A DNA stretch of 45,090 nt. Source: a virus (taxonomy: Duplodnaviria; Heunggongvirae; Uroviricota; Caudoviricetes). The DNA lies in the IMG/VR virus record IMGVR_UViG_3300022697_000186, positions 1 through 45,090 of that record, one strand, 5' to 3'. Below the pieces are notes generated by a model. That model ran no database searches and had not been told where the DNA came from. It was given only the letters and a program-made list of their open reading frames with translations. The translations under genes were made by a program, and so were the position numbers. Shown here in pieces: positions 1 to 45,090 of the stretch (positions within the stretch are counted from its first letter, which is position 1; each line of letters opens with the position of its first letter).

Positions 1-1
1 A

Positions 2-1492
2 AAAGTTAATTTAGTTGCTACAGTAGCTCCAACAGCAACAGATGACTCAGCTTCAGGGTATTCGATTGGTTCCAAATGGATAAATATAACAGCAGGTAGA
101 AGTTATGTTTGTGTAGATGCTACTCTAAGTGCTGCTATTTGGCACGAATTTGATAGTAGTGTTGGTAAATTTCAGAATCAAATTTCTAATAGTGGTTTTG
201 GGGTCATAAGTAATAGTGAAGGACTTTATGATCCAATAACAAACTTATTACCAGTAATGGGAACTGGTAGTAGTTTGTTTACCAATGCAGAAGTAGATGG
301 AACATTTACTACTTCTCAAGGTTGGTCGATGAATGGTGGGACATCTGTCTCAGGAGGGGTAGCCAATTATATAAATAATACCCTTGGTCAGGCAATTCAA
401 ACTGATCCCACACAATTTACTAAAAGAACTGAGATAGGAAAGTTATATCAAATTACATTTACCTTATCCAATTTTACTAGTGGTAATGTTTGGTGGTGGT
501 CAGGAAATCAAGTAGTAAGTAGAAAATACAGTTCAACTGATAATGGTACATTTACTGCAACTTGGGTCGCAAAATATGCAACAGGAAACATAGAATTAAG
601 ACCGACTGCAAGTACAGTCAATCTTGATCTTGATAATGTATCTTGGCATGAAGTAGTACCTGGAGTTGTAGGGGCAAATTTATTAGCGATGGATGGTTGG
701 GATAAAGATACCAGTTTAGATATTTTTAGAGAACATGAAGGAATCAACACAAAGAATGGTAGTTTCTACGCTTTAAAAGCAGTTACAGGTACAGCAGGAG
801 ATGGGGTTAATTATCCAAGTGTAGCTAATAGTACTGATTTAGCACATTTAGCTAAATATAAAGGAAGAACAATAACAGTAGGAGTTTATTTAAAAACTTC
901 TTCTGTATCACATTCCAGAATAGGTATTTATGACGATGTAACAGGGTGGACTTATTCTGGTTACCACAGTGGAGGTGGGGCTTATGAATGGTTAGAAGTC
1001 ACATCTACTGTTTCCACAACAGCTACAGCATTTAGGATTAAGATATTTGGTGACATCACAGCTACTACATCTTACGCTTCACAACCAATGTTAGTATTCG
1101 GTTCTTCGATAGGTGAAGGTAATTATCAACCTCTTCCAAATGAGATAATTACCTTTGAAACCCAAGTTCATTCATATATAGTAAATGGTATCACTTTAAC
1201 AGAAGATATTACACTTAATTTAGAAGCAGATTCATTAGGGAAAATACCTAAAGGGATAGATATAACTTACATGATTTTTAGTTTTACAGGATCTTCTATA
1301 GGAACAAGGTCCTATATACGAGCTATATTATCTGAACCAGTTCAACTTGTTGTACGAGTTCAAACAGCAAATGAAACAGTAGGTGTTAGAGGTTATGTAA
1401 GGCCTTATCAAGACGGTTCAATTATATTAGATTATTCTACTGCCACAGCAACAAATACCACAATAATCCATAATAATGTGAGGTTAAAATGA
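2..1492 (+). CDS. Tail fibre / receptor-binding protein, C-terminal part (5' partial)
   Basis: Frame of ORF 257..1492 is open from base 2; contains APTATDDSASGYSIGSKWIN...YVCVDATLSAAIW motif typical of phage tail/virion proteins; Gly/Thr/Ser-rich beta-sandwich-like sequence. Confidence 0.7.
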   Translation, partial: KVNLVATVAPTATDDSASGYSIGSKWINITAGRSYVCVDATLSAAIWHEFDSSVGKFQNQISNSGFGVISNSEGLYDPITNLLPVMGTGSSLFTNAEVDGTFTTSQGWSMNGGTSVSGGVANYINNTLGQAIQTDPTQFTKRTEIGKLYQITFTLSNFTSGNVWWWSGNQVVSRKYSSTDNGTFTATWVAKYATGNIELRPTASTVNLDLDNVSWHEVVPGVVGANLLAMDGWDKDTSLDIFREHEGINTKNGSFYALKAVTGTAGDGVNYPSVANSTDLAHLAKYKGRTITVGVYLKTSSVSHSRIGIYDDVTGWTYSGYHSGGGAYEWLEVTSTVSTTATAFRIKIFGDITATTSYASQPMLVFGSSIGEGNYQPLPNEIITFETQVHSYIVNGITLTEDITLNLEADSLGKIPKGIDITYMIFSFTGSSIGTRSYIRAILSEPVQLVVRVQTANETVGVRGYVRPYQDGSIILDYSTATATNTTIIHNNVRLK

Positions 1493-1920
1493 ATATAATA
1501 GGAACAAAACCCTTTATAAATAATCTACAAATTGTTTATGTCACTACAACTGTTGACGGGGATTTATTAGAGGCTGAGATCGTAGTAGATCTAGGTTTAA
1601 CAGGTCAAAAGTTACAAGATGATGTAGATGCAAAAGCAGAACAGTTACATCTACATATCAAGCAAAAAATGTATCAAGGTTATGATGGTTCAGATTTAAC
1701 TCAATGGAAGTTAGACAATCCAAATGTAGTTAAAGTTCCATATACAGGTAATCATGATGGTCTTTATGATAGACAGATTAATGGTAGTAGAATTAAACAA
1801 ATTACTTTGGATGTTATAGAAGCGAAGGCAACTTTAGCAGGACCCGAGGTCTTAGCATTTTGGATAGAACTTAAAAAAATATTAGTGTCTAACCCAAATG
1901 TGGTGAATCCAAATGCTTAG
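1489..1920 (+). CDS. Tail-fibre-associated hypothetical protein
   Basis: ORF overlapping the fibre stop codon by 4 nt (coupled). Confidence 0.55.
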   Translation: MNIIGTKPFINNLQIVYVTTTVDGDLLEAEIVVDLGLTGQKLQDDVDAKAEQLHLHIKQKMYQGYDGSDLTQWKLDNPNVVKVPYTGNHDGLYDRQINGSRIKQITLDVIEAKATLAGPEVLAFWIELKKILVSNPNVVNPNA

Positions 1921-1945
1921 ATATCAATATATGGAGAATAACTAA

Positions 1946-2191
1946 ATGTCTTATATAGATAAAACTTCAACAGGTAATAATCACCTAAGAAAGACTCCTG
2001 CTGACATTCTACCAACTCCATCATACAAAGAATTAAGAAAACAAAGATTAACATCTGAAGCTGACCCATTGTACATGAACTGGCAAAAGGAGGTAGTTAG
2101 AGGTACTTTATCAGCTACTCAACTTACAGCATTAAAACAGTTATGGTTAGACAAAGTTAAACAGATTGAAACAGAGATTCCAGTAGTATAG
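1946..2191 (+). CDS. Small tail fibre assembly chaperone-like protein
   Basis: RBS GGAG; LRKQRL..EADPLYM.WQ...WLDKV..I pattern typical of small post-fibre chaperones. Confidence 0.5.
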   Translation: MSYIDKTSTGNNHLRKTPADILPTPSYKELRKQRLTSEADPLYMNWQKEVVRGTLSATQLTALKQLWLDKVKQIETEIPVV

Positions 2192-2247
2192 AAAATATGA
2201 TTTTATACACTTATTAGATAAAATAATAATAAAGAAAGTAAACAATA

Positions 2248-2661
2248 ATGGATATATTAACTAAGTTATCACCTGATCAATTTATGATCGCTCTTGGTTT
2301 TATTGCCTTGATAGTTATTGCTGCACCTTCTGCGATAAAAGCATATTTTGGAAAACATAAAAAGAATGGTATTATTGATACTGTTTATTGTGATACATCT
2401 AAATGTCCATTAAATAGTGAAAGATGGATAATTTTAACAGATAAATTAGATGATCATTTAAAATGGGATCCTAAACCAGGACACAAAGAAATTTCAGATG
2501 AACATCAAAAATTAAATGATAATATGGAAGAAATAAGAGATATGGTTAGAAAAATTATTTCAGAAGATCCAAGAAAATTTCAAGAAATTGCAAATATACT
2601 AAAAGGAATGTTAACTTCAAGTGAATCATTATATGGCGCAATTGATAAATTAACAAAATAA
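2248..2661 (+). CDS. Membrane-anchored protein (N-terminal TM, coiled-coil C-terminus), lysis region
   Basis: Hydrophobic FMIALGFIALIVIAAP segment; position upstream of endolysin. Confidence 0.55.
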   Translation: MDILTKLSPDQFMIALGFIALIVIAAPSAIKAYFGKHKKNGIIDTVYCDTSKCPLNSERWIILTDKLDDHLKWDPKPGHKEISDEHQKLNDNMEEIRDMVRKIISEDPRKFQEIANILKGMLTSSESLYGAIDKLTK

Positions 2662-2664
2662 AAT

Positions 2665-3177
2665 ATGACTACTTTATTAAATTTAGCAGAAGAACACATC
2701 AATATATGTGATTTCACAATAAATAATATCAATGAATTTATTAAAGAAAAAAGAGATAGAGTTGGTGATTTAATTAAAATTATATTAAATATAAATCTTT
2801 CAGTAGGTGTAGAAGAGCTAGACATTCAACATCAATTATTATTTAATGTATTACTTACAATGCTAGAGATGATTAAAAATAAAAAAACAGATAAAGAAAA
2901 AATAGAAAAAGGTATGTCTATTTTAATAGAATATACTGAAAGTCATTTTGAATATGAAGAACATCTTATGGAAAAATATAATTATATTAATATAGATCGA
3001 CACAAAAAAGAACACAAATTATTAAAAAATAAAGTATTATTATTTTCAAAATCTTGTCCAAAAATACCAATCAATTGTGTAGTATTAGCAGAATTTTTAC
3101 TTGACTGGATGGATTCACATATATTAAAAGAAGATAAATTTTTAGCTAAAAGTTTAAATGAGAATGGTATGTTCTAA
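2665..3177 (+). CDS. Bacteriohemerythrin-like di-iron protein
   Basis: HFxxEExLM...HKKEH...LxxWxxxHIxxED iron-ligand pattern. Confidence 0.85.
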   Translation: MTTLLNLAEEHINICDFTINNINEFIKEKRDRVGDLIKIILNINLSVGVEELDIQHQLLFNVLLTMLEMIKNKKTDKEKIEKGMSILIEYTESHFEYEEHLMEKYNYINIDRHKKEHKLLKNKVLLFSKSCPKIPINCVVLAEFLLDWMDSHILKEDKFLAKSLNENGMF

Positions 3178-3178
3178 A

Positions 3179-3403
3179 ATGTATATTGATAAATCTATTA
3201 AATTAGAATTACAAATTGATTTTAAAAATTATAAAAAAGAAAATAAAAATGTACGTAAGTTAGTTTATAATTTTATAAAAAAATGTGGTATTGATGATAG
3301 AGCAAAAGAAAGAAGAGTTGAAGAAAGAAGAGTTGAAGAATCAAGAAGATTGATAGATAATAGATGTTGTGAGAGGAGACATTTAATAGATGAAAGAATA
3401 TAA
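3179..3403 (+). CDS. Small protein with ERRxxERR repeats
   Basis: ORF track 3158..3403, more likely ATG at 3179; ERRVEERRVEESRR...ERR. Confidence 0.55.
   Translation: MYIDKSIKLELQIDFKNYKKENKNVRKLVYNFIKKCGIDDRAKERRVEERRVEESRRLIDNRCCERRHLIDERI
3308..3337 (+). repeat. 15-nt tandem repeat x2 (GAAAGAAGAGTTGAA)
   Basis: Direct reading; encodes ERRVE twice. Confidence 0.85.
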
Positions 3404-3415
3404 AAGGAGGATAAA

Positions 3416-3949
3416 ATGTCTTCAAGAGATTTAAATGATTTAGTTCCAGAAATGAATAAAAAATCTAAACTTGTAATTGATGATTGTAAAAATTATAATG
3501 TAGATATATTAATAACATGTACTTTACGTACATTAGAAGAACAAGCTAAACTTTATAGACAATCCAGATCAACGAATGAAATTAATAATAAAATTCAAAA
3601 ATTTAGAGAAAAAAACTTTGGATATCTAGCAGACATATTAAAAAATGTAGGACCTAGTAGTGGACCTCATGTTACAAATGCAGCACCAGGAGAGTCTTGG
3701 CATAATTATGCAGAAGCTTGGGATGCTGTTCCTATTATACATGGTAAAGCTGCATGGGATACTAATTTGTATAATGTAGAATGGGAAATTTATGGTTCTG
3801 TTTGTGAAAAATATAAATTAAATTGGGCTGGTAATTGGGTAAGTTTTAAAGAGATGCCTCATGTACAATTACGTGAGGGTGGAAATCCATTAAAATTTTT
3901 CAATGCAAATGAAATTAAAACTATATTAATTAAAAATAATCTTTTGTAA
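3416..3949 (+). CDS. Endolysin, peptidase M15 family (L-Ala-D-Glu peptidase-like)
   Basis: R..EQ..LY..SR, VTNA.PGESWHNY..A.D, W.GNW.SF.E.PHVQ motifs; strong RBS AGGAGG. Confidence 0.85.
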   Translation: MSSRDLNDLVPEMNKKSKLVIDDCKNYNVDILITCTLRTLEEQAKLYRQSRSTNEINNKIQKFREKNFGYLADILKNVGPSSGPHVTNAAPGESWHNYAEAWDAVPIIHGKAAWDTNLYNVEWEIYGSVCEKYKLNWAGNWVSFKEMPHVQLREGGNPLKFFNANEIKTILIKNNLL

Positions 3950-3972
3950 AAAATATGAACAAGGAGTAAATT

Positions 3973-4269
3973 ATGGAAAGTATTAATGAATTAGTATCAA
4001 TGGGTGCAGATTTAAATGCAGTAGTTATAGTATTAACTATAATGATTTCAAGTGTAATAATTAAGTTTCTTAAAAAGAAAAATTCAAAAACACAATGGAG
4101 ATTATTTATACCATCAATAGTAGGTATAGTTGTTTATAGTCTTTGGGCATTTACAAATAATCAATTAGGATTAGAAAGTTTATGGTCAGGTTTCGTGAAT
4201 GCAGTTTTTGCAACAGGCATGTTTTCCAAGGTTCGTTCTTGGTTAAAGGATAAAGGAATTAAAATATAA
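3973..4269 (+). CDS. Putative holin
   Basis: 98 aa, three hydrophobic segments, basic C-terminus, directly after endolysin. Confidence 0.65.
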   Translation: MESINELVSMGADLNAVVIVLTIMISSVIIKFLKKKNSKTQWRLFIPSIVGIVVYSLWAFTNNQLGLESLWSGFVNAVFATGMFSKVRSWLKDKGIKI

Positions 4270-4643
4270 TGGGTTTTATAAAATCATCACTTAAAAAGTT
4301 TTGGAAAACTATAGTTGCTTTATGTGGTATATTTATCGCAATATATGCAGGGTTAGTAATATCCAAGAGAAATCGTATCAAGAAAAAAACTAAGAAAAAA
4401 CTCGATGAATTAGCTAAAATTAAGGCAAATCATACTGATAAAATTAAAGTTATTGACGATAAAATTAAGAAAGTAAACACCAGGAAGAAGAATCATAAAG
4501 ATGAAATTAAGAAATTAACTAATGAACAGAGACCTGTAAAATCAATTATTACACAATTAAATAAAGAGATTAAAACTGTTAAAACAGAAGAAGTTGATAA
4601 TGATAAAATGATTAAAGAATTACAGGAGAGATTTAGTGATTAA
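4269..4643 (+). CDS. Putative inner-membrane spanin
   Basis: N-terminal TM followed by charged coiled coil; follows holin. Confidence 0.5.
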   Translation: MGFIKSSLKKFWKTIVALCGIFIAIYAGLVISKRNRIKKKTKKKLDELAKIKANHTDKIKVIDDKIKKVNTRKKNHKDEIKKLTNEQRPVKSIITQLNKEIKTVKTEEVDNDKMIKELQERFSD

Positions 4644-5088
4644 ATTAATTAGCATATTTATATCAATAACTTTAATATTCACACCTATTGCTTTCGCTGA
4701 AAATTATAAAAAGATAAAGGAAAATAATAAAGAATATTACTTAGTACCCCCAAAACATTTACAAGGATTATATAAAGAAATGAAATTGGGTGATAAATAT
4801 AAACTAAAGATTGATCAACTAGAAAAGTTAAATGATAGTAATGTAAAAATAATTACAAATTATCAGTTATTAACAAAAGATCAAGAGTTAACTGATAGTT
4901 TACTTAATCAACAAAAATTAATAAATGATGCTCATATTCAACAACTGGAAGGACTTTATAAATCAGAAGTTAAAGAAAATGAAAAATTAAGACTTGAACA
5001 ACCATGTATTATGTGTTGGACAATAGGGGGAGTTGTAATAGGAATTTCTGTTACTGCATTAGCTGTATCTTTAGCCAAAAATCTTTAA
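4636..5088 (+). CDS. Exported coiled-coil protein, spanin-partner-like
   Basis: Signal peptide, coiled coil, C-terminal hydrophobic tail; overlaps previous gene; no clear lipobox. Confidence 0.4.
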   Translation: MIKLISIFISITLIFTPIAFAENYKKIKENNKEYYLVPPKHLQGLYKEMKLGDKYKLKIDQLEKLNDSNVKIITNYQLLTKDQELTDSLLNQQKLINDAHIQQLEGLYKSEVKENEKLRLEQPCIMCWTIGGVVIGISVTALAVSLAKNL

Positions 5089-5116
5089 AATTAATTTGAT
5101 TTGTTCAATATAATTA

Positions 5117-5134
5117 AGGACAAACATTTAAACA
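5117..5134 (+). promoter_or_regulatory. GGACAAA promoter-like motif
   Basis: AGGACAAACATTTAAACA upstream of RBS AAGGAG and ATG 5161. Confidence 0.5.
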
Positions 5135-5160
5135 AATATCATTATAAGGAGAACTTGTAT

Positions 5161-5310
5161 ATGGCATGTCAACAGTTATCATTTAAATTTATGAAGGATA
5201 ATAATTTTTTGGTTTTACCTGAGAAAAAAGTTGAAGAAAAAATACATGTTACAGAGTTTTTAAAAAGAAAGAAGGAGGATGGGAAGAAAATCGAAGTATG
5301 TAGTAAGTAA
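5161..5310 (+). CDS. Small hypothetical protein
   Basis: ORF track 5101..5310; AAGGAG 9 nt before ATG 5161 suggests the later start. Confidence 0.5.
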   Translation: MACQQLSFKFMKDNNFLVLPEKKVEEKIHVTEFLKRKKEDGKKIEVCSK

Positions 5311-5674
5311 AGAAATACAAGATTTTATTGATAAACAAATTGAACATAGATCTAAACTTGGACACAGTAAAAAAAGATTACGAAATTTTGAGTATTATTT
5401 AAAAAGAAAAATATTAGGAATTTGTGTTATGTGTTCTAATAAAGCAGAGATTGGAAAAGTTAGATGCGGGAAGTGCTTAACAATCAACAAAAATTATGTG
5501 AAAAATAAAAGAAAAGAAAATATAAAGAACAATATTTGTCGTGATTGTTGGACACCTTTGAATAAAGATTCAGATATTGATTGTACAACAAGATGTAGAT
5601 CATGCTTAGATAGACAACAACTATATAATAAAGGAATTGGAATTACAACTATAACTTGTAATTTAGAATTATAA
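5279..5674 (+). CDS. Cys-rich zinc-finger-like protein
   Basis: Several CxxC pairs; RBS GGAGG. Confidence 0.6.
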   Translation: MGRKSKYVVSKEIQDFIDKQIEHRSKLGHSKKRLRNFEYYLKRKILGICVMCSNKAEIGKVRCGKCLTINKNYVKNKRKENIKNNICRDCWTPLNKDSDIDCTTRCRSCLDRQQLYNKGIGITTITCNLEL

Positions 5675-5696
5675 ATTAAAAATAAAGGGCTAAAAA

Positions 5697-6548
5697 TTGG
5701 AGTTAATTAAGCATACATTACCAAATGATCATAAAATATATCTTTTTTCAGATTTGCATATAGGATCTGTATTATGTTATGAAAAAGGATTAATTAAAAT
5801 GATTGATCAAATAAAGAAAGAAAAGAATAGTTATTGTATTATTGGAGGAGATTTAGCAGAAGCTATTGTTGTTGATGATCCTAGATTTAGTATAAATTCT
5901 ATAAAAAGAAAATATTTTACACCTTTAGATCAGTATAATTACATTACTGATTTATTAGAACCTATTAAGGATAAAATATTGGGAATATTGTGGGGAAACC
6001 ATGATATAAAAATATCTAAATATGGTAATTTTGTGAAAGATATTGTTTGTAAGAGATTGAATGTACCATATGCTGGTTTTACGTCTAAATTTATTATTAC
6101 AACTGGTAAAGCTAAGAATAAAAAACAAATCAAAATCTTCTACAGTCACGGTTTTGGAAGTGTTAATAGTACGAATCCAGATCCTATTACACAAATTGCT
6201 GCTATGAAAAAATCAGTAAAAACAAAATTACGCTCGAAGGCAGGAGATTGTGAAATTATGTGCATGGGACATTCTCATAAACTCTTGGTCGCAGAACCGA
6301 CCTCTAAATTAGTACTTGTTGATGATGGTAAAGAAATTAAACAAATGTATACTACAGATTATAATCATGGTAGCTTAATACCAGAAGATCATAGATATTA
6401 TGTAAATTCTGGAAGTTTTTATAAATTATATGAAATAGGTGTAGATGGTTATGCATCACAAGCTGGATATGATCCTACAGAAATGGGATACGCTGTTGTT
6501 AATGTAAAATCAGGTGTAATTGAAAGTGTAGATAAAATTGTAATTTAG
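5697..6548 (+). CDS. Calcineurin-like metallophosphoesterase
   Basis: SDLHIG, GGDL, GNHD, SHG, GHSH motifs. Confidence 0.85.
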   Translation: MELIKHTLPNDHKIYLFSDLHIGSVLCYEKGLIKMIDQIKKEKNSYCIIGGDLAEAIVVDDPRFSINSIKRKYFTPLDQYNYITDLLEPIKDKILGILWGNHDIKISKYGNFVKDIVCKRLNVPYAGFTSKFIITTGKAKNKKQIKIFYSHGFGSVNSTNPDPITQIAAMKKSVKTKLRSKAGDCEIMCMGHSHKLLVAEPTSKLVLVDDGKEIKQMYTTDYNHGSLIPEDHRYYVNSGSFYKLYEIGVDGYASQAGYDPTEMGYAVVNVKSGVIESVDKIVI

Positions 6549-6581
6549 ATTACGCCAACTTGTGAAATTAAAGGATATAAT

Positions 6582-6833
6582 TTGAATTACCCAGATTGTG
6601 ATATAAGAAACAAATTAGATTTAATTATACATTTAGCTAAAAAAAGATTATTTCAACGATTTGATTTATATGGATTTCATGATAGAAATAAAGATTCACT
6701 TAATAGAATCGTAGGTGTTAATTCTAATCAAATGATAGATGGTTTTGTATTTGATTTAACAAAATCAATGGTATTTATACTATGTGATGATTGTAAATGT
6801 ACAGATTCTTGTGAATACAAATTGATTAAATAG
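6582..6833 (+). CDS. Hypothetical protein
   Basis: ORF with RBS AAGGA. Confidence 0.5.
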   Translation: MNYPDCDIRNKLDLIIHLAKKRLFQRFDLYGFHDRNKDSLNRIVGVNSNQMIDGFVFDLTKSMVFILCDDCKCTDSCEYKLIK

Positions 6834-6842
6834 AGAGGTACA

Positions 6843-7271
6843 ATGAAAAAATTGAAAAAAGGTAAGACTAAATATTCAAGATGTGATAGTTGTGAAAAAT
6901 TAGCGTACTTATTTTCACCTCCTTCTGCGACGTTTTTTCTTTGTAGTAAATGCTTAAAACAATATAGAGTAGATACTGATCAACTTGGAGTATATGAATC
7001 ATTATCTTTAATACTTAAAGAGAATCCTAATTACTATGATAAGACTATACCTTCTAAAACAGAAAAAGTTATAGAATTAGAAACTGATAAAATACATGAT
7101 GCTTATGATAAACGTGATTTTAAAGAATGTCAATTACGTGAGAATCAAATACTTACTACTATTTTATCAGATATAGCATTAGGTAAGATATCGACAAAAA
7201 AAGAAATGAGACGATTAGCAACTGAAGCTCTAAAAATTAAAGATTTAATGTTTTCTAAAGCTTGTAGATAA
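6843..7271 (+). CDS. Hypothetical protein with N-terminal CxxC pairs
   Basis: ORF with RBS GAGG. Confidence 0.6.
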   Translation: MKKLKKGKTKYSRCDSCEKLAYLFSPPSATFFLCSKCLKQYRVDTDQLGVYESLSLILKENPNYYDKTIPSKTEKVIELETDKIHDAYDKRDFKECQLRENQILTTILSDIALGKISTKKEMRRLATEALKIKDLMFSKACR

Positions 7272-7280
7272 AGTTTAATT

Positions 7281-7550
7281 ATGGCTGAAACAATAAAAAC
7301 TCCAGGAAGTAAAGAAGCATTAAAACAAGGATGTAAATGCTGTCCTAAACTTAATAATAATGGTTTTGGAATAACTGATAATCACTCTGAATTTGTTTAC
7401 CATGAAATATCTAGTAAATGTATATTACATGATGATGATGATGATATAGAAAAAGAATTAATTTTAAGAAAAGCTTCTGATAATTTATTGGAAATGATAA
7501 AAAATGAAAAACCAAAAAGAAAAAAGAAAAGAAGATTAAACAAAGATTAA
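7281..7550 (+). CDS. Hypothetical phage protein
   Basis: PGSKEA..GCKCCP..N..G.G motif; co-oriented ORF. Confidence 0.55.
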   Translation: MAETIKTPGSKEALKQGCKCCPKLNNNGFGITDNHSEFVYHEISSKCILHDDDDDIEKELILRKASDNLLEMIKNEKPKRKKKRRLNKD

Positions 7551-7607
7551 TATAACTAGAATTTGATTATAATCAATTTAATGTTAAAAATCAGTAAAGA
7601 TTCATCC

Positions 7608-7625
7608 AGGACAAAACTATATATA
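7608..7625 (+). promoter_or_regulatory. GGACAAA promoter-like motif
   Basis: AGGACAAAACTATATATA upstream of the first tRNA. Confidence 0.45.
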
Positions 7626-7678
7626 TTAAATTTTGATATGTACTCAATTTTAGAATTTTTTCGTGAATCTTATATTTT

Positions 7679-7755
7679 GTCCGGGTAGGCTAACTGGATA
7701 GGCCACTTCACTTTCACTGAAGTGCGTGCGAGTTCAAATCTCGTCCCGGACACCA
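7679..7755 (+). tRNA. trnE: tRNA-Glu(UUC)
   Basis: Cloverleaf GTCCGGG/CCCGGAC, anticodon arm CTTCA-CTTTCAC-TGAAG, encoded CCA. Confidence 0.95.
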
Positions 7756-7783
7756 TTTTATTAACAATTTTAATTAGTGTGGT

Positions 7784-7942
7784 ATGAAAAACAAAAAATA
7801 TTCGTTTAGTAAGGTAAAAAAGAAACCTGATAAAGAATCAGAACCTAAAAAAAAGAATCCATACAATAAGAAAAATAGATCTAAAAAAACTAAGGATTAT
7901 TTAGAAGATTTAGATGATGATTATATTGAAGAAGATTTCTAA
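7784..7942 (+). CDS. 52-aa basic/acidic peptide
   Basis: Hand-translated ORF MKNKKYSF...DDDYIEEDF. Confidence 0.5.
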   Translation: MKNKKYSFSKVKKKPDKESEPKKKNPYNKKNRSKKTKDYLEDLDDDYIEEDF

Positions 7943-7951
7943 TATAAATTA

Positions 7952-8025
7952 GGTCCTGTAGTTCAAAGGTAGAACAAATTGCTGATAACGATTAGAAGAT
8001 GGGTCAGTACCATCCTGGACCACCA
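7952..8025 (+). tRNA. trnI: tRNA-Ile(GAU), non-canonical T loop GTCAGTA
   Basis: GGTCCTG/CTGGACC, AATTG-CTGATAA-CGATT, CCA. Confidence 0.85.
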
Positions 8026-8048
8026 AATATTTTAAGAAAGGAGAGATT

Positions 8049-8192
8049 ATGAAATCTAATTATGTTCAAATAAAAAACCCAAAATCAAATCGATATATTA
8101 AGATTGATTGTACTAAAGGGATAATATTATCACATAAAAAATCTCTCAAACCTTATAAGGGAGTACCAATTGCAAGGCGTAAAAAAACGTAA
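8049..8192 (+). CDS. 47-aa basic protein
   Basis: RBS GGAGAG; MKSNYVQIKNPKSNRYIKID... Confidence 0.6.
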   Translation: MKSNYVQIKNPKSNRYIKIDCTKGIILSHKKSLKPYKGVPIARRKKT

Positions 8193-8292
8193 AATTAATT
8201 TAAATTAGTTTAACTCAATTAAATGCCTTCTGCATTTGGTTGGGTATTTTTTAATGTCAAAATTTAATATTTTTTTATTTAATATAATGTGT

Positions 8293-8371
8293 GGGTCCTT
8301 AGCTTAATGGTAAAGCTGCCGGCTTTTAACCGGTAGACGGTTTTTGGGTTCGATTCCCCCAGGACCCACCA
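8293..8371 (+). tRNA. trnK: tRNA-Lys(UUU)
   Basis: GGGTCCT/AGGACCC, GCCGG-CTTTTAA-CCGGT, CCA; irregular variable region and T stem. Confidence 0.85.
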
Positions 8372-8393
8372 AATATTACTAGAGGTATTTAAT

Positions 8394-8747
8394 ATGATAA
8401 TGATATTTAAAAAAGAAAAAGTTTGGTTTGGTTACAATTGTGATAATGATTTTTCAATACATAGTTTAGATTATCAATGGAATAAAATTCAAGAATGTTT
8501 ATGTGACTATTGTATTAAGTTTGAATTAAATATTAAAAATAATAAAATATGTGGGTTTGATTTTATTTATGAAATGGATAGTAATGATAAATGTGATGAT
8601 TGTAATATTCTAGTAAGTGAAGTATGTACATCATGTGATATATTAAAAAGTAAATATAAGTATTGTATGAAATCTGAATACCCAAGTAATTATCAGAAGA
8701 GGATTAGAGTTAATAAAAATATGTTAAATTTATTTAAGCCGATGTAG
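8394..8747 (+). CDS. Cys-rich hypothetical protein
   Basis: RBS GAGG; stop lies in the first bases of the next tRNA. Confidence 0.55.
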   Translation: MIMIFKKEKVWFGYNCDNDFSIHSLDYQWNKIQECLCDYCIKFELNIKNNKICGFDFIYEMDSNDKCDDCNILVSEVCTSCDILKSKYKYCMKSEYPSNYQKRIRVNKNMLNLFKPM

Positions 8748-8815
8748 ACAAATTGGTAAAGTCCCTAGTTTTAGAAACTAGTATTTTGGGAGTCCGACTC
8801 TCTCCATCGGTACCA
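8738..8815 (+). tRNA. trnL: tRNA-Leu(UAG) with short variable region
   Basis: GCCGATG/CATCGGT, CTAGT-TTTAGAA-ACTAG, A73, CCA. Confidence 0.85.
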
Positions 8816-8938
8816 AATATAATAGGAGTAATTAATTTATGAAATGGATATTAGAAATTATTGCTATATTTATGGTAATAATGACATTTATTGATATGAG
8901 TTGTAAACTCTGGGATAGATTTAAAAAAGGTAAAAAAA

Positions 8939-9310
8939 ATGGATAAAGAAACTAGTCCAGGTTGTACAAATATAAATGATGAATTTTGGTTTTTAAAAAT
9001 AAATAAATACCAAAGAGATAATTTATATAATTTACTTATGATGATTTGGGATAATAATCCTGCACCACTAGGTGTATTAAATAGTGGTGATTGGCTACCT
9101 GAACTTTTAAAAATGATGGAAGGTATATATGATCCATCAGGTCTTATTGACACAGCAAATAATAATAATAATTATCAAACTTTACCTATCTCAGTTAATA
9201 AGAATCAATATTTAACTCAACGTGATTTTAAGTTATGGTTTAAAATTAAAGTGGAAAATGATGCTAAAATAAACTGGGAAAAGAACATTAAGGTATTTAA
9301 TAATGGATGA
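8939..9310 (+). CDS. Hypothetical protein
   Basis: ORF, co-oriented. Confidence 0.55.
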   Translation: MDKETSPGCTNINDEFWFLKINKYQRDNLYNLLMMIWDNNPAPLGVLNSGDWLPELLKMMEGIYDPSGLIDTANNNNNYQTLPISVNKNQYLTQRDFKLWFKIKVENDAKINWEKNIKVFNNG

Positions 9311-9487
9311 AAATTTACCATTATTTTGTAAAAAATGTTTTTTTATTAAAAAGAAATGGTTTGGTTTTGGAAAATTATATTGTAAACAAAAATGCTTATA
9401 TAACCCACTTTACAAATATAGGACTTCTAAATCATTTTATATGGAATATGGTAGAAGGAAAAAAGATAAATTTAAATAGATTAATGT

Positions 9488-9574
9488 ACCGGGATGGTGT
9501 AATTGGTAGACACACAAGATTTAAGCTCTTGTATCTGAAAGGGTGTGGGGGTTCGACTCCCCCTCCCGGTACCA
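9488..9574 (+). tRNA. trnL: tRNA-Leu(UAA)
   Basis: ACCGGGA/TCCCGGT, CAAGA-TTTAAGC-TCTTG, long variable arm, CCA. Confidence 0.95.
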
Positions 9575-9597
9575 TTTTTAAAAAGAGGAAAAATGGT

Positions 9598-9909
9598 TTG
9601 AAAACAACAAATCAAGTTAATATATCAATAGATATTTCAACAACAAATGAAGGTTCATCTTTAGAGAGATTAGAGGATATAATAAATTATACAAATTGTA
9701 TAGGTCATCCAAATAGAAAAGCTATAAGAAATACTGGATTATGTAAAAAATGCTTAGATTCCCTGAATGAAGATATTTGTGAACACCCAGATTGTAATAA
9801 TTTATTTAAACCTAACGGTAAAAAATATTGTTCAGAAAAATGTAGAAGAGAAATGAAATTAGCTCAAATGAAATCATATAATCATAAAAAAATATTGGAA
9901 GAAGTTTGA
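9598..9909 (+). CDS. Zinc-finger-like hypothetical protein
   Basis: 3' part of ORF 9307..9909; TTG start after RBS AGAGGA; C..PDC...YCSEKC motif. Confidence 0.55.
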   Translation: MKTTNQVNISIDISTTNEGSSLERLEDIINYTNCIGHPNRKAIRNTGLCKKCLDSLNEDICEHPDCNNLFKPNGKKYCSEKCRREMKLAQMKSYNHKKILEEV

Positions 9910-9949
9910 TTTTAGAAAGTAATAATAGAAAGGATATAAAGGAAAACTT

Positions 9950-10228
9950 ATGGAAATTGGAGACAAAATAAAATTAGATGATTGTATTGCTGGAAATTTT
10001 ATATTAGCAGGTCATGATATATTTGAAGTAGTTAGATCTGGTGATGTATATAAAGAATCAATGTCTCCTGATACGGTAATCATGCAAATGTATAAAAGAT
10101 TACCTTCTACTTCTAAAGGTAGATATGAAAAAGGACAATTAGTTGAAGATTACTTTAACTGTAATTTTATATATCTCAAAGATAAAATGACAGCTGATTC
10201 ATTTATATCAAAGATTGAATCTAAATAA
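9950..10228 (+). CDS. Hypothetical protein
   Basis: RBS AAGGA. Confidence 0.6.
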   Translation: MEIGDKIKLDDCIAGNFILAGHDIFEVVRSGDVYKESMSPDTVIMQMYKRLPSTSKGRYEKGQLVEDYFNCNFIYLKDKMTADSFISKIESK

Positions 10229-10417
10229 TGCGTATATCAGTAAGACTACCATTTATAAGTAATTCTACAATATAGAAATTATGACTGTTCTCATTACAAA
10301 AGAAAGTGGTGGAAAATATGGAAATAACTAACTCTGATTTGTTCGTTTTTAGTATAATTATGATTATTATATTATTACAAGCAGTGTGGGTGGGTAAATG
10401 AAATAAGGATAAAAATT

Positions 10418-10996
10418 ATGACTAATTTTGGTGTAAGTATGGGACAGAGATATAGATATTTTAGATTATCTATGATAATTCTTATATCTTCTTGTATATT
10501 TAATTTTTTAGGAGCATTTCTAGGTGGAGGTGAACTAACGGTAGTAGGTTTGATGTTTCTTCCTATAGGTTTAATTTTAAATGAATATTCAACTACTGAT
10601 TTTAGAGAAGGTATATTTGTAGGAATGGGCTCTAGAAATTTTAAAGATAAAAAATGGCAAGTAGAAATAAATAAAACTGAAAGAGATCATATTGTAAAAT
10701 TATTACATATAGTAAAAGAAGTAGAACCATTTAATATTTTATATGATCAAAATTCTCAGGAATTTTTAGGATCTTCACTAAAAACCATTTATGAGAATGA
10801 TAGGAGATCTGGTCACGGATATTATGAATCTCCTAAATATAATATTAATAGTGTTGAAAGAGAAGCAATAAATAATTTATTAGATGTGTGGTTTAAAAAA
10901 GAGTTAAATAAAAGAAAACATGATTTGTTTTCAAAAAATATAACAGTATTTGATAATACAGAAGGAAAAGAAGATGAAACATCCGTTAGAAACTGA
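10418..10996 (+). CDS. Membrane protein, hypothetical
   Basis: Two N-terminal hydrophobic helices. Confidence 0.6.
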   Translation: MTNFGVSMGQRYRYFRLSMIILISSCIFNFLGAFLGGGELTVVGLMFLPIGLILNEYSTTDFREGIFVGMGSRNFKDKKWQVEINKTERDHIVKLLHIVKEVEPFNILYDQNSQEFLGSSLKTIYENDRRSGHGYYESPKYNINSVEREAINNLLDVWFKKELNKRKHDLFSKNITVFDNTEGKEDETSVRN

Positions 10997-11267
10997 AATA
11001 ATAAAATTATCAACAAATATTTCTGCAGAAGAAATGACAAAATCATTTGATAAATTAAAAGAAAATGATGAAGTTTCAAGGTTAGAAGTGATAGATACAT
11101 TTAATGGTGATCACCTATTTACAGGAACCGTAGATTATATCATTCAAAAACTTGAGAAGGTTAGATCTCATTATAAAGAAAAAGGTGTTGATAATATTAT
11201 TATAAATGTTGATTCAGGTTTAAATAGTCTTACAGTAGACATTCTTAATACTAAGGTTAATAATTAA
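10974..11267 (+). CDS. Hypothetical protein
   Basis: ORF track 10950..11267; RBS GAAGGA favours ATG 10974. Confidence 0.55.
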   Translation: MKHPLETEIIKLSTNISAEEMTKSFDKLKENDEVSRLEVIDTFNGDHLFTGTVDYIIQKLEKVRSHYKEKGVDNIIINVDSGLNSLTVDILNTKVNN

Positions 11268-11268
11268 T

Positions 11269-11502
11269 ATGGAAAATACAACATTTAATATAGGATTATT
11301 TATATTTTTAACAGTATTTGTTATAATGGCAAATTTACCTGTTGATAAATCTACATATCAATTGAGAATATCATATAGTGATTGTTTACATTTAGGTGTT
11401 ACCTTAGACAACAAAAGAGATACAGAAAAAAGAATTAAATTATGTGGAGAAACATTTTCTAAATCATTTGAAAAAGTAATATCAAAGAACTTAAATAAAT
11501 GA
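11269..11502 (+). CDS. Small exported/membrane hypothetical protein
   Basis: N-terminal hydrophobic segment. Confidence 0.55.
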   Translation: MENTTFNIGLFIFLTVFVIMANLPVDKSTYQLRISYSDCLHLGVTLDNKRDTEKRIKLCGETFSKSFEKVISKNLNK

Positions 11503-11526
11503 TTCAGGACATATTAAAGTACACAA

Positions 11527-11598
11527 TGCGGGCGGTCAAGGAACCAGCCGAGTTTCATAAACTTGGACAGCCAGGGGCAGTACCTGGGCCACGCTACC
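11527..11598 (+). tRNA. Non-canonical tRNA-Met(CAU), initiator-like
   Basis: CCGAGT-TTCATAA-ACTTGG anticodon arm, 3-bp D stem GGT/ACC, T arm CCAGG-GGCAGTA-CCTGG, U1:U72 mismatch, bulged acceptor, ends ACC. Confidence 0.65.
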
Positions 11599-11630
11599 TT
11601 ATTAATTAATGTATTTTAAATAGGATAGAA

Positions 11631-11897
11631 ATGAACAGAAAAGAGATAAATGAACATGAAATTGATGAAGCTATAGTTAAACTAAAAGAAAAATTAAAAT
11701 GTGTATTAAAAGAAAAAGGTAAGGGTACTTTTACTTCAAGACATGAAATATTAGGTATTATTACAGAAGAATATTATGAATTAATAGATGCTGTTAGAAG
11801 TGAATCTAACTATAATGTATCTAATGAATTATTAGATATAGCAGTAGGTGCCATATTTGGTATGGTGTGTATAGATAGTAATAATACAGATTGGTAG
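11631..11897 (+). CDS. MazG-like nucleotide pyrophosphohydrolase
   Basis: EEYYELIDAV....ELLDIA acidic helical pattern. Confidence 0.6.
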   Translation: MNRKEINEHEIDEAIVKLKEKLKCVLKEKGKGTFTSRHEILGIITEEYYELIDAVRSESNYNVSNELLDIAVGAIFGMVCIDSNNTDW

Positions 11898-11904
11898 GTT
11901 AAAA

Positions 11905-12834
11905 ATGATTGGTGTTATAGGTCAAGGTTTTGTAGGTACTGCATTGACTAAAGGTTATACTTCATTTGGTGTTGAAAATATAAAAACGTATGACATTAAT
12001 GGTACAGGTAATTGTAAAACACTAGAAGAATTAGTAAATCAAGTAAAATATATTTTTATTTGTGTACCTACACCAATGATTAATGAAAAACCAGACTTTA
12101 GTATTGTTAATAATGTTTGTACAGATATTGATAATATTCGTAACGATTCAATTATAATAATAAAATCAACAGTATTACCTAGATTGTTAACTAAATTACA
12201 AAAATCTTTAAATTCAACATTAATAATGAACCCAGAATGGTTAACACAAAGAACAGCAAACTCAGACTTTATTAAACCTACAAGAATGGTTTGGGGATGT
12301 GATAATTCTGTAATATTAAAAGAAGCTATTGAAGAATTAAGTTTAAATTATTTTGATTGTCCTCATTATAATATGACACTTATAGGTGCAGCAAAAGCGA
12401 AATATGCTATTAATAACTTTGGTTCATTTAAAATAACTTACTTTAATTTATTAAAGGAATGGTGTGGAGATGATTTTAAACAGGTACGTGATACTATGTT
12501 AACAAGTAGTTGGGTAAATGAACAGCATACTAAAGTTCCAGGACCAGATGGTAAATTTGGTTTTGGCGGAGCATGTTTTCCTAAAGATTTAAATGCAATG
12601 ATGTTAGATTTCGAAGATAATAATATAGAAGGACATGAAATTCTTAGAAAAGTTTTTGAATCTAATAAGGTATTTAGACAAAAAAATATTAAATCTATAA
12701 CTGACATAGCTAAAGATATATTATTCAAAATAGATATATCTGAAGCAGCACTTGGCGAAGGCAATAATCCAAAAGAATCTATTGTTAATACTGAAGATTT
12801 AAGAAAGTTGGTTAAATATGTACTCAATAAATAA
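11905..12834 (+). CDS. UDP-glucose/GDP-mannose dehydrogenase family protein (lacks C-terminal domain)
   Basis: GVIGQGFVG, ICVPTP, IKSTV, NPEWL, GFGGACFPKD motifs. Confidence 0.85.
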   Translation: MIGVIGQGFVGTALTKGYTSFGVENIKTYDINGTGNCKTLEELVNQVKYIFICVPTPMINEKPDFSIVNNVCTDIDNIRNDSIIIIKSTVLPRLLTKLQKSLNSTLIMNPEWLTQRTANSDFIKPTRMVWGCDNSVILKEAIEELSLNYFDCPHYNMTLIGAAKAKYAINNFGSFKITYFNLLKEWCGDDFKQVRDTMLTSSWVNEQHTKVPGPDGKFGFGGACFPKDLNAMMLDFEDNNIEGHEILRKVFESNKVFRQKNIKSITDIAKDILFKIDISEAALGEGNNPKESIVNTEDLRKLVKYVLNK

Positions 12835-13177
12835 AATAGATTTATGGGATGAACTTAAAATTATTAGTGATTCTATCCCAGAGAAAGAATGGATTAAAAT
12901 ACCTAATGATTTATCTCAAAATCTAAAACATTATTTGTATGGTTGTGAAAAAGAACTTGAGCAAAATGATTTAGGACAAATTTTAAATATTAATTTAAAC
13001 GTCAAGGAGAATGTGATGGGAAAAAAAGTAACTTCAGCTACAAGTGGAGCTGTAACCATGGCTACTTCAGGTACTATCACGCATCCAACATCTGGTACAT
13101 ATACAATGTCAAATAATAGTAATCCTGGAATATTTCAAAGAGTATGGAATTGGTTTAGAGGCTTGTTTAAAAAATAA
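12818..13177 (+). CDS. Hypothetical protein with probable internal in-frame start at 13016
   Basis: ORF track; internal motif + RBS AAGGAG + ATG at 13016. Confidence 0.5.
   Translation: MYSINKIDLWDELKIISDSIPEKEWIKIPNDLSQNLKHYLYGCEKELEQNDLGQILNINLNVKENVMGKKVTSATSGAVTMATSGTITHPTSGTYTMSNNSNPGIFQRVWNWFRGLFKK
12973..12990 (+). promoter_or_regulatory. GGACAAA promoter-like motif (intragenic)
   Basis: AGGACAAATTTTAAATAT, 25 nt upstream of ATG 13016. Confidence 0.55.
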
Positions 13178-13198
13178 TATTTAATTATAAAATGTTTT

Positions 13199-13227
13199 AA
13201 GGCAAGTTGTATGACTTGCCTTTTTTT
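13199..13227 (+). terminator. Rho-independent terminator
   Basis: AAGGCAAGT-TGTATG-ACTTGCCTT followed by T tract. Confidence 0.85.
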
Positions 13228-13238
13228 ACGTCTATATT

Positions 13239-13314
13239 GGGTCTTTAGTGTTAATGGCTAGCACGACTATCTCCAAAATAGTAAGAGAGGGCTCGAAACC
13301 TTCAAGATCCGCCA
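13239..13314 (+). tRNA. trnW: tRNA-Trp(CCA)
   Basis: GGGTCTT/AAGATCC, ACTAT-CTCCAAA-ATAGT, G73, CCA; T loop CTCGAAA. Confidence 0.9.
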
Positions 13315-13329
13315 CAAATTAAGGAAGAA

Positions 13330-13512
13330 ATGAAAAAAATAAATTATTATCGTATAGTATTAGAATGGGAAATGCTATTAGAAAATATGGGTTTTGAACC
13401 TAGAAGAGAAAGATTTATTGAAGATGAACCAGGTAGTTATATAGTAGAACATGATGATGTTTATGGAGAGTATTTAACAAATCTAACTGTAATGGATGAG
13501 AATTATTACTAA
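13330..13512 (+). CDS. Hypothetical protein
   Basis: RBS AAGGA. Confidence 0.55.
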   Translation: MKKINYYRIVLEWEMLLENMGFEPRRERFIEDEPGSYIVEHDDVYGEYLTNLTVMDENYY

Positions 13513-13712
13513 TGGCAATACTTAAATTTGATGATGAAGAACAGAAGAAAGTAGCAGAGTTTTGGAAAAAGGATTGCAAACTTAAAAATAATTCTGGTGC
13601 TATAGGTGGAAGAATGACATATACAATAAAACCAACTAGTTTAGGTAATATTATTAAAGTTGTATGTGATTGTGGAGAAGAATTGGATTTAACAGATTAC
13701 GATGATTGGTGA
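13512..13712 (+). CDS. Hypothetical phage protein
   Basis: GAIGG..TY...PT..G...V.C.CG..DLTDYDDW motif; TAATG coupling. Confidence 0.65.
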   Translation: MAILKFDDEEQKKVAEFWKKDCKLKNNSGAIGGRMTYTIKPTSLGNIIKVVCDCGEELDLTDYDDW

Positions 13713-13715
13713 TAT

Positions 13716-13904
13716 ATGAAATGGAATATGATTATTATAAAATCTTTTACTTGGAGATTAATAGCTACATTGACAACGGTTATAATAGCTTTTATTGTCA
13801 CAGGTGAAATTATTTTTGCACTTGAAATTGGGGCTGCAGAGTTTTTTATAAAAATAATTATATTTTATGTACACGAAATAATCTGGGAAAAATTTAAAAT
13901 TTAA
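13716..13904 (+). CDS. DUF2061-like small membrane protein
   Basis: KSFTWRLIATLTT....YVHE.IW pattern. Confidence 0.75.
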   Translation: MKWNMIIIKSFTWRLIATLTTVIIAFIVTGEIIFALEIGAAEFFIKIIIFYVHEIIWEKFKI

Positions 13905-13920
13905 AATAAAGGTGTAATAA

Positions 13921-14103
13921 ATGTCAAATAATAAAAGAAATGAAATAATTGATAATAAATTAGTAGAGTGTTTTGATTTATTAAATGATAAGGTAGAATC
14001 AAGTGAAGTATTAATTAGAGATAAATTTTCAAAATTTATAGATGATTTTAGATCATTTAGAGAAGTTACTGAAAAAGAGTATGCAGAAGAAATTGTAGAT
14101 TAA
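13921..14103 (+). CDS. Hypothetical protein
   Basis: RBS AAGGTG. Confidence 0.5.
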   Translation: MSNNKRNEIIDNKLVECFDLLNDKVESSEVLIRDKFSKFIDDFRSFREVTEKEYAEEIVD

Positions 14104-14141
14104 AATAGAGTAGAAGTTGGAGAAAGAAATATTACATAGAC

Positions 14142-14216
14142 GCCCCGGAAACATAAATGATGATGTGCCTGGCCTGTACCCAGGAAAAGCGGGTTTGATT
14201 CCTGCTCGGGGCTCCA
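14142..14216 (+). tRNA. trnT: tRNA-Thr(UGU)
   Basis: GCCCCGG/TCGGGGC, CCTGG-CCTGTAC-CCAGG, CCA. Confidence 0.9.
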
Positions 14217-14233
14217 AAAAATAAAGAGACACT

Positions 14234-14587
14234 ATGAAAATATATATAAATAAAGATATCTCATTTTATATAATAGATATGTTTAGATTAGAACATTGTG
14301 ATGTTATTGATGCATATCATGTTATATGTAATATTGAGGAATATAATAAATTAGATTGGATGTTATATTTCAAAAGTGATAATCCTAATTCACATCAATT
14401 TCTTATGAAAAAAATTATATACATAAAAAATTATATAGAAGATAATCTTTCTCATTTATTGGATACTCGTAAATTATGTTATGAAAATAGAATATTTGGA
14501 TTAAGAGTTGGTTATATGATAAAAAAAGAAGTATGTGATAATTTAGAAATAAAAGAAACAGATATGAAGCTATCTGTATTTAATTAA
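14234..14587 (+). CDS. Hypothetical protein
   Basis: ORF, co-oriented. Confidence 0.55.
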   Translation: MKIYINKDISFYIIDMFRLEHCDVIDAYHVICNIEEYNKLDWMLYFKSDNPNSHQFLMKKIIYIKNYIEDNLSHLLDTRKLCYENRIFGLRVGYMIKKEVCDNLEIKETDMKLSVFN

Positions 14588-14596
14588 GAGGTCAAC

Positions 14597-15694
14597 ATGT
14601 TAAAAGAATTATTTAAAAAATTACACGCATTTGAAGAATTGTTTTTAGTTGGAGGTTCTGTTCGAGACTTGTTGATAGGAAGACCTGTACATGATTATGA
14701 TTTCTGTACTCCATATACACCTAATATAATCAAAGAAAAATTAAAAGAATGTGGTATCACTAAGACTTTTGATATAGGCGAGAAGTTTGGAACAATAGGA
14801 TGCAAAGTTGTCATTAAGGTTTTAGGTAATGTACCTCCTAAAGATACAGTAGAACTTATCGAGAAAGAAGTAGATGTTGAAATAACTACTTTTAGAGGTG
14901 AACAGTACAATTTTGTTAATAGAAAACCAGATGTAAGTTACATAGACAACATTGAAGAAGACGTTAAAAGGAGAGATTTTACTATCAATTCTTTATACAT
15001 GTCTAGAAAAGAAGCTGAAACATCTAAAGGTAATTGTGCTATATTTACAGATAAACATAGAAGTACAGGTAATACAGATTTAATAAATGAAGTAATTAGA
15101 ACAGTAGGTAATGCAGGTAAGAGATTTAAAGAAGATCCTTTACGAATACTTAGAGCAATTAGATTTGCATCACAACTAGATTTTACAATAGAAGAAAAAA
15201 CTATGGCAATGATTAAAAGAATGCGAGTTGAACTCTTAAAAGTATCAAGAGAACGGTGGACTCAGGAACTAGATAAACTATTATCTTGTGAAAAAATTAA
15301 CTTTGATGTTTTGAATGATTCATGTGTGCTGGATATCTTAATTCCAGAATTATCTTATCAAATCAATTTTGACCAAAATAGTAAATATCATAATACTGAT
15401 TTATGGACTCATACTACAAATGTTGTAAACGCAGTTCCTCATACTAATTTAACACTTAGATGGGCTGCATTGTTACATGATATTGGTAAACCTTTTGTTA
15501 AAACTGAAAATAAAAGTGGATTTTATAATTATATTGGACATGAAATAATGTCTTCTCATTTGGTTAAACAAATTAGTAAAAGATTAAATTGGTCAACATC
15601 CCGTACTAATGATGTTATGGGTATTGTTTCAACTCATTTAGAAAAATATAATATTCTAAAAGAATATGACGATAAATGTAAATTAGTAGTTTAA
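14597..15694 (+). CDS. cca: CCA-adding tRNA nucleotidyltransferase / poly(A) polymerase family with HD domain
   Basis: VGGSVRD, DYDF, RRDFTIN, EDPLRILRAIRF, LLHDIGK motifs. Confidence 0.9.
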   Translation: MLKELFKKLHAFEELFLVGGSVRDLLIGRPVHDYDFCTPYTPNIIKEKLKECGITKTFDIGEKFGTIGCKVVIKVLGNVPPKDTVELIEKEVDVEITTFRGEQYNFVNRKPDVSYIDNIEEDVKRRDFTINSLYMSRKEAETSKGNCAIFTDKHRSTGNTDLINEVIRTVGNAGKRFKEDPLRILRAIRFASQLDFTIEEKTMAMIKRMRVELLKVSRERWTQELDKLLSCEKINFDVLNDSCVLDILIPELSYQINFDQNSKYHNTDLWTHTTNVVNAVPHTNLTLRWAALLHDIGKPFVKTENKSGFYNYIGHEIMSSHLVKQISKRLNWSTSRTNDVMGIVSTHLEKYNILKEYDDKCKLVV

Positions 15695-15706
15695 TTTAGG
15701 AGAATT

Positions 15707-15934
15707 ATGAGATTACAATACCTTAGAACTATAAGAAATATTAGAACTAATAAGGCTAATCATATTTGTTTATTAAAGAAACCTCTATGGTTAACTATAG
15801 ATTTTAAAGATAAAAATTTAGTTTTCTATAGAGTGATGGATGATTTAAATGTTTTTATAAAAAATATGAGTATAATACTAGCGGATCGAAGTAGAACAAT
15901 GGATAGATTAAAAATACCATTAATGAATTTTTAA
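15707..15934 (+). CDS. Hypothetical protein
   Basis: RBS AGGAG. Confidence 0.55.
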   Translation: MRLQYLRTIRNIRTNKANHICLLKKPLWLTIDFKDKNLVFYRVMDDLNVFIKNMSIILADRSRTMDRLKIPLMNF

Positions 15935-15953
15935 AGGAGATAAAGGAATATAT

Positions 15954-16169
15954 ATGGGTATAAAATTAACAGGTATTGAGGGTGTTGCAAAACAAAAATA
16001 TGGAGCAAGTTCAGAACTTGATTATATTAAGTTAAAAAGTTTTGCATTAGATAATATATCAAAGAGAATTGTTAATACTGTAGTTGGTTTAAAAGAAAAA
16101 GAAGTACCACATAATGATATTGTAGAAAAAGTTAGAGAACTTTTAGAAGACAGTAATTCGAATAATTAA
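15954..16169 (+). CDS. Hypothetical protein
   Basis: RBS AAGGA. Confidence 0.55.
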   Translation: MGIKLTGIEGVAKQKYGASSELDYIKLKSFALDNISKRIVNTVVGLKEKEVPHNDIVEKVRELLEDSNSNN

Positions 16170-16174
16170 GATTT

Positions 16175-16253
16175 AGAGGCTATAATAATTCTTCCTTCTA
16201 TCACAGGCTTCATGCCTGTACATATTTTCTAAATAGAATTGTTAATTTCCTCT
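16175..16253 (+). ncRNA. Y-RNA-like structured element, copy 1
   Basis: AGAGG-CTATA-ATAATTCT-TCCTTCTA-[hairpin ACAGGC/GCCTGT]-AGAATTGT-TAATTT-CCTCT. Confidence 0.7.
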
Positions 16254-16266
16254 TTTAAAAATATAA

Positions 16267-16343
16267 TCCGATAGGTCCCTTCTGGCAGGGGAACTGGACT
16301 GTTAATCCAGTAGTTCTTGGTTCGAGTCCAAGTATCGGAGCCA
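16267..16343 (+). tRNA. trnN: tRNA-Asn(GUU)
   Basis: TCCGATA/TATCGGA, CTGGA-CTGTTAA-TCCAG, G73, CCA. Confidence 0.95.
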
Positions 16344-16371
16344 AAAAACTAATATAGAGGTATTTAAAATA

Positions 16372-16767
16372 ATGAATAAACAAGGATTTACAGTTACTGA
16401 ATTGATTGTTGCAGTTGCAATAATTTGTTCAGTTGTATTAGCATTTGGGTCTGCAATTAATGAATATAATAAGCAACCAAATATAAAGTCTAAAACTTTA
16501 ATAAAAGAAGTAAATGAAGATCAAAAACATCGACCAGGTTTTGTATATTTCATTTCTGTACAAACAGGAAAAGTCTTACTAAAAAGTGATTATAATGAAA
16601 ATGAAATAACAGTAAAAGGTAATATTGTACCAATATTAACATGGGTAGACAAATTAGGTAATGTACATTCACATCTAGTATGTGATTGTGAATCAGTACA
16701 TATTACAAATAAAAAACTAATTTTAAAAATGGATCAAGTATTAATAGATACAACGAAAGAATATTAA
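16372..16767 (+). CDS. Type IV prepilin-leader protein
   Basis: MNKQG|FTVTELIVAVAII: G/F cleavage site, Glu at +5, hydrophobic helix. Confidence 0.75.
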   Translation: MNKQGFTVTELIVAVAIICSVVLAFGSAINEYNKQPNIKSKTLIKEVNEDQKHRPGFVYFISVQTGKVLLKSDYNENEITVKGNIVPILTWVDKLGNVHSHLVCDCESVHITNKKLILKMDQVLIDTTKEY

Positions 16768-16775
16768 TATAAAAT

Positions 16776-16861
16776 GGGTACGGTGAGAGGACGGTTCGCT
16801 CTCAGGAGTCTGTAAAACTCCCGCCTAGGCTTTATTGGTTCGAATCCAATGGTACCCACCA
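16776..16861 (+). tRNA. trnY: tRNA-Tyr(GUA)
   Basis: GGGTACG/GGTACCC, GGAGT-CTGTAAA-ACTCC, variable arm, CCA. Confidence 0.9.
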
Positions 16862-16880
16862 TAAATATATTGGAGTTATA

Positions 16881-17144
16881 ATGAAAAATTATACTAGTAA
16901 ATTTATAAGAGAAAGTTATAATAAAGCAGTTTTAGATTTTCTAAATGATCCTTATAGTTATATTGATTATAAAAAAGGAAATGAAAATTTAGTAGCAAGG
17001 GAAGCAGAAAAACTAGTTAGAATTGGTAAAGATTTAGATTTAGATTTTTATATGATATGTAAACAGGTAAGTAAATTAGAAAAAGTAAGAATGAATAATA
17101 TACTTAAAATGTATTATAGTAATTTGAAAAGTATAGATGTATGA
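16881..17144 (+). CDS. Hypothetical protein
   Basis: RBS GGAG. Confidence 0.55.
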   Translation: MKNYTSKFIRESYNKAVLDFLNDPYSYIDYKKGNENLVAREAEKLVRIGKDLDLDFYMICKQVSKLEKVRMNNILKMYYSNLKSIDV

Positions 17145-17458
17145 GATTAATATTTTATAATGAATATAAAATATCAATGAATGGTAAATATACTATTTAT
17201 AGTAGATATGATGATACTGTTTATCTTACAGGTGATAATCGTAAACCTAAAAAATTACCAATTAAACAATGGTTTATTATTCCAGCATATTTTAATAAAA
17301 AGCATTTCTCATATAAAACATTAATATCAGGTCCATTTGATAGTAAATTTGAAGCAAATCAATTTATAGAAAATCTTACGTTTAAGATGTTTAAAATCGG
17401 AGTAAATAATGAGATTCAGACAAAAGATTTTAAAAGGTTGGACCAAATCTCAATATAA
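17141..17458 (+). CDS. Hypothetical protein
   Basis: ATGA overlap coupling. Confidence 0.5.
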   Translation: MRLIFYNEYKISMNGKYTIYSRYDDTVYLTGDNRKPKKLPIKQWFIIPAYFNKKHFSYKTLISGPFDSKFEANQFIENLTFKMFKIGVNNEIQTKDFKRLDQISI

Positions 17459-17678
17459 TAGAGTAGAAAATAATAGATGTAGAGAATATATTTATAGAAT
17501 ATATACATTTAATTGTACAAATTCTAGACAACAAAAATCAGATGGTACATTAGAATTTTATAATCATTGTTGTGCTTGTAATGATGAATTTAATCATAAT
17601 GAACTTAATGGTCTATGTTTTATGTTATCTAACAATATAATATTAAATAATGATTTTTTAAGAAAGATATTTTTATGA
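17409..17678 (+). CDS. Hypothetical protein
   Basis: RBS GGAG. Confidence 0.5.
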   Translation: MRFRQKILKGWTKSQYNRVENNRCREYIYRIYTFNCTNSRQQKSDGTLEFYNHCCACNDEFNHNELNGLCFMLSNNIILNNDFLRKIFL

Positions 17679-17681
17679 CGT

Positions 17682-17757
17682 GGAGATTTTGGTGTAATGA
17701 TGGCATTAGGGATTGTGGCTCCCTCGGAGTAGGGTTTGATTCCCTCAAATCTCCCCA
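17682..17757 (+). tRNA. trnH: tRNA-His(GUG)
   Basis: G-1:C73 pair, AGGGA-TTGTGGC-TCCCT, CCA. Confidence 0.9.
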
Positions 17758-17771
17758 ATAAAAAATTAAAT

Positions 17772-17845
17772 CTGGAAGTGGTGTACTGCTCGCATACAAG
17801 TTTTGGGAACTTGCAGAGGAGGTTGGATTCCTCCCTTCCAGACCA
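17772..17845 (+). tRNA. trnP: tRNA-Pro(UGG)
   Basis: CTGGAAG/CTTCCAG, CAAGT-TTTGGGA-ACTTG, A73, CCA. Confidence 0.9.
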
Positions 17846-17864
17846 AAAACATAGGAATAAATAT

Positions 17865-18149
17865 ATGAAATTATATTATGAAAAGAAAACAATATTTGAT
17901 TATCTATTAAATGCTTTAATAGAAGCTAAAGTACCACAAAATGCATTTCAAATTGAGAAAAGATTAATAAAATTAGGTTGGACTCCGCCTGTATATAAAG
18001 AACAAAGATTTATTAAATTACAAAAATATTTTAAGGGAATATTTGAAAAAAAATTTATTAATTTAATTTTAATTAAATCTACTTTAAAATATGATTATGT
18101 ATTATCATTTGAATTTAAAAATAATATATTAAATCTTTCAATTTTTTAA
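17865..18149 (+). CDS. Hypothetical protein
   Basis: 3' part of ORF 17736..18149; ATG 17865 after AGGA, downstream of tRNA-Pro. Confidence 0.55.
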   Translation: MKLYYEKKTIFDYLLNALIEAKVPQNAFQIEKRLIKLGWTPPVYKEQRFIKLQKYFKGIFEKKFINLILIKSTLKYDYVLSFEFKNNILNLSIF

Positions 18150-18339
18150 GAATATATGAACAAAGACTGTAAACATAATAATTTATCTACTAAATATAAA
18201 GATACAAAACAATTTTTATTTTGTAATGATTGTAATAAAATATTATCTTATACAGTAAATAATAATAATTTTAACCCAATAAAAAAGAAGAAATTTTGTA
18301 GCAAATGAAAAATTTACCAAGAGAACAGGAAATAAAATT

Positions 18340-19023
18340 GTGAGAATCTTATTGTTTATATTATTTGTATTTTATCCTACTATTGTATATGGAGAAGTTA
18401 TTTTTGGAGCTAATGGTAATTTTGTTAATGGTAAATCAGATTCCGAAATGTATAAAACATCTATAGATGTTGAACTAGATTATAGTAAAACACAAACTTA
18501 TATTAGTAGTTCTTATTTTAAACAAAGAACGAATAATGAAGATATTAAAAATAGATTTGAAGTAAAGTTAAAAGAAGATTTTAAGTATAGTGATAAATTA
18601 TCACCTTTTATATCAGAATATTATAAACAGGATCAAGCTGAAGGATTAAAATATGATAATAAATTTGGAGCAGGTTTAAAATATTATCTTATAAAAAGAG
18701 ATTCATTTAGATATTTAATAAGTTATGCTTCGTTATATCAATCTTTAAAATATGAATTGTCAGAATCAGAAATAGAATATAGACATTCATTTAGATCTAA
18801 ATTAAAATTAAAATACAGTAAATTTAATTTAACTGGTTTAATTTTTTATCAACCTAAGATGTCTGAATCAAATGATTATATAACAAATAGTAAAATTGAA
18901 TTAGATTTTAAAATTAACAAAATTATGCTATTTAATATGTTGTTTGAGAATGAGTATAGAAGTAAATCTATATATTCAACTGAAACAATATTCATGTTTG
19001 GTATTAAAGTAGTAATTCCATAG
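18340..19023 (+). CDS. DUF481-like outer-membrane beta-barrel protein
   Basis: Signal peptide, alternating Tyr/Phe-rich beta strands, GAGLKYY and YQP motifs. Confidence 0.7.
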   Translation: MRILLFILFVFYPTIVYGEVIFGANGNFVNGKSDSEMYKTSIDVELDYSKTQTYISSSYFKQRTNNEDIKNRFEVKLKEDFKYSDKLSPFISEYYKQDQAEGLKYDNKFGAGLKYYLIKRDSFRYLISYASLYQSLKYELSESEIEYRHSFRSKLKLKYSKFNLTGLIFYQPKMSESNDYITNSKIELDFKINKIMLFNMLFENEYRSKSIYSTETIFMFGIKVVIP

Positions 19024-19035
19024 AAAGGTGTATAT

Positions 19036-19428
19036 ATGGATGAAAATTATATTGAAGAAGATCATATAGAAAAAAATTTTGATAGAGCCATTAAAAATTT
19101 ACTTAATGGTGAGAAAGAAGTAAATCAAACAATAGAAATATTACAAAAAAGTGTAATGGAAATAGAATCCGCTGTAAAAGAACAAGATGGTGAAATGTCA
19201 CATTTGGATGAAGTTTTAATAAGAAACTGTCATTTGATGAGTCAGATTTTAATACATCATGAAGATAGAATGAGAAGTATTGTTAATATAAGTAGTGATT
19301 CTATAGAAACTATTAGTAATCATTTTCAAAGTCTAGATAATAAAATATATAATGTATTTAAATTAAATGAAGAATTATCTGAAGTTGTAAAAAGTTTAGG
19401 AGAAATGGTAAAATATAAAAAATCATAG
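19036..19428 (+). CDS. Coiled-coil hypothetical protein
   Basis: Heptad-like pattern; RBS AAGGTG. Confidence 0.55.
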   Translation: MDENYIEEDHIEKNFDRAIKNLLNGEKEVNQTIEILQKSVMEIESAVKEQDGEMSHLDEVLIRNCHLMSQILIHHEDRMRSIVNISSDSIETISNHFQSLDNKIYNVFKLNEELSEVVKSLGEMVKYKKS

Positions 19429-19497
19429 CGGAATCATGGTGATATGTACTAGCTCATATCTAGAACTAGGTGGGATCGTTACCCATATCCGCTACCA
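19427..19497 (+). tRNA. Non-canonical tRNA-Met(CAU), minimal D arm
   Basis: AGCGGAA/ATCCGCT, CTAG-CTCATAT-CTAG, GTGGG-ATCGTTA-CCCAT, ACCA; 71 nt. Confidence 0.65.
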
Positions 19498-19574
19498 AAT
19501 TAATAAAGGAATATTAATGATATATTATAATTATGATACTCTGAGTATAAGTTTAACTAATACTCGGAGGAAGA

Positions 19575-19766
19575 ATGAAAAACATAGAGGAATACGAATT
19601 AACATCTAATTCAAATGTCTACAAAAAAGCAAGATGGAAACAAACAATTGGTATAAGTTTATTATGTTATCTTTGTGCGCCGCATCATGGTTGTAATGGA
19701 TCATATATTCAGAGTGATTATAAATCATGGAAAAGATATAGAAAGAATCAGTGGAGAAATAAATGA
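19575..19766 (+). CDS. Small Cys/His hypothetical protein
   Basis: RBS GGAGG; CYLCAPHHGCN. Confidence 0.6.
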   Translation: MKNIEEYELTSNSNVYKKARWKQTIGISLLCYLCAPHHGCNGSYIQSDYKSWKRYRKNQWRNK

Positions 19767-19792
19767 AATTAATATATAACGTTTGAGTAAAT

Positions 19793-19866
19793 AGACCTAT
19801 AACATAAAGGTAATGTGCTTCTTTTACATGGAAGAAAAGGGAGATCAATACTTCCTAGGTCTACCA
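19793..19866 (+). tRNA. trnV: tRNA-Val(UAC), T loop ATCAATA
   Basis: AGACCTA/TAGGTCT, CTTCT-TTTACAT-GGAAG, CCA. Confidence 0.85.
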
Positions 19867-19872
19867 AATTTA

Positions 19873-19949
19873 GGTTCCGTAGCTTAGTCTGGTAAAGCTT
19901 TCTGCTCATAATAGAAGTATCGTTGGTTCGAATCCAACCGGAACCACCA
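19873..19949 (+). tRNA. tRNA(CAU): elongator Met or Ile2
   Basis: Canonical cloverleaf GGTTCCG/CGGAACC, TTCTG-CTCATAA-TAGAA, CCA. Confidence 0.9.
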
Positions 19950-19967
19950 CAATAGGAATAATAAATA

Positions 19968-20249
19968 ATGAAACTTAAAGTATATAATAAATTTGTATAT
20001 GAAATAGCTATAGAATTTTGTTATAAATGTTCTATTTTAAATCAATATATAATTCCATTATCTGAATTTCAACGATATGTAAATAGTAAATATCCTGGAT
20101 GGTTTAATAGTTTAGGATTAAAAGATTTTGATAAGAGATTAGGGAATCTTTCAAAAATTGATGTAAGTAGATTTACAAATAAACCAGAAGTAGTTTTAGT
20201 TTTAAATTATGATAATATTCCAAATATATTTAGGACAAATTTTAAATAA
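19968..20249 (+). CDS. Hypothetical protein
   Basis: RBS AGGA. Confidence 0.55.
   Translation: MKLKVYNKFVYEIAIEFCYKCSILNQYIIPLSEFQRYVNSKYPGWFNSLGLKDFDKRLGNLSKIDVSRFTNKPEVVLVLNYDNIPNIFRTNFK
20232..20249 (+). promoter_or_regulatory. GGACAAA promoter-like motif
   Basis: AGGACAAATTTTAAATAA upstream of the HNH gene RBS. Confidence 0.55.
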
Positions 20250-20275
20250 CAAGTGAGAGATGATAGGAAAGGACC

Positions 20276-20770
20276 ATGCAAGTAATATTACTTAATTCTG
20301 ATTATACATTTTTAAATGTAATTAATTGGAAAAAAGCAGTTTGTTTAATTTTTAAAGGAAAAGTTGAAGTTCTTAAGGAAACAACGAAAGTATTAGAAAA
20401 CTTTGAAAAAACTATTGAAATGACTATACCAAAGGTATTACGATTAGTTGAATTTGTTAGTTTAGTTTTTAAGAATAAGATAAACTATAATAAGAGAAAC
20501 GTACTTCAAAGAGACAATTTTAAATGTATGTATTGTGGAACTAAAAAAGAACAGTTAACAATAGATCATGTAATACCTAAATCTCGTGGAGGACGTTCAA
20601 CCTTTTTAAATTGTGTAGCTTCTTGTAAACCATGTAATAGTAATAAGGGTAATCTTACTCTTGAAGAATCAGGTATGAAATTACGTATGAAACCTTATAT
20701 TCCTACAGTCTCTGAATTTTTAATGAATAAAGTAAAACAATTAGGTTTAGGAAATTATCTAAACTTTTAA
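20276..20770 (+). CDS. HNH endonuclease (McrA-like)
   Basis: RDNFKCMYCG, TIDHVIPKSRGG, CKPCNSNKG. Confidence 0.9.
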   Translation: MQVILLNSDYTFLNVINWKKAVCLIFKGKVEVLKETTKVLENFEKTIEMTIPKVLRLVEFVSLVFKNKINYNKRNVLQRDNFKCMYCGTKKEQLTIDHVIPKSRGGRSTFLNCVASCKPCNSNKGNLTLEESGMKLRMKPYIPTVSEFLMNKVKQLGLGNYLNF

Positions 20771-20779
20771 GAAGGTTAA

Positions 20780-21025
20780 ATGAAAATAATTGAAGATAAT
20801 CCTAAATATATAGGAAATTATGTAGCTTTAGAAAATCATGAATCAACTGAACCAATATGCTATGGTAAAAATATTGATAAAGTGGATTCAGAAGCTAAAA
20901 AATTAGGATTTGAACATCCTATATTACGTTATATATCAGATACTAATATGACACAGTTATATTCTAAGGAATTAGAAATAGAAAGAAAATGTGATTGTAG
21001 ACAGTGCATTTGCGGAAAAAAATAA
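20780..21025 (+). CDS. DUF5678-like protein
   Basis: KY.GNYVAL....I..GK.......AKKLG.EHP pattern. Confidence 0.55.
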   Translation: MKIIEDNPKYIGNYVALENHESTEPICYGKNIDKVDSEAKKLGFEHPILRYISDTNMTQLYSKELEIERKCDCRQCICGKK

Positions 21026-21036
21026 TTAGGTTTTGT

Positions 21037-21124
21037 TCGGGAGTGGACTAGTTGGTAGGTCGCCGGACTTTGAATCCGGTAGGTTAATAGCCGTGCGGAG
21101 GTTCGAACCCTTCCTCCCGAACCA
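21037..21124 (+). tRNA. trnQ: tRNA-Gln(UUG) with long variable arm
   Basis: TCGGGAG/CTCCCGA, CCGGA-CTTTGAA-TCCGG, extra GGTT-AAT-AGCC arm, CCA; 88 nt. Confidence 0.85.
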
Positions 21125-21158
21125 AATAAGGATAAACTTTATAATGATTGGTTAAGTT

Positions 21159-21404
21159 GTGATGAAATTAAACATATGTGAAGTTGATAAAAGATGTGAT
21201 ATGCTACTACTAATTAAATCAAATACACCAAATATATCATTAAATTATATTCAAGAAAATCTTCCGGATTACGGATTTAATTATGATTTATTTAAGAAAG
21301 TATTTAATTCGTTATCATTTTTAATATATGGTAACAATAAAAACACTACTACATTCAGATTAGCAGCTGTGATAAAACATCATAATATAGATAAAGTATT
21401 TTAA
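21159..21404 (+). CDS. Hypothetical protein
   Basis: ORF between tRNAs. Confidence 0.5.
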   Translation: MMKLNICEVDKRCDMLLLIKSNTPNISLNYIQENLPDYGFNYDLFKKVFNSLSFLIYGNNKNTTTFRLAAVIKHHNIDKVF

Positions 21405-21480
21405 GTCACTGAGACCCGATGGACGGGTATTGGATTGCAAACCCAATTGAAGGTGAGTTCGATTCTCCCCAGTGACTCCA
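21405..21480 (+). tRNA. trnC: tRNA-Cys(GCA)
   Basis: GTCACTG/CAGTGAC, TTGGA-TTGCAAA-CCCAA, U73, CCA. Confidence 0.9.
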
Positions 21481-21499
21481 TAATAGAAAGTAGTGAAAA

Positions 21500-21787
21500 A
21501 TGAAATTAGTGTATACTAAAAACCAAAAATATTATTATTTGTTAGATATATTATTTAAAAATAAAGAATATGTTTCAGCATATATGTTATCAAGACAATT
21601 AAAAATATCAGGTAGACCATTTTCAAAAAATTATCATGGTATAGTTGATAGAAATTTATTAAGAAAAAGAATTGTATATAAAGAGATATCTAAATATTTT
21701 AAACCATTTATATTAAAGAAACTTGGAATAGCTTGTAAAGGTTATAAACTTAATTTAGATATAATTAACATAGAGGTATTGCTATGA
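21500..21787 (+). CDS. Winged-helix-like hypothetical protein
   Basis: VSA..LSRQL.IS ... KGYKL pattern. Confidence 0.4.
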   Translation: MKLVYTKNQKYYYLLDILFKNKEYVSAYMLSRQLKISGRPFSKNYHGIVDRNLLRKRIVYKEISKYFKPFILKKLGIACKGYKLNLDIINIEVLL

Positions 21788-22137
21788 GTTGTGATTTAAA
21801 GTTAAAATCTTATTTAAAAGATGATATATGTGTGATAGAAGTTAATTGTGATATAGTTTTTAATTGTATAATCGATATGAGATGCGACATAAAAAAACCT
21901 ATAGATGAATGTAAGAATATGTTGTTAGATTTTAGTAAAGTCTCAATAATTGATTCAGCAGGTGTAGGTTTTATAGTATCTTTATATAAACATATGATAC
22001 AGACAGAACAAGGTAAATTTGCTATATGTAATGTTTGTCATGATATAAAAGTTGTTTTTGAATGTACAGGTTTAAATAGATTATTTAAAGTAGATTATAA
22101 AAGTGTGGATGAAGCGATTGAGTATATGAATAGTTAA
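21784..22137 (+). CDS. STAS domain anti-sigma factor antagonist
   Basis: LLDFSKVSIIDSAGVGFIV with the conserved phosphorylatable Ser; VFECTGL. Confidence 0.85.
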   Translation: MSCDLKLKSYLKDDICVIEVNCDIVFNCIIDMRCDIKKPIDECKNMLLDFSKVSIIDSAGVGFIVSLYKHMIQTEQGKFAICNVCHDIKVVFECTGLNRLFKVDYKSVDEAIEYMNS

Positions 22138-22147
22138 AGGATTTAAT

Positions 22148-22221
22148 GGGGGACTGGTGAAATTGGGATCACACTACTTTTGCATGGTAGAGTTAGGGTT
22201 TCGATGCCCTGTCCTCCACCA
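22148..22221 (+). tRNA. trnA: tRNA-Ala(UGC)
   Basis: GGGGGAC/GTCCTCC with G3:U70, CTACT-TTTGCAT-GGTAG, CCA. Confidence 0.9.
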
Positions 22222-22223
22222 AA

Positions 22224-22244
22224 ACTAATAAAATCAATTACTTA
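22224..22244 (+). repeat. 21-nt repeat with IHF consensus, copy 1
   Basis: ACTAATAAAATCAATTACTTA, 20/21 identical to 31073..31093; contains WATCAANNNNTTR. Confidence 0.7.
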
Positions 22245-22289
22245 CATATTTATTATTCCACCACTGTTTGAAAATAAAAGGTAAATTAA

Positions 22290-22874
22290 ATGAATTCAAG
22301 TATAAGACCATTGAAAAATGAAGAAGAAGATGAAAGAACAATAGAAGAAATTGAAGAGGAAGAAGAAACTCTTTGGTATAAAATAAAAGAATTTTGGCAT
22401 TATAAAATTAAACAACCTATTAAATATTTTTATCAGAGGAGAACAAGAGGATTTGATAACAGTGAAGTTTGGGATTTATATTCACCTTTATCTAAACATA
22501 TACTTCCTAGACTTAAAGCATTTCGTGAGATGAATACAATGGGTTGTCCTAATGAATTTTTTGATGAAAAAAATGAAAAAAATGAATGTCAAAAATGGAA
22601 TGAATGTATTGATAAAATGATATTTGCTTTTGAATATATTGCAGAGGAAGGAGAAGATAAATTATTTAAAAAGCATTATCCTAATGGTGGTTTTCCTAAA
22701 ATGATTTTTGGTGAACCAAACGAAAAAGGTTTAGGTTCAATTACTTTTCCTAAAAAAACAAAAGAAGAACAAATAGTATGGGATAATCTTCAAAAGGATT
22801 TAAACGATAGTGAAGAAAAGGTACAACAAGGTACAGAACTCTTTGGAAAATATTTCCAAAATCTATGGGATTAA
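22290..22874 (+). CDS. Conserved phage hypothetical protein
   Basis: YQR.TRGF..SE.W, W...IDKMIFAF, G.ELFGKYF.NLWD pattern. Confidence 0.7.
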   Translation: MNSSIRPLKNEEEDERTIEEIEEEEETLWYKIKEFWHYKIKQPIKYFYQRRTRGFDNSEVWDLYSPLSKHILPRLKAFREMNTMGCPNEFFDEKNEKNECQKWNECIDKMIFAFEYIAEEGEDKLFKKHYPNGGFPKMIFGEPNEKGLGSITFPKKTKEEQIVWDNLQKDLNDSEEKVQQGTELFGKYFQNLWD

Positions 22875-22877
22875 TCT

Positions 22878-23180
22878 ATGGAAATGATTTCAAAAATTAT
22901 AGCAGTTTTTATCGTTTGTATCTTATCAATATTTATGCTTTTATTATTAGTTCCACTCAGTGCAATTTTTGAAGTAATATTACATATTATATATTATATC
23001 TATATAATTATATATAGAAGACAAATCTTAATGAAAATAATTATTAAAAACACACATAATACTCCTGATCAACTGAATTATAAATATACAAATTATAAAG
23101 AACTTCAAAATGATGTATTTAATAATTCAAGTAATTATATGGATAAAGTATTTGATAAATTAAATATGAAAGTATTTTAA
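22878..23180 (+). CDS. Membrane hypothetical protein
   Basis: Hydrophobic N-terminal half. Confidence 0.5.
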   Translation: MEMISKIIAVFIVCILSIFMLLLLVPLSAIFEVILHIIYYIYIIIYRRQILMKIIIKNTHNTPDQLNYKYTNYKELQNDVFNNSSNYMDKVFDKLNMKVF

Positions 23181-23298
23181 ATAATATTATAAAGAATGGA
23201 GTATTAATGAAAGAACACGAGATTAAATTTTTTAAAGTATTCATTCCAATAATTTTGATTATTGTGATGATATATACTTATATTTCTTAATGTAAAAC

Positions 23299-23441
23299 GC
23301 GGGTATCGTATAATTATAAATTAAGTAATGTGAATTATATTCAAATATCACAGTATTTTCAGTTAAAGCAGACTTCTTATAATGATATTATACCTTACTT
23401 CCACTCAGAAGACAGGGGTTGGATTCCTCTAATAGACTCCA
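23299..23441 (+). pseudogene. Disrupted/degenerate tRNA-Gly(UCC)-like remnant
   Basis: GCGGGTATCGTATAAT (Gly 5' end) at 23299, AT-rich insert, then a D-like hairpin, TTCCA, T arm AGGGG-TTGGATT-CCTCT and TCCA; stems do not close. Confidence 0.55.
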
Positions 23442-23448
23442 ATAAAAA

Positions 23449-23525
23449 GCGGCAGTAATTCAGTCAGGTAGAATGCAACTTTACCGAAGTTGATGTCGTA
23501 GGTTCGAATCCTACCTGCCGCTCCA
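23449..23525 (+). tRNA. trnG: tRNA-Gly(ACC)
   Basis: GCGGCAG/CTGCCGC, CAACT-TTACCGA-AGTTG, canonical T arm, U73, CCA. Confidence 0.9.
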
Positions 23526-23552
23526 CAAACAATCGAATCATAATATCTGCAT

Positions 23553-23570
23553 AGGACAAACTATAAAATA
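23553..23570 (+). promoter_or_regulatory. GGACAAA promoter-like motif
   Basis: AGGACAAACTATAAAAAT before RBS AGGAG of the HNH gene. Confidence 0.6.
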
Positions 23571-23585
23571 ATTATAGGAGTCTTT

Positions 23586-24317
23586 ATGCAGTTATGTAGT
23601 TACGGTTGTGGTCAAGAAGGTAAATTCCCTTTACAAAATGGAAAAATTTGTTGTAGTTCTCATTTTACTAAATGTCCTGAATTAATTAAAAAATTTCAAA
23701 GTGGTAAACATCAGACATTCAAACATTGTTTTAAGTGTGATAAAAGTATTTGTGAAAGTTTATTTAATTATCACGTTAGAACATGTATTATTAAAAAATG
23801 TTTAGAATGTAAAAAACAATTAACAGGAGATTATAGAAATAAATTTTGTAGTCATACTTGTGCAGGATATTATAATAATAGAAAAAATGGCGGAAGTTTA
23901 AGAAAAAATTACAGAAGTTTAAGAAAAAATGACAGAAAAAGAGAAAAAATTTATAATTGTTTAAATTGTAATCAAAAATTTAAAAATCCTAAAAAATATT
24001 GTAATTTTAAATGTCAAGTCGATTATAAATATAAAAATGATATAATACCTTGGCTTTCTGGTATTGATAATGGTATAAGAGGAACTAGTACAGCATCTTT
24101 TATTAAACGTTATATCAAAAAACGTGATGGTGAAAAATGTTGTCAGTGTGGATGGGCAGTAATTCATTCAATTACAAACACTATACCTATACAATTAGAT
24201 CATATAGATGGTAATTGGAAAAATAATAATCCTAATAATCTTAGATTATTATGTCCTAATTGTCATACTTTAACAGAAACATATGGTTCTCTTAATAGAG
24301 GAAATGGAAGAGGATAA
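23586..24317 (+). CDS. HNH homing-endonuclease-like protein with zinc-finger N-terminus
   Basis: CSYGCG N-terminus, CCQCGW, LDHIDGN..NN...NLRLLCPNCH. Confidence 0.9.
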   Translation: MQLCSYGCGQEGKFPLQNGKICCSSHFTKCPELIKKFQSGKHQTFKHCFKCDKSICESLFNYHVRTCIIKKCLECKKQLTGDYRNKFCSHTCAGYYNNRKNGGSLRKNYRSLRKNDRKREKIYNCLNCNQKFKNPKKYCNFKCQVDYKYKNDIIPWLSGIDNGIRGTSTASFIKRYIKKRDGEKCCQCGWAVIHSITNTIPIQLDHIDGNWKNNNPNNLRLLCPNCHTLTETYGSLNRGNGRG

Positions 24318-24330
24318 TTAAAGGAGATTT

Positions 24331-24621
24331 ATGACTGATACTGATGATATGTGGAATCAAACTACAGAAGAATTAGAAGAATTAAGAAATAACATAAAAT
24401 CTGGAGTTAATATCCCAGATGATGGTGGTAAAATAAATGATTTAAAAACTACAATTGCAATGTTTGAGGATATAGTACCAAATAAAAAAGGTAAATTTAA
24501 ACTAGCTCCTGAAGAACCTGGGTATATAAATTGGACATCTGATGATAATATTAAATATTATTTTTTAACTAAACTATGTCCAAACTTAGTAAATCAACTA
24601 AATTTAATGGAGATGAGTTAA
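24331..24621 (+). CDS. Hypothetical protein
   Basis: RBS AAGGAG. Confidence 0.6.
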   Translation: MTDTDDMWNQTTEELEELRNNIKSGVNIPDDGGKINDLKTTIAMFEDIVPNKKGKFKLAPEEPGYINWTSDDNIKYYFLTKLCPNLVNQLNLMEMS

Positions 24622-24622
24622 A

Positions 24623-24799
24623 ATGTATTTAATTGTATTTGGATTAGTATTTATAACTACATCTACTTTTTTATATATGATTATGTCTGAGATGGATATG
24701 ATAGAAAGAACAAAAAAGATGGATGATATAATAGATAATATAAAAGATGATAAATCACTACAAGATATGGGAGAATACACAATTGATTCAGAATTATAA
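24623..24799 (+). CDS. 58-aa membrane peptide
   Basis: Hand-translated; N-terminal TM. Confidence 0.45.
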   Translation: MYLIVFGLVFITTSTFLYMIMSEMDMIERTKKMDDIIDNIKDDKSLQDMGEYTIDSEL

Positions 24800-24822
24800 T
24801 TATATAAAATAAGGAATAAAAA

Positions 24823-25113
24823 ATGACTTTAAAAATGCTTGGAAATAAGATATTAGTATCATTACCTGAACAAGAAGATGAAAAAACAGAAGGCGGAGTT
24901 ATTCTAACAGAAGCTAATAGAGAACATAAACATGGTGAAGGTACTGTAATTGCAGTAGGTCCAGGTGTTCAAGATAATCAAGGTAATATTCATCCTATAC
25001 CTGTAAAAGCTGGAGATAAAATATTATATAATGGACATAATTCATTACCAATTAAATATAATAATAATTTATATTTAATTATTATTGAATCTGATTTATT
25101 TGCAATAATATAA
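24823..25113 (+). CDS. groES: Co-chaperonin GroES
   Basis: LGNKILV, KTEGGVIL, G.VIAVGPG, VKAGDKILY, I.ESDL.AI. Confidence 0.92.
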   Translation: MTLKMLGNKILVSLPEQEDEKTEGGVILTEANREHKHGEGTVIAVGPGVQDNQGNIHPIPVKAGDKILYNGHNSLPIKYNNNLYLIIIESDLFAII

Positions 25114-25117
25114 ATAA

Positions 25118-25207
25118 GGAAGAGCAAGCCAACAGGTGGTGGTCGCTACCTTGAAAGTAGTTAGGAGTTAATGACTCGTGGGGGTTCGACTCCCTCCTCT
25201 TCCGCCA
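25118..25207 (+). tRNA. trnS: tRNA-Ser(UGA)
   Basis: GGAAGAG/CTCTTCC, CTAC-CTTGAAA-GTAG, long variable arm, G73, CCA. Confidence 0.9.
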
Positions 25208-25320
25208 ATTTCAATTGATAATGTATATTAAATTTATAGATAACTTAATTAATAACTTTTTAATCAAAATATAGGGGTATATAAGATGAAACATGTATAA
25301 CTTTAAAATATAACAGATAT

Positions 25321-25452
25321 TAGGGCTATAATAATTCTTCCTTCTAATAATCGGCTCTGGGTGTCGTGAGTTCGAGTCTCACCACTCTCACCACATGAGA
25401 GTGTAGCTCAGTTGGTAGAGCGCCGGAATTAACAGAATTATTAATTACACTA
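25321..25452 (+). ncRNA. Y-RNA-like element, copy 2, carrying a circularly permuted tRNA domain (YrlA-like topology)
   Basis: Conserved GGCTATA-ATAATTCT-TCCTTCTA...AGAATTAT frame enclosing T arm, acceptor stem closed by CCACA loop, then D arm. Confidence 0.85.
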
Positions 25453-25461
25453 AATTTTATT

Positions 25462-25524
25462 TGAGGCTATAGTAAAACTTCCTTCTACTTTATTTGAAAA
25501 ATCCTAGTTTTACCAATCTCCTCA
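25462..25524 (+). ncRNA. Y-RNA-like element, copy 3
   Basis: TGAGG-CTATA-GTAAAACT-TCCTTCTA-loop-AGTTTTAC-CAATCT-CCTCA. Confidence 0.75.
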
Positions 25525-25549
25525 TTTTATTTAATAAAGGAAAATTATA

Positions 25550-27649
25550 ATGAATAAAATAGATATATCTATTAAAAAACTAAATGGTTTAGTTTTAGAA
25601 CATGCATCTAACAGTGCAGTTCCAATAAAATCAAATTTATTAACTTGCTCTCTAAATGTAGAAATGATGAGACTTGGTTTCATCATGTCGAAAGATTTAA
25701 TGGAAACTTTTGCTACATTGGAAAGTAAAGTACAACAATCTACTGCAAAAAAAGTAATCTCTTGTCTTAAAAAATTAAAAGGTGATGATGTTACATATGT
25801 TCCTATGTATCCTAATTTTCCTGAACAAGTAATGAATATGTCACACTTCGAATTATACATGAATGCATTTCTTCATTATTGGTCAGATGGTAAATGGTCA
25901 CCAGAGACAGCAAAACTTCCAAGAAAATTCGAGTTAGAAGATACTAAGTTTAAACATATAAAAATGTTAAATGAAGATCAATTTTCCAATTTGTTCACAA
26001 CTTTACTAAGTTCGAATGATTCTTTATCTAGAGAAGATAAGTCTGTTATTGATTGGTATTTATTTAATCATGATGATTTAAGATATCCTGAAGAAATTCC
26101 TTATAAAGAAACTCTCTGTATTATTGCAGTAGATCTTCTTAATAAAAATGAAAGTATATCTGATATGGTTAAAACTTCTACAGATTTACTTCGTGTAATA
26201 ACTCATCTAAATGAAGGTGATATTTCGTTAACTGAAAATACTAAGTTTAAATCTCTTCCAAGGTCTAAACGTAAATATTTTACAATGTTATTAGAAAATA
26301 TTATTACAGAAGAAGATATTCAAAGACATCGTAATAAATGGGTTAGATTATTTCATAACTTACATGTAGGTGAATATTCAAATAAGGTAAGATTGATAGC
26401 AGATAAAATTAGATCTAATAAAAAATTAGAAACTACAGCTGGTAAAGTACAAGCGTTAATGAATAATTCAAAATTTGTGGAAGCATCTAAATTACTCATG
26501 ACAAGACCAGGTGAATTTGCTAGAAGATTAGATCATTTATTAAGAGAATCTAATGGTAATTCAATGACTATTATAGATAATTTTCATAAAGTACATTCTA
26601 ATATATCAACTCGTGTTTTAATGCAATTAGTAGGACATTTTAAGTCACGTAATAATATAGTAAATAGAGTAATATTCCCTAAAGGTAATACTCAAAAAGC
26701 TGTAATGATAGATACTAATAAAATTAGGATTCCTGAAAAAGAAATTAGATATCTATTAGATGGTATAGAATCTACATTATTAGATAGATTTTCTAAACTT
26801 AAACCTTTAGGTAATGTATTCATAGATGAGAGATTGAAAAAATGTCCTTTACCAGCACAACAACGTAGTTCTTCTACTGGATTGAATGTAGTAGCAAGAG
26901 GTACTAGATTACCTATTGATAACGACAAGAATACTTTACGATTCTTTATTCACTGGATAGGTATTGATATCGACCTCTCAGCAACATTACATAACGATGA
27001 TTTTAGTATGATTGAACATATATCTTACACAAATTTAAAGTCAACTGAATATCAGTCTGTTCATAGTGGAGATATTATTAGAGCTCCAGGACCTAAAGGT
27101 GCTTCTGAATTTATTGATATTACTATGGATAAGGCATTTGAATATGGTGTGCGATATATTGTAATGAATGTTTTAGTTTTTAATGGTCCTAATTTTAGTG
27201 AACATGAAAAATGTTATGCTGGATGGATGACAAGAAGTAAACCAAAAAGTAATGAGATGTTTGATCCTAAAACAGTAGAATCTAAGATTGATTTACAAGC
27301 AAATTCAAAGAATGCTATACCAGTAATTTTTGATTTAAAGACTAGGGAAGCAATTTGGTGTGATCTTATTACTCCTAGTCATATACAATGGCAAGAAGAA
27401 TCAAGTTTTGATAGAAAAAATAGGTTACATGGTAATAATGTACAAAATAATAAAGCATCAATTGAAGATGTTTTAAAATCTATTATATCATTAGATAATA
27501 AATCTACACTTCATGATTTATTAACACTTCATGCTTTAGCAAGAGGTAATATTGTTGATGTTCCTAATGATGCAGATGTATTGTTTGGTATTGAAGGAGA
27601 TGTTACTCCTAGAGATGTAAATATCATTAACTCAGAGTTTTTAGTATAA
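25550..27649 (+). CDS. 699-aa protein: large helical N-terminal region + C-terminal TerD-like domain (candidate TROVE/Ro60-like)
   Basis: TRPGEFARRLDHLLR helical motif; C-terminal DIDLSA, HSGD, ASEFIDI TerD-like motifs; flanked by the ncRNA repeats. Confidence 0.65.
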   Translation: MNKIDISIKKLNGLVLEHASNSAVPIKSNLLTCSLNVEMMRLGFIMSKDLMETFATLESKVQQSTAKKVISCLKKLKGDDVTYVPMYPNFPEQVMNMSHFELYMNAFLHYWSDGKWSPETAKLPRKFELEDTKFKHIKMLNEDQFSNLFTTLLSSNDSLSREDKSVIDWYLFNHDDLRYPEEIPYKETLCIIAVDLLNKNESISDMVKTSTDLLRVITHLNEGDISLTENTKFKSLPRSKRKYFTMLLENIITEEDIQRHRNKWVRLFHNLHVGEYSNKVRLIADKIRSNKKLETTAGKVQALMNNSKFVEASKLLMTRPGEFARRLDHLLRESNGNSMTIIDNFHKVHSNISTRVLMQLVGHFKSRNNIVNRVIFPKGNTQKAVMIDTNKIRIPEKEIRYLLDGIESTLLDRFSKLKPLGNVFIDERLKKCPLPAQQRSSSTGLNVVARGTRLPIDNDKNTLRFFIHWIGIDIDLSATLHNDDFSMIEHISYTNLKSTEYQSVHSGDIIRAPGPKGASEFIDITMDKAFEYGVRYIVMNVLVFNGPNFSEHEKCYAGWMTRSKPKSNEMFDPKTVESKIDLQANSKNAIPVIFDLKTREAIWCDLITPSHIQWQEESSFDRKNRLHGNNVQNNKASIEDVLKSIISLDNKSTLHDLLTLHALARGNIVDVPNDADVLFGIEGDVTPRDVNIINSEFLV

Positions 27650-27653
27650 TATT

Positions 27654-27717
27654 TGAGGCTATAGTAAAACTTCCTTCTACTTTTATTTGAAAAATCCTAG
27701 TTTTACCAATTTCCTCA
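27654..27717 (+). ncRNA. Y-RNA-like element, copy 4
   Basis: Near-identical to copy 3 (one substitution, one inserted T). Confidence 0.75.
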
Positions 27718-27724
27718 TAATTTA

Positions 27725-27756
27725 ACCTCTACCTTATGTATTTATAGGGTAGGGGT
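27725..27756 (+). terminator. Terminator-like hairpin
   Basis: ACCTCTACCTTAT-GTATTT-ATAGGGTAGGGGT, weak T tract. Confidence 0.55.
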
Positions 27757-27854
27757 AATTTTAATGATATAATATACAAATAATTTTTTCTTTAAAATTT
27801 AATTGAAAATGATATCCAATCAATAAATTTAGGACAAACAAATGTAGTAAGTAG

Positions 27855-27908
27855 CTACATTTTTATTGTAGGATTCCATGTAGGAGTCTGAAATATTTTT
27901 AAGGAGGT
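27855..27908 (+). repeat. 54-nt leader repeat upstream of nadM
   Basis: Identical to 28957..29010; includes hairpin GGATTCC-ATGTA-GGAGTCT and RBS AAGGAGGT. Confidence 0.9.
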
Positions 27909-27913
27909 TCATA

Positions 27914-28942
27914 ATGGACTACAGATATAATTATGGTGTTATAATCGGAAGATTTCAACCATTTCATAAGGGGCATGTAAACCTTATAGAAGAGGCAATG
28001 AAAATTGCTAAAACTATAATAATAGTTATTGGTTCTGCAACAGGAGCAGTAAATATTAAAAACCCATGGACGTATGAACAAAGAAAAGATATGATTCTTT
28101 CAGTGTTTAATAACCATGAAAATAAAATTCAATTTATTGGTGCTAGAGATTATTTTTATCAAGATAATATGTGGGTTACAGAAATACAACAAAAAATTAA
28201 TATGATTAATCAGGATGATGATAATACTTGTATTATAGGTACTTATAAAGATTCATCCTCATATTATCTTAGATTGTTTCCTCAATGGGATTTAGTACCT
28301 ACAAAAATACAAAGAGATTATCTTAGTTCTACTGATATAAGAAATTCTATGTATAATCGTGATACTTCTGAATTTAAGTGGGAAGATAATTTACCTAATA
28401 GTGTTGTTAAGTATTTACATGATGATTATTTAACCACAGAAATATATAAAAATATGATAGAAGAACATCAATTTGTACAAAATTATAAAACTCAGTGGAA
28501 AGATTCTCCATTTCCTCCAATATTTAGTACTGTAGATAATGTTGTTTTTAAATCTGGACATGTTTTAGTTATTAAACGTGGTGCAAATCCTGGTAAAGGT
28601 TTATATGCAATACCAGGTGGATTTCTAAAAGAAACTAAAACTTTAAAACAAACAGCATTAGATGAATTAAAAGAAGAAACTAGAATACCTATTGATAAAG
28701 TTATTCTTGAAAAACATATATTTGAAGAAAAAACTTTTGATTATGTAGGTCGTTCTACACGAGGTAGGACTATTACGCAAGCATTTGCTTATAATTTAGG
28801 TGATGGTAATTTACCATTAGTTAAAGGATCAGATGATGCATCTTGGGCAGGTTGGGTTCCATTAATGGATATACTCACAATGGAAAATAAATTTTATGAA
28901 GATCATTTTCATATAATTAATTATTTTGTAAATAGGTTTTAA
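27914..28942 (+). CDS. nadM: Bifunctional NMN adenylyltransferase / Nudix ADP-ribose pyrophosphatase
   Basis: IGRFQPFHKGH, KNPW, LSST.IR, Nudix box PGGF.....TL...ALDELKEET, GSDDA. Confidence 0.93.
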   Translation: MDYRYNYGVIIGRFQPFHKGHVNLIEEAMKIAKTIIIVIGSATGAVNIKNPWTYEQRKDMILSVFNNHENKIQFIGARDYFYQDNMWVTEIQQKINMINQDDDNTCIIGTYKDSSSYYLRLFPQWDLVPTKIQRDYLSSTDIRNSMYNRDTSEFKWEDNLPNSVVKYLHDDYLTTEIYKNMIEEHQFVQNYKTQWKDSPFPPIFSTVDNVVFKSGHVLVIKRGANPGKGLYAIPGGFLKETKTLKQTALDELKEETRIPIDKVILEKHIFEEKTFDYVGRSTRGRTITQAFAYNLGDGNLPLVKGSDDASWAGWVPLMDILTMENKFYEDHFHIINYFVNRF

Positions 28943-28943
28943 A

Positions 28944-28960
28944 GTAGTCAAGTTGACTAC
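28944..28960. promoter_or_regulatory. Palindromic operator, NrtR-box-like
   Basis: GTAGTCAA-G-TTGACTAC perfect inverted repeat with GT-N7-AC core; degenerate copy at 27844..27858. Confidence 0.5.
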
Positions 28961-29010
28961 ATTTTTATTGTAGGATTCCATGTAGGAGTCTGAAATATTT
29001 TTAAGGAGGT
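28957..29010 (+). repeat. 54-nt leader repeat upstream of nadV
   Basis: Identical to 27855..27908. Confidence 0.9.
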
Positions 29011-29015
29011 CCACA

Positions 29016-30401
29016 ATGGACAATTTAGTAATTGATAGCGATTCATACAAATTTTCGCACTGGTTACAGTACCCTAAAGGTACAACAAGAATGATCTCTT
29101 ACTTAGAAAGTAGAGTTGGTTCTAAATATCAAAATACAGTATTTTTCGGATTACAATATATTTTAAAAGAATATTTAACTAAAACAGTTACTATGGAAAT
29201 GATAGAAGAAGCAAAAGAATTTGCTACTTTACATATGGTACCATTTAACTACGAAGGTTGGAAATATATTGTAGAAGAACTTAAAGGTAAACTTCCAATA
29301 AGAATTAGAGCAGTACCCGAGGGAACTATTGTTCCAATTGATAATGTTTTAATGACAGTTGAAAGTACAGATCCAAAAGTGTTTTGGGTTGTATCTTGGT
29401 TTGAAACTATATTAATGAGAATATGGTATCCTATTACAGTTGCTACACAAAGTTGGCATTGTAAAGAAATTATAAAAAGTTATCTAGATAAAACATCAGA
29501 AGATACTGCAGCAGAAATTGGTTTTAAATTACATGATTTTGGATCTAGAGGTGTATCAAGTAGAGAATCTGCAATGATTGGTGGAGCAGCTCACTTAGTA
29601 AACTTTTTAGGTTCGGACACATGTGCAGGTATATGGTGTGCAAATAAATACTATAACGAAAAGATGGCAGGATTTTCAATACCAGCGGCAGAACATAGTA
29701 CTATGACAGCATATGGTAAAGACGGTGAAGAAGAGGCATATAGAAATATGCTAAAGCAATATGCTAAACCTGGAGCTATTGTAGCAGTAGTATCTGACTC
29801 ATGGGATATCTACAATGCTATAACTAATATTTGGGGAAAGAAACTCAAACAAGAAGTTATAGATTCAGGAGCTACTATTGTAATACGTCCTGATTCAGGT
29901 AATCCTCCTGAGGTTGTACTTAAATGTCTTGAATTATTAGAGGAAGCATATGGTGTTTCTTATAATACAAAAGGTTATAAAGTATTAAATCATGTTAGAG
30001 TAATACAAGGTGATGGTATTAATATAGATATGTTAAGAATTATATTAGAAACTATTACTAGTGCAGGTTATTCCGCAACAAATGTTGCTTTCGGAATGGG
30101 CGGTGGATTATTACAACAGTTGGATAGAGATACCCAAAGATTTGCCTTTAAGTGTTGTCTTATGACAATTGATGGTAAAGATGTAGATATATTTAAAGAA
30201 CCTGTAACTGATAGTATGAAAAGATCTAAATCCGGAGAACTTGATTTAGTTTATAATCATGGTAAGTTTGAAACAGTTAAAGGTACTAGAGTTATAGGTA
30301 GTATTATGAAAGATGTTTTTCTTAATGGTAAAATATTAAGAGAAACTAATTTAACTACTGTACGTGACAGAGTTAATGGTAAATTAACTCCGATTGATTA
30401 A
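29016..30401 (+). CDS. nadV: Nicotinamide phosphoribosyltransferase (NAMPT)
   Basis: DSDSYKFSH, LHDFGSRG, IPAAEHS, VSDSWD, IRPDSG, QGDGI, FGMGGGLLQ..DRDT..FAFK. Confidence 0.95.
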   Translation: MDNLVIDSDSYKFSHWLQYPKGTTRMISYLESRVGSKYQNTVFFGLQYILKEYLTKTVTMEMIEEAKEFATLHMVPFNYEGWKYIVEELKGKLPIRIRAVPEGTIVPIDNVLMTVESTDPKVFWVVSWFETILMRIWYPITVATQSWHCKEIIKSYLDKTSEDTAAEIGFKLHDFGSRGVSSRESAMIGGAAHLVNFLGSDTCAGIWCANKYYNEKMAGFSIPAAEHSTMTAYGKDGEEEAYRNMLKQYAKPGAIVAVVSDSWDIYNAITNIWGKKLKQEVIDSGATIVIRPDSGNPPEVVLKCLELLEEAYGVSYNTKGYKVLNHVRVIQGDGINIDMLRIILETITSAGYSATNVAFGMGGGLLQQLDRDTQRFAFKCCLMTIDGKDVDIFKEPVTDSMKRSKSGELDLVYNHGKFETVKGTRVIGSIMKDVFLNGKILRETNLTTVRDRVNGKLTPID

Positions 30402-30409
30402 TTATTTAA

Positions 30410-30430
30410 GGGGAGGACTTTAAACTCCCC
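30410..30430 (+). terminator. Hairpin after nadV
   Basis: GGGGAG-GACTTTAAA-CTCCCC; no clear T tract. Confidence 0.4.
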
Positions 30431-30447
30431 ATAAATTTGGAGAAATA

Positions 30448-30714
30448 ATGAAACTATATAATAATATAAATTTTAAATTTTTTAAAAAATATGCAAAAAT
30501 ATATATTAATGAAATAAGATTCACAAGTAAGGATAAATCAATAGATATTATGGATTCATTTTTAATAATATTAGTATCTTGTTTAATATTACTGTTATTA
30601 ATATTAGTTGGATCATTAGTAATAACAAATCCTAAAATACCAATAGTATTTGGTTTATTATTTGGTTTGGTATTTTTACTTAAATTTTGTTTGAATAAAT
30701 TAGATTTAAGTTGA
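30448..30714 (+). CDS. Membrane hypothetical protein
   Basis: Two C-terminal hydrophobic helices; RBS GGAG. Confidence 0.55.
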   Translation: MKLYNNINFKFFKKYAKIYINEIRFTSKDKSIDIMDSFLIILVSCLILLLLILVGSLVITNPKIPIVFGLLFGLVFLLKFCLNKLDLS

Positions 30715-30727
30715 TTTAATAATTAAT

Positions 30728-31073
30728 GGGGACGCAATGGTTTCGATTGGATTCCAAAGTTATTAATAGGCATGTCGTGGGGATAGTCGACCACGTAAAA
30801 ACGCTTAAAAGTCTTAATTGACGAAAATTCTTTCGCACTCGTAGCTTAAGCTACGACATCATACACCTAGTGTTTCCTAGTGTAAGTGTATTGGTGTAAT
30901 TTAATTAGGATAGTTTAGATTATTTCTGTTATAATCTATACGAAATTTAAACAGATAGTAAATGTAAAATTTGTTTGTGGAGATTGCATTTATAAACTAA
31001 ACACAGAATAAACATGTAGTCTATAGTAATCAAAGTTTTCAAGACTCGGGTTCGACTCCCGACGTCTCCACCA
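30728..31073 (+). ncRNA. ssrA: tmRNA, tag (A)DENSFALVA
   Basis: GGGGACG/CGTCTCC with G3:U70, T arm TTCGACT, ACCA; tag ORF 30820..30849. Confidence 0.93.
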
Positions 31074-31093
31074 CTAATAAAATCAAGTACTTA
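31073..31093 (+). repeat. 21-nt repeat with IHF consensus, copy 2
   Basis: ACTAATAAAATCAAGTACTTA directly after tmRNA CCA. Confidence 0.7.
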
Positions 31094-31152
31094 GGATTTA
31101 ATTTCTGGAATTAGATATAACTTGGTAGCATTTAAATTAAGAAAGGATATTC

Positions 31153-31362
31153 ATGTCAGATGAAATAATTGGTTCAGAATATACAGATGGTAAAGATAAA
31201 GTAAAAGTATTTCTTAGTAAATTTAATGGAAAAGATCTTATTCATATAAGAAAATTTTATGAAAAAGATGGAGAATGGAAACACGGAAAAGGTATAACTA
31301 TTAAACCAGATAATTTAGGTACGGTGATTGAAGGTTTACAGAAATTATATGAAACACTATAA
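31153..31362 (+). CDS. PC4/YdbC-like single-stranded nucleic-acid-binding protein
   Basis: F.GKDLIHIRKFY..DGEWK.GKGITI. Confidence 0.8.
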   Translation: MSDEIIGSEYTDGKDKVKVFLSKFNGKDLIHIRKFYEKDGEWKHGKGITIKPDNLGTVIEGLQKLYETL

Positions 31363-31369
31363 AAAATTT

Positions 31370-31457
31370 GGAGAGTTGACCGAGTGGTTTATGGTACTCC
31401 CCTGCTAAGGGAGAAGGTGTAATAGCCTCGTAGGTTCAAATCCTACACTCTCCGCCA
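31370..31457 (+). tRNA. trnS: tRNA-Ser(GCU)
   Basis: GGAGAGT/ACTCTCC, CTCCC-CTGCTAA-GGGAG, long variable arm, G73, CCA. Confidence 0.95.
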
Positions 31458-31484
31458 ACATTAAAATAATGGAGTAAAAACTAT

Positions 31485-32462
31485 ATGAGTAATGATTCTA
31501 ATATTTCTATTGTAAAAGAAATAATAAATAGGGATCGTGTATTAGCAGAAAGAGAAAATTCTATAGAAGATCATATAGAGGATAATGAACTTCCAGAAAT
31601 TAATAGTAAATGGGCAGTTGATGTAGATCGTGGTAAATATTGGGAATCAGGTGAAACTAAAGATACATTAGATTCTGGAGCTTATCTTACTCTTTATGAT
31701 GATAGACTTGGATTTTATTTTAAAAAGATGACAATGATAAATGATGATATAATTGATCTTCCTGATAACTCTAGCCGACAAGTAATTGAAGAAATTGAAA
31801 AATTTTGGAAGTTGGAAGATAAATTTAAAACTAGAGGATTTATATATAAAAGAGGAATACTTTTATGGGGAGATCCTGGGTCAGGTAAAACTAGTACAAT
31901 AAGATTAGCATCATTAGATATAATAAAAAGAGGTGGTGTTGTTATATATGGAACTGACTCTCATAATGCTTTAAATTGCCTACAAATATTAAGAAAAGTA
32001 GAACCTGAAAGACCAATAGTAATGATACTCGAAGACTTTGAAACTCTTATAGTAGATAAAAGAGAAGAGAATATTTGGTTATCTATACTTGATGGGGAAG
32101 CTCAAGTAAATAAGATAGTATTTCTTGCCACTACAAATTACCCAGAAAATTTAGATAAACGATTTATAGATAGACCATCAAGGTTTGATACAATACAAAA
32201 AATTGAAATGCCTACTGCTGATGCTAGAAAACTTTACTTTAAAAGTAAAGAACCATCCTTAACAAAAGTTGAGCTAGATGAATGGGTGAAAAAATCTAAA
32301 GGATTTTCTATCGCTCACTTAAAGGAAATGATTATAGGTGTTAAATGCTTGGATCAATCTTTAAATGTAGTTGTAGATAAAATTAAAGAGATGAGAGATA
32401 GAAAATTACATTCAAATAAAGCAATTGATAAAGAAACCAAATTTGGATTTGGTAATAATTGA
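31485..32462 (+). CDS. AAA+ ATPase
   Basis: Walker A GDPGSGKT, Walker B LEDFE, TTNYPE.LD, RPSRFD. Confidence 0.9.
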   Translation: MSNDSNISIVKEIINRDRVLAERENSIEDHIEDNELPEINSKWAVDVDRGKYWESGETKDTLDSGAYLTLYDDRLGFYFKKMTMINDDIIDLPDNSSRQVIEEIEKFWKLEDKFKTRGFIYKRGILLWGDPGSGKTSTIRLASLDIIKRGGVVIYGTDSHNALNCLQILRKVEPERPIVMILEDFETLIVDKREENIWLSILDGEAQVNKIVFLATTNYPENLDKRFIDRPSRFDTIQKIEMPTADARKLYFKSKEPSLTKVELDEWVKKSKGFSIAHLKEMIIGVKCLDQSLNVVVDKIKEMRDRKLHSNKAIDKETKFGFGNN

Positions 32463-32565
32463 TATATTTAAAAGGAGAATTTTAATGACATAGATTTGTT
32501 TACCACCATAACCTTAATTAAATTATAAATATAATATGTTTTTAAATTTAATTAAGGAGTTTGTA

Positions 32566-32907
32566 ATGAATAAAAAAGAAATATTTAATGGTATCAAAGA
32601 AGAACTTAAATCTTTAGCAATAGAGATTAGAGGTTTAAAAAGTCAGAGAAAAACTTATATTAACCCTTGGACCAAAACTAAAACAGGTTGGGTAAAAGGA
32701 TTATTGGTTGCATCTGATAATTTTAGATATAGTCATATAGCATATTGTATGTTAAGATTTGGTAGAACTATGGATGAAATTGAGCCTAAAGTTCAATGTG
32801 ATGATCCAACTTGTTTTACTATGATTGAACGACATGATTATGTTAAAAGGTATCTTAATGAGTATGAAACTAGGTTAAGCTGTGCAGAAGTTATACATAA
32901 TAGTTGA
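32566..32907 (+). CDS. Hypothetical phage protein
   Basis: ORF track 32536..32907; AAGGAG favours ATG 32566. Confidence 0.6.
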   Translation: MNKKEIFNGIKEELKSLAIEIRGLKSQRKTYINPWTKTKTGWVKGLLVASDNFRYSHIAYCMLRFGRTMDEIEPKVQCDDPTCFTMIERHDYVKRYLNEYETRLSCAEVIHNS

Positions 32908-33148
32908 TTCACATTTATCTAAGTCTCAACAAGCAGTACAAGGTGCTCATGTTGTGGCTGAATATTTAATTACTAATCCTAAAACTGAATGGAATAATGG
33001 AACTATTATTTTATTAAAACATTCAGAATTAGAAATATTAGTAAGTGAATGTGATGCTTTATTTAGAGAACCTGATTTAAATAATAAACTAACGGCAATT
33101 GCATTTCATAGATGTGAAGGTTGGTTTAATGATTTAAGATTAGTTTAA
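32882..33148 (+). CDS. Peptidyl-tRNA hydrolase PTH2-like protein
   Basis: KLYIIV..LSKSQQAVQ.AHVV, FREPDL.N.LTAIA. Confidence 0.65.
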   Translation: MQKLYIIVDSHLSKSQQAVQGAHVVAEYLITNPKTEWNNGTIILLKHSELEILVSECDALFREPDLNNKLTAIAFHRCEGWFNDLRLV

Positions 33149-33155
33149 ATTTTGT

Positions 33156-33232
33156 GGACCTGTAGCTCAGTTGTTAGAGCAGGGAATTCTAAACTCTATC
33201 GGTCGTGGGTTAAAATCCCACCAGGTCTACCA
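33156..33232 (+). tRNA. Degenerate tRNA, anticodon CUA (amber suppressor register) or UCU (Arg register)
   Basis: Good acceptor GGACCTG/CAGGTCT, D and T stems; anticodon stem mismatched; T loop TTAAAAT. Confidence 0.55.
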
Positions 33233-33328
33233 AATAAGAATAGTGATTCTTCTTTAAATCAAGAAATAGTTGATCTTCTATATTAACTCTTAAAAATTAT
33301 AGTAGAAGAAAAGTAGTTTAATTTATTA

Positions 33329-33404
33329 GGTGGTATAGTGTAGTCTGGTAACACGATGCCCTGTCAAGGCATTAACACGGGTTCAAATCCCGTTATCACC
33401 GCCA
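33329..33404 (+). tRNA. trnD: tRNA-Asp(GUC)
   Basis: GGTGGTA/TATCACC, ATGCC-CTGTCAA-GGCAT, G73, CCA. Confidence 0.95.
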
Positions 33405-33426
33405 CTAATCTATTTAAGGTAAACAA

Positions 33427-33636
33427 ATGAACATCGAATTTAAAATATATTTAAAAAGTATTGATGGATATGAAAACAATACTAAATGGTATAAACATAA
33501 TATACATAAATGTACTGGATTAGACATAGAACAGCTATTGAGAATTAAACCTTCTAAATATTGGCGTAAATTTAATATAATAAATTATTCAATATCTAAT
33601 CGACCAATTCTTCAATTTTTTAAAATAGGAGTATAA
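33427..33636 (+). CDS. Hypothetical protein
   Basis: RBS AAGGT. Confidence 0.5.
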   Translation: MNIEFKIYLKSIDGYENNTKWYKHNIHKCTGLDIEQLLRIKPSKYWRKFNIINYSISNRPILQFFKIGV

Positions 33637-33644
33637 GAAATATA

Positions 33645-33932
33645 ATGGAAACAAATAATCTAGAATTGTTTAGAAAATTTTTAAATGATCAAGTAATTAA
33701 ATATGGTCAAGGTAAAATGTCTAAAGATTGTATAGATAATGAAGAAGAATTAAATAAGGTATTAGAAGGATTAGATAAATCTGGTACAATAAAAAGTTGT
33801 TTATATAAATTTATTCAAGTTAAAGATGGTAAACAAACTCCTATATTTAAACTTGTTAAATTAAGATTCAATACCGAAACTAATAGAGCAGAAACCATAA
33901 AACATCCAAGGAATATTAATGATTTAAGGTGA
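33645..33932 (+). CDS. Hypothetical protein
   Basis: RBS AGGAG. Confidence 0.55.
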   Translation: METNNLELFRKFLNDQVIKYGQGKMSKDCIDNEEELNKVLEGLDKSGTIKSCLYKFIQVKDGKQTPIFKLVKLRFNTETNRAETIKHPRNINDLR

Positions 33933-33939
33933 GAAATGT

Positions 33940-34287
33940 ATGAAAATTCCATTGTACATATTAGATGAAAATAAAAATGTAGTGAAATGTTCTGTTGAAG
34001 ATTTTGAAAAATGGGTATCTATTCCCGGTAATAAAATAATTAAACAAGAATATTGTAGGAATTTTAAAATTTCAACTGTATTTTTAGGAATGGATCATAG
34101 TTATAATTCTAATATTAGTTTATGGTTTGAAACTATGATTTTTAATGAAAATGATCAAGATGTATATTGTGAAAGATATACAACATATGATCAAGCTGTT
34201 GAAGGACATGAATATTCAAAACGTGCATTTTTTGAGGATATAACTAGTATGATTAAAAATTGTAAATGTAAATTAAGGATAATATGA
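33940..34287 (+). CDS. Conserved phage hypothetical protein
   Basis: ISTVFLGMDH...FETMIF....Y.TY.QA..GH pattern. Confidence 0.65.
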   Translation: MKIPLYILDENKNVVKCSVEDFEKWVSIPGNKIIKQEYCRNFKISTVFLGMDHSYNSNISLWFETMIFNENDQDVYCERYTTYDQAVEGHEYSKRAFFEDITSMIKNCKCKLRII

Positions 34288-34568
34288 CATTAAAATTTAT
34301 TGGTGAATTAGTTTTAGCAATTAGAAGAAATGTAGAAAATGATAAAACTGTTATAAAAATAGTTGATGATCTTTGTCTTTTAGATGGTACCAAACAATTT
34401 AAAGATATAATAATAAAAATTAAAGAATCTTTAAATAAAACTTTAGAAAAATATAATAAAGAATCTGATGATAAAAAAATTGGAGAAGTTTTAATAGATA
34501 AAGGTTCTATCACGAAGAAAGAATTGAATGCTGCTTTAAAGCAACAGAAAGAAGATAAAAGTGATTAG
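34284..34568 (+). CDS. Small protein with MshEN-like c-di-GMP-binding motif
   Basis: KIGEVLIDKGSITKKELNAALKQQ fits RLGxxLLxxGLIxxxxLxxxLxxQ spacing. Confidence 0.65.
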   Translation: MTLKFIGELVLAIRRNVENDKTVIKIVDDLCLLDGTKQFKDIIIKIKESLNKTLEKYNKESDDKKIGEVLIDKGSITKKELNAALKQQKEDKSD

Positions 34569-35115
34569 TTTATATGATTTAAACAAACTATTAGAAGCTA
34601 CTAAATATGCGGCTGATAACCATGTAGGACAACAACGTAAAGACCCTAGAAATATTGCATATATAAATCATCCTATTTCTGTAATGGAGATACTTTCAAA
34701 TACAGGTGGAGTAGGAGACGTATCAGTTCTAATTAGTGCAGCTCTACATGATTTAATTGAAGATACTATTGTTACATATGAAGATATAGTAGATAGATTT
34801 GGTAAACATGTAGCTGATATAGTACAAGAAGTATCTGATGATAAATCTTTACCAAAAAGTGTAAGAAAAAAATTACAAATAGAGCATGCATCTAGTATAA
34901 GTATAGAAGCTAAATTAATTAAACTAGGTGATAAGATTAGTAATGTAAGAGATATTGGGGAAGCAGTACCAATAGGGTGGTCAGTAGAAAATACTAATAA
35001 TTATATTGAATGGGCAAAACAAGTAGTATATCATCTTAGAGGTATTAATAAACCATTAGAAGATTTATTTGATAAAGTTTATAATATAGCTATAGATAAA
35101 CATAAAATTAAATAA
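34561..35115 (+). CDS. HD-domain (p)ppGpp hydrolase, Mesh1/SpoT-HD-like
   Basis: H.GQ.RK, YINHP..V, AALHDLIEDT, LIKLGDKISN. Confidence 0.85.
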   Translation: MISLYDLNKLLEATKYAADNHVGQQRKDPRNIAYINHPISVMEILSNTGGVGDVSVLISAALHDLIEDTIVTYEDIVDRFGKHVADIVQEVSDDKSLPKSVRKKLQIEHASSISIEAKLIKLGDKISNVRDIGEAVPIGWSVENTNNYIEWAKQVVYHLRGINKPLEDLFDKVYNIAIDKHKIK

Positions 35116-35119
35116 ATCT

Positions 35120-35198
35120 ACCGAGGTGGACTAACTGGATAAGTCAACGGTCTTCTACACCGTATATCATGTGGGTTCGAACCCCTCCCTCGGTTCCA
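35120..35198 (+). tRNA. trnR: tRNA-Arg(UCU)
   Basis: ACCGAGG/CCTCGGT, A20 in D loop, ACGGT-CTTCTAC-ACCGT, CCA. Confidence 0.9.
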
Positions 35199-35218
35199 TT
35201 TAATTTAAAGGATTTATC

Positions 35219-35449
35219 ATGAGATTAGAATATAAAGCAGAATGCGTAACCCCACCAAGCTGGCGTACATGGGTAGATGGTTATTATCAGACACTAGAAA
35301 AAAATGCTTACAATGAAAAATCCCACAGAATGATATTTTCTCATTTAATTATAATGAAATTAATTCAACAAAATAGACAACCTTGTGGTATAAAAGCAAA
35401 AGAATTTTATTATGACTGTAAATATAAAATTTTAAAGAGTTTAATATGA
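35219..35449 (+). CDS. Hypothetical protein
   Basis: RBS AAGGA. Confidence 0.5.
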   Translation: MRLEYKAECVTPPSWRTWVDGYYQTLEKNAYNEKSHRMIFSHLIIMKLIQQNRQPCGIKAKEFYYDCKYKILKSLI

Positions 35450-35554
35450 TAAATCCTACTAATAAAGATATTGGTAAGAAAGTAATTTATATACCAAGTC
35501 ATTGTAAAAATAAGATGCATAATATTATAAGTAAATCTTCTTTTCAATTAAAAG

Positions 35555-35911
35555 GTGATTGCTGGTATAATGATGGGTATAATAAGAACAATTAATTATG
35601 GTAACCTAAATATGTATAAACCCGAAGGTAAATTAGCAAACACATATGAGTTATTAAAAAATGTTGGAACTCTTAAAAAAGGTACAATGTTTAAAGTAAC
35701 TGATACAGTATCTACTTCATATGGTCATGAATTTGTATCATATAATTTTGGTGTTAAGTTTTATGAAGAATTTATGATTGATAATAAATTGTTATTCGCT
35801 CCAAGAAAAGATTTAGATGATATGGATGAAATTATAGAAAATATTACTGATACTAATAATGATGATTTAGTAACACAAGATGATTTAGATTATTTATTTG
35901 GATTAAAATGA
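35555..35911 (+). CDS. Hypothetical protein with CheZ-like C-terminal peptide (start possibly 35612)
   Basis: Ends DLVTQDDLDYLFGLK; paralog of next gene. Confidence 0.6.
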   Translation: MIAGIMMGIIRTINYGNLNMYKPEGKLANTYELLKNVGTLKKGTMFKVTDTVSTSYGHEFVSYNFGVKFYEEFMIDNKLLFAPRKDLDDMDEIIENITDTNNDDLVTQDDLDYLFGLK

Positions 35912-36249
35912 AAAAAGATAAAAGAACTAAAGCATATGAATTAATAAAACCATTTGGTAATATTAAACCAGGAACTATATTTAAAAGGACTTATCAATTT
36001 GAAAGTAGTAAGTTAGGTTTTAGTTATAGAGCTATTGATATAAAATCATCTATAATGATAGATGAAGCATTTTTAATTATAAATAAGGAATGGTTTAGAC
36101 CGCGTCCTGATTTAGATGCCATGGAAGAAATTATAGAAAATATTACTGATAAAAAAGTATCAAAAAATCGTAATACAAGTTCAATATTGTCACAAGATGA
36201 AGTAGATGCCTTATTGAGTGGATGTAGTATAAATGAATATGAAGATTAA
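35908..36249 (+). CDS. Hypothetical protein with FliM-like CheY-binding peptide
   Basis: Contains SILSQDEVDALLSG near the C-terminus. Confidence 0.65.
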   Translation: MKKDKRTKAYELIKPFGNIKPGTIFKRTYQFESSKLGFSYRAIDIKSSIMIDEAFLIINKEWFRPRPDLDAMEEIIENITDKKVSKNRNTSSILSQDEVDALLSGCSINEYED

Positions 36250-36264
36250 TTAAAGGAGCATTAA

Positions 36265-36603
36265 TTGAATAAAATTAAATTTACAAATATAAATTCCAAT
36301 TCTATAAAAAATCATGAATGTATTATGGTAGATGTAGATGAATCATTAACATTCTTTGAATTAAAAGATTTTAAAGAAAAAGGGAATATGAATTTAGTAG
36401 AAATACTAATTGATTGGAAAAAAGATAATAGAAATAAGGAATTAATTCTATTCAGTAGAGAAGGTAGAAGGCATGCAATGAGGGTTGCTATAGAAATGGG
36501 ATTAGATGATACAGTTGATAAATATTTTAGTAAACCTTCAATTATTATTGGTGGAGAACCCTTAATACCTACAAAATCTAGAGTAAATCAAGCGATTATT
36601 TAA
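36265..36603 (+). CDS. HAD-like hypothetical protein
   Basis: IMVDVDES motif I-like, LILFSREG motif II-like. Confidence 0.45.
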   Translation: MNKIKFTNINSNSIKNHECIMVDVDESLTFFELKDFKEKGNMNLVEILIDWKKDNRNKELILFSREGRRHAMRVAIEMGLDDTVDKYFSKPSIIIGGEPLIPTKSRVNQAII

Positions 36604-36929
36604 TCTTTAGATTTCTTTTTAGGTTTTTTGGTTTTCTTTTTAGTATACTTACGTTTCTTTTTAATTGATTTATGTTGAATTTTTCTTTCGTCTATTTCAC
36701 CAGCAATAAACATTGAAATTGGAATAGATAATAACAAACCTATAATAGGTATTACAGATAAAAAACAAAAGAAAATAAATCCAATTTTTATTTCTTTATC
36801 ATTATTTTTATATTCTGGATCTACTCCAATTCTAAATAATCTATTTACAAAATAAAACATGGTCAAAGACATGAGTACTTGGAACTCATAAACAGTAGTC
36901 AATATTAAATCTATACTTATTTCTTGCAA
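36600..36929 (-). CDS. Membrane protein with basic tail
   Basis: Own RBS AAGGAG and GGACAAA motif on the minus strand; TM segments. Confidence 0.7.
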   Translation of the reverse strand: MQEISIDLILTTVYEFQVLMSLTMFYFVNRLFRIGVDPEYKNNDKEIKIGFIFFCFLSVIPIIGLLLSIPISMFIAGEIDERKIQHKSIKKKRKYTKKKTKKPKKKSKD

Positions 36930-36945
36930 TTAAAAATCTCCTTAT

Positions 36946-36964
36946 ATTGTTTAAAGTTTGTCCA
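36946..36964 (-). promoter_or_regulatory. GGACAAA promoter-like motif
   Basis: Reverse complement TGGACAAACTTTAAACAAT before RBS. Confidence 0.6.
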
Positions 36965-36992
36965 ATTTTACATATAAAAATCAAAGGTAATT

Positions 36993-37328
36993 ATGAAAAT
37001 ACAAATATTTAATTATAACAGCTCTCCGTTTAATTTTTCTTGGGATTTAGATAATCTTAAATCTAAGAAATTTAAAATTAAAAAAATAGAATTCGAAGTG
37101 TTTGATATTGAGGTTATATTAACTAAATTTATTAAAGATTTAATAAACTTAGATAATGATGATTTAAATTATTTATTATGGAAGTGGACTGATGTTAATT
37201 TAAAAGGTAAAATTAATAATAGACTTATTAAAGACACCAATTCGGTTTCTATAAATGATTATAACAATATAGATAAAGATATTGATATATTCTTAAAGAA
37301 AATAGAAGAACCAATTGTTAAAGTATAG
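36993..37328 (+). CDS. Hypothetical protein
   Basis: RBS AAGGT. Confidence 0.55.
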   Translation: MKIQIFNYNSSPFNFSWDLDNLKSKKFKIKKIEFEVFDIEVILTKFIKDLINLDNDDLNYLLWKWTDVNLKGKINNRLIKDTNSVSINDYNNIDKDIDIFLKKIEEPIVKV

Positions 37329-37341
37329 GATAAATAATTAA

Positions 37342-37623
37342 ATGATGTTTTATTTTAAACCCTACTTTAATTTATCAGTTAGATCATGTATTTTTAAATT
37401 TGATTTAAATTCTAGTCCTGAGAAATTATTTGTTAATGATTTTAAATTTGATTGTGCATTAACTACTTTAGCAAGAACAACAGAAGAAGGTAAATCCATA
37501 TTTCATTTTAAAGGACCAGAAGCAGTTTTAGAACATGTTATGTTAAGGTATGTACCAGAAGGAGTAGAATTATCAAAGTTTTTAATAAAATTAGGAGAAG
37601 TATATGATAGTAATGAACGGTAG
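37342..37623 (+). CDS. Hypothetical protein
   Basis: RBS AGGA. Confidence 0.55.
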   Translation: MMFYFKPYFNLSVRSCIFKFDLNSSPEKLFVNDFKFDCALTTLARTTEEGKSIFHFKGPEAVLEHVMLRYVPEGVELSKFLIKLGEVYDSNER

Positions 37624-38119
37624 TGTTTGGGATGGTCTTAATTCAGTTGATGCAATTTGTATAATAACAAATGGTGCAACTAAAAAAGATGGTTCTAATG
37701 TAATGGGTGTAGGTACTGGAAAAGAAGCTAAAGATAAATATCCAGGAATAGAAGATAAGTTAGGTATGTTAATTAAAACAAATGGTAATATACCCCATAT
37801 TATAAATGATAATCCTGTAATAGTTAGTTTTCCAACTAAAACTACTAATAAAAAACTTATAGATCCTGGTTCTGAATTAGTACCTGGACTTAAAGCTATG
37901 GAAGATAAAAAGGTTGGTGATTGGGCACCAGGGTGGGGTTGTAAATCTGAACTAAAAATTATAGATAATTCTGCAAGAGAGTTAGCTGCTTTAGCTGATG
38001 CAAAAGGTTGGACTAAAATATTATTACCTATACCAGGTGATGGTGAATTAAGTTGGGAAGAAGTACAACCAATACTTGATAGTTATTTAGATAGTAGATT
38101 TAGATGTTGTAATAAATAA
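37604..38119 (+). CDS. Macro-domain-like ADP-ribose-binding protein
   Basis: AICIITNG..K.DG..VMG.G..KEA...YP, IVSFPTK, ILLPIPG.G.LSWEEV.P.L pattern. Confidence 0.65.
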   Translation: MIVMNGSVWDGLNSVDAICIITNGATKKDGSNVMGVGTGKEAKDKYPGIEDKLGMLIKTNGNIPHIINDNPVIVSFPTKTTNKKLIDPGSELVPGLKAMEDKKVGDWAPGWGCKSELKIIDNSARELAALADAKGWTKILLPIPGDGELSWEEVQPILDSYLDSRFRCCNK

Positions 38120-38166
38120 AAAGAAGTTATTTTAAGAAACTGCAGTTAATACTATAGGAATAATAA

Positions 38167-38364
38167 ATGCGATTTGAAATGAATATATCATTGTTTGATA
38201 CAACACAATCTAAATCTTCAGAATTTTATAAGTATCATATAATGTTAACTTCAATAAAAGTTCAAAAATTTGATCTTTTTAAAACTGATTCTTTAACAAT
38301 TAGATTAGGTCGTAATAAATTTGAGGAATCTTTCATGAGATTTTTAAAAAGATTGGAAAAATAA
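38167..38364 (+). CDS. Small hypothetical protein
   Basis: RBS AGGA; coupled array. Confidence 0.5.
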   Translation: MRFEMNISLFDTTQSKSSEFYKYHIMLTSIKVQKFDLFKTDSLTIRLGRNKFEESFMRFLKRLEK

Positions 38365-38546
38365 TGAGAATAGAAACTAGACTAATTACAAAAAATAGTT
38401 GGCATATATTAGCTTATAAAAATAGAAATAAGGATCTTCAGACGAAAATTCTTAGATTTAGAGTTTTAATATTTAAGTTAGCATCTGGGTGTAGATCAAA
38501 ATTACATGAAATTTTAAACAGACCAAATTTGTTATCAATTTTTTAA
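38364..38546 (+). CDS. Small hypothetical protein
   Basis: TAATG coupling. Confidence 0.5.
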   Translation: MRIETRLITKNSWHILAYKNRNKDLQTKILRFRVLIFKLASGCRSKLHEILNRPNLLSIF

Positions 38547-38869
38547 TGAAATTATCTGTTGCTGTTTCATCAGAAATACATCCTTGGATAACTTTACAAT
38601 GGATTAATTCTCTCAATTATTATACTTACAATTGGAGTACTGGTGAAAAAGAATTACCATTATCATATGGTCCTTTAGATTACACCAGTTATAATAGACA
38701 TATCCCTGGACCAATAATAACTAAGAATGATTCACCTTATTATCATTTGTCAAGTATTTTTAAAAAATGTAGATCAAATAAATATGGACCAAATTATTCT
38801 TCTCAATTAGAATTTAAAATCTTAGAGAATAATGATAGCTTGTCTGAATTTTTAAAAAAATTAATTTAG
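38546..38869 (+). CDS. Hypothetical protein
   Basis: TAATG coupling. Confidence 0.55.
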   Translation: MKLSVAVSSEIHPWITLQWINSLNYYTYNWSTGEKELPLSYGPLDYTSYNRHIPGPIITKNDSPYYHLSSIFKKCRSNKYGPNYSSQLEFKILENNDSLSEFLKKLI

Positions 38870-38880
38870 GAAATTTAATA

Positions 38881-39135
38881 ATGACACTTTATATAGAAGT
38901 AGAAACTTCTAAATTTTTTGAGGACTTGGATAAATCAATTCCAAAATTTAATGTATTGGAAGTTGATGAAAATTCAATAGAACAAACAAATTTAGATTCA
39001 ATGCATGGTCTTATTCAATTTACGTCTAAATCTAAAGTAGATATAGATAATAAAATAATTAATAATATTAGAAGTAGTAGAACTTTGTTAGAAGAGTTTA
39101 ATTTTAATAAAATAATTAATCTTAACGATTCATAA
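38881..39135 (+). CDS. Hypothetical protein
   Basis: RBS AGGA. Confidence 0.5.
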   Translation: MTLYIEVETSKFFEDLDKSIPKFNVLEVDENSIEQTNLDSMHGLIQFTSKSKVDIDNKIINNIRSSRTLLEEFNFNKIINLNDS

Positions 39136-39592
39136 TCATATCAAGACGACCTAAAGATTGCTGTAACTTTTTAAGTTCTTGTTTGAACTTAGGAAGTTTT
39201 TTTGCAATCCAACTTATACATCTATTTTTATTTAAATTGTTACCGCACATTTCTTCTGGGTCAGATACTTCTAGTATTTTAACTAATTTTTCGTAATATA
39301 CTAATTGAGATTTTAGAAGACATAATGTGAGATTAGGGTTATCAGCTAATGTTGCACCCCCACTAGGGTCACCTGTAGCTACATTAATAGACATAGATCC
39401 CCCAGCTTGTAGTGGATATGCTTTTTTACAGGCTCTGATATTTAATGTATAGTCTGCTTTAATTGTTCTAAACTTAAGACTTTTAGGGTCACCAAATTCA
39501 AAGAATCCTCTTATTGCTCGTATGATATCCATAAAACCCTCATTAAGTTCCTTTAGTTCAGCTTTAATAACATACTCTTCAGATATATACAT
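39122..39592 (-). CDS. Hypothetical protein, possible late/virion protein
   Basis: RBS AGGAG and GGACAAACTATAAAT motif on the minus strand; acidic leader ending LNE. Confidence 0.75.
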   Translation of the reverse strand: MYISEEYVIKAELKELNEGFMDIIRAIRGFFEFGDPKSLKFRTIKADYTLNIRACKKAYPLQAGGSMSINVATGDPSGGATLADNPNLTLCLLKSQLVYYEKLVKILEVSDPEEMCGNNLNKNRCISWIAKKLPKFKQELKKLQQSLGRLDMIMNR

Positions 39593-39609
39593 TCAAACTC
39601 CTACAAATG

Positions 39610-39628
39610 ATAATTTATAGTTTGTCCT
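39610..39628 (-). promoter_or_regulatory. GGACAAA promoter-like motif
   Basis: Reverse complement AGGACAAACTATAAATTAT. Confidence 0.6.
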
Positions 39629-39719
39629 AAAAACTCTATCTAAGGAATAAAAATCGTAGTTAAAAATGTATAAAAAACTTAAAAATATAATCAATAATTG
39701 TTTTAAAATGGACTAAAAT

Positions 39720-39965
39720 ATGATATTAAATGTGATAAACAATGATAATAAAATAGGTCCTATAGGTGAGAATATACGCTGGACTATTTATAATTGGGAT
39801 AATTATCGTGATAATGATATAATAGAAGCAATGTCCAGAATAGAACTTTTATGTATGTATATTGATATGGATTTATATTATAGAATATGTCCTGATAAAA
39901 AAGTGCAAACCACTAGTAATTTAATTAGTTGGTTATTTAAGATCAATGGGGTTACTAAAATATGA
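39720..39965 (+). CDS. Hypothetical protein
   Basis: ORF in coupled array. Confidence 0.5.
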   Translation: MILNVINNDNKIGPIGENIRWTIYNWDNYRDNDIIEAMSRIELLCMYIDMDLYYRICPDKKVQTTSNLISWLFKINGVTKI

Positions 39966-40144
39966 TTTTAAAACTTAATACTACAAGTGGTTGGAAAAAG
40001 ATAGATGAATCTGAGCATTATTTATATTTTTTATCTTATATCGATGGAGAACAATATAATGAATATTTAGAAGGACAACTTAATGTGACAGTAAAAAATA
40101 TAAACTATATTTTTAAAATGGATGAGGTAGAATATGAAAATTAA
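39962..40144 (+). CDS. Hypothetical protein
   Basis: ATGA overlap. Confidence 0.5.
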   Translation: MILKLNTTSGWKKIDESEHYLYFLSYIDGEQYNEYLEGQLNVTVKNINYIFKMDEVEYEN

Positions 40145-40394
40145 ATTAGACTTTATAACCAATTCTAGTTCTTCTAGTTTTATAATCAAATTAAAAGATC
40201 TTAATGGTCTACAATTACATCAAATATTGGAGAATGATTATAAAGATCAACCATATCAAGACCCTTGGAAAATATCAATACATGACAAACAATCTGTAGT
40301 TGAAGGACAAACAAGTATGGATAATTATGATATGACAGAATTTTTAGATAAAATAGGCATACCTGATAAATTAATAAAATGGGATAAATACTAA
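40134..40394 (+). CDS. MKIKLDF(I/V)TNSSS-family protein, paralog 1
   Basis: N-terminus MKIKLDFITNSSSSSFII; RBS GAGG. Confidence 0.7.
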   Translation: MKIKLDFITNSSSSSFIIKLKDLNGLQLHQILENDYKDQPYQDPWKISIHDKQSVVEGQTSMDNYDMTEFLDKIGIPDKLIKWDKY

Positions 40395-40690
40395 TGCGTC
40401 TCAAAGTTAAAATGGAATTAAAAATACAACCTTATTATAATTCTAAAGCATCACTACGAAAGTATCCAAAATGGTTAACATTAAATTATCCATTTAATGA
40501 TCCTGGTGAATGGAACAATATTCCAAATATTGATAATCCTAATAAAGAAATAAGTCAAAAAGTATGGGAAAAATTTCGAAGAGATTGGGAGAATCATAGA
40601 AATTTATGTAGACTTAATAAATATATGAGAAATCAACAAGCATACATGATGGATACTGCATATAAAAATAATATTATAAATAAATTTTAA
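40394..40690 (+). CDS. Hypothetical protein (M.LKVKMELK leader)
   Basis: TAATG coupling. Confidence 0.55.
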   Translation: MRLKVKMELKIQPYYNSKASLRKYPKWLTLNYPFNDPGEWNNIPNIDNPNKEISQKVWEKFRRDWENHRNLCRLNKYMRNQQAYMMDTAYKNNIINKF

Positions 40691-40702
40691 ATAGGTAGTA
40701 AA

Positions 40703-40930
40703 ATGAGATTCAAAATATTAAATTACAAGAGAATATATATTGATATAGATTTAGAAGTAAATATAAGAAATAATTTTCCTAGAATTTTTGGTAATTTTTA
40801 TACTCAATTAAGATCTGGTTCTTCAGTACCATCTAAATGGGTTTTTATACGTAGGGGATTTAAGTGTTGGAATGGTATATCTGAACAATTTAATTATAAT
40901 CCTATAGATTTATTTAAAGATTTAAAATGA
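40703..40930 (+). CDS. Hypothetical protein
   Basis: RBS AGGT. Confidence 0.5.
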   Translation: MRFKILNYKRIYIDIDLEVNIRNNFPRIFGNFYTQLRSGSSVPSKWVFIRRGFKCWNGISEQFNYNPIDLFKDLK

Positions 40931-41163
40931 GATTATTAATACCTAACTACTGGGAAAATAAAGATAAATCTTTATATTTTGAAGGTATCTTAGTAACAGA
41001 TGAAAATCCATTTGATCCTAAATTAAATAATGACGAAATAGTATCTTTATATTACAGTGAAGAACCATCTGGAATTGTAGAAGTTACTTATTTAAAAGGT
41101 TATATCAGAGAACATAAGAATAATAGATCTTTAAATAAAAAACAATGGGAGATTTTTAAATGA
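40927..41163 (+). CDS. Hypothetical protein
   Basis: ATGA overlap. Confidence 0.5.
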   Translation: MRLLIPNYWENKDKSLYFEGILVTDENPFDPKLNNDEIVSLYYSEEPSGIVEVTYLKGYIREHKNNRSLNKKQWEIFK

Positions 41164-41561
41164 AAATTAAATTAGATTTCGTAACTAACTCTAGTAGTAC
41201 ATCATTTATGATTATTGGAGTTAATGATAAAGATATAATTAATAAAATTATGGAAGCAGAAAATGTAAGACTTGAAGATGATGATGATTATGATAATGGA
41301 ACATATGTTAATGAATCAACTGGTAAAGATGGTAAAACACTTTTGGATATGAATCATGGAATATCACCAGGTGAACATGTATCATTTTATGGATTTTATC
41401 ATACTGTATGTTATGCAGGTGTTGATGCAGAGAATTTATTAGAAGATAAAAATTTAAAAGAAATTAGAGATGATTTTAAAGACATGATAAAAATAGAATT
41501 AAATGTAGATATAGATGTAAAAGATATAGACATTCATTATGGTGAAGTTGGAGACGGTTAA
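41160..41561 (+). CDS. MKIKLDF(I/V)TNSSS-family protein, paralog 2
   Basis: N-terminus MKIKLDFVTNSSSTSFMI. Confidence 0.7.
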   Translation: MKIKLDFVTNSSSTSFMIIGVNDKDIINKIMEAENVRLEDDDDYDNGTYVNESTGKDGKTLLDMNHGISPGEHVSFYGFYHTVCYAGVDAENLLEDKNLKEIRDDFKDMIKIELNVDIDVKDIDIHYGEVGDG

Positions 41562-41785
41562 TGCTACTAGTAGTTAAATTAAAATATAAGAATAATAAAA
41601 TGTGTTCTTTAGTATTTCCTCTAGCTGATAAAGCATTAATTGATGAATATAGATATTATTCACATCAATTAGATAAAAAAACTAGAGATATAATATATGG
41701 ATTTATAACTTATCCAGGTAGACCAACTAGATATAGGTCTGACCAAAATAATAAAACAGAAATGTTTTTATCTAAATTAATTTAA
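41561..41785 (+). CDS. Hypothetical protein
   Basis: TAATG coupling. Confidence 0.5.
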   Translation: MLLVVKLKYKNNKMCSLVFPLADKALIDEYRYYSHQLDKKTRDIIYGFITYPGRPTRYRSDQNNKTEMFLSKLI

Positions 41786-41796
41786 TTGGAGATTTA

Positions 41797-42243
41797 ATGA
41801 AATTAAAAGTTAAAATGGAATTAAAACCTAGAAAAATAGCTGTAAATAAATTAAAATATATAACACCTAAATGGTATGAATTTACAGAAGAGGTTAAACA
41901 TTATGGCCCAATGATAATGAATGAATTAAGATTAGCTATATATATTTGGAATACTCTAAGAATGAAATATGAAGAAGGAAAAAATAAGTTTAATAATAAC
42001 CGTTGGTCTTCAAGATGGATAGATAAAGATTATGAAGATAATCTATGGAAAAAAAGAACTAAATATTATCAAAAAATTACAGAAGCATCTCATACTATGA
42101 GTGACTTAACTTACTTTAATCCTCAAATGATAAACAGAAGAGGTAGAGTTGATAAACGAGACAATATAGAAAGAGGTTGGAGTCATACTTATATAAATAG
42201 AATTATATACATGAATAATAAAATTGATTTAACTAAATTTTGA
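41797..42243 (+). CDS. Hypothetical protein (M.LKVKMELK leader)
   Basis: RBS GGAG. Confidence 0.6.
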   Translation: MKLKVKMELKPRKIAVNKLKYITPKWYEFTEEVKHYGPMIMNELRLAIYIWNTLRMKYEEGKNKFNNNRWSSRWIDKDYEDNLWKKRTKYYQKITEASHTMSDLTYFNPQMINRRGRVDKRDNIERGWSHTYINRIIYMNNKIDLTKF

Positions 42244-42458
42244 TAAATAACAAATATAAACCATTGAATATATTAATTAGTAATATAATATATATTAATT
42301 AATATTGATAGCATACAACATGTTGATTTTACTAAAGTTATAGTTAGTAAAATTCTATTTTGAATATAGCTATAACGTTACACAAGATTGAATATTACGA
42401 ACAATATAGAGTTGTTTCTAACAACCTCTTAAAGTTCTTTTAAATATAAGGCGAAGTA

Positions 42459-42773
42459 ATGAAATTACAGATTAAATTTAACACTACAATTAGACATCCA
42501 TTTGGTACTTCTTGGATGGGTTATAAATGGTCTATACAAAATAGTATTACTAAATATAATATAAATAGAATGGAAGATATCCTATGTAGATTTTTATGTA
42601 AAAATCCAGAACATTGTATAGAAAAAGATTGTGAAGAATGTGAAGGTACTGGTGGTAATAATGCTGAATGTAAAGAATGTGAAGGTGGTGGTATGGATTT
42701 TGATTATATACCTCACTACTGTGACTATAAACCTAAATTAAATAATTTAATTAATATGTTATTTTTCAAATAA
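42459..42773 (+). CDS. Hypothetical protein with CxxCxGxG (DnaJ-type) zinc-finger repeats
   Basis: CEECEGTGG...CKECEGGG. Confidence 0.6.
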   Translation: MKLQIKFNTTIRHPFGTSWMGYKWSIQNSITKYNINRMEDILCRFLCKNPEHCIEKDCEECEGTGGNNAECKECEGGGMDFDYIPHYCDYKPKLNNLINMLFFK

Positions 42774-42781
42774 GGAAATTT

Positions 42782-43180
42782 ATGAAATTAGCTTCTAGAA
42801 TAAAATATAGGAAGAAAAGTAAATATCAACCTATACTTAGAAAAAAAATAAAATGGGAATCATATGAATATGATGAAGATGATCTTACTGTTTTACAATT
42901 TATAAGAAAACATTACTCTAAAATTAAAATACCTTACAATTTTATATATAATATAGCTGAAGATTGGTTTAATCATAAAATTTATAGTGATAATTCAAAT
43001 CCAAAATTTAAACAATATCGTTTCAAATGGGGGCAAGCCTCTGATTTTATAAGTAGAGGATTAGGATTTAAACCAGAGTATTATAACAATTATTTAAATC
43101 ATTTAAATTATTGGAGACATAGTACAATTAACAATTTAATAGTTAAAACGAATCTTGTTATACCATTAGAAGTTTTTTAA
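42782..43180 (+). CDS. Hypothetical protein
   Basis: RBS AAGGA. Confidence 0.55.
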   Translation: MKLASRIKYRKKSKYQPILRKKIKWESYEYDEDDLTVLQFIRKHYSKIKIPYNFIYNIAEDWFNHKIYSDNSNPKFKQYRFKWGQASDFISRGLGFKPEYYNNYLNHLNYWRHSTINNLIVKTNLVIPLEVF

Positions 43181-43211
43181 ATATAATAATTTAAATAAAC
43201 AAAGGATAATT

Positions 43212-43460
43212 ATGAAACTTGAATATTTTTCTCAACATGAAACAGTTGGTTATTTATGGTTTAAAAAATTTAAATGGCTTAGAGTAATACCAACTAAACA
43301 TAAGATGTGTGAATATTGTATGGATATTAATTGTGTGTTTCCTATATATGGTAAACTAGGTGTATATGATATGTATTTAATTAAACAATTTAGAAAAAGT
43401 ACTTTTTTAAATTTGTTTAATATAGATTGTGTTATAGATAAAGGAGAATTTAAAATATGA
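43212..43460 (+). CDS. Hypothetical protein
   Basis: RBS AAGGA. Confidence 0.5.
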   Translation: MKLEYFSQHETVGYLWFKKFKWLRVIPTKHKMCEYCMDINCVFPIYGKLGVYDMYLIKQFRKSTFLNLFNIDCVIDKGEFKI

Positions 43461-43948
43461 TCTGGTTTTCAGCTGATCATCATTTTGATCATAAAAATAT
43501 TATTAAATATTGTAAAAGACCATTTAGTGGTGTAGGCGAAATGGAAGTAGAACTTTTTAAAAGACATAATAAAGTAGTTAAAGAGGATGATACTGTTTAT
43601 TTTATTGGAGACTTTACGCTTAAACGTGAAGGCATGAGATACTCTTTACAAAATATTGTGACTAAATTAAATGGAAATATACATTTAATATTAGGTAATC
43701 ATGATCGTAATGATCCTTTCTTTTATCATGAAATAGGATTTAAATCTGTACATACAATATTAGAAGTTGAGGAATTTACATTAGTACATGATCCAGCTAT
43801 AGCTAATATGAATAGTAGTAAACCTTTTCTTGTAGGTCATATTCATAATATATTTAAGAAATCTAAAAACGCTCTTAATGTTGGTGTAGATGTATGGGAT
43901 TTTTATCCTATATCAATAGATCAAGTTAGAAAAGAATTTAAACAATGA
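43457..43948 (+). CDS. Calcineurin-like phosphoesterase (small phage type)
   Basis: FSADHHF.H.NII....RPF, YFIGDF, GNHD, HDP, GHIH, NVGVD. Confidence 0.88.
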   Translation: MIWFSADHHFDHKNIIKYCKRPFSGVGEMEVELFKRHNKVVKEDDTVYFIGDFTLKREGMRYSLQNIVTKLNGNIHLILGNHDRNDPFFYHEIGFKSVHTILEVEEFTLVHDPAIANMNSSKPFLVGHIHNIFKKSKNALNVGVDVWDFYPISIDQVRKEFKQ

Positions 43949-44235
43949 AACTTACTATACAATATTATGGTATATGTGTTAAACATCCAGAAACTAAAAA
44001 CAGAGAGTATACTTCTCCTTATTATAAAAATTATAATACATATCCATGTAATTATAATGGTTCAGATGTAATGCAGTTATATTTATCAATACCTTTTGAA
44101 ATATATGAAAAAAAAAGATTACGTAGAATGTCTGGTAATGGTATTAAAAATGTAGATTTTCAATCAGGTTGGCATTTAATAGATTATATAAATAAACAAA
44201 TGCAATCTAATATACTATGGAATTCATTTAAATGA
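43945..44235 (+). CDS. Hypothetical protein
   Basis: ATGA overlap. Confidence 0.5.
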   Translation: MKLTIQYYGICVKHPETKNREYTSPYYKNYNTYPCNYNGSDVMQLYLSIPFEIYEKKRLRRMSGNGIKNVDFQSGWHLIDYINKQMQSNILWNSFK

Positions 44236-44723
44236 GACTCTATATAATTCAAAATTTTAAACATAAAGTTAAAGAAGATAGAAATAGTTTTTGTTATTAT
44301 TCTGGAAGTCAAACAGTATCTAGACGAATATATTCAATAAAAAATATTTCTATAAAATTAGAATTTTTATGGTTTATATCAGACAATAATGAAATAAGAA
44401 CAATATGTAATGCTGAATCAGTTGCATCTACAATATCAACTATACATAATGAATATAAAACTAATACGAAATATGAACAATCATTAACAATGAATTATGG
44501 TAAAAATGTAATATTTCGTGATACATTAGTCTACAAAAGAATGCTAGAAATATTTCATATTTTAGAAAGATCTAAACATTCAAAATTTTCAAAATTTATG
44601 ACAACATTAAATCAAATAGACAAAAGAAAAAAAGAAAAAACTCCTTGGTTAAAACGAATTCAAGAATTTGATAATGTGACAAAATTACTATTAGGATTAT
44701 ATAATGCAAATAAAAATATTTAA
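44232..44723 (+). CDS. Hypothetical protein
   Basis: ATGA overlap. Confidence 0.55.
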   Translation: MRLYIIQNFKHKVKEDRNSFCYYSGSQTVSRRIYSIKNISIKLEFLWFISDNNEIRTICNAESVASTISTIHNEYKTNTKYEQSLTMNYGKNVIFRDTLVYKRMLEIFHILERSKHSKFSKFMTTLNQIDKRKKEKTPWLKRIQEFDNVTKLLLGLYNANKNI

Positions 44724-44997
44724 AAAATTTGGAGCAGGACTTTTTCAGATTAAAGACAATATATGGGGTCAAATAATAGTTGGTGATATTATAGATGATT
44801 ATAACTATGGTCCTATATATTGTGATGATTCATATGAAACTGTTAAAAAAACTATATGTAAGAAGTTATATAATGATTATAAGGAAATGAAAGAATTAGT
44901 ATCTGAAAAATATATGTGGGGATCAGATCAATATAGTTTACTTTATAAGATTGAAAATTCTAACGATATGTTTTTTAAAGTATTTTTAGATGACTGA
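44704..44997 (+). CDS. Hypothetical protein
   Basis: RBS AGGA. Confidence 0.55.
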   Translation: MQIKIFKKFGAGLFQIKDNIWGQIIVGDIIDDYNYGPIYCDDSYETVKKTICKKLYNDYKEMKELVSEKYMWGSDQYSLLYKIENSNDMFFKVFLDD

Positions 44998-45024
44998 TAT
45001 AATTATTAAAAGAGAGTAATAGTT

Positions 45025-45090
45025 ATGATAAAAATTAATTGTGAATTATGTTCCAATCGAGGTAGAATTGGATACCAAGAAAATTGGTGG
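45025..45090 (+). CDS. Hypothetical protein, 3' partial
   Basis: ATG after AGAGAG, open to window end. Confidence 0.4.
   Translation, partial: MIKINCELCSNRGRIGYQENWW

What the first reader, a model, noticed from the sequence alone, without database searches (positions are those of the whole stretch)
25321..27717. Candidate phage Ro60/Y-RNA-like ribonucleoprotein system: 699-aa helical+TerD protein bracketed by a family of structured ncRNAs
Seen: four elements (16175-16253, 25321-25452, 25462-25524, 27654-27717) share the frame (G)AGG-CTATA-[8-bp stem]-TCCTTCTA-[variable insert]-[stem']-YAATYT-CCTC (outer stem degenerate in copy 2). The inner stem covaries (ATAATTCT/AGAATTRT versus GTAAAACT/AGTTTTAC) while CTATA and the pyrimidine loop stay fixed, which indicates selection on RNA structure. 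Three copies sit immediately around the 699-aa gene. Established: bacterial Y RNAs have a terminal protein-binding stem with an internal bulge, a pyrimidine-rich loop and sometimes a tRNA-like module, and are encoded beside their Ro60 (TROVE+vWA) partner. Inference: the helical N-terminal part of this protein is a divergent TROVE ring with TerD in place of vWA, binds the shared stem, and uses the inserts as interchangeable effector modules (RNA repair, decay or nuclease decoy). The stem does not resemble the canonical Ro-binding helix as I recall it, so this could be an undescribed class.
Basis: partly seen in the sequence, partly recalled or inferred. Interest (0 to 1): 0.95.

Follow-up and report, generated by a model that had tools for sequence, protein, structure and literature searches.

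The report
Ro60-like TerD protein with handle RNAs
A jumbo-phage gene for an unstudied 699-residue protein is surrounded by four small structured RNAs sharing one conserved "handle"; the same pairing recurs beside this gene family in phages and many bacterial phyla, which points to an undescribed RNA-protein particle built like Ro60 with its Y RNAs.

Summary
Four + strand elements (16174-16254, 25320-25453, 25461-25525, 27653-27718) share the frame NNNNGG-CYAU-[9-bp covarying stem]-UCCUUCUA-[insert]-[stem']-NNUUY-CC-NNNN.

- **Copy 2:** its insert is a permuted tRNA-like module that matches Rfam YrlA at 42 bits, below the 69-bit threshold.
- **RNA family:** no Rfam family matches the core. A covariance model built here hits about 280 sites in about 130 related loci. 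All but two are on the gene's strand, and nearly all lie within about 2 kb of it.
- **Neutral sample:** in 151 Bacillota genomes the model hits only the two genomes that carry the gene.
- **Neighbours:** no protein-coding neighbour is conserved.
- **Distant relatives:** a Bacteroidota subfamily carries a changed handle and sits beside RtcB.

The RNA-protein partnership and the Y-RNA-like modular design are well supported. TROVE ancestry is only suggested, and neither binding nor expression has been shown. This scan has already reported the same system in at least 35 other genomes. I found no published description.

The parts
16174..16254 (+). Handle RNA copy 1. Its insert holds a GC hairpin (ACAGGC...GCCTGT). 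It lies 9 kb from the gene, directly upstream of tRNA-Asn (16267-16343).
   Evidence: R1 49.5 bits, E 2e-11. MFE fold z -4.0. Sequence.
25320..25453 (+). Handle RNA copy 2, the long form. The same handle encloses an 87-nt permuted tRNA-like module. The outer stem has one G-A mismatch.
   Evidence: Sequence. Fold. R1 gives only 17 bits because of the long insert.
25344..25447 (+). YrlA-like tRNA mimic inside copy 2. The order is anticodon-stem 3' strand, T arm, acceptor stem closed by an ACCACAU loop, D arm, then anticodon-stem 5' strand.
   Evidence: Rfam RF02553 YrlA 42.3 bits (gathering 69), E 2.8e-8 over 351 nt.
25461..25525 (+). Handle RNA copy 3, the minimal form with an 18-nt loop after UCCUUCUA. 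It ends 25 nt before the ATG, just ahead of the ribosome-binding site AAAGGAAAA.
   Evidence: R1 62.0 bits, E 8e-15. Fold.
25550..27649 (+). Gene for the 699-aa protein (stop codon included). It belongs to a large family with no Pfam domain.
   Evidence: ORF. phrog_33734, function unknown, 5.5e-81. NF041916 372 bits, below the 600-bit cut-off. 2250 homologues among the 8000 candidates scored. 3537 cluster representatives at E<=1e-3 and 2027 at E<=1e-30.
25550..26884 (+). N-terminal helical (alpha-solenoid) part, residues 1 to about 445. Residues from about 140 to 440 are the Ro60-like region.
26924..27472 (+). TerD-fold beta-sandwich, residues 459 to about 641. Residues 611-636 are a low-confidence loop. 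The invariant motifs GxDIDLS, HSGD and GAxEFID lie here.
27461..27646 (+). C-terminal helices, residues 638-699. They return to the helical domain after the TerD insertion.
   Evidence: Secondary structure. The Ro60 alignments run through to residue 699.
27653..27718 (+). Handle RNA copy 4, the minimal form and nearly identical to copy 3. It starts 4 nt after the stop codon.
   Evidence: R1 66.8 bits, E 4e-16. Fold.
27725..27756 (+). Terminator-like hairpin directly after copy 4. It may mark the end of the transcription unit.
   Evidence: Consensus scan only. 2 sites found against 0.5 expected.

Best explanation
The 699-aa protein and the four RNAs form one functional unit. It is a ribonucleoprotein built on the plan of Ro60 with Y RNAs, but with different parts.

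- **Protein:** a helical ring-like domain with a calcium-binding-type TerD beta-sandwich inserted near its C-terminus, where Ro60 has its vWA domain.
- **RNA handle:** a 6-bp outer stem ending in GG:CC, an asymmetric internal loop (CYAU opposite NNUUY), a 9-bp stem of free sequence, and the invariant single-stranded UCCUUCUA.
- **RNA modules:** the handle is the likely protein-binding site. The inserts are exchangeable modules, either a short loop, an extra hairpin or a YrlA-type tRNA mimic. They would present the particle to other RNA enzymes or RNAs.
- **In this phage:** the unit sits inside a tRNA/tmRNA array, so it probably serves RNA (tRNA) surveillance, repair or protection during infection.

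Shown: the RNA family, its structure, its strict linkage to the gene family, the TerD fold, and RtcB linkage in a distant subfamily. Inferred: direct binding, stable trans-acting RNAs, and the RNA quality-control role.
For: **RNA structure**
- 94-95% of cells pair against 58-59% in shuffles. The covariation score is 0.88-0.91 against 0.15-0.20 for slid or shuffled controls. 12 of 15 pairs and 14 of 15 show compensatory changes.
- With partners chosen on Watson-Crick pairs only, G-U outnumbers A-C 143 to 48 (p 4e-12). This points to an RNA read from the + strand.

**Linkage to the gene**
- 150 model hits in 65 viral loci, all on the gene's strand.
- 125 hits in 67 bacterial loci, 123 on the gene's strand and next to it.
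- In a neutral sample of 151 Bacillota genomes, RNA hits occur only in the 2 genomes that hold the gene. All 5 hits lie within 2 kb upstream of the gene on its strand, four of them directly upstream.
- Actinomycetota relatives of 736 and 808 aa also carry the RNA.
- No protein neighbour is conserved over 121 distinct locus groups.

**Y-RNA-like design**
- Insert lengths cluster at 14-25 nt and at 81-98 nt. Most of the long inserts carry T and D arms.
- YrlA matches of 39-45 bits occur in the window, L001 and L086.
- No TROVE gene is found in the phage record or in 5 bacterial genomes that hold the family.
- One genome has both systems. Its canonical TROVE gene has its own YrlA-like RNA with a different stem.

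**Protein**
- Ro60 entries are the only matches covering 260-309 residues. Their rmsd of 4.5-5.5 A compares with 5.8-6.5 A between true Ro60s. In Ro60 the vWA domain is likewise inserted into the helical domain and binds Ca2+ (PMC12135203).

**Co-variation and context**
- Bacteroidota relatives at E about 1e-35 carry four RNAs with an altered handle, GGUCAA...UUACUUC.
- In 4 of 5 of those genomes an RtcB gene lies 0.5-2.5 kb away on the same strand. This parallels the rsr-yrlBA-rtcBA operon.
Against: - There are no expression, end-mapping or binding data.
- TROVE ancestry is not shown. There is no Pfam TROVE hit at E<=10 in 40 members. hhalign of the N-terminal profile against a TROVE profile gives probability 0.45%. 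Foldseek on the isolated domain finds nothing, and Ro60 is absent from the Swiss-Prot AlphaFold hits.
- The RNAs next to the start codon could act in cis on the mRNA.
- No RtcB or RlaP gene is in the phage record, and the close relatives have no conserved repair-gene neighbour. The functional link to RNA repair therefore rests on a distant subfamily.
Confidence: 0.65

Rival explanations
1. The elements act in cis. They are leader or trailer structures of the gene's own mRNA, for example operators through which the protein represses its own translation or stability, and not stable trans-acting small RNAs.
For: Most copies lie directly upstream of the start codon or just after the stop, on the same strand. 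Copy 3 ends 25 nt before the ATG. The pyrimidine loop UUCCUU could pair with the AAGGAA of the ribosome-binding site (by eye). No separate promoter stands out.
Against: Copy 1 lies 9 kb away beside a tRNA gene. Loci carry up to 5-6 tandem copies with different stems and inserts. The tRNA-like modules have no obvious cis role. Two bacterial loci have the RNA divergently oriented. Autoregulation could still coexist with a trans role.
Confidence: 0.15
2. This is a conflict system of the type III toxin-antitoxin kind. Tandem structured RNAs encoded upstream neutralise or regulate a harmful protein, which the RNA holds inactive until infection or stress.
For: Tandem RNA arrays lie directly upstream of a single protein gene on the same strand. 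The pair is a standalone two-part unit with no conserved neighbours. It has a patchy, mobile-looking distribution across phyla and phages.
Against: Copies within a locus are not near-identical repeats. They are diverged paralogues with compensatory changes and different modules. No nuclease or other toxin domain was found, and there is no PADLOC match. The protein is large and mostly a helical scaffold.
Confidence: 0.07
3. The repeats work at the DNA level, as hairpin recombination or transposition sites that bound a mobile gene cassette. Copies 3 and 4 do flank the gene as direct repeats.
For: Near-identical copies 3 and 4 bracket the gene. The gene is patchily distributed.
Against: G-U exceeds A-C three to one on the gene's strand. 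The single-stranded loop sequence is invariant across phyla. Some copies contain tRNA-like modules. Many loci have copies on one side only. No recombinase is a conserved neighbour.
Confidence: 0.03
4. The RNAs serve some other partner, such as a host Ro60 or a tRNA enzyme, and only happen to be linked to this gene.
For: The tRNA-like module resembles that of Ro60-bound YrlA.
Against: Co-occurrence is exclusive in 151 neutral genomes. No TROVE gene is present in 5 carrier genomes or in the phage. The handle changes together with the protein subfamily. The canonical TROVE locus in a shared genome uses a different stem.
Confidence: 0.03

Closest known systems
Bacterial and phage Ro60 (Rsr; TROVE + vWA) with Y RNAs YrlA/YrlB, Yrn1 and phiLo Yrl1/2 (PMC4201824, PMC12135203; Rfam RF02553)
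   Same: - One large helical protein is encoded beside one to several small RNAs.
- The RNAs share a bulged-stem handle and differ in their other end.
- At least one RNA type carries a tRNA mimic of the YrlA kind.
- A globular, probably Ca2+-binding domain is inserted near the C-terminus of the helical domain.
- Solved Ro60s are the only long structural matches.
- A distant subfamily is linked to RtcB, as in rsr-yrlBA-rtcBA.
- The system occurs in large phages with tRNA arrays.
   Different: - There is no TROVE sequence signature, and no profile-profile similarity.
- A TerD beta-sandwich stands in place of vWA with its MIDAS site.
- There is an extra N-terminal region of about 140 residues.
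- The handle (GGCYAU / UCCUUCUA / UUYCC) differs from the Ro60-binding motifs GNCGAAN0-1G and GGUCCGA.
- The two systems coexist in one genome, each with its own RNA.
- No partner such as PNPase is known.
TerD family proteins of the tellurite-resistance (Ter) stress system (TerD/TerE/TerZ, B. subtilis YceD/YceE; PDB 2kxt, 3ibz, 2qz7)
   Different: Ter proteins are single-domain proteins of about 190 aa encoded in ter operons with TerB, TerC and TelA. Here the domain is embedded in a 700-aa helical protein, with RNAs as its only conserved partner. Pfam TerD does not reach significance on the sequence.
NCBIfam NF041916, MXAN_6230/SCO0854 family RING domain-containing protein
   Same: It is clearly homologous over the C-terminal two thirds (372 bits; residues 289-673 against profile positions 382-761). 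Atlas structural neighbours have TM 0.87 by query.
   Different: The score is below the 600-bit cut-off, and the phage protein has no N-terminal prokaryotic RING domain. The function of that family is also unknown. Whether RING-bearing members keep the RNA was not settled. Two Actinomycetota relatives scoring below that family's cut-off do.
Type III toxin-antitoxin systems (ToxIN and similar)
   Same: A tandem array of small structured RNAs lies directly upstream of one protein gene on the same strand, as a standalone two-part unit.
   Different: The repeats here are diverged paralogues with different modules, not identical units. The protein has no endoribonuclease fold and is four times larger.

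Membership tests
Ro60 / TROVE (Pfam PF05731) | Sequence match to the TROVE domain | tested here: not met
   No PF05731 hit at E<=1 for the protein, nor at E<=10 for 40 family members. hhalign of the N-terminal profile against a profile of 24 TROVE proteins gives probability 0.45%.
Ro60 / TROVE (Pfam PF05731) | Ring of antiparallel HEAT-like helices with the Ro60 fold | tested here: inconclusive
- Foldseek gives 2nvo probability 0.98 at E 0.019 on the whole model, but nothing for the isolated domain.
- Model coordinates could not be inspected for ring closure.
Ro60 / TROVE (Pfam PF05731) | vWA domain with a MIDAS site inserted in the helical domain | tested here: not met
Ro60 / TROVE (Pfam PF05731) | Encoded next to Y RNAs, at least one with a tRNA-like domain | tested here: met
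   Four handle RNAs are present, and copy 2 carries a YrlA-like module. The same holds in related loci.
Ro60 / TROVE (Pfam PF05731) | Specific binding of the protein to the Y RNA stem | not testable with these tools
   No RNA-protein binding or complex-prediction tool was available. Binding is inferred only from linkage and from the handle changing with the protein subfamily.
YrlA (Rfam RF02553) | Score at or above the gathering threshold (69 bits) | tested here: not met
   42.3 bits for 25344-25447. The YrlA-like RNA beside a canonical TROVE gene in genome G155 also scores only 39.9 bits.
YrlA (Rfam RF02553) | tRNA-like module (T arm, D arm, closed acceptor stem) entered through the anticodon-stem position | tested here: met
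   Alignment to the model. Fold.
YrlA (Rfam RF02553) | Ro60-binding stem with the conserved GNCGAAN0-1G motif (PMC4201824) | tested here: not met
   The stem is GGCUAU...UCCUUCUA...UUACA/UUUCC. The outer parts of the YrlA model align without conserved matches.
TerD (Pfam PF02342) | TerD beta-sandwich fold | tested here: met
TerD (Pfam PF02342) | Sequence match to the Pfam model | tested here: not met
   No PF02342 hit at E<=1. NCBI names one homologue 'TerD family protein'.
NF041916 RING_SCO0854 | Score above the curated cut-off, with an N-terminal RING domain | tested here: not met
   372 bits against a cut-off of 600. Only profile positions 382-761 of 842 are matched.
Type III toxin-antitoxin | Near-identical tandem RNA repeats plus an endoribonuclease toxin | tested here: not met
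   Copies within a locus differ in stem and insert. No nuclease fold or PADLOC match was found.

The most novel reading that the evidence does not exclude
Bacteria and large phages carry a second, Ro60-independent class of adaptor ribonucleoprotein. A helical-ring/TerD protein, perhaps gated by Ca2+ or a small ligand through the TerD domain, grips a universal RNA handle. It uses a set of exchangeable RNA modules (tRNA mimics, hairpins, short loops) to recruit RNA repair or decay enzymes to damaged tRNAs or other RNAs. Phages would deploy it to keep translation running against host RNA-targeting defences.
Probability: 0.5. Interest if true: 0.85.

Novelty: new variant of a known kind. Interest (0 to 1): 0.8.

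Why it matters
Ro60 with Y RNA is the only well-studied example of a protein whose activity is programmed by modular, tRNA-mimicking small RNAs, and its bacterial role is still poorly understood.

This finding offers a second, apparently unpublished system of the same design:
- It has a different protein domain set and a different RNA handle.
- It is present in thousands of protein clusters across many phyla and in jumbo phages.
- It provides an independent case for asking what such particles do.
- It adds a new RNA family to Rfam-type catalogues.
- It gives a first functional clue, an RNA partner, for a large family of 'hypothetical' or 'TerD family' proteins.

The strict linkage, the cultivable carriers (Brevibacillus, Paenibacillus, Niallia) and the small size of the RNAs make it directly testable.

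Tried and rejected
- **Rfam:** at gathering thresholds over the whole window, only tRNAs and a tmRNA were found. At E<=10 on 25210-25560 and E<=1 on four related loci, there was no family for the handle.
- **Near-identical DNA in GenBank phages:** no match.
- **PDB by sequence:** nothing with the single protein or the profile.
- **Pfam:** no TROVE or TerD for the protein or for 40 members.
- **hhalign against a TROVE profile:** negative.
- **Foldseek on the isolated N-terminal model:** no match at E<=0.001, and Ro60 is not in the top 50.
- **AlphaFold Swiss-Prot:** only TerD proteins.
- **AlphaFold clusters:** family members under mixed automatic names ('ZorC EH domain', DUF4132, RING). These names were not followed up further. 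ZorC did not appear in the PDB-wide structural search.
- **ESM Atlas:** only unnamed, TerD or RING relatives.
- **PADLOC:** no defence-system match.
- **Neighbour clustering:** apart from shadow ORFs inside the gene, no recurrent neighbour.
- **Promoter scan:** not above the shuffle expectation.
- **Sequencing runs:** none was listed for the window stretch.
- **RtcB and RlaP:** not found in the phage record, which is 69% complete.
- **Papers:** Burroughs & Aravind 2016 and Sim et al. 2020 are not held in the library. I could not check whether they mention a TROVE-like/TerD protein. Searches for TROVE+TerD, SCO0854/MXAN_6230 and YrlA gave no description of this system.
- **G-U against A-C:** a first count was biased by my selection rule. 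A second was noisy. Only the selection on Watson-Crick pairs is used.
Full report
**What is in the window**

The window is an AT-rich stretch of a 236-kb virus record (69% complete by CheckV). It holds 18 tRNA genes and a tmRNA gene, nearly all on the + strand.

They share this frame:
- a 6-bp outer stem whose last two pairs are GG:CC;
- a 5' bulge CYAU;
- a 9-bp inner stem that ends in C-G and U-A;
- the single-stranded octamer UCCUUCUA;
- a variable insert;
- the 3' strand of the inner stem;
- a 5-nt 3' bulge (AAUYU or GCUUU type), and then CC plus the outer stem.

The pattern GGCYAT-N6-14-TYCTTCTA occurs four times in the whole 236-kb record, always on the + strand, and never as the reversed control.

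Copies 3 and 4 are nearly identical minimal forms. They bracket the 699-aa ORF (25550-27649). Copy 1 has an extra GC hairpin and lies 9 kb away, just before tRNA-Asn. Copy 2 has an 87-nt insert that is a circularly permuted tRNA. Rfam's YrlA model matches it at 42.3 bits, below the gathering score of 69, with E 2.8e-8 on the 351 nt searched. A terminator-like hairpin follows copy 4.

**The RNA is a real, widespread family that is not in Rfam**

The homologous gene in another phage (57% identity, L001) is preceded by five tandem RNAs of the same design. One of them is YrlA-like at 45.5 bits.

- The simple pattern is found beside the gene, on its strand, in most of 80 viral loci and in 63 of 80 bacterial loci.
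- I collected 186 distinct elements. Their inserts cluster at 14-25 nt, with a second group at 81-98 nt. Most of the long ones contain T and D arms.
- A MAFFT alignment of 52 short elements, made without structural input, shows 94.1% of cells paired against 57.7% in shuffles. The covariation score is 0.91 against 0.18, and 0.15-0.20 when the partner is slid. Most stem positions use all four Watson-Crick pair types.
- My elements had been picked by their ability to pair. I therefore repeated the count on 121 distinct bacterial hits of the covariance model. That gave 95.0% paired, a score of 0.88 against 0.18, and 14 of 15 pairs with compensatory changes. This alignment is fitted to the model, so it leans towards the structure.
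- With partners chosen on Watson-Crick pairs alone, G-U outnumbers A-C 143 to 48 (p 4e-12). This is what an RNA read from the gene's strand would show, and not what a DNA hairpin would show.
- No Rfam 15 family matches the handle.

**Linkage to the gene family**

- Model R1 gives 150 hits at E<1e-3 in 65 viral loci, all on the gene's strand.
- It gives 125 hits at E<1e-4 in 67 bacterial loci. Of these, 123 are on the gene's strand. Almost all lie in the 450 nt before the start codon or the 300 nt after the stop codon.
- As a neutral test I searched 151 Bacillota genomes drawn evenly from the phylum. The RNA model hits two genomes, and the protein profile hits the same two. All five RNA hits lie within 2 kb upstream of one of the three gene copies, on its strand, and four of them lie directly upstream.
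- Actinomycetota relatives of 736 and 808 residues also have a hit beside them.
- Clustering all ORFs of 162 loci (121 distinct groups) found no recurrent protein-coding neighbour.

The conserved unit is therefore the gene plus its RNAs and nothing else.

**The protein**

The family is large. There are 2250 hits among the 8000 candidates scored in the 90%-clustered collection. Among 1.84 billion 50%-identity representatives, 3537 match at E<=1e-3 and 2027 at E<=1e-30. Members occur in phages (Rhodococcus phage Weasels2, Xanthomonas phages XacN1 and Xoo-sp13, Lactobacillus phage LpeD and others) and in many phyla.

It has no Pfam domain. It falls in PHROG 33734, of unknown function. It is homologous over its last two thirds to NCBIfam NF041916, a RING-domain family that is itself uncharacterised.

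The AlphaFold2 model is confident (pLDDT 86.5, pTM 0.84).
- This domain holds the invariant motifs GxDIDLS, HSGD and GAxEFID. From my own knowledge these resemble the Ca2+ sites of TerD.
- After TerD the chain returns to three helices (638-699).

**Is the helical part a TROVE ring?**

Foldseek gives Rsr probability 0.98 at E 0.019 on the whole model. It gives nothing for the isolated domain.

The phiLo paper reports that true Ro60s share only 16-18% identity and differ by 5.8-6.5 A rmsd. It also reports that the vWA domain is an insertion within the HEAT domain and binds Ca2+ (PMC12135203). Both the size of the deviation and the position of the inserted domain therefore fit.

**Relation to canonical Ro60 systems**

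The phage record has no TROVE gene, and neither do five bacterial genomes that hold the family. The YrlA-like RNAs here are therefore not partners of a canonical Ro60.

One Bacillota genome has both systems. It carries two copies of this gene, each with handle RNAs. It also carries a canonical TROVE gene preceded by its own YrlA-like RNA (39.9 bits), whose stem has no GGCYAU or UCCUUCUA. That pattern is what two orthogonal RNA-protein pairs would give.

**A distant subfamily links the system to RNA repair**

- In a sample of 301 Bacteroidota genomes, five carry distant relatives (E about 1e-35, open frames of about 750-780 aa).
- In four of these five, an RtcB RNA-ligase gene lies 0.5-2.5 kb away on the same strand.
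- These genomes are probably related to each other, so this may be one inherited operon rather than independent events.
- Upstream of the gene sits a 120-nt tRNA-like RNA.
- By eye, in two loci there are four RNAs whose handle reads GGUCAA-N7-8-UUACUUC in place of GGCUAU-N9-UUCCUUCUA.

A handle that changes together with the protein subfamily is what direct recognition predicts. The order RNA, gene, RtcB parallels rsr-yrlBA-rtcBA in Salmonella. The phage itself has no RtcB or RlaP in the part that was sequenced. A related phage locus does have an RlaP gene nearby.

**Mechanism**

The most likely reading (about 0.65) is a Ro60/Y-RNA-like particle. The protein binds the handle, and the variable inserts act as adaptor modules. 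In the phage the particle works on tRNAs or other RNAs during infection, within a region that also encodes tRNAs, a tmRNA and NAD+ salvage enzymes.

The RNA structure, the linkage, the modularity, the TerD fold and the RtcB context are shown. Binding, RNA stability and the biochemical role are inferred.

The rivals are:
- a purely cis-acting leader or operator (0.15), which could coexist with a trans role;
- a type III toxin-antitoxin-like pair (0.07);
- DNA-level repeats (0.03);
- a different protein partner (0.03).

**Novelty**

I found no paper describing this pairing. A 2021 survey of jumbo phages lists ROT/TROVE proteins and standalone TerD genes separately (PMC7824862). Two papers that might mention it are not held in the library.

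This scan has already reported the same system on other DNA: 39 notes in at least 35 genomes, with follow-ups that reached similar conclusions. Those are unchecked AI notes and are not independent evidence. What I state here rests on the calls cited.

I class the finding as a new variant of a known kind. It shares the design of Ro60 with Y RNA, but has a different domain set, a different handle, and unproven kinship.

Noticed in passing
window 30728-31073: A phage-encoded tmRNA (Rfam 156 bits) with tag peptide DENSFALVA. It lies 3 kb downstream of the RNA-protein unit.
   Followed up: no
window 7679-35198: 18 tRNA genes, all on the + strand. They include tRNA-Gly with the unusual anticodon ACC (23449-23525) and two tRNA-Arg(TCT). 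One tRNA-Ser (25118-25207) was called tRNA-Sec by Rfam at exactly the threshold score.
   Followed up: no
window 27914-30401: Directly after the unit lie two NAD+ salvage genes. One is a cytidylyltransferase/NMN adenylyltransferase with a Nudix domain (342 aa). The other is a nicotinamide phosphoribosyltransferase (461 aa).
   Followed up: partly
window 23586-25113: An HNH endonuclease (243 aa) and a GroES-like co-chaperonin (96 aa) lie just upstream of tRNA-Ser and the RNA array.
   Followed up: partly
L002:2154-2284: One related phage RNA carries a tRNA-like module in the normal, unpermuted order (acceptor, D arm, anticodon-like arm, T arm) inside the same handle. The module can therefore be attached through either the anticodon stem or the acceptor stem.
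   Followed up: no
L173:2475-2609 (-) and L176, L177: One Bacillota genome holds a canonical TROVE gene with its own YrlA-like RNA, plus two copies of the TerD-type gene with handle RNAs. It is a natural test bed for cross-specificity.
   Followed up: partly
L189:3700-4030 (-), L191:190-545 (+): A Bacteroidota subfamily has four upstream RNAs with the variant handle GGUCAA...UUACUUC. The first sits inside a 120-nt tRNA-like RNA, and an RtcB gene follows the protein gene.
   Followed up: partly
L120:5786-5846 (-), L122:5782-5844 (-): In two gammaproteobacterial loci (Oceanospirillum, Pseudoalteromonas) the handle RNA is divergently oriented to the gene. These are the only exceptions to the same-strand rule.
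   Followed up: no
L001:176-1075: An RlaP (RNA-repair-associated nucleotidyltransferase, PF10127) gene lies 2 kb upstream of the RNA array in a related phage.
   Followed up: no

Follow-up and report, generated by a model that had tools for sequence, protein, structure and literature searches.

Tandem paralogs of an uncultured jumbo phage with CheY-docking-like C-terminal peptides as possible decoys for the host flagellar switch

Introduction

Two neighbouring small genes of an uncultured phage, here termed paralogs A and B, encode proteins whose C-terminal tails resemble the short peptides through which FliM and CheZ dock on CheY, and the locus raises the question of whether these tails may serve as competitive docking decoys for CheY-P of the host flagellar switch. 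Flagella are known phage receptors. Structures of E. coli CheY with a FliM peptide include PDB 1F4V. Complexes of E. coli CheY with a FliM-type peptide have also been solved as PDB 2B1J and 1U8T, and binding of CheY to the EIDAL motif of FliM sets the direction of rotation (PMC9126983, PMC6946799). The E. coli FliM N-terminal peptide (FliM_N) is MGDSILSQAEIDALL, where D12 of FliM forms a salt bridge with K119 of CheY (10.1101/781468). The E. coli CheZ tail peptide QDQVDDLLDSLGF, bound to CheY in PDB 2FMF, occupies the same CheY face as FliM (PMC5760072), and the FliM/FliY N-terminal peptide is also recognised by FlhG (PMC12826062). No phage protein targeting CheY-P or the FliM docking site is described in the literature searched, which agrees with the first-pass annotation of this DNA, where no described phage CheY sponge was known; unannotated copies of the peptide do exist in cultured Campylobacter phages.

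The phage record and the two paralog genes

The window, i.e. the whole stretch of DNA analysed (45,090 nucleotides), covers the initial 45 kb of an IMG/VR virus record 236,091 bp long, which has a GC content of 27% and an estimated completeness of 69% and is that of an uncultured jumbo (giant) phage. The region of A and B consists of small genes, all on one strand, mixed with 18 tRNA genes and a tmRNA. The two genes and their best-conserved segments are as follows.

35612..35911, + strand: paralog A gene, 99 aa from ATG 35612 (ORF list and alignment with B)
35570 (ATG) and 35555 (GTG), + strand: alternative starts of paralog A, giving 113 aa and 118 aa, respectively
35908..36249, + strand: paralog B gene, 113 aa (P0001)
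35801..35851, + strand: acidic segment of A, PRKDLDDMDEIIENITD, best-conserved stretch of the pair (alignment)
36100..36150, + strand: acidic segment of B, PRPDLDAMEEIIENITD (alignment)

ATG 35612 is the start of A that lies best in register with the N-terminus of B in the alignment, while the public protein set calls A as 113 aa (P0002). The stop of A and the start of B overlap as ATGA, which suggests that the two genes are translationally coupled. Over ~100 residues the proteins share 38% identity (BLASTP, E 3e-20), and within the 236-kb record each is the sole relative of the other. Four parts are common to both: a core of ~60 residues with predicted beta strands, the acidic segment, a linker whose length differs by six residues between A and B, and a C-terminal amphipathic acidic peptide. 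The core strings first noticed as shared by the two proteins are indeed present in their alignment.

The acidic segment follows the nearly invariant pattern P-R-x-D-L-D-x-M-x-E-I-I-E-N-I-T-D, whose invariant columns are P, R, D, L, D, M, E, I, I, E, N, I, T and D. The same 24 bases code for EIIENITD in A and in B (35828-35851 and 36127-36150), although the proteins as a whole are 38% identical; strong codon bias could explain this, as could gene conversion or an additional constraint.

The FliM N-terminal-type peptide of paralog B

36178..36222, + strand: FliM N-terminal-type peptide of B, SSILSQDEVDALLSG (FliM_N HMM), followed by CSINEYED (8 residues) and the stop

The whole C-terminal peptide of B reads SSILSQDEVDALLSGCSINEYED (stop), and the string ILSQDEVDALL lies exactly at 36184-36216, as reported in the first-pass annotation. 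FliM was found in 59 of 61 sampled Campylobacterota genomes, and the 30 loci fetched from these have an almost invariant FliM N-terminus, MADILSQEEIDALLEVVDD. From such N-termini a FliM_N profile was built. Among 693 six-frame ORFs of the phage, B ranks first with this profile (14.8 bits, E 6.8e-4), above the maximum of 10.5 bits reached in 200 residue-shuffled proteomes, and the label "FliM-like" given earlier to B is thus borne out. B also matches the strict motif L[ST]Q[DE]E[IVM]DA[LF][LF], which is expected 1.4e-6 times in the six-frame ORF set of the phage. A looser CheY-docking motif, [ST]Q[DEQA][DEQ][IVL]D.L[LF], is expected 0.0014 times and was seen twice, in A and B only, with no occurrence in 200 shuffled proteomes. 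A chance origin of the tail motif of B is excluded.

The tail of B agrees with E. coli FliM_N at 10 of 12 positions (I-L-S-Q-D-E-V-D-A-L-L in B, S-I-L-S-Q-A-E-I-D-A-L-L in E. coli). Against Campylobacterota FliM_N (MADILSQEEIDALL, with D-I-L-S-Q-E-E-I-D-A-L-L), 9 of 11 positions are identical and the other two conservative. The aspartate equivalent to D12 of FliM, i.e. the residue pairing with K119, is kept in the tails of both paralogs, within DALL of B and DYLF of A. As in FliM, the peptide of B may be a short helix on a flexible-looking tether, to judge from a poor model (pLDDT 50); unlike FliM, where the peptide is N-terminal on a C-ring protein, B is a 113-aa orphan carrying it near the C-terminus, with no FliM, CheC or SPOA domain.

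As a control of specificity, the strict motif was back-translated to a degenerate DNA pattern and scanned over 101 Campylobacterota genomes, where 95 contain exactly one match and 6 contain none, while the reversed pattern gives 0 matches. All eight genomic sites compared lie ~50-110 nt upstream of a FliM Pfam match on the same strand. The single site per genome, which lies at fliM wherever the comparison was made, means that the motif marks the start of fliM in Campylobacterota cells. In its sequence, the tail of B copies the CheY-P docking peptide of the FliM N-terminus, a likeness that is both specific and statistically significant.

The CheZ-like tail of paralog A

35861..35908, + strand: tail of A, DDLVTQDDLDYLFGLK, a FliM_N/CheZ_C-like amphipathic acidic peptide fitting the looser motif only

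The peptide DLVTQDDLDYLF, which had drawn attention to A, is found exactly at 35864-35899. By eye, the tail of A looks like the E. coli CheZ peptide seen with CheY in PDB 2FMF and like C-termini of Campylobacterota CheZ, e.g. DTTTENLVSNDDIEALI..GKK and GDTTTENLVSNDDIEALIESLGKK (stop). Like that of CheZ, the peptide of A is C-terminal and has the pattern Q-D-x-[VL]-D-x-L-[LF] in common with E. coli CheZ (QDQVDDLL), and its acidic lead-in is similar to Campylobacterota CheZ tails ending in ...NLVSNDDIEALIESLGKK. Unlike CheZ, A has no phosphatase domain, and Tyr and Phe stand in place of Ala/Asp and Leu/Ile. With a CheZ-tail HMM the tail of A scores 4.2 bits (E 1.5, rank 2, without composition correction). 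The earlier label "CheZ-like" is therefore kept for A as a description by eye, a likeness that the profile does not bear out.

A keeps the motif pattern of B at the aligned position across the 6-residue linker indel. Since the CheZ profile gives E 1.5, the case for the tail of A rests on its homology to B and on this pattern kept across the indel, and A is a diverged sibling of B with a CheZ-like look that is not significant by profile alone. A sliding-clamp or SSB-tail motif was also considered, prompted by the ending LDYLF; the bacterial sliding-clamp motif is QL[SD]LF and the SSB-tail type is DDDIPF, and the tails fit neither.

Homologue, family and fold searches

Only the pair itself was recovered when homologues of A and B were sought by a word-indexed search of 5.8e9 clusters and in IMG/VR. 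Exhaustive HMMER over ~1.8e9 representative proteins returned the pair plus one motif-only match, a 1000-residue cellular protein (P0003) with ~25 tandem EIDALL-type repeats, and searches of GenBank phages, including tblastn, gave nothing relevant. Neither A nor B is assigned to a Pfam or PHROG family, the sole matches being a sub-threshold one to DUF7399 and a 12-residue match of the B tail to phrog_31201 (E 0.06). A and B have no Pfam match to FliM (PF02154) and contain no CheC-like middle or SPOA domain, and A, with 99-118 aa, has no Pfam match to the phosphatase four-helix bundle of CheZ (PF04344). A and B are thus members of neither the FliM nor the CheZ family, and a scan of the phage record for FliM, CheZ and a receiver domain found none of them.

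The AF2 monomer model of B has a pLDDT of 50 and is too poor for a fold search. In it, a low-confidence linker (residues 82-91) leads to a short helix that coincides with the motif (residues 96-104), which would be compatible with a tethered-peptide design like that of FliM and CheZ. Structural look-alikes are the small beta DUFs DUF7399, DUF4314 and DUF4926 (TM 0.4-0.58), at low confidence. A phmmer search of both tails against PDB chains returned nothing useful, and a complex prediction for a Campylobacterales CheY with paralog A, a single run without controls, scored 0.00, a value that has no weight for or against binding.

Copies of the peptide in other phages and proteins

The degenerate DNA motif was scanned over 2.9 million IMG/VR contigs, yielding 47 loci. 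Sixteen of these have the motif among the first 13 residues of a small ORF (92-180 aa); they include one pair with a Phage_integrase domain and seven loci of Campylobacter phages. The latter copies belong to the family phrog_8774, which covers 29 Campylobacter phage records from both Eucampyvirinae genera (CP220, CP21, CPt10, NCTC12673, CP81, PC14 and others). Every cultured Campylobacter myophage conserves this protein of 121-128 aa, which is annotated as hypothetical and listed with unknown function in PHROG.

L057:1404-1766: phrog_8774 member of CP220
L065:2538-2900: phrog_8774 member of CP21
L067:3153-3536: phrog_8774 member of PC14
L081:577-960: phrog_8774 member of NCTC12673
L090:1240-1617: phrog_8774 member of CP81

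The member in CP220 is gp071 (YP_009169205.1; 121 aa), which begins MAQILSQEEIDALLDD and is encoded just upstream of the genes for a gp5-like baseplate lysozyme and PAAR; that in CP21 is CP21_042, and a related Eucampyvirinae form begins MAMILSQEEIDALLECG. The N-terminus MAQILSQEEIDALL is identical to that of Campylobacterota FliM except at one position, and the first 14 residues of the family, either MAQILSQEEIDALL or MAMILSQEEIDALL, nearly equal the FliM_N of Campylobacterota given above. These small phage proteins resemble A and B in carrying, at one terminus, an almost exact copy of the docking peptide of the host's FliM, and phrog_31201, the sole PHROG match of B (E 0.06), is an N-terminal fragment family of phrog_8774 proteins. 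However, the motif is N-terminal in phrog_8774 and C-terminal in A and B, the bodies are unrelated (helical and coiled-coil-like in the former, a beta-rich core in the latter), and phrog_8774 occurs as a single copy without a CheZ-like variant, whereas A and B form a tandem pair. No phrog_8774 match was obtained over the body of A or B.

In uncultured phages, small ORFs of 92-154 aa that are unrelated and belong to no Pfam family begin with MRDILSQDEIDALLNG, MSDGSLSQDEIDALLAG and similar sequences, and no relatives of two of these ORFs were found among cultured phages.

L058:4454-4915: FliM_N-like ORF of an uncultured phage
L079:7990-8451: FliM_N-like ORF of an uncultured phage
L069:6725-7120: FliM_N-like ORF of an uncultured phage
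L053:3173-3535: FliM_N-like ORF of an uncultured phage
L060:327-710: FliM_N-like ORF of an uncultured phage
L075:4650-4997: FliM_N-like ORF of an uncultured phage
L093:418-693: FliM_N-like ORF of an uncultured phage

Unrelated phages thus carry copies of the FliM docking peptide, which suggests convergence. The motif is also internal in unrelated phage families, namely one of 149 aa with TFTQEEIDALLKRD, one with HFSQEEVDALLKQELL and one of 460 aa with GFSQEEIDALLGEG, and docking on CheY is therefore not proved by an EIDALL-like string alone.

Two further occurrences of such strings are recorded here. Phage DUF5131 (Gp37/Gp68-type) proteins (L063:609-1559 and L083:4812-5837) end in ...FLTQDEVDALLGPL (stop), an EIDALL-type C-terminal tail in a family that is ordinary in other respects. 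The cellular protein P0003 (L168:6001-9003; GCA_022703965.1, JAKJHH010000022.1) contains ~25 tandem ATLGQDEIDALLGGG-type repeats in 1000 residues, adjoins an MptE-like (motility-accessory-factor-type) gene and has a hybrid kinase (receiver and Hpt domains) in its vicinity; this protein could be a natural multivalent CheY-P binder.

Proposed function and alternative readings

With a probability of roughly 0.5, the tails of A and B may act as competitive docking decoys for CheY-P of the host flagellar switch, a function made plausible by the presence of the FliM docking peptide in unrelated phages of flagellated hosts. A and B would then be host-takeover proteins of the jumbo phage. In this view each has a small core, probably rich in beta strands, from which an acidic helix conserved in both paralogs and a flexible linker lead to a short linear motif at the C-terminus, and this motif would mimic the CheY-P docking peptides of the FliM/FliY N-terminus and the CheZ C-terminus. 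If the host is flagellated and has CheY, the tethered tails, once produced during infection, would compete with FliM and CheZ for the alpha4-beta5-alpha5 face of CheY-P, so that CheY-P would be kept off the motor, the flagella would be locked in their default rotation and chemotactic switching would be lost. Further avidity, or contact with a second partner, may come from the conserved core and acidic segment; alternatively, the core domain might bring CheY-P to another partner. Isolated FliM_N peptides bind CheY-P at micromolar affinity only, and sequestration by A and B would therefore need a high copy number or avidity. Beyond the presence of the motif, we infer every step of this mechanism (binding, target and physiological effect) from sequence. 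The idea of the first-pass annotation that both tails are decoys is partly supported, by the significant FliM_N copy in B; the CheZ likeness of A reaches E 1.5.

A known docking motif is thus found in a new setting, at the C-terminus of two tandem phage paralogs, which is not described in the literature searched. Should the tails bind CheY-P, phages would reprogram host swimming from inside by mimicry of a 10-residue motif; this would bear on superinfection exclusion among flagellotropic phages and on the dispersal of infected cells, and such peptides would be minimal tools for locking flagellar rotation. The cultured Campylobacter phages with the same copy make the decoy idea directly testable in a laboratory host. 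A phage precedent for interference with motility is PIT4 of Pseudomonas phage LSL4, which, like the function proposed for A and B, acts against two-component signalling, as an early phage protein inhibiting motility, and has been proposed as an infection-exclusion device (PMC10714779). PIT4 differs in binding histidine-kinase domains (FleS, PilS) instead of carrying a receiver docking peptide, and has no sequence relation to the pair (PMC10714779).

A wider proposal is put forward tentatively, namely that several phage lineages have convergently copied the CheY-P docking peptide, and that A and B form a tandem FliM-type plus CheZ-type CheY-P sponge. The lineages would be the jumbo phage studied here, all Campylobacter myophages and several uncultured phages, with A and B as the most elaborate version of the copied peptide, and such a sponge would block motor switching and CheZ access at once. 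Its tails might also hit other CheY-like receiver domains, e.g. those of two-component-type defence systems. The purposes are speculative, and may include the exclusion of further flagellotropic phages which need a given sense of rotation, the dispersal of infected cells by straight swimming, and interference with other receiver domains.

Among the other readings, it is unlikely that the tails are acidic amphipathic helices for some other phage or host partner, with a convergent likeness to FliM that is irrelevant to chemotaxis. EIDALL-like strings do occur inside unrelated phage proteins without a link to motility, the segment DLDxMxEIIENITD and not the tail is best conserved in the pair, and the tail of A fails the CheZ profile, all of which would suit such a partner. 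However, B agrees with FliM at 11-12 positions in a row, the flanking I-L-S-Q among them, which is far beyond a generic acidic helix; the motif occurs once per Campylobacterota genome, at fliM where checked; and the terminal, apparently tethered placement is like that of natural docking peptides.

Rather improbable, too, is that the tails are decoys for FlhG and not for CheY. FlhG is a MinD-like ATPase which sets flagellar number and influences the choice of division site in Campylobacter, and a decoy for it would interfere with the completion of the C-ring, with the number of flagella or with polar division. FlhG also reads the FliM/FliY N-terminal peptide (PMC12826062). The evidence from the motif serves this reading as well as the CheY one, and Campylobacter phages with the copy infect a host having the FlhF/FlhG system. 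Against FlhG, the tail of A is closer to a CheZ-type peptide, and CheZ partners CheY and not FlhG; the assembly of new flagella is probably also slow relative to the lytic cycle. The FlhG and CheY-P readings are not mutually exclusive. Least probable is that A and B are evolutionary debris or unexpressed ORFans whose tail has no present function, as suggested by the absence of homologues in any database searched and the poor fold prediction (pLDDT 50), but both diverged copies (38% identity) keep an open frame, the ATGA junction, the acidic segment and the tail motif, which implies selection since the duplication.

Genomic context and indications of the host

Directly upstream of the pair lie a tRNA-Arg gene and the following two genes, which overlap by 8 nt.

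34284-34568: 94-aa ORF, whose C-terminal half with KIGEVLIDKGSITKKELNAALKQQ is MshEN/T2SSE_N c-di-GMP-binding-like by eye
34561-35115: HD_4 gene, RelA/SpoT-hydrolase-like (small-alarmone-hydrolase type; Pfam E 1.2e-14; phrog_990)

The 94-aa ORF has no Pfam match, and no viral loci related to the HD_4 gene were found. This neighbourhood of signalling-related genes, with an HD_4 gene of (p)ppGpp-hydrolase-like type, is compatible with a block of genes for the takeover of host signalling and counts in favour of the decoy reading. A promoter scan in this DNA of 27% GC gave 25 sites where 32 were expected, and is uninformative.

As for the host, relatives of the phage NadV with 46-51% identity come mostly from Campylobacterales/Campylobacteraceae MAGs, with one from a Streptobacillus MAG, and point weakly to Campylobacterales. 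A further hint, by eye, is the likeness of the A tail to CheZ tails of Campylobacterota. A 20-kb segment of the phage gave no spacer-like or prophage-like match in 401 Campylobacterota genomes. No FliM match was found in the three Campylobacteraceae MAGs with the nearest NadV relatives (G003, G004 and G005), which may be non-motile or incomplete. In comparison with bacterial tmRNAs of two phyla, the universal 3' end of the phage tmRNA alone matches. This tmRNA is located at 30728-31073 and encodes the tag peptide DENSFALVA, and the 18 tRNA genes of the window lie within 7679-35198.
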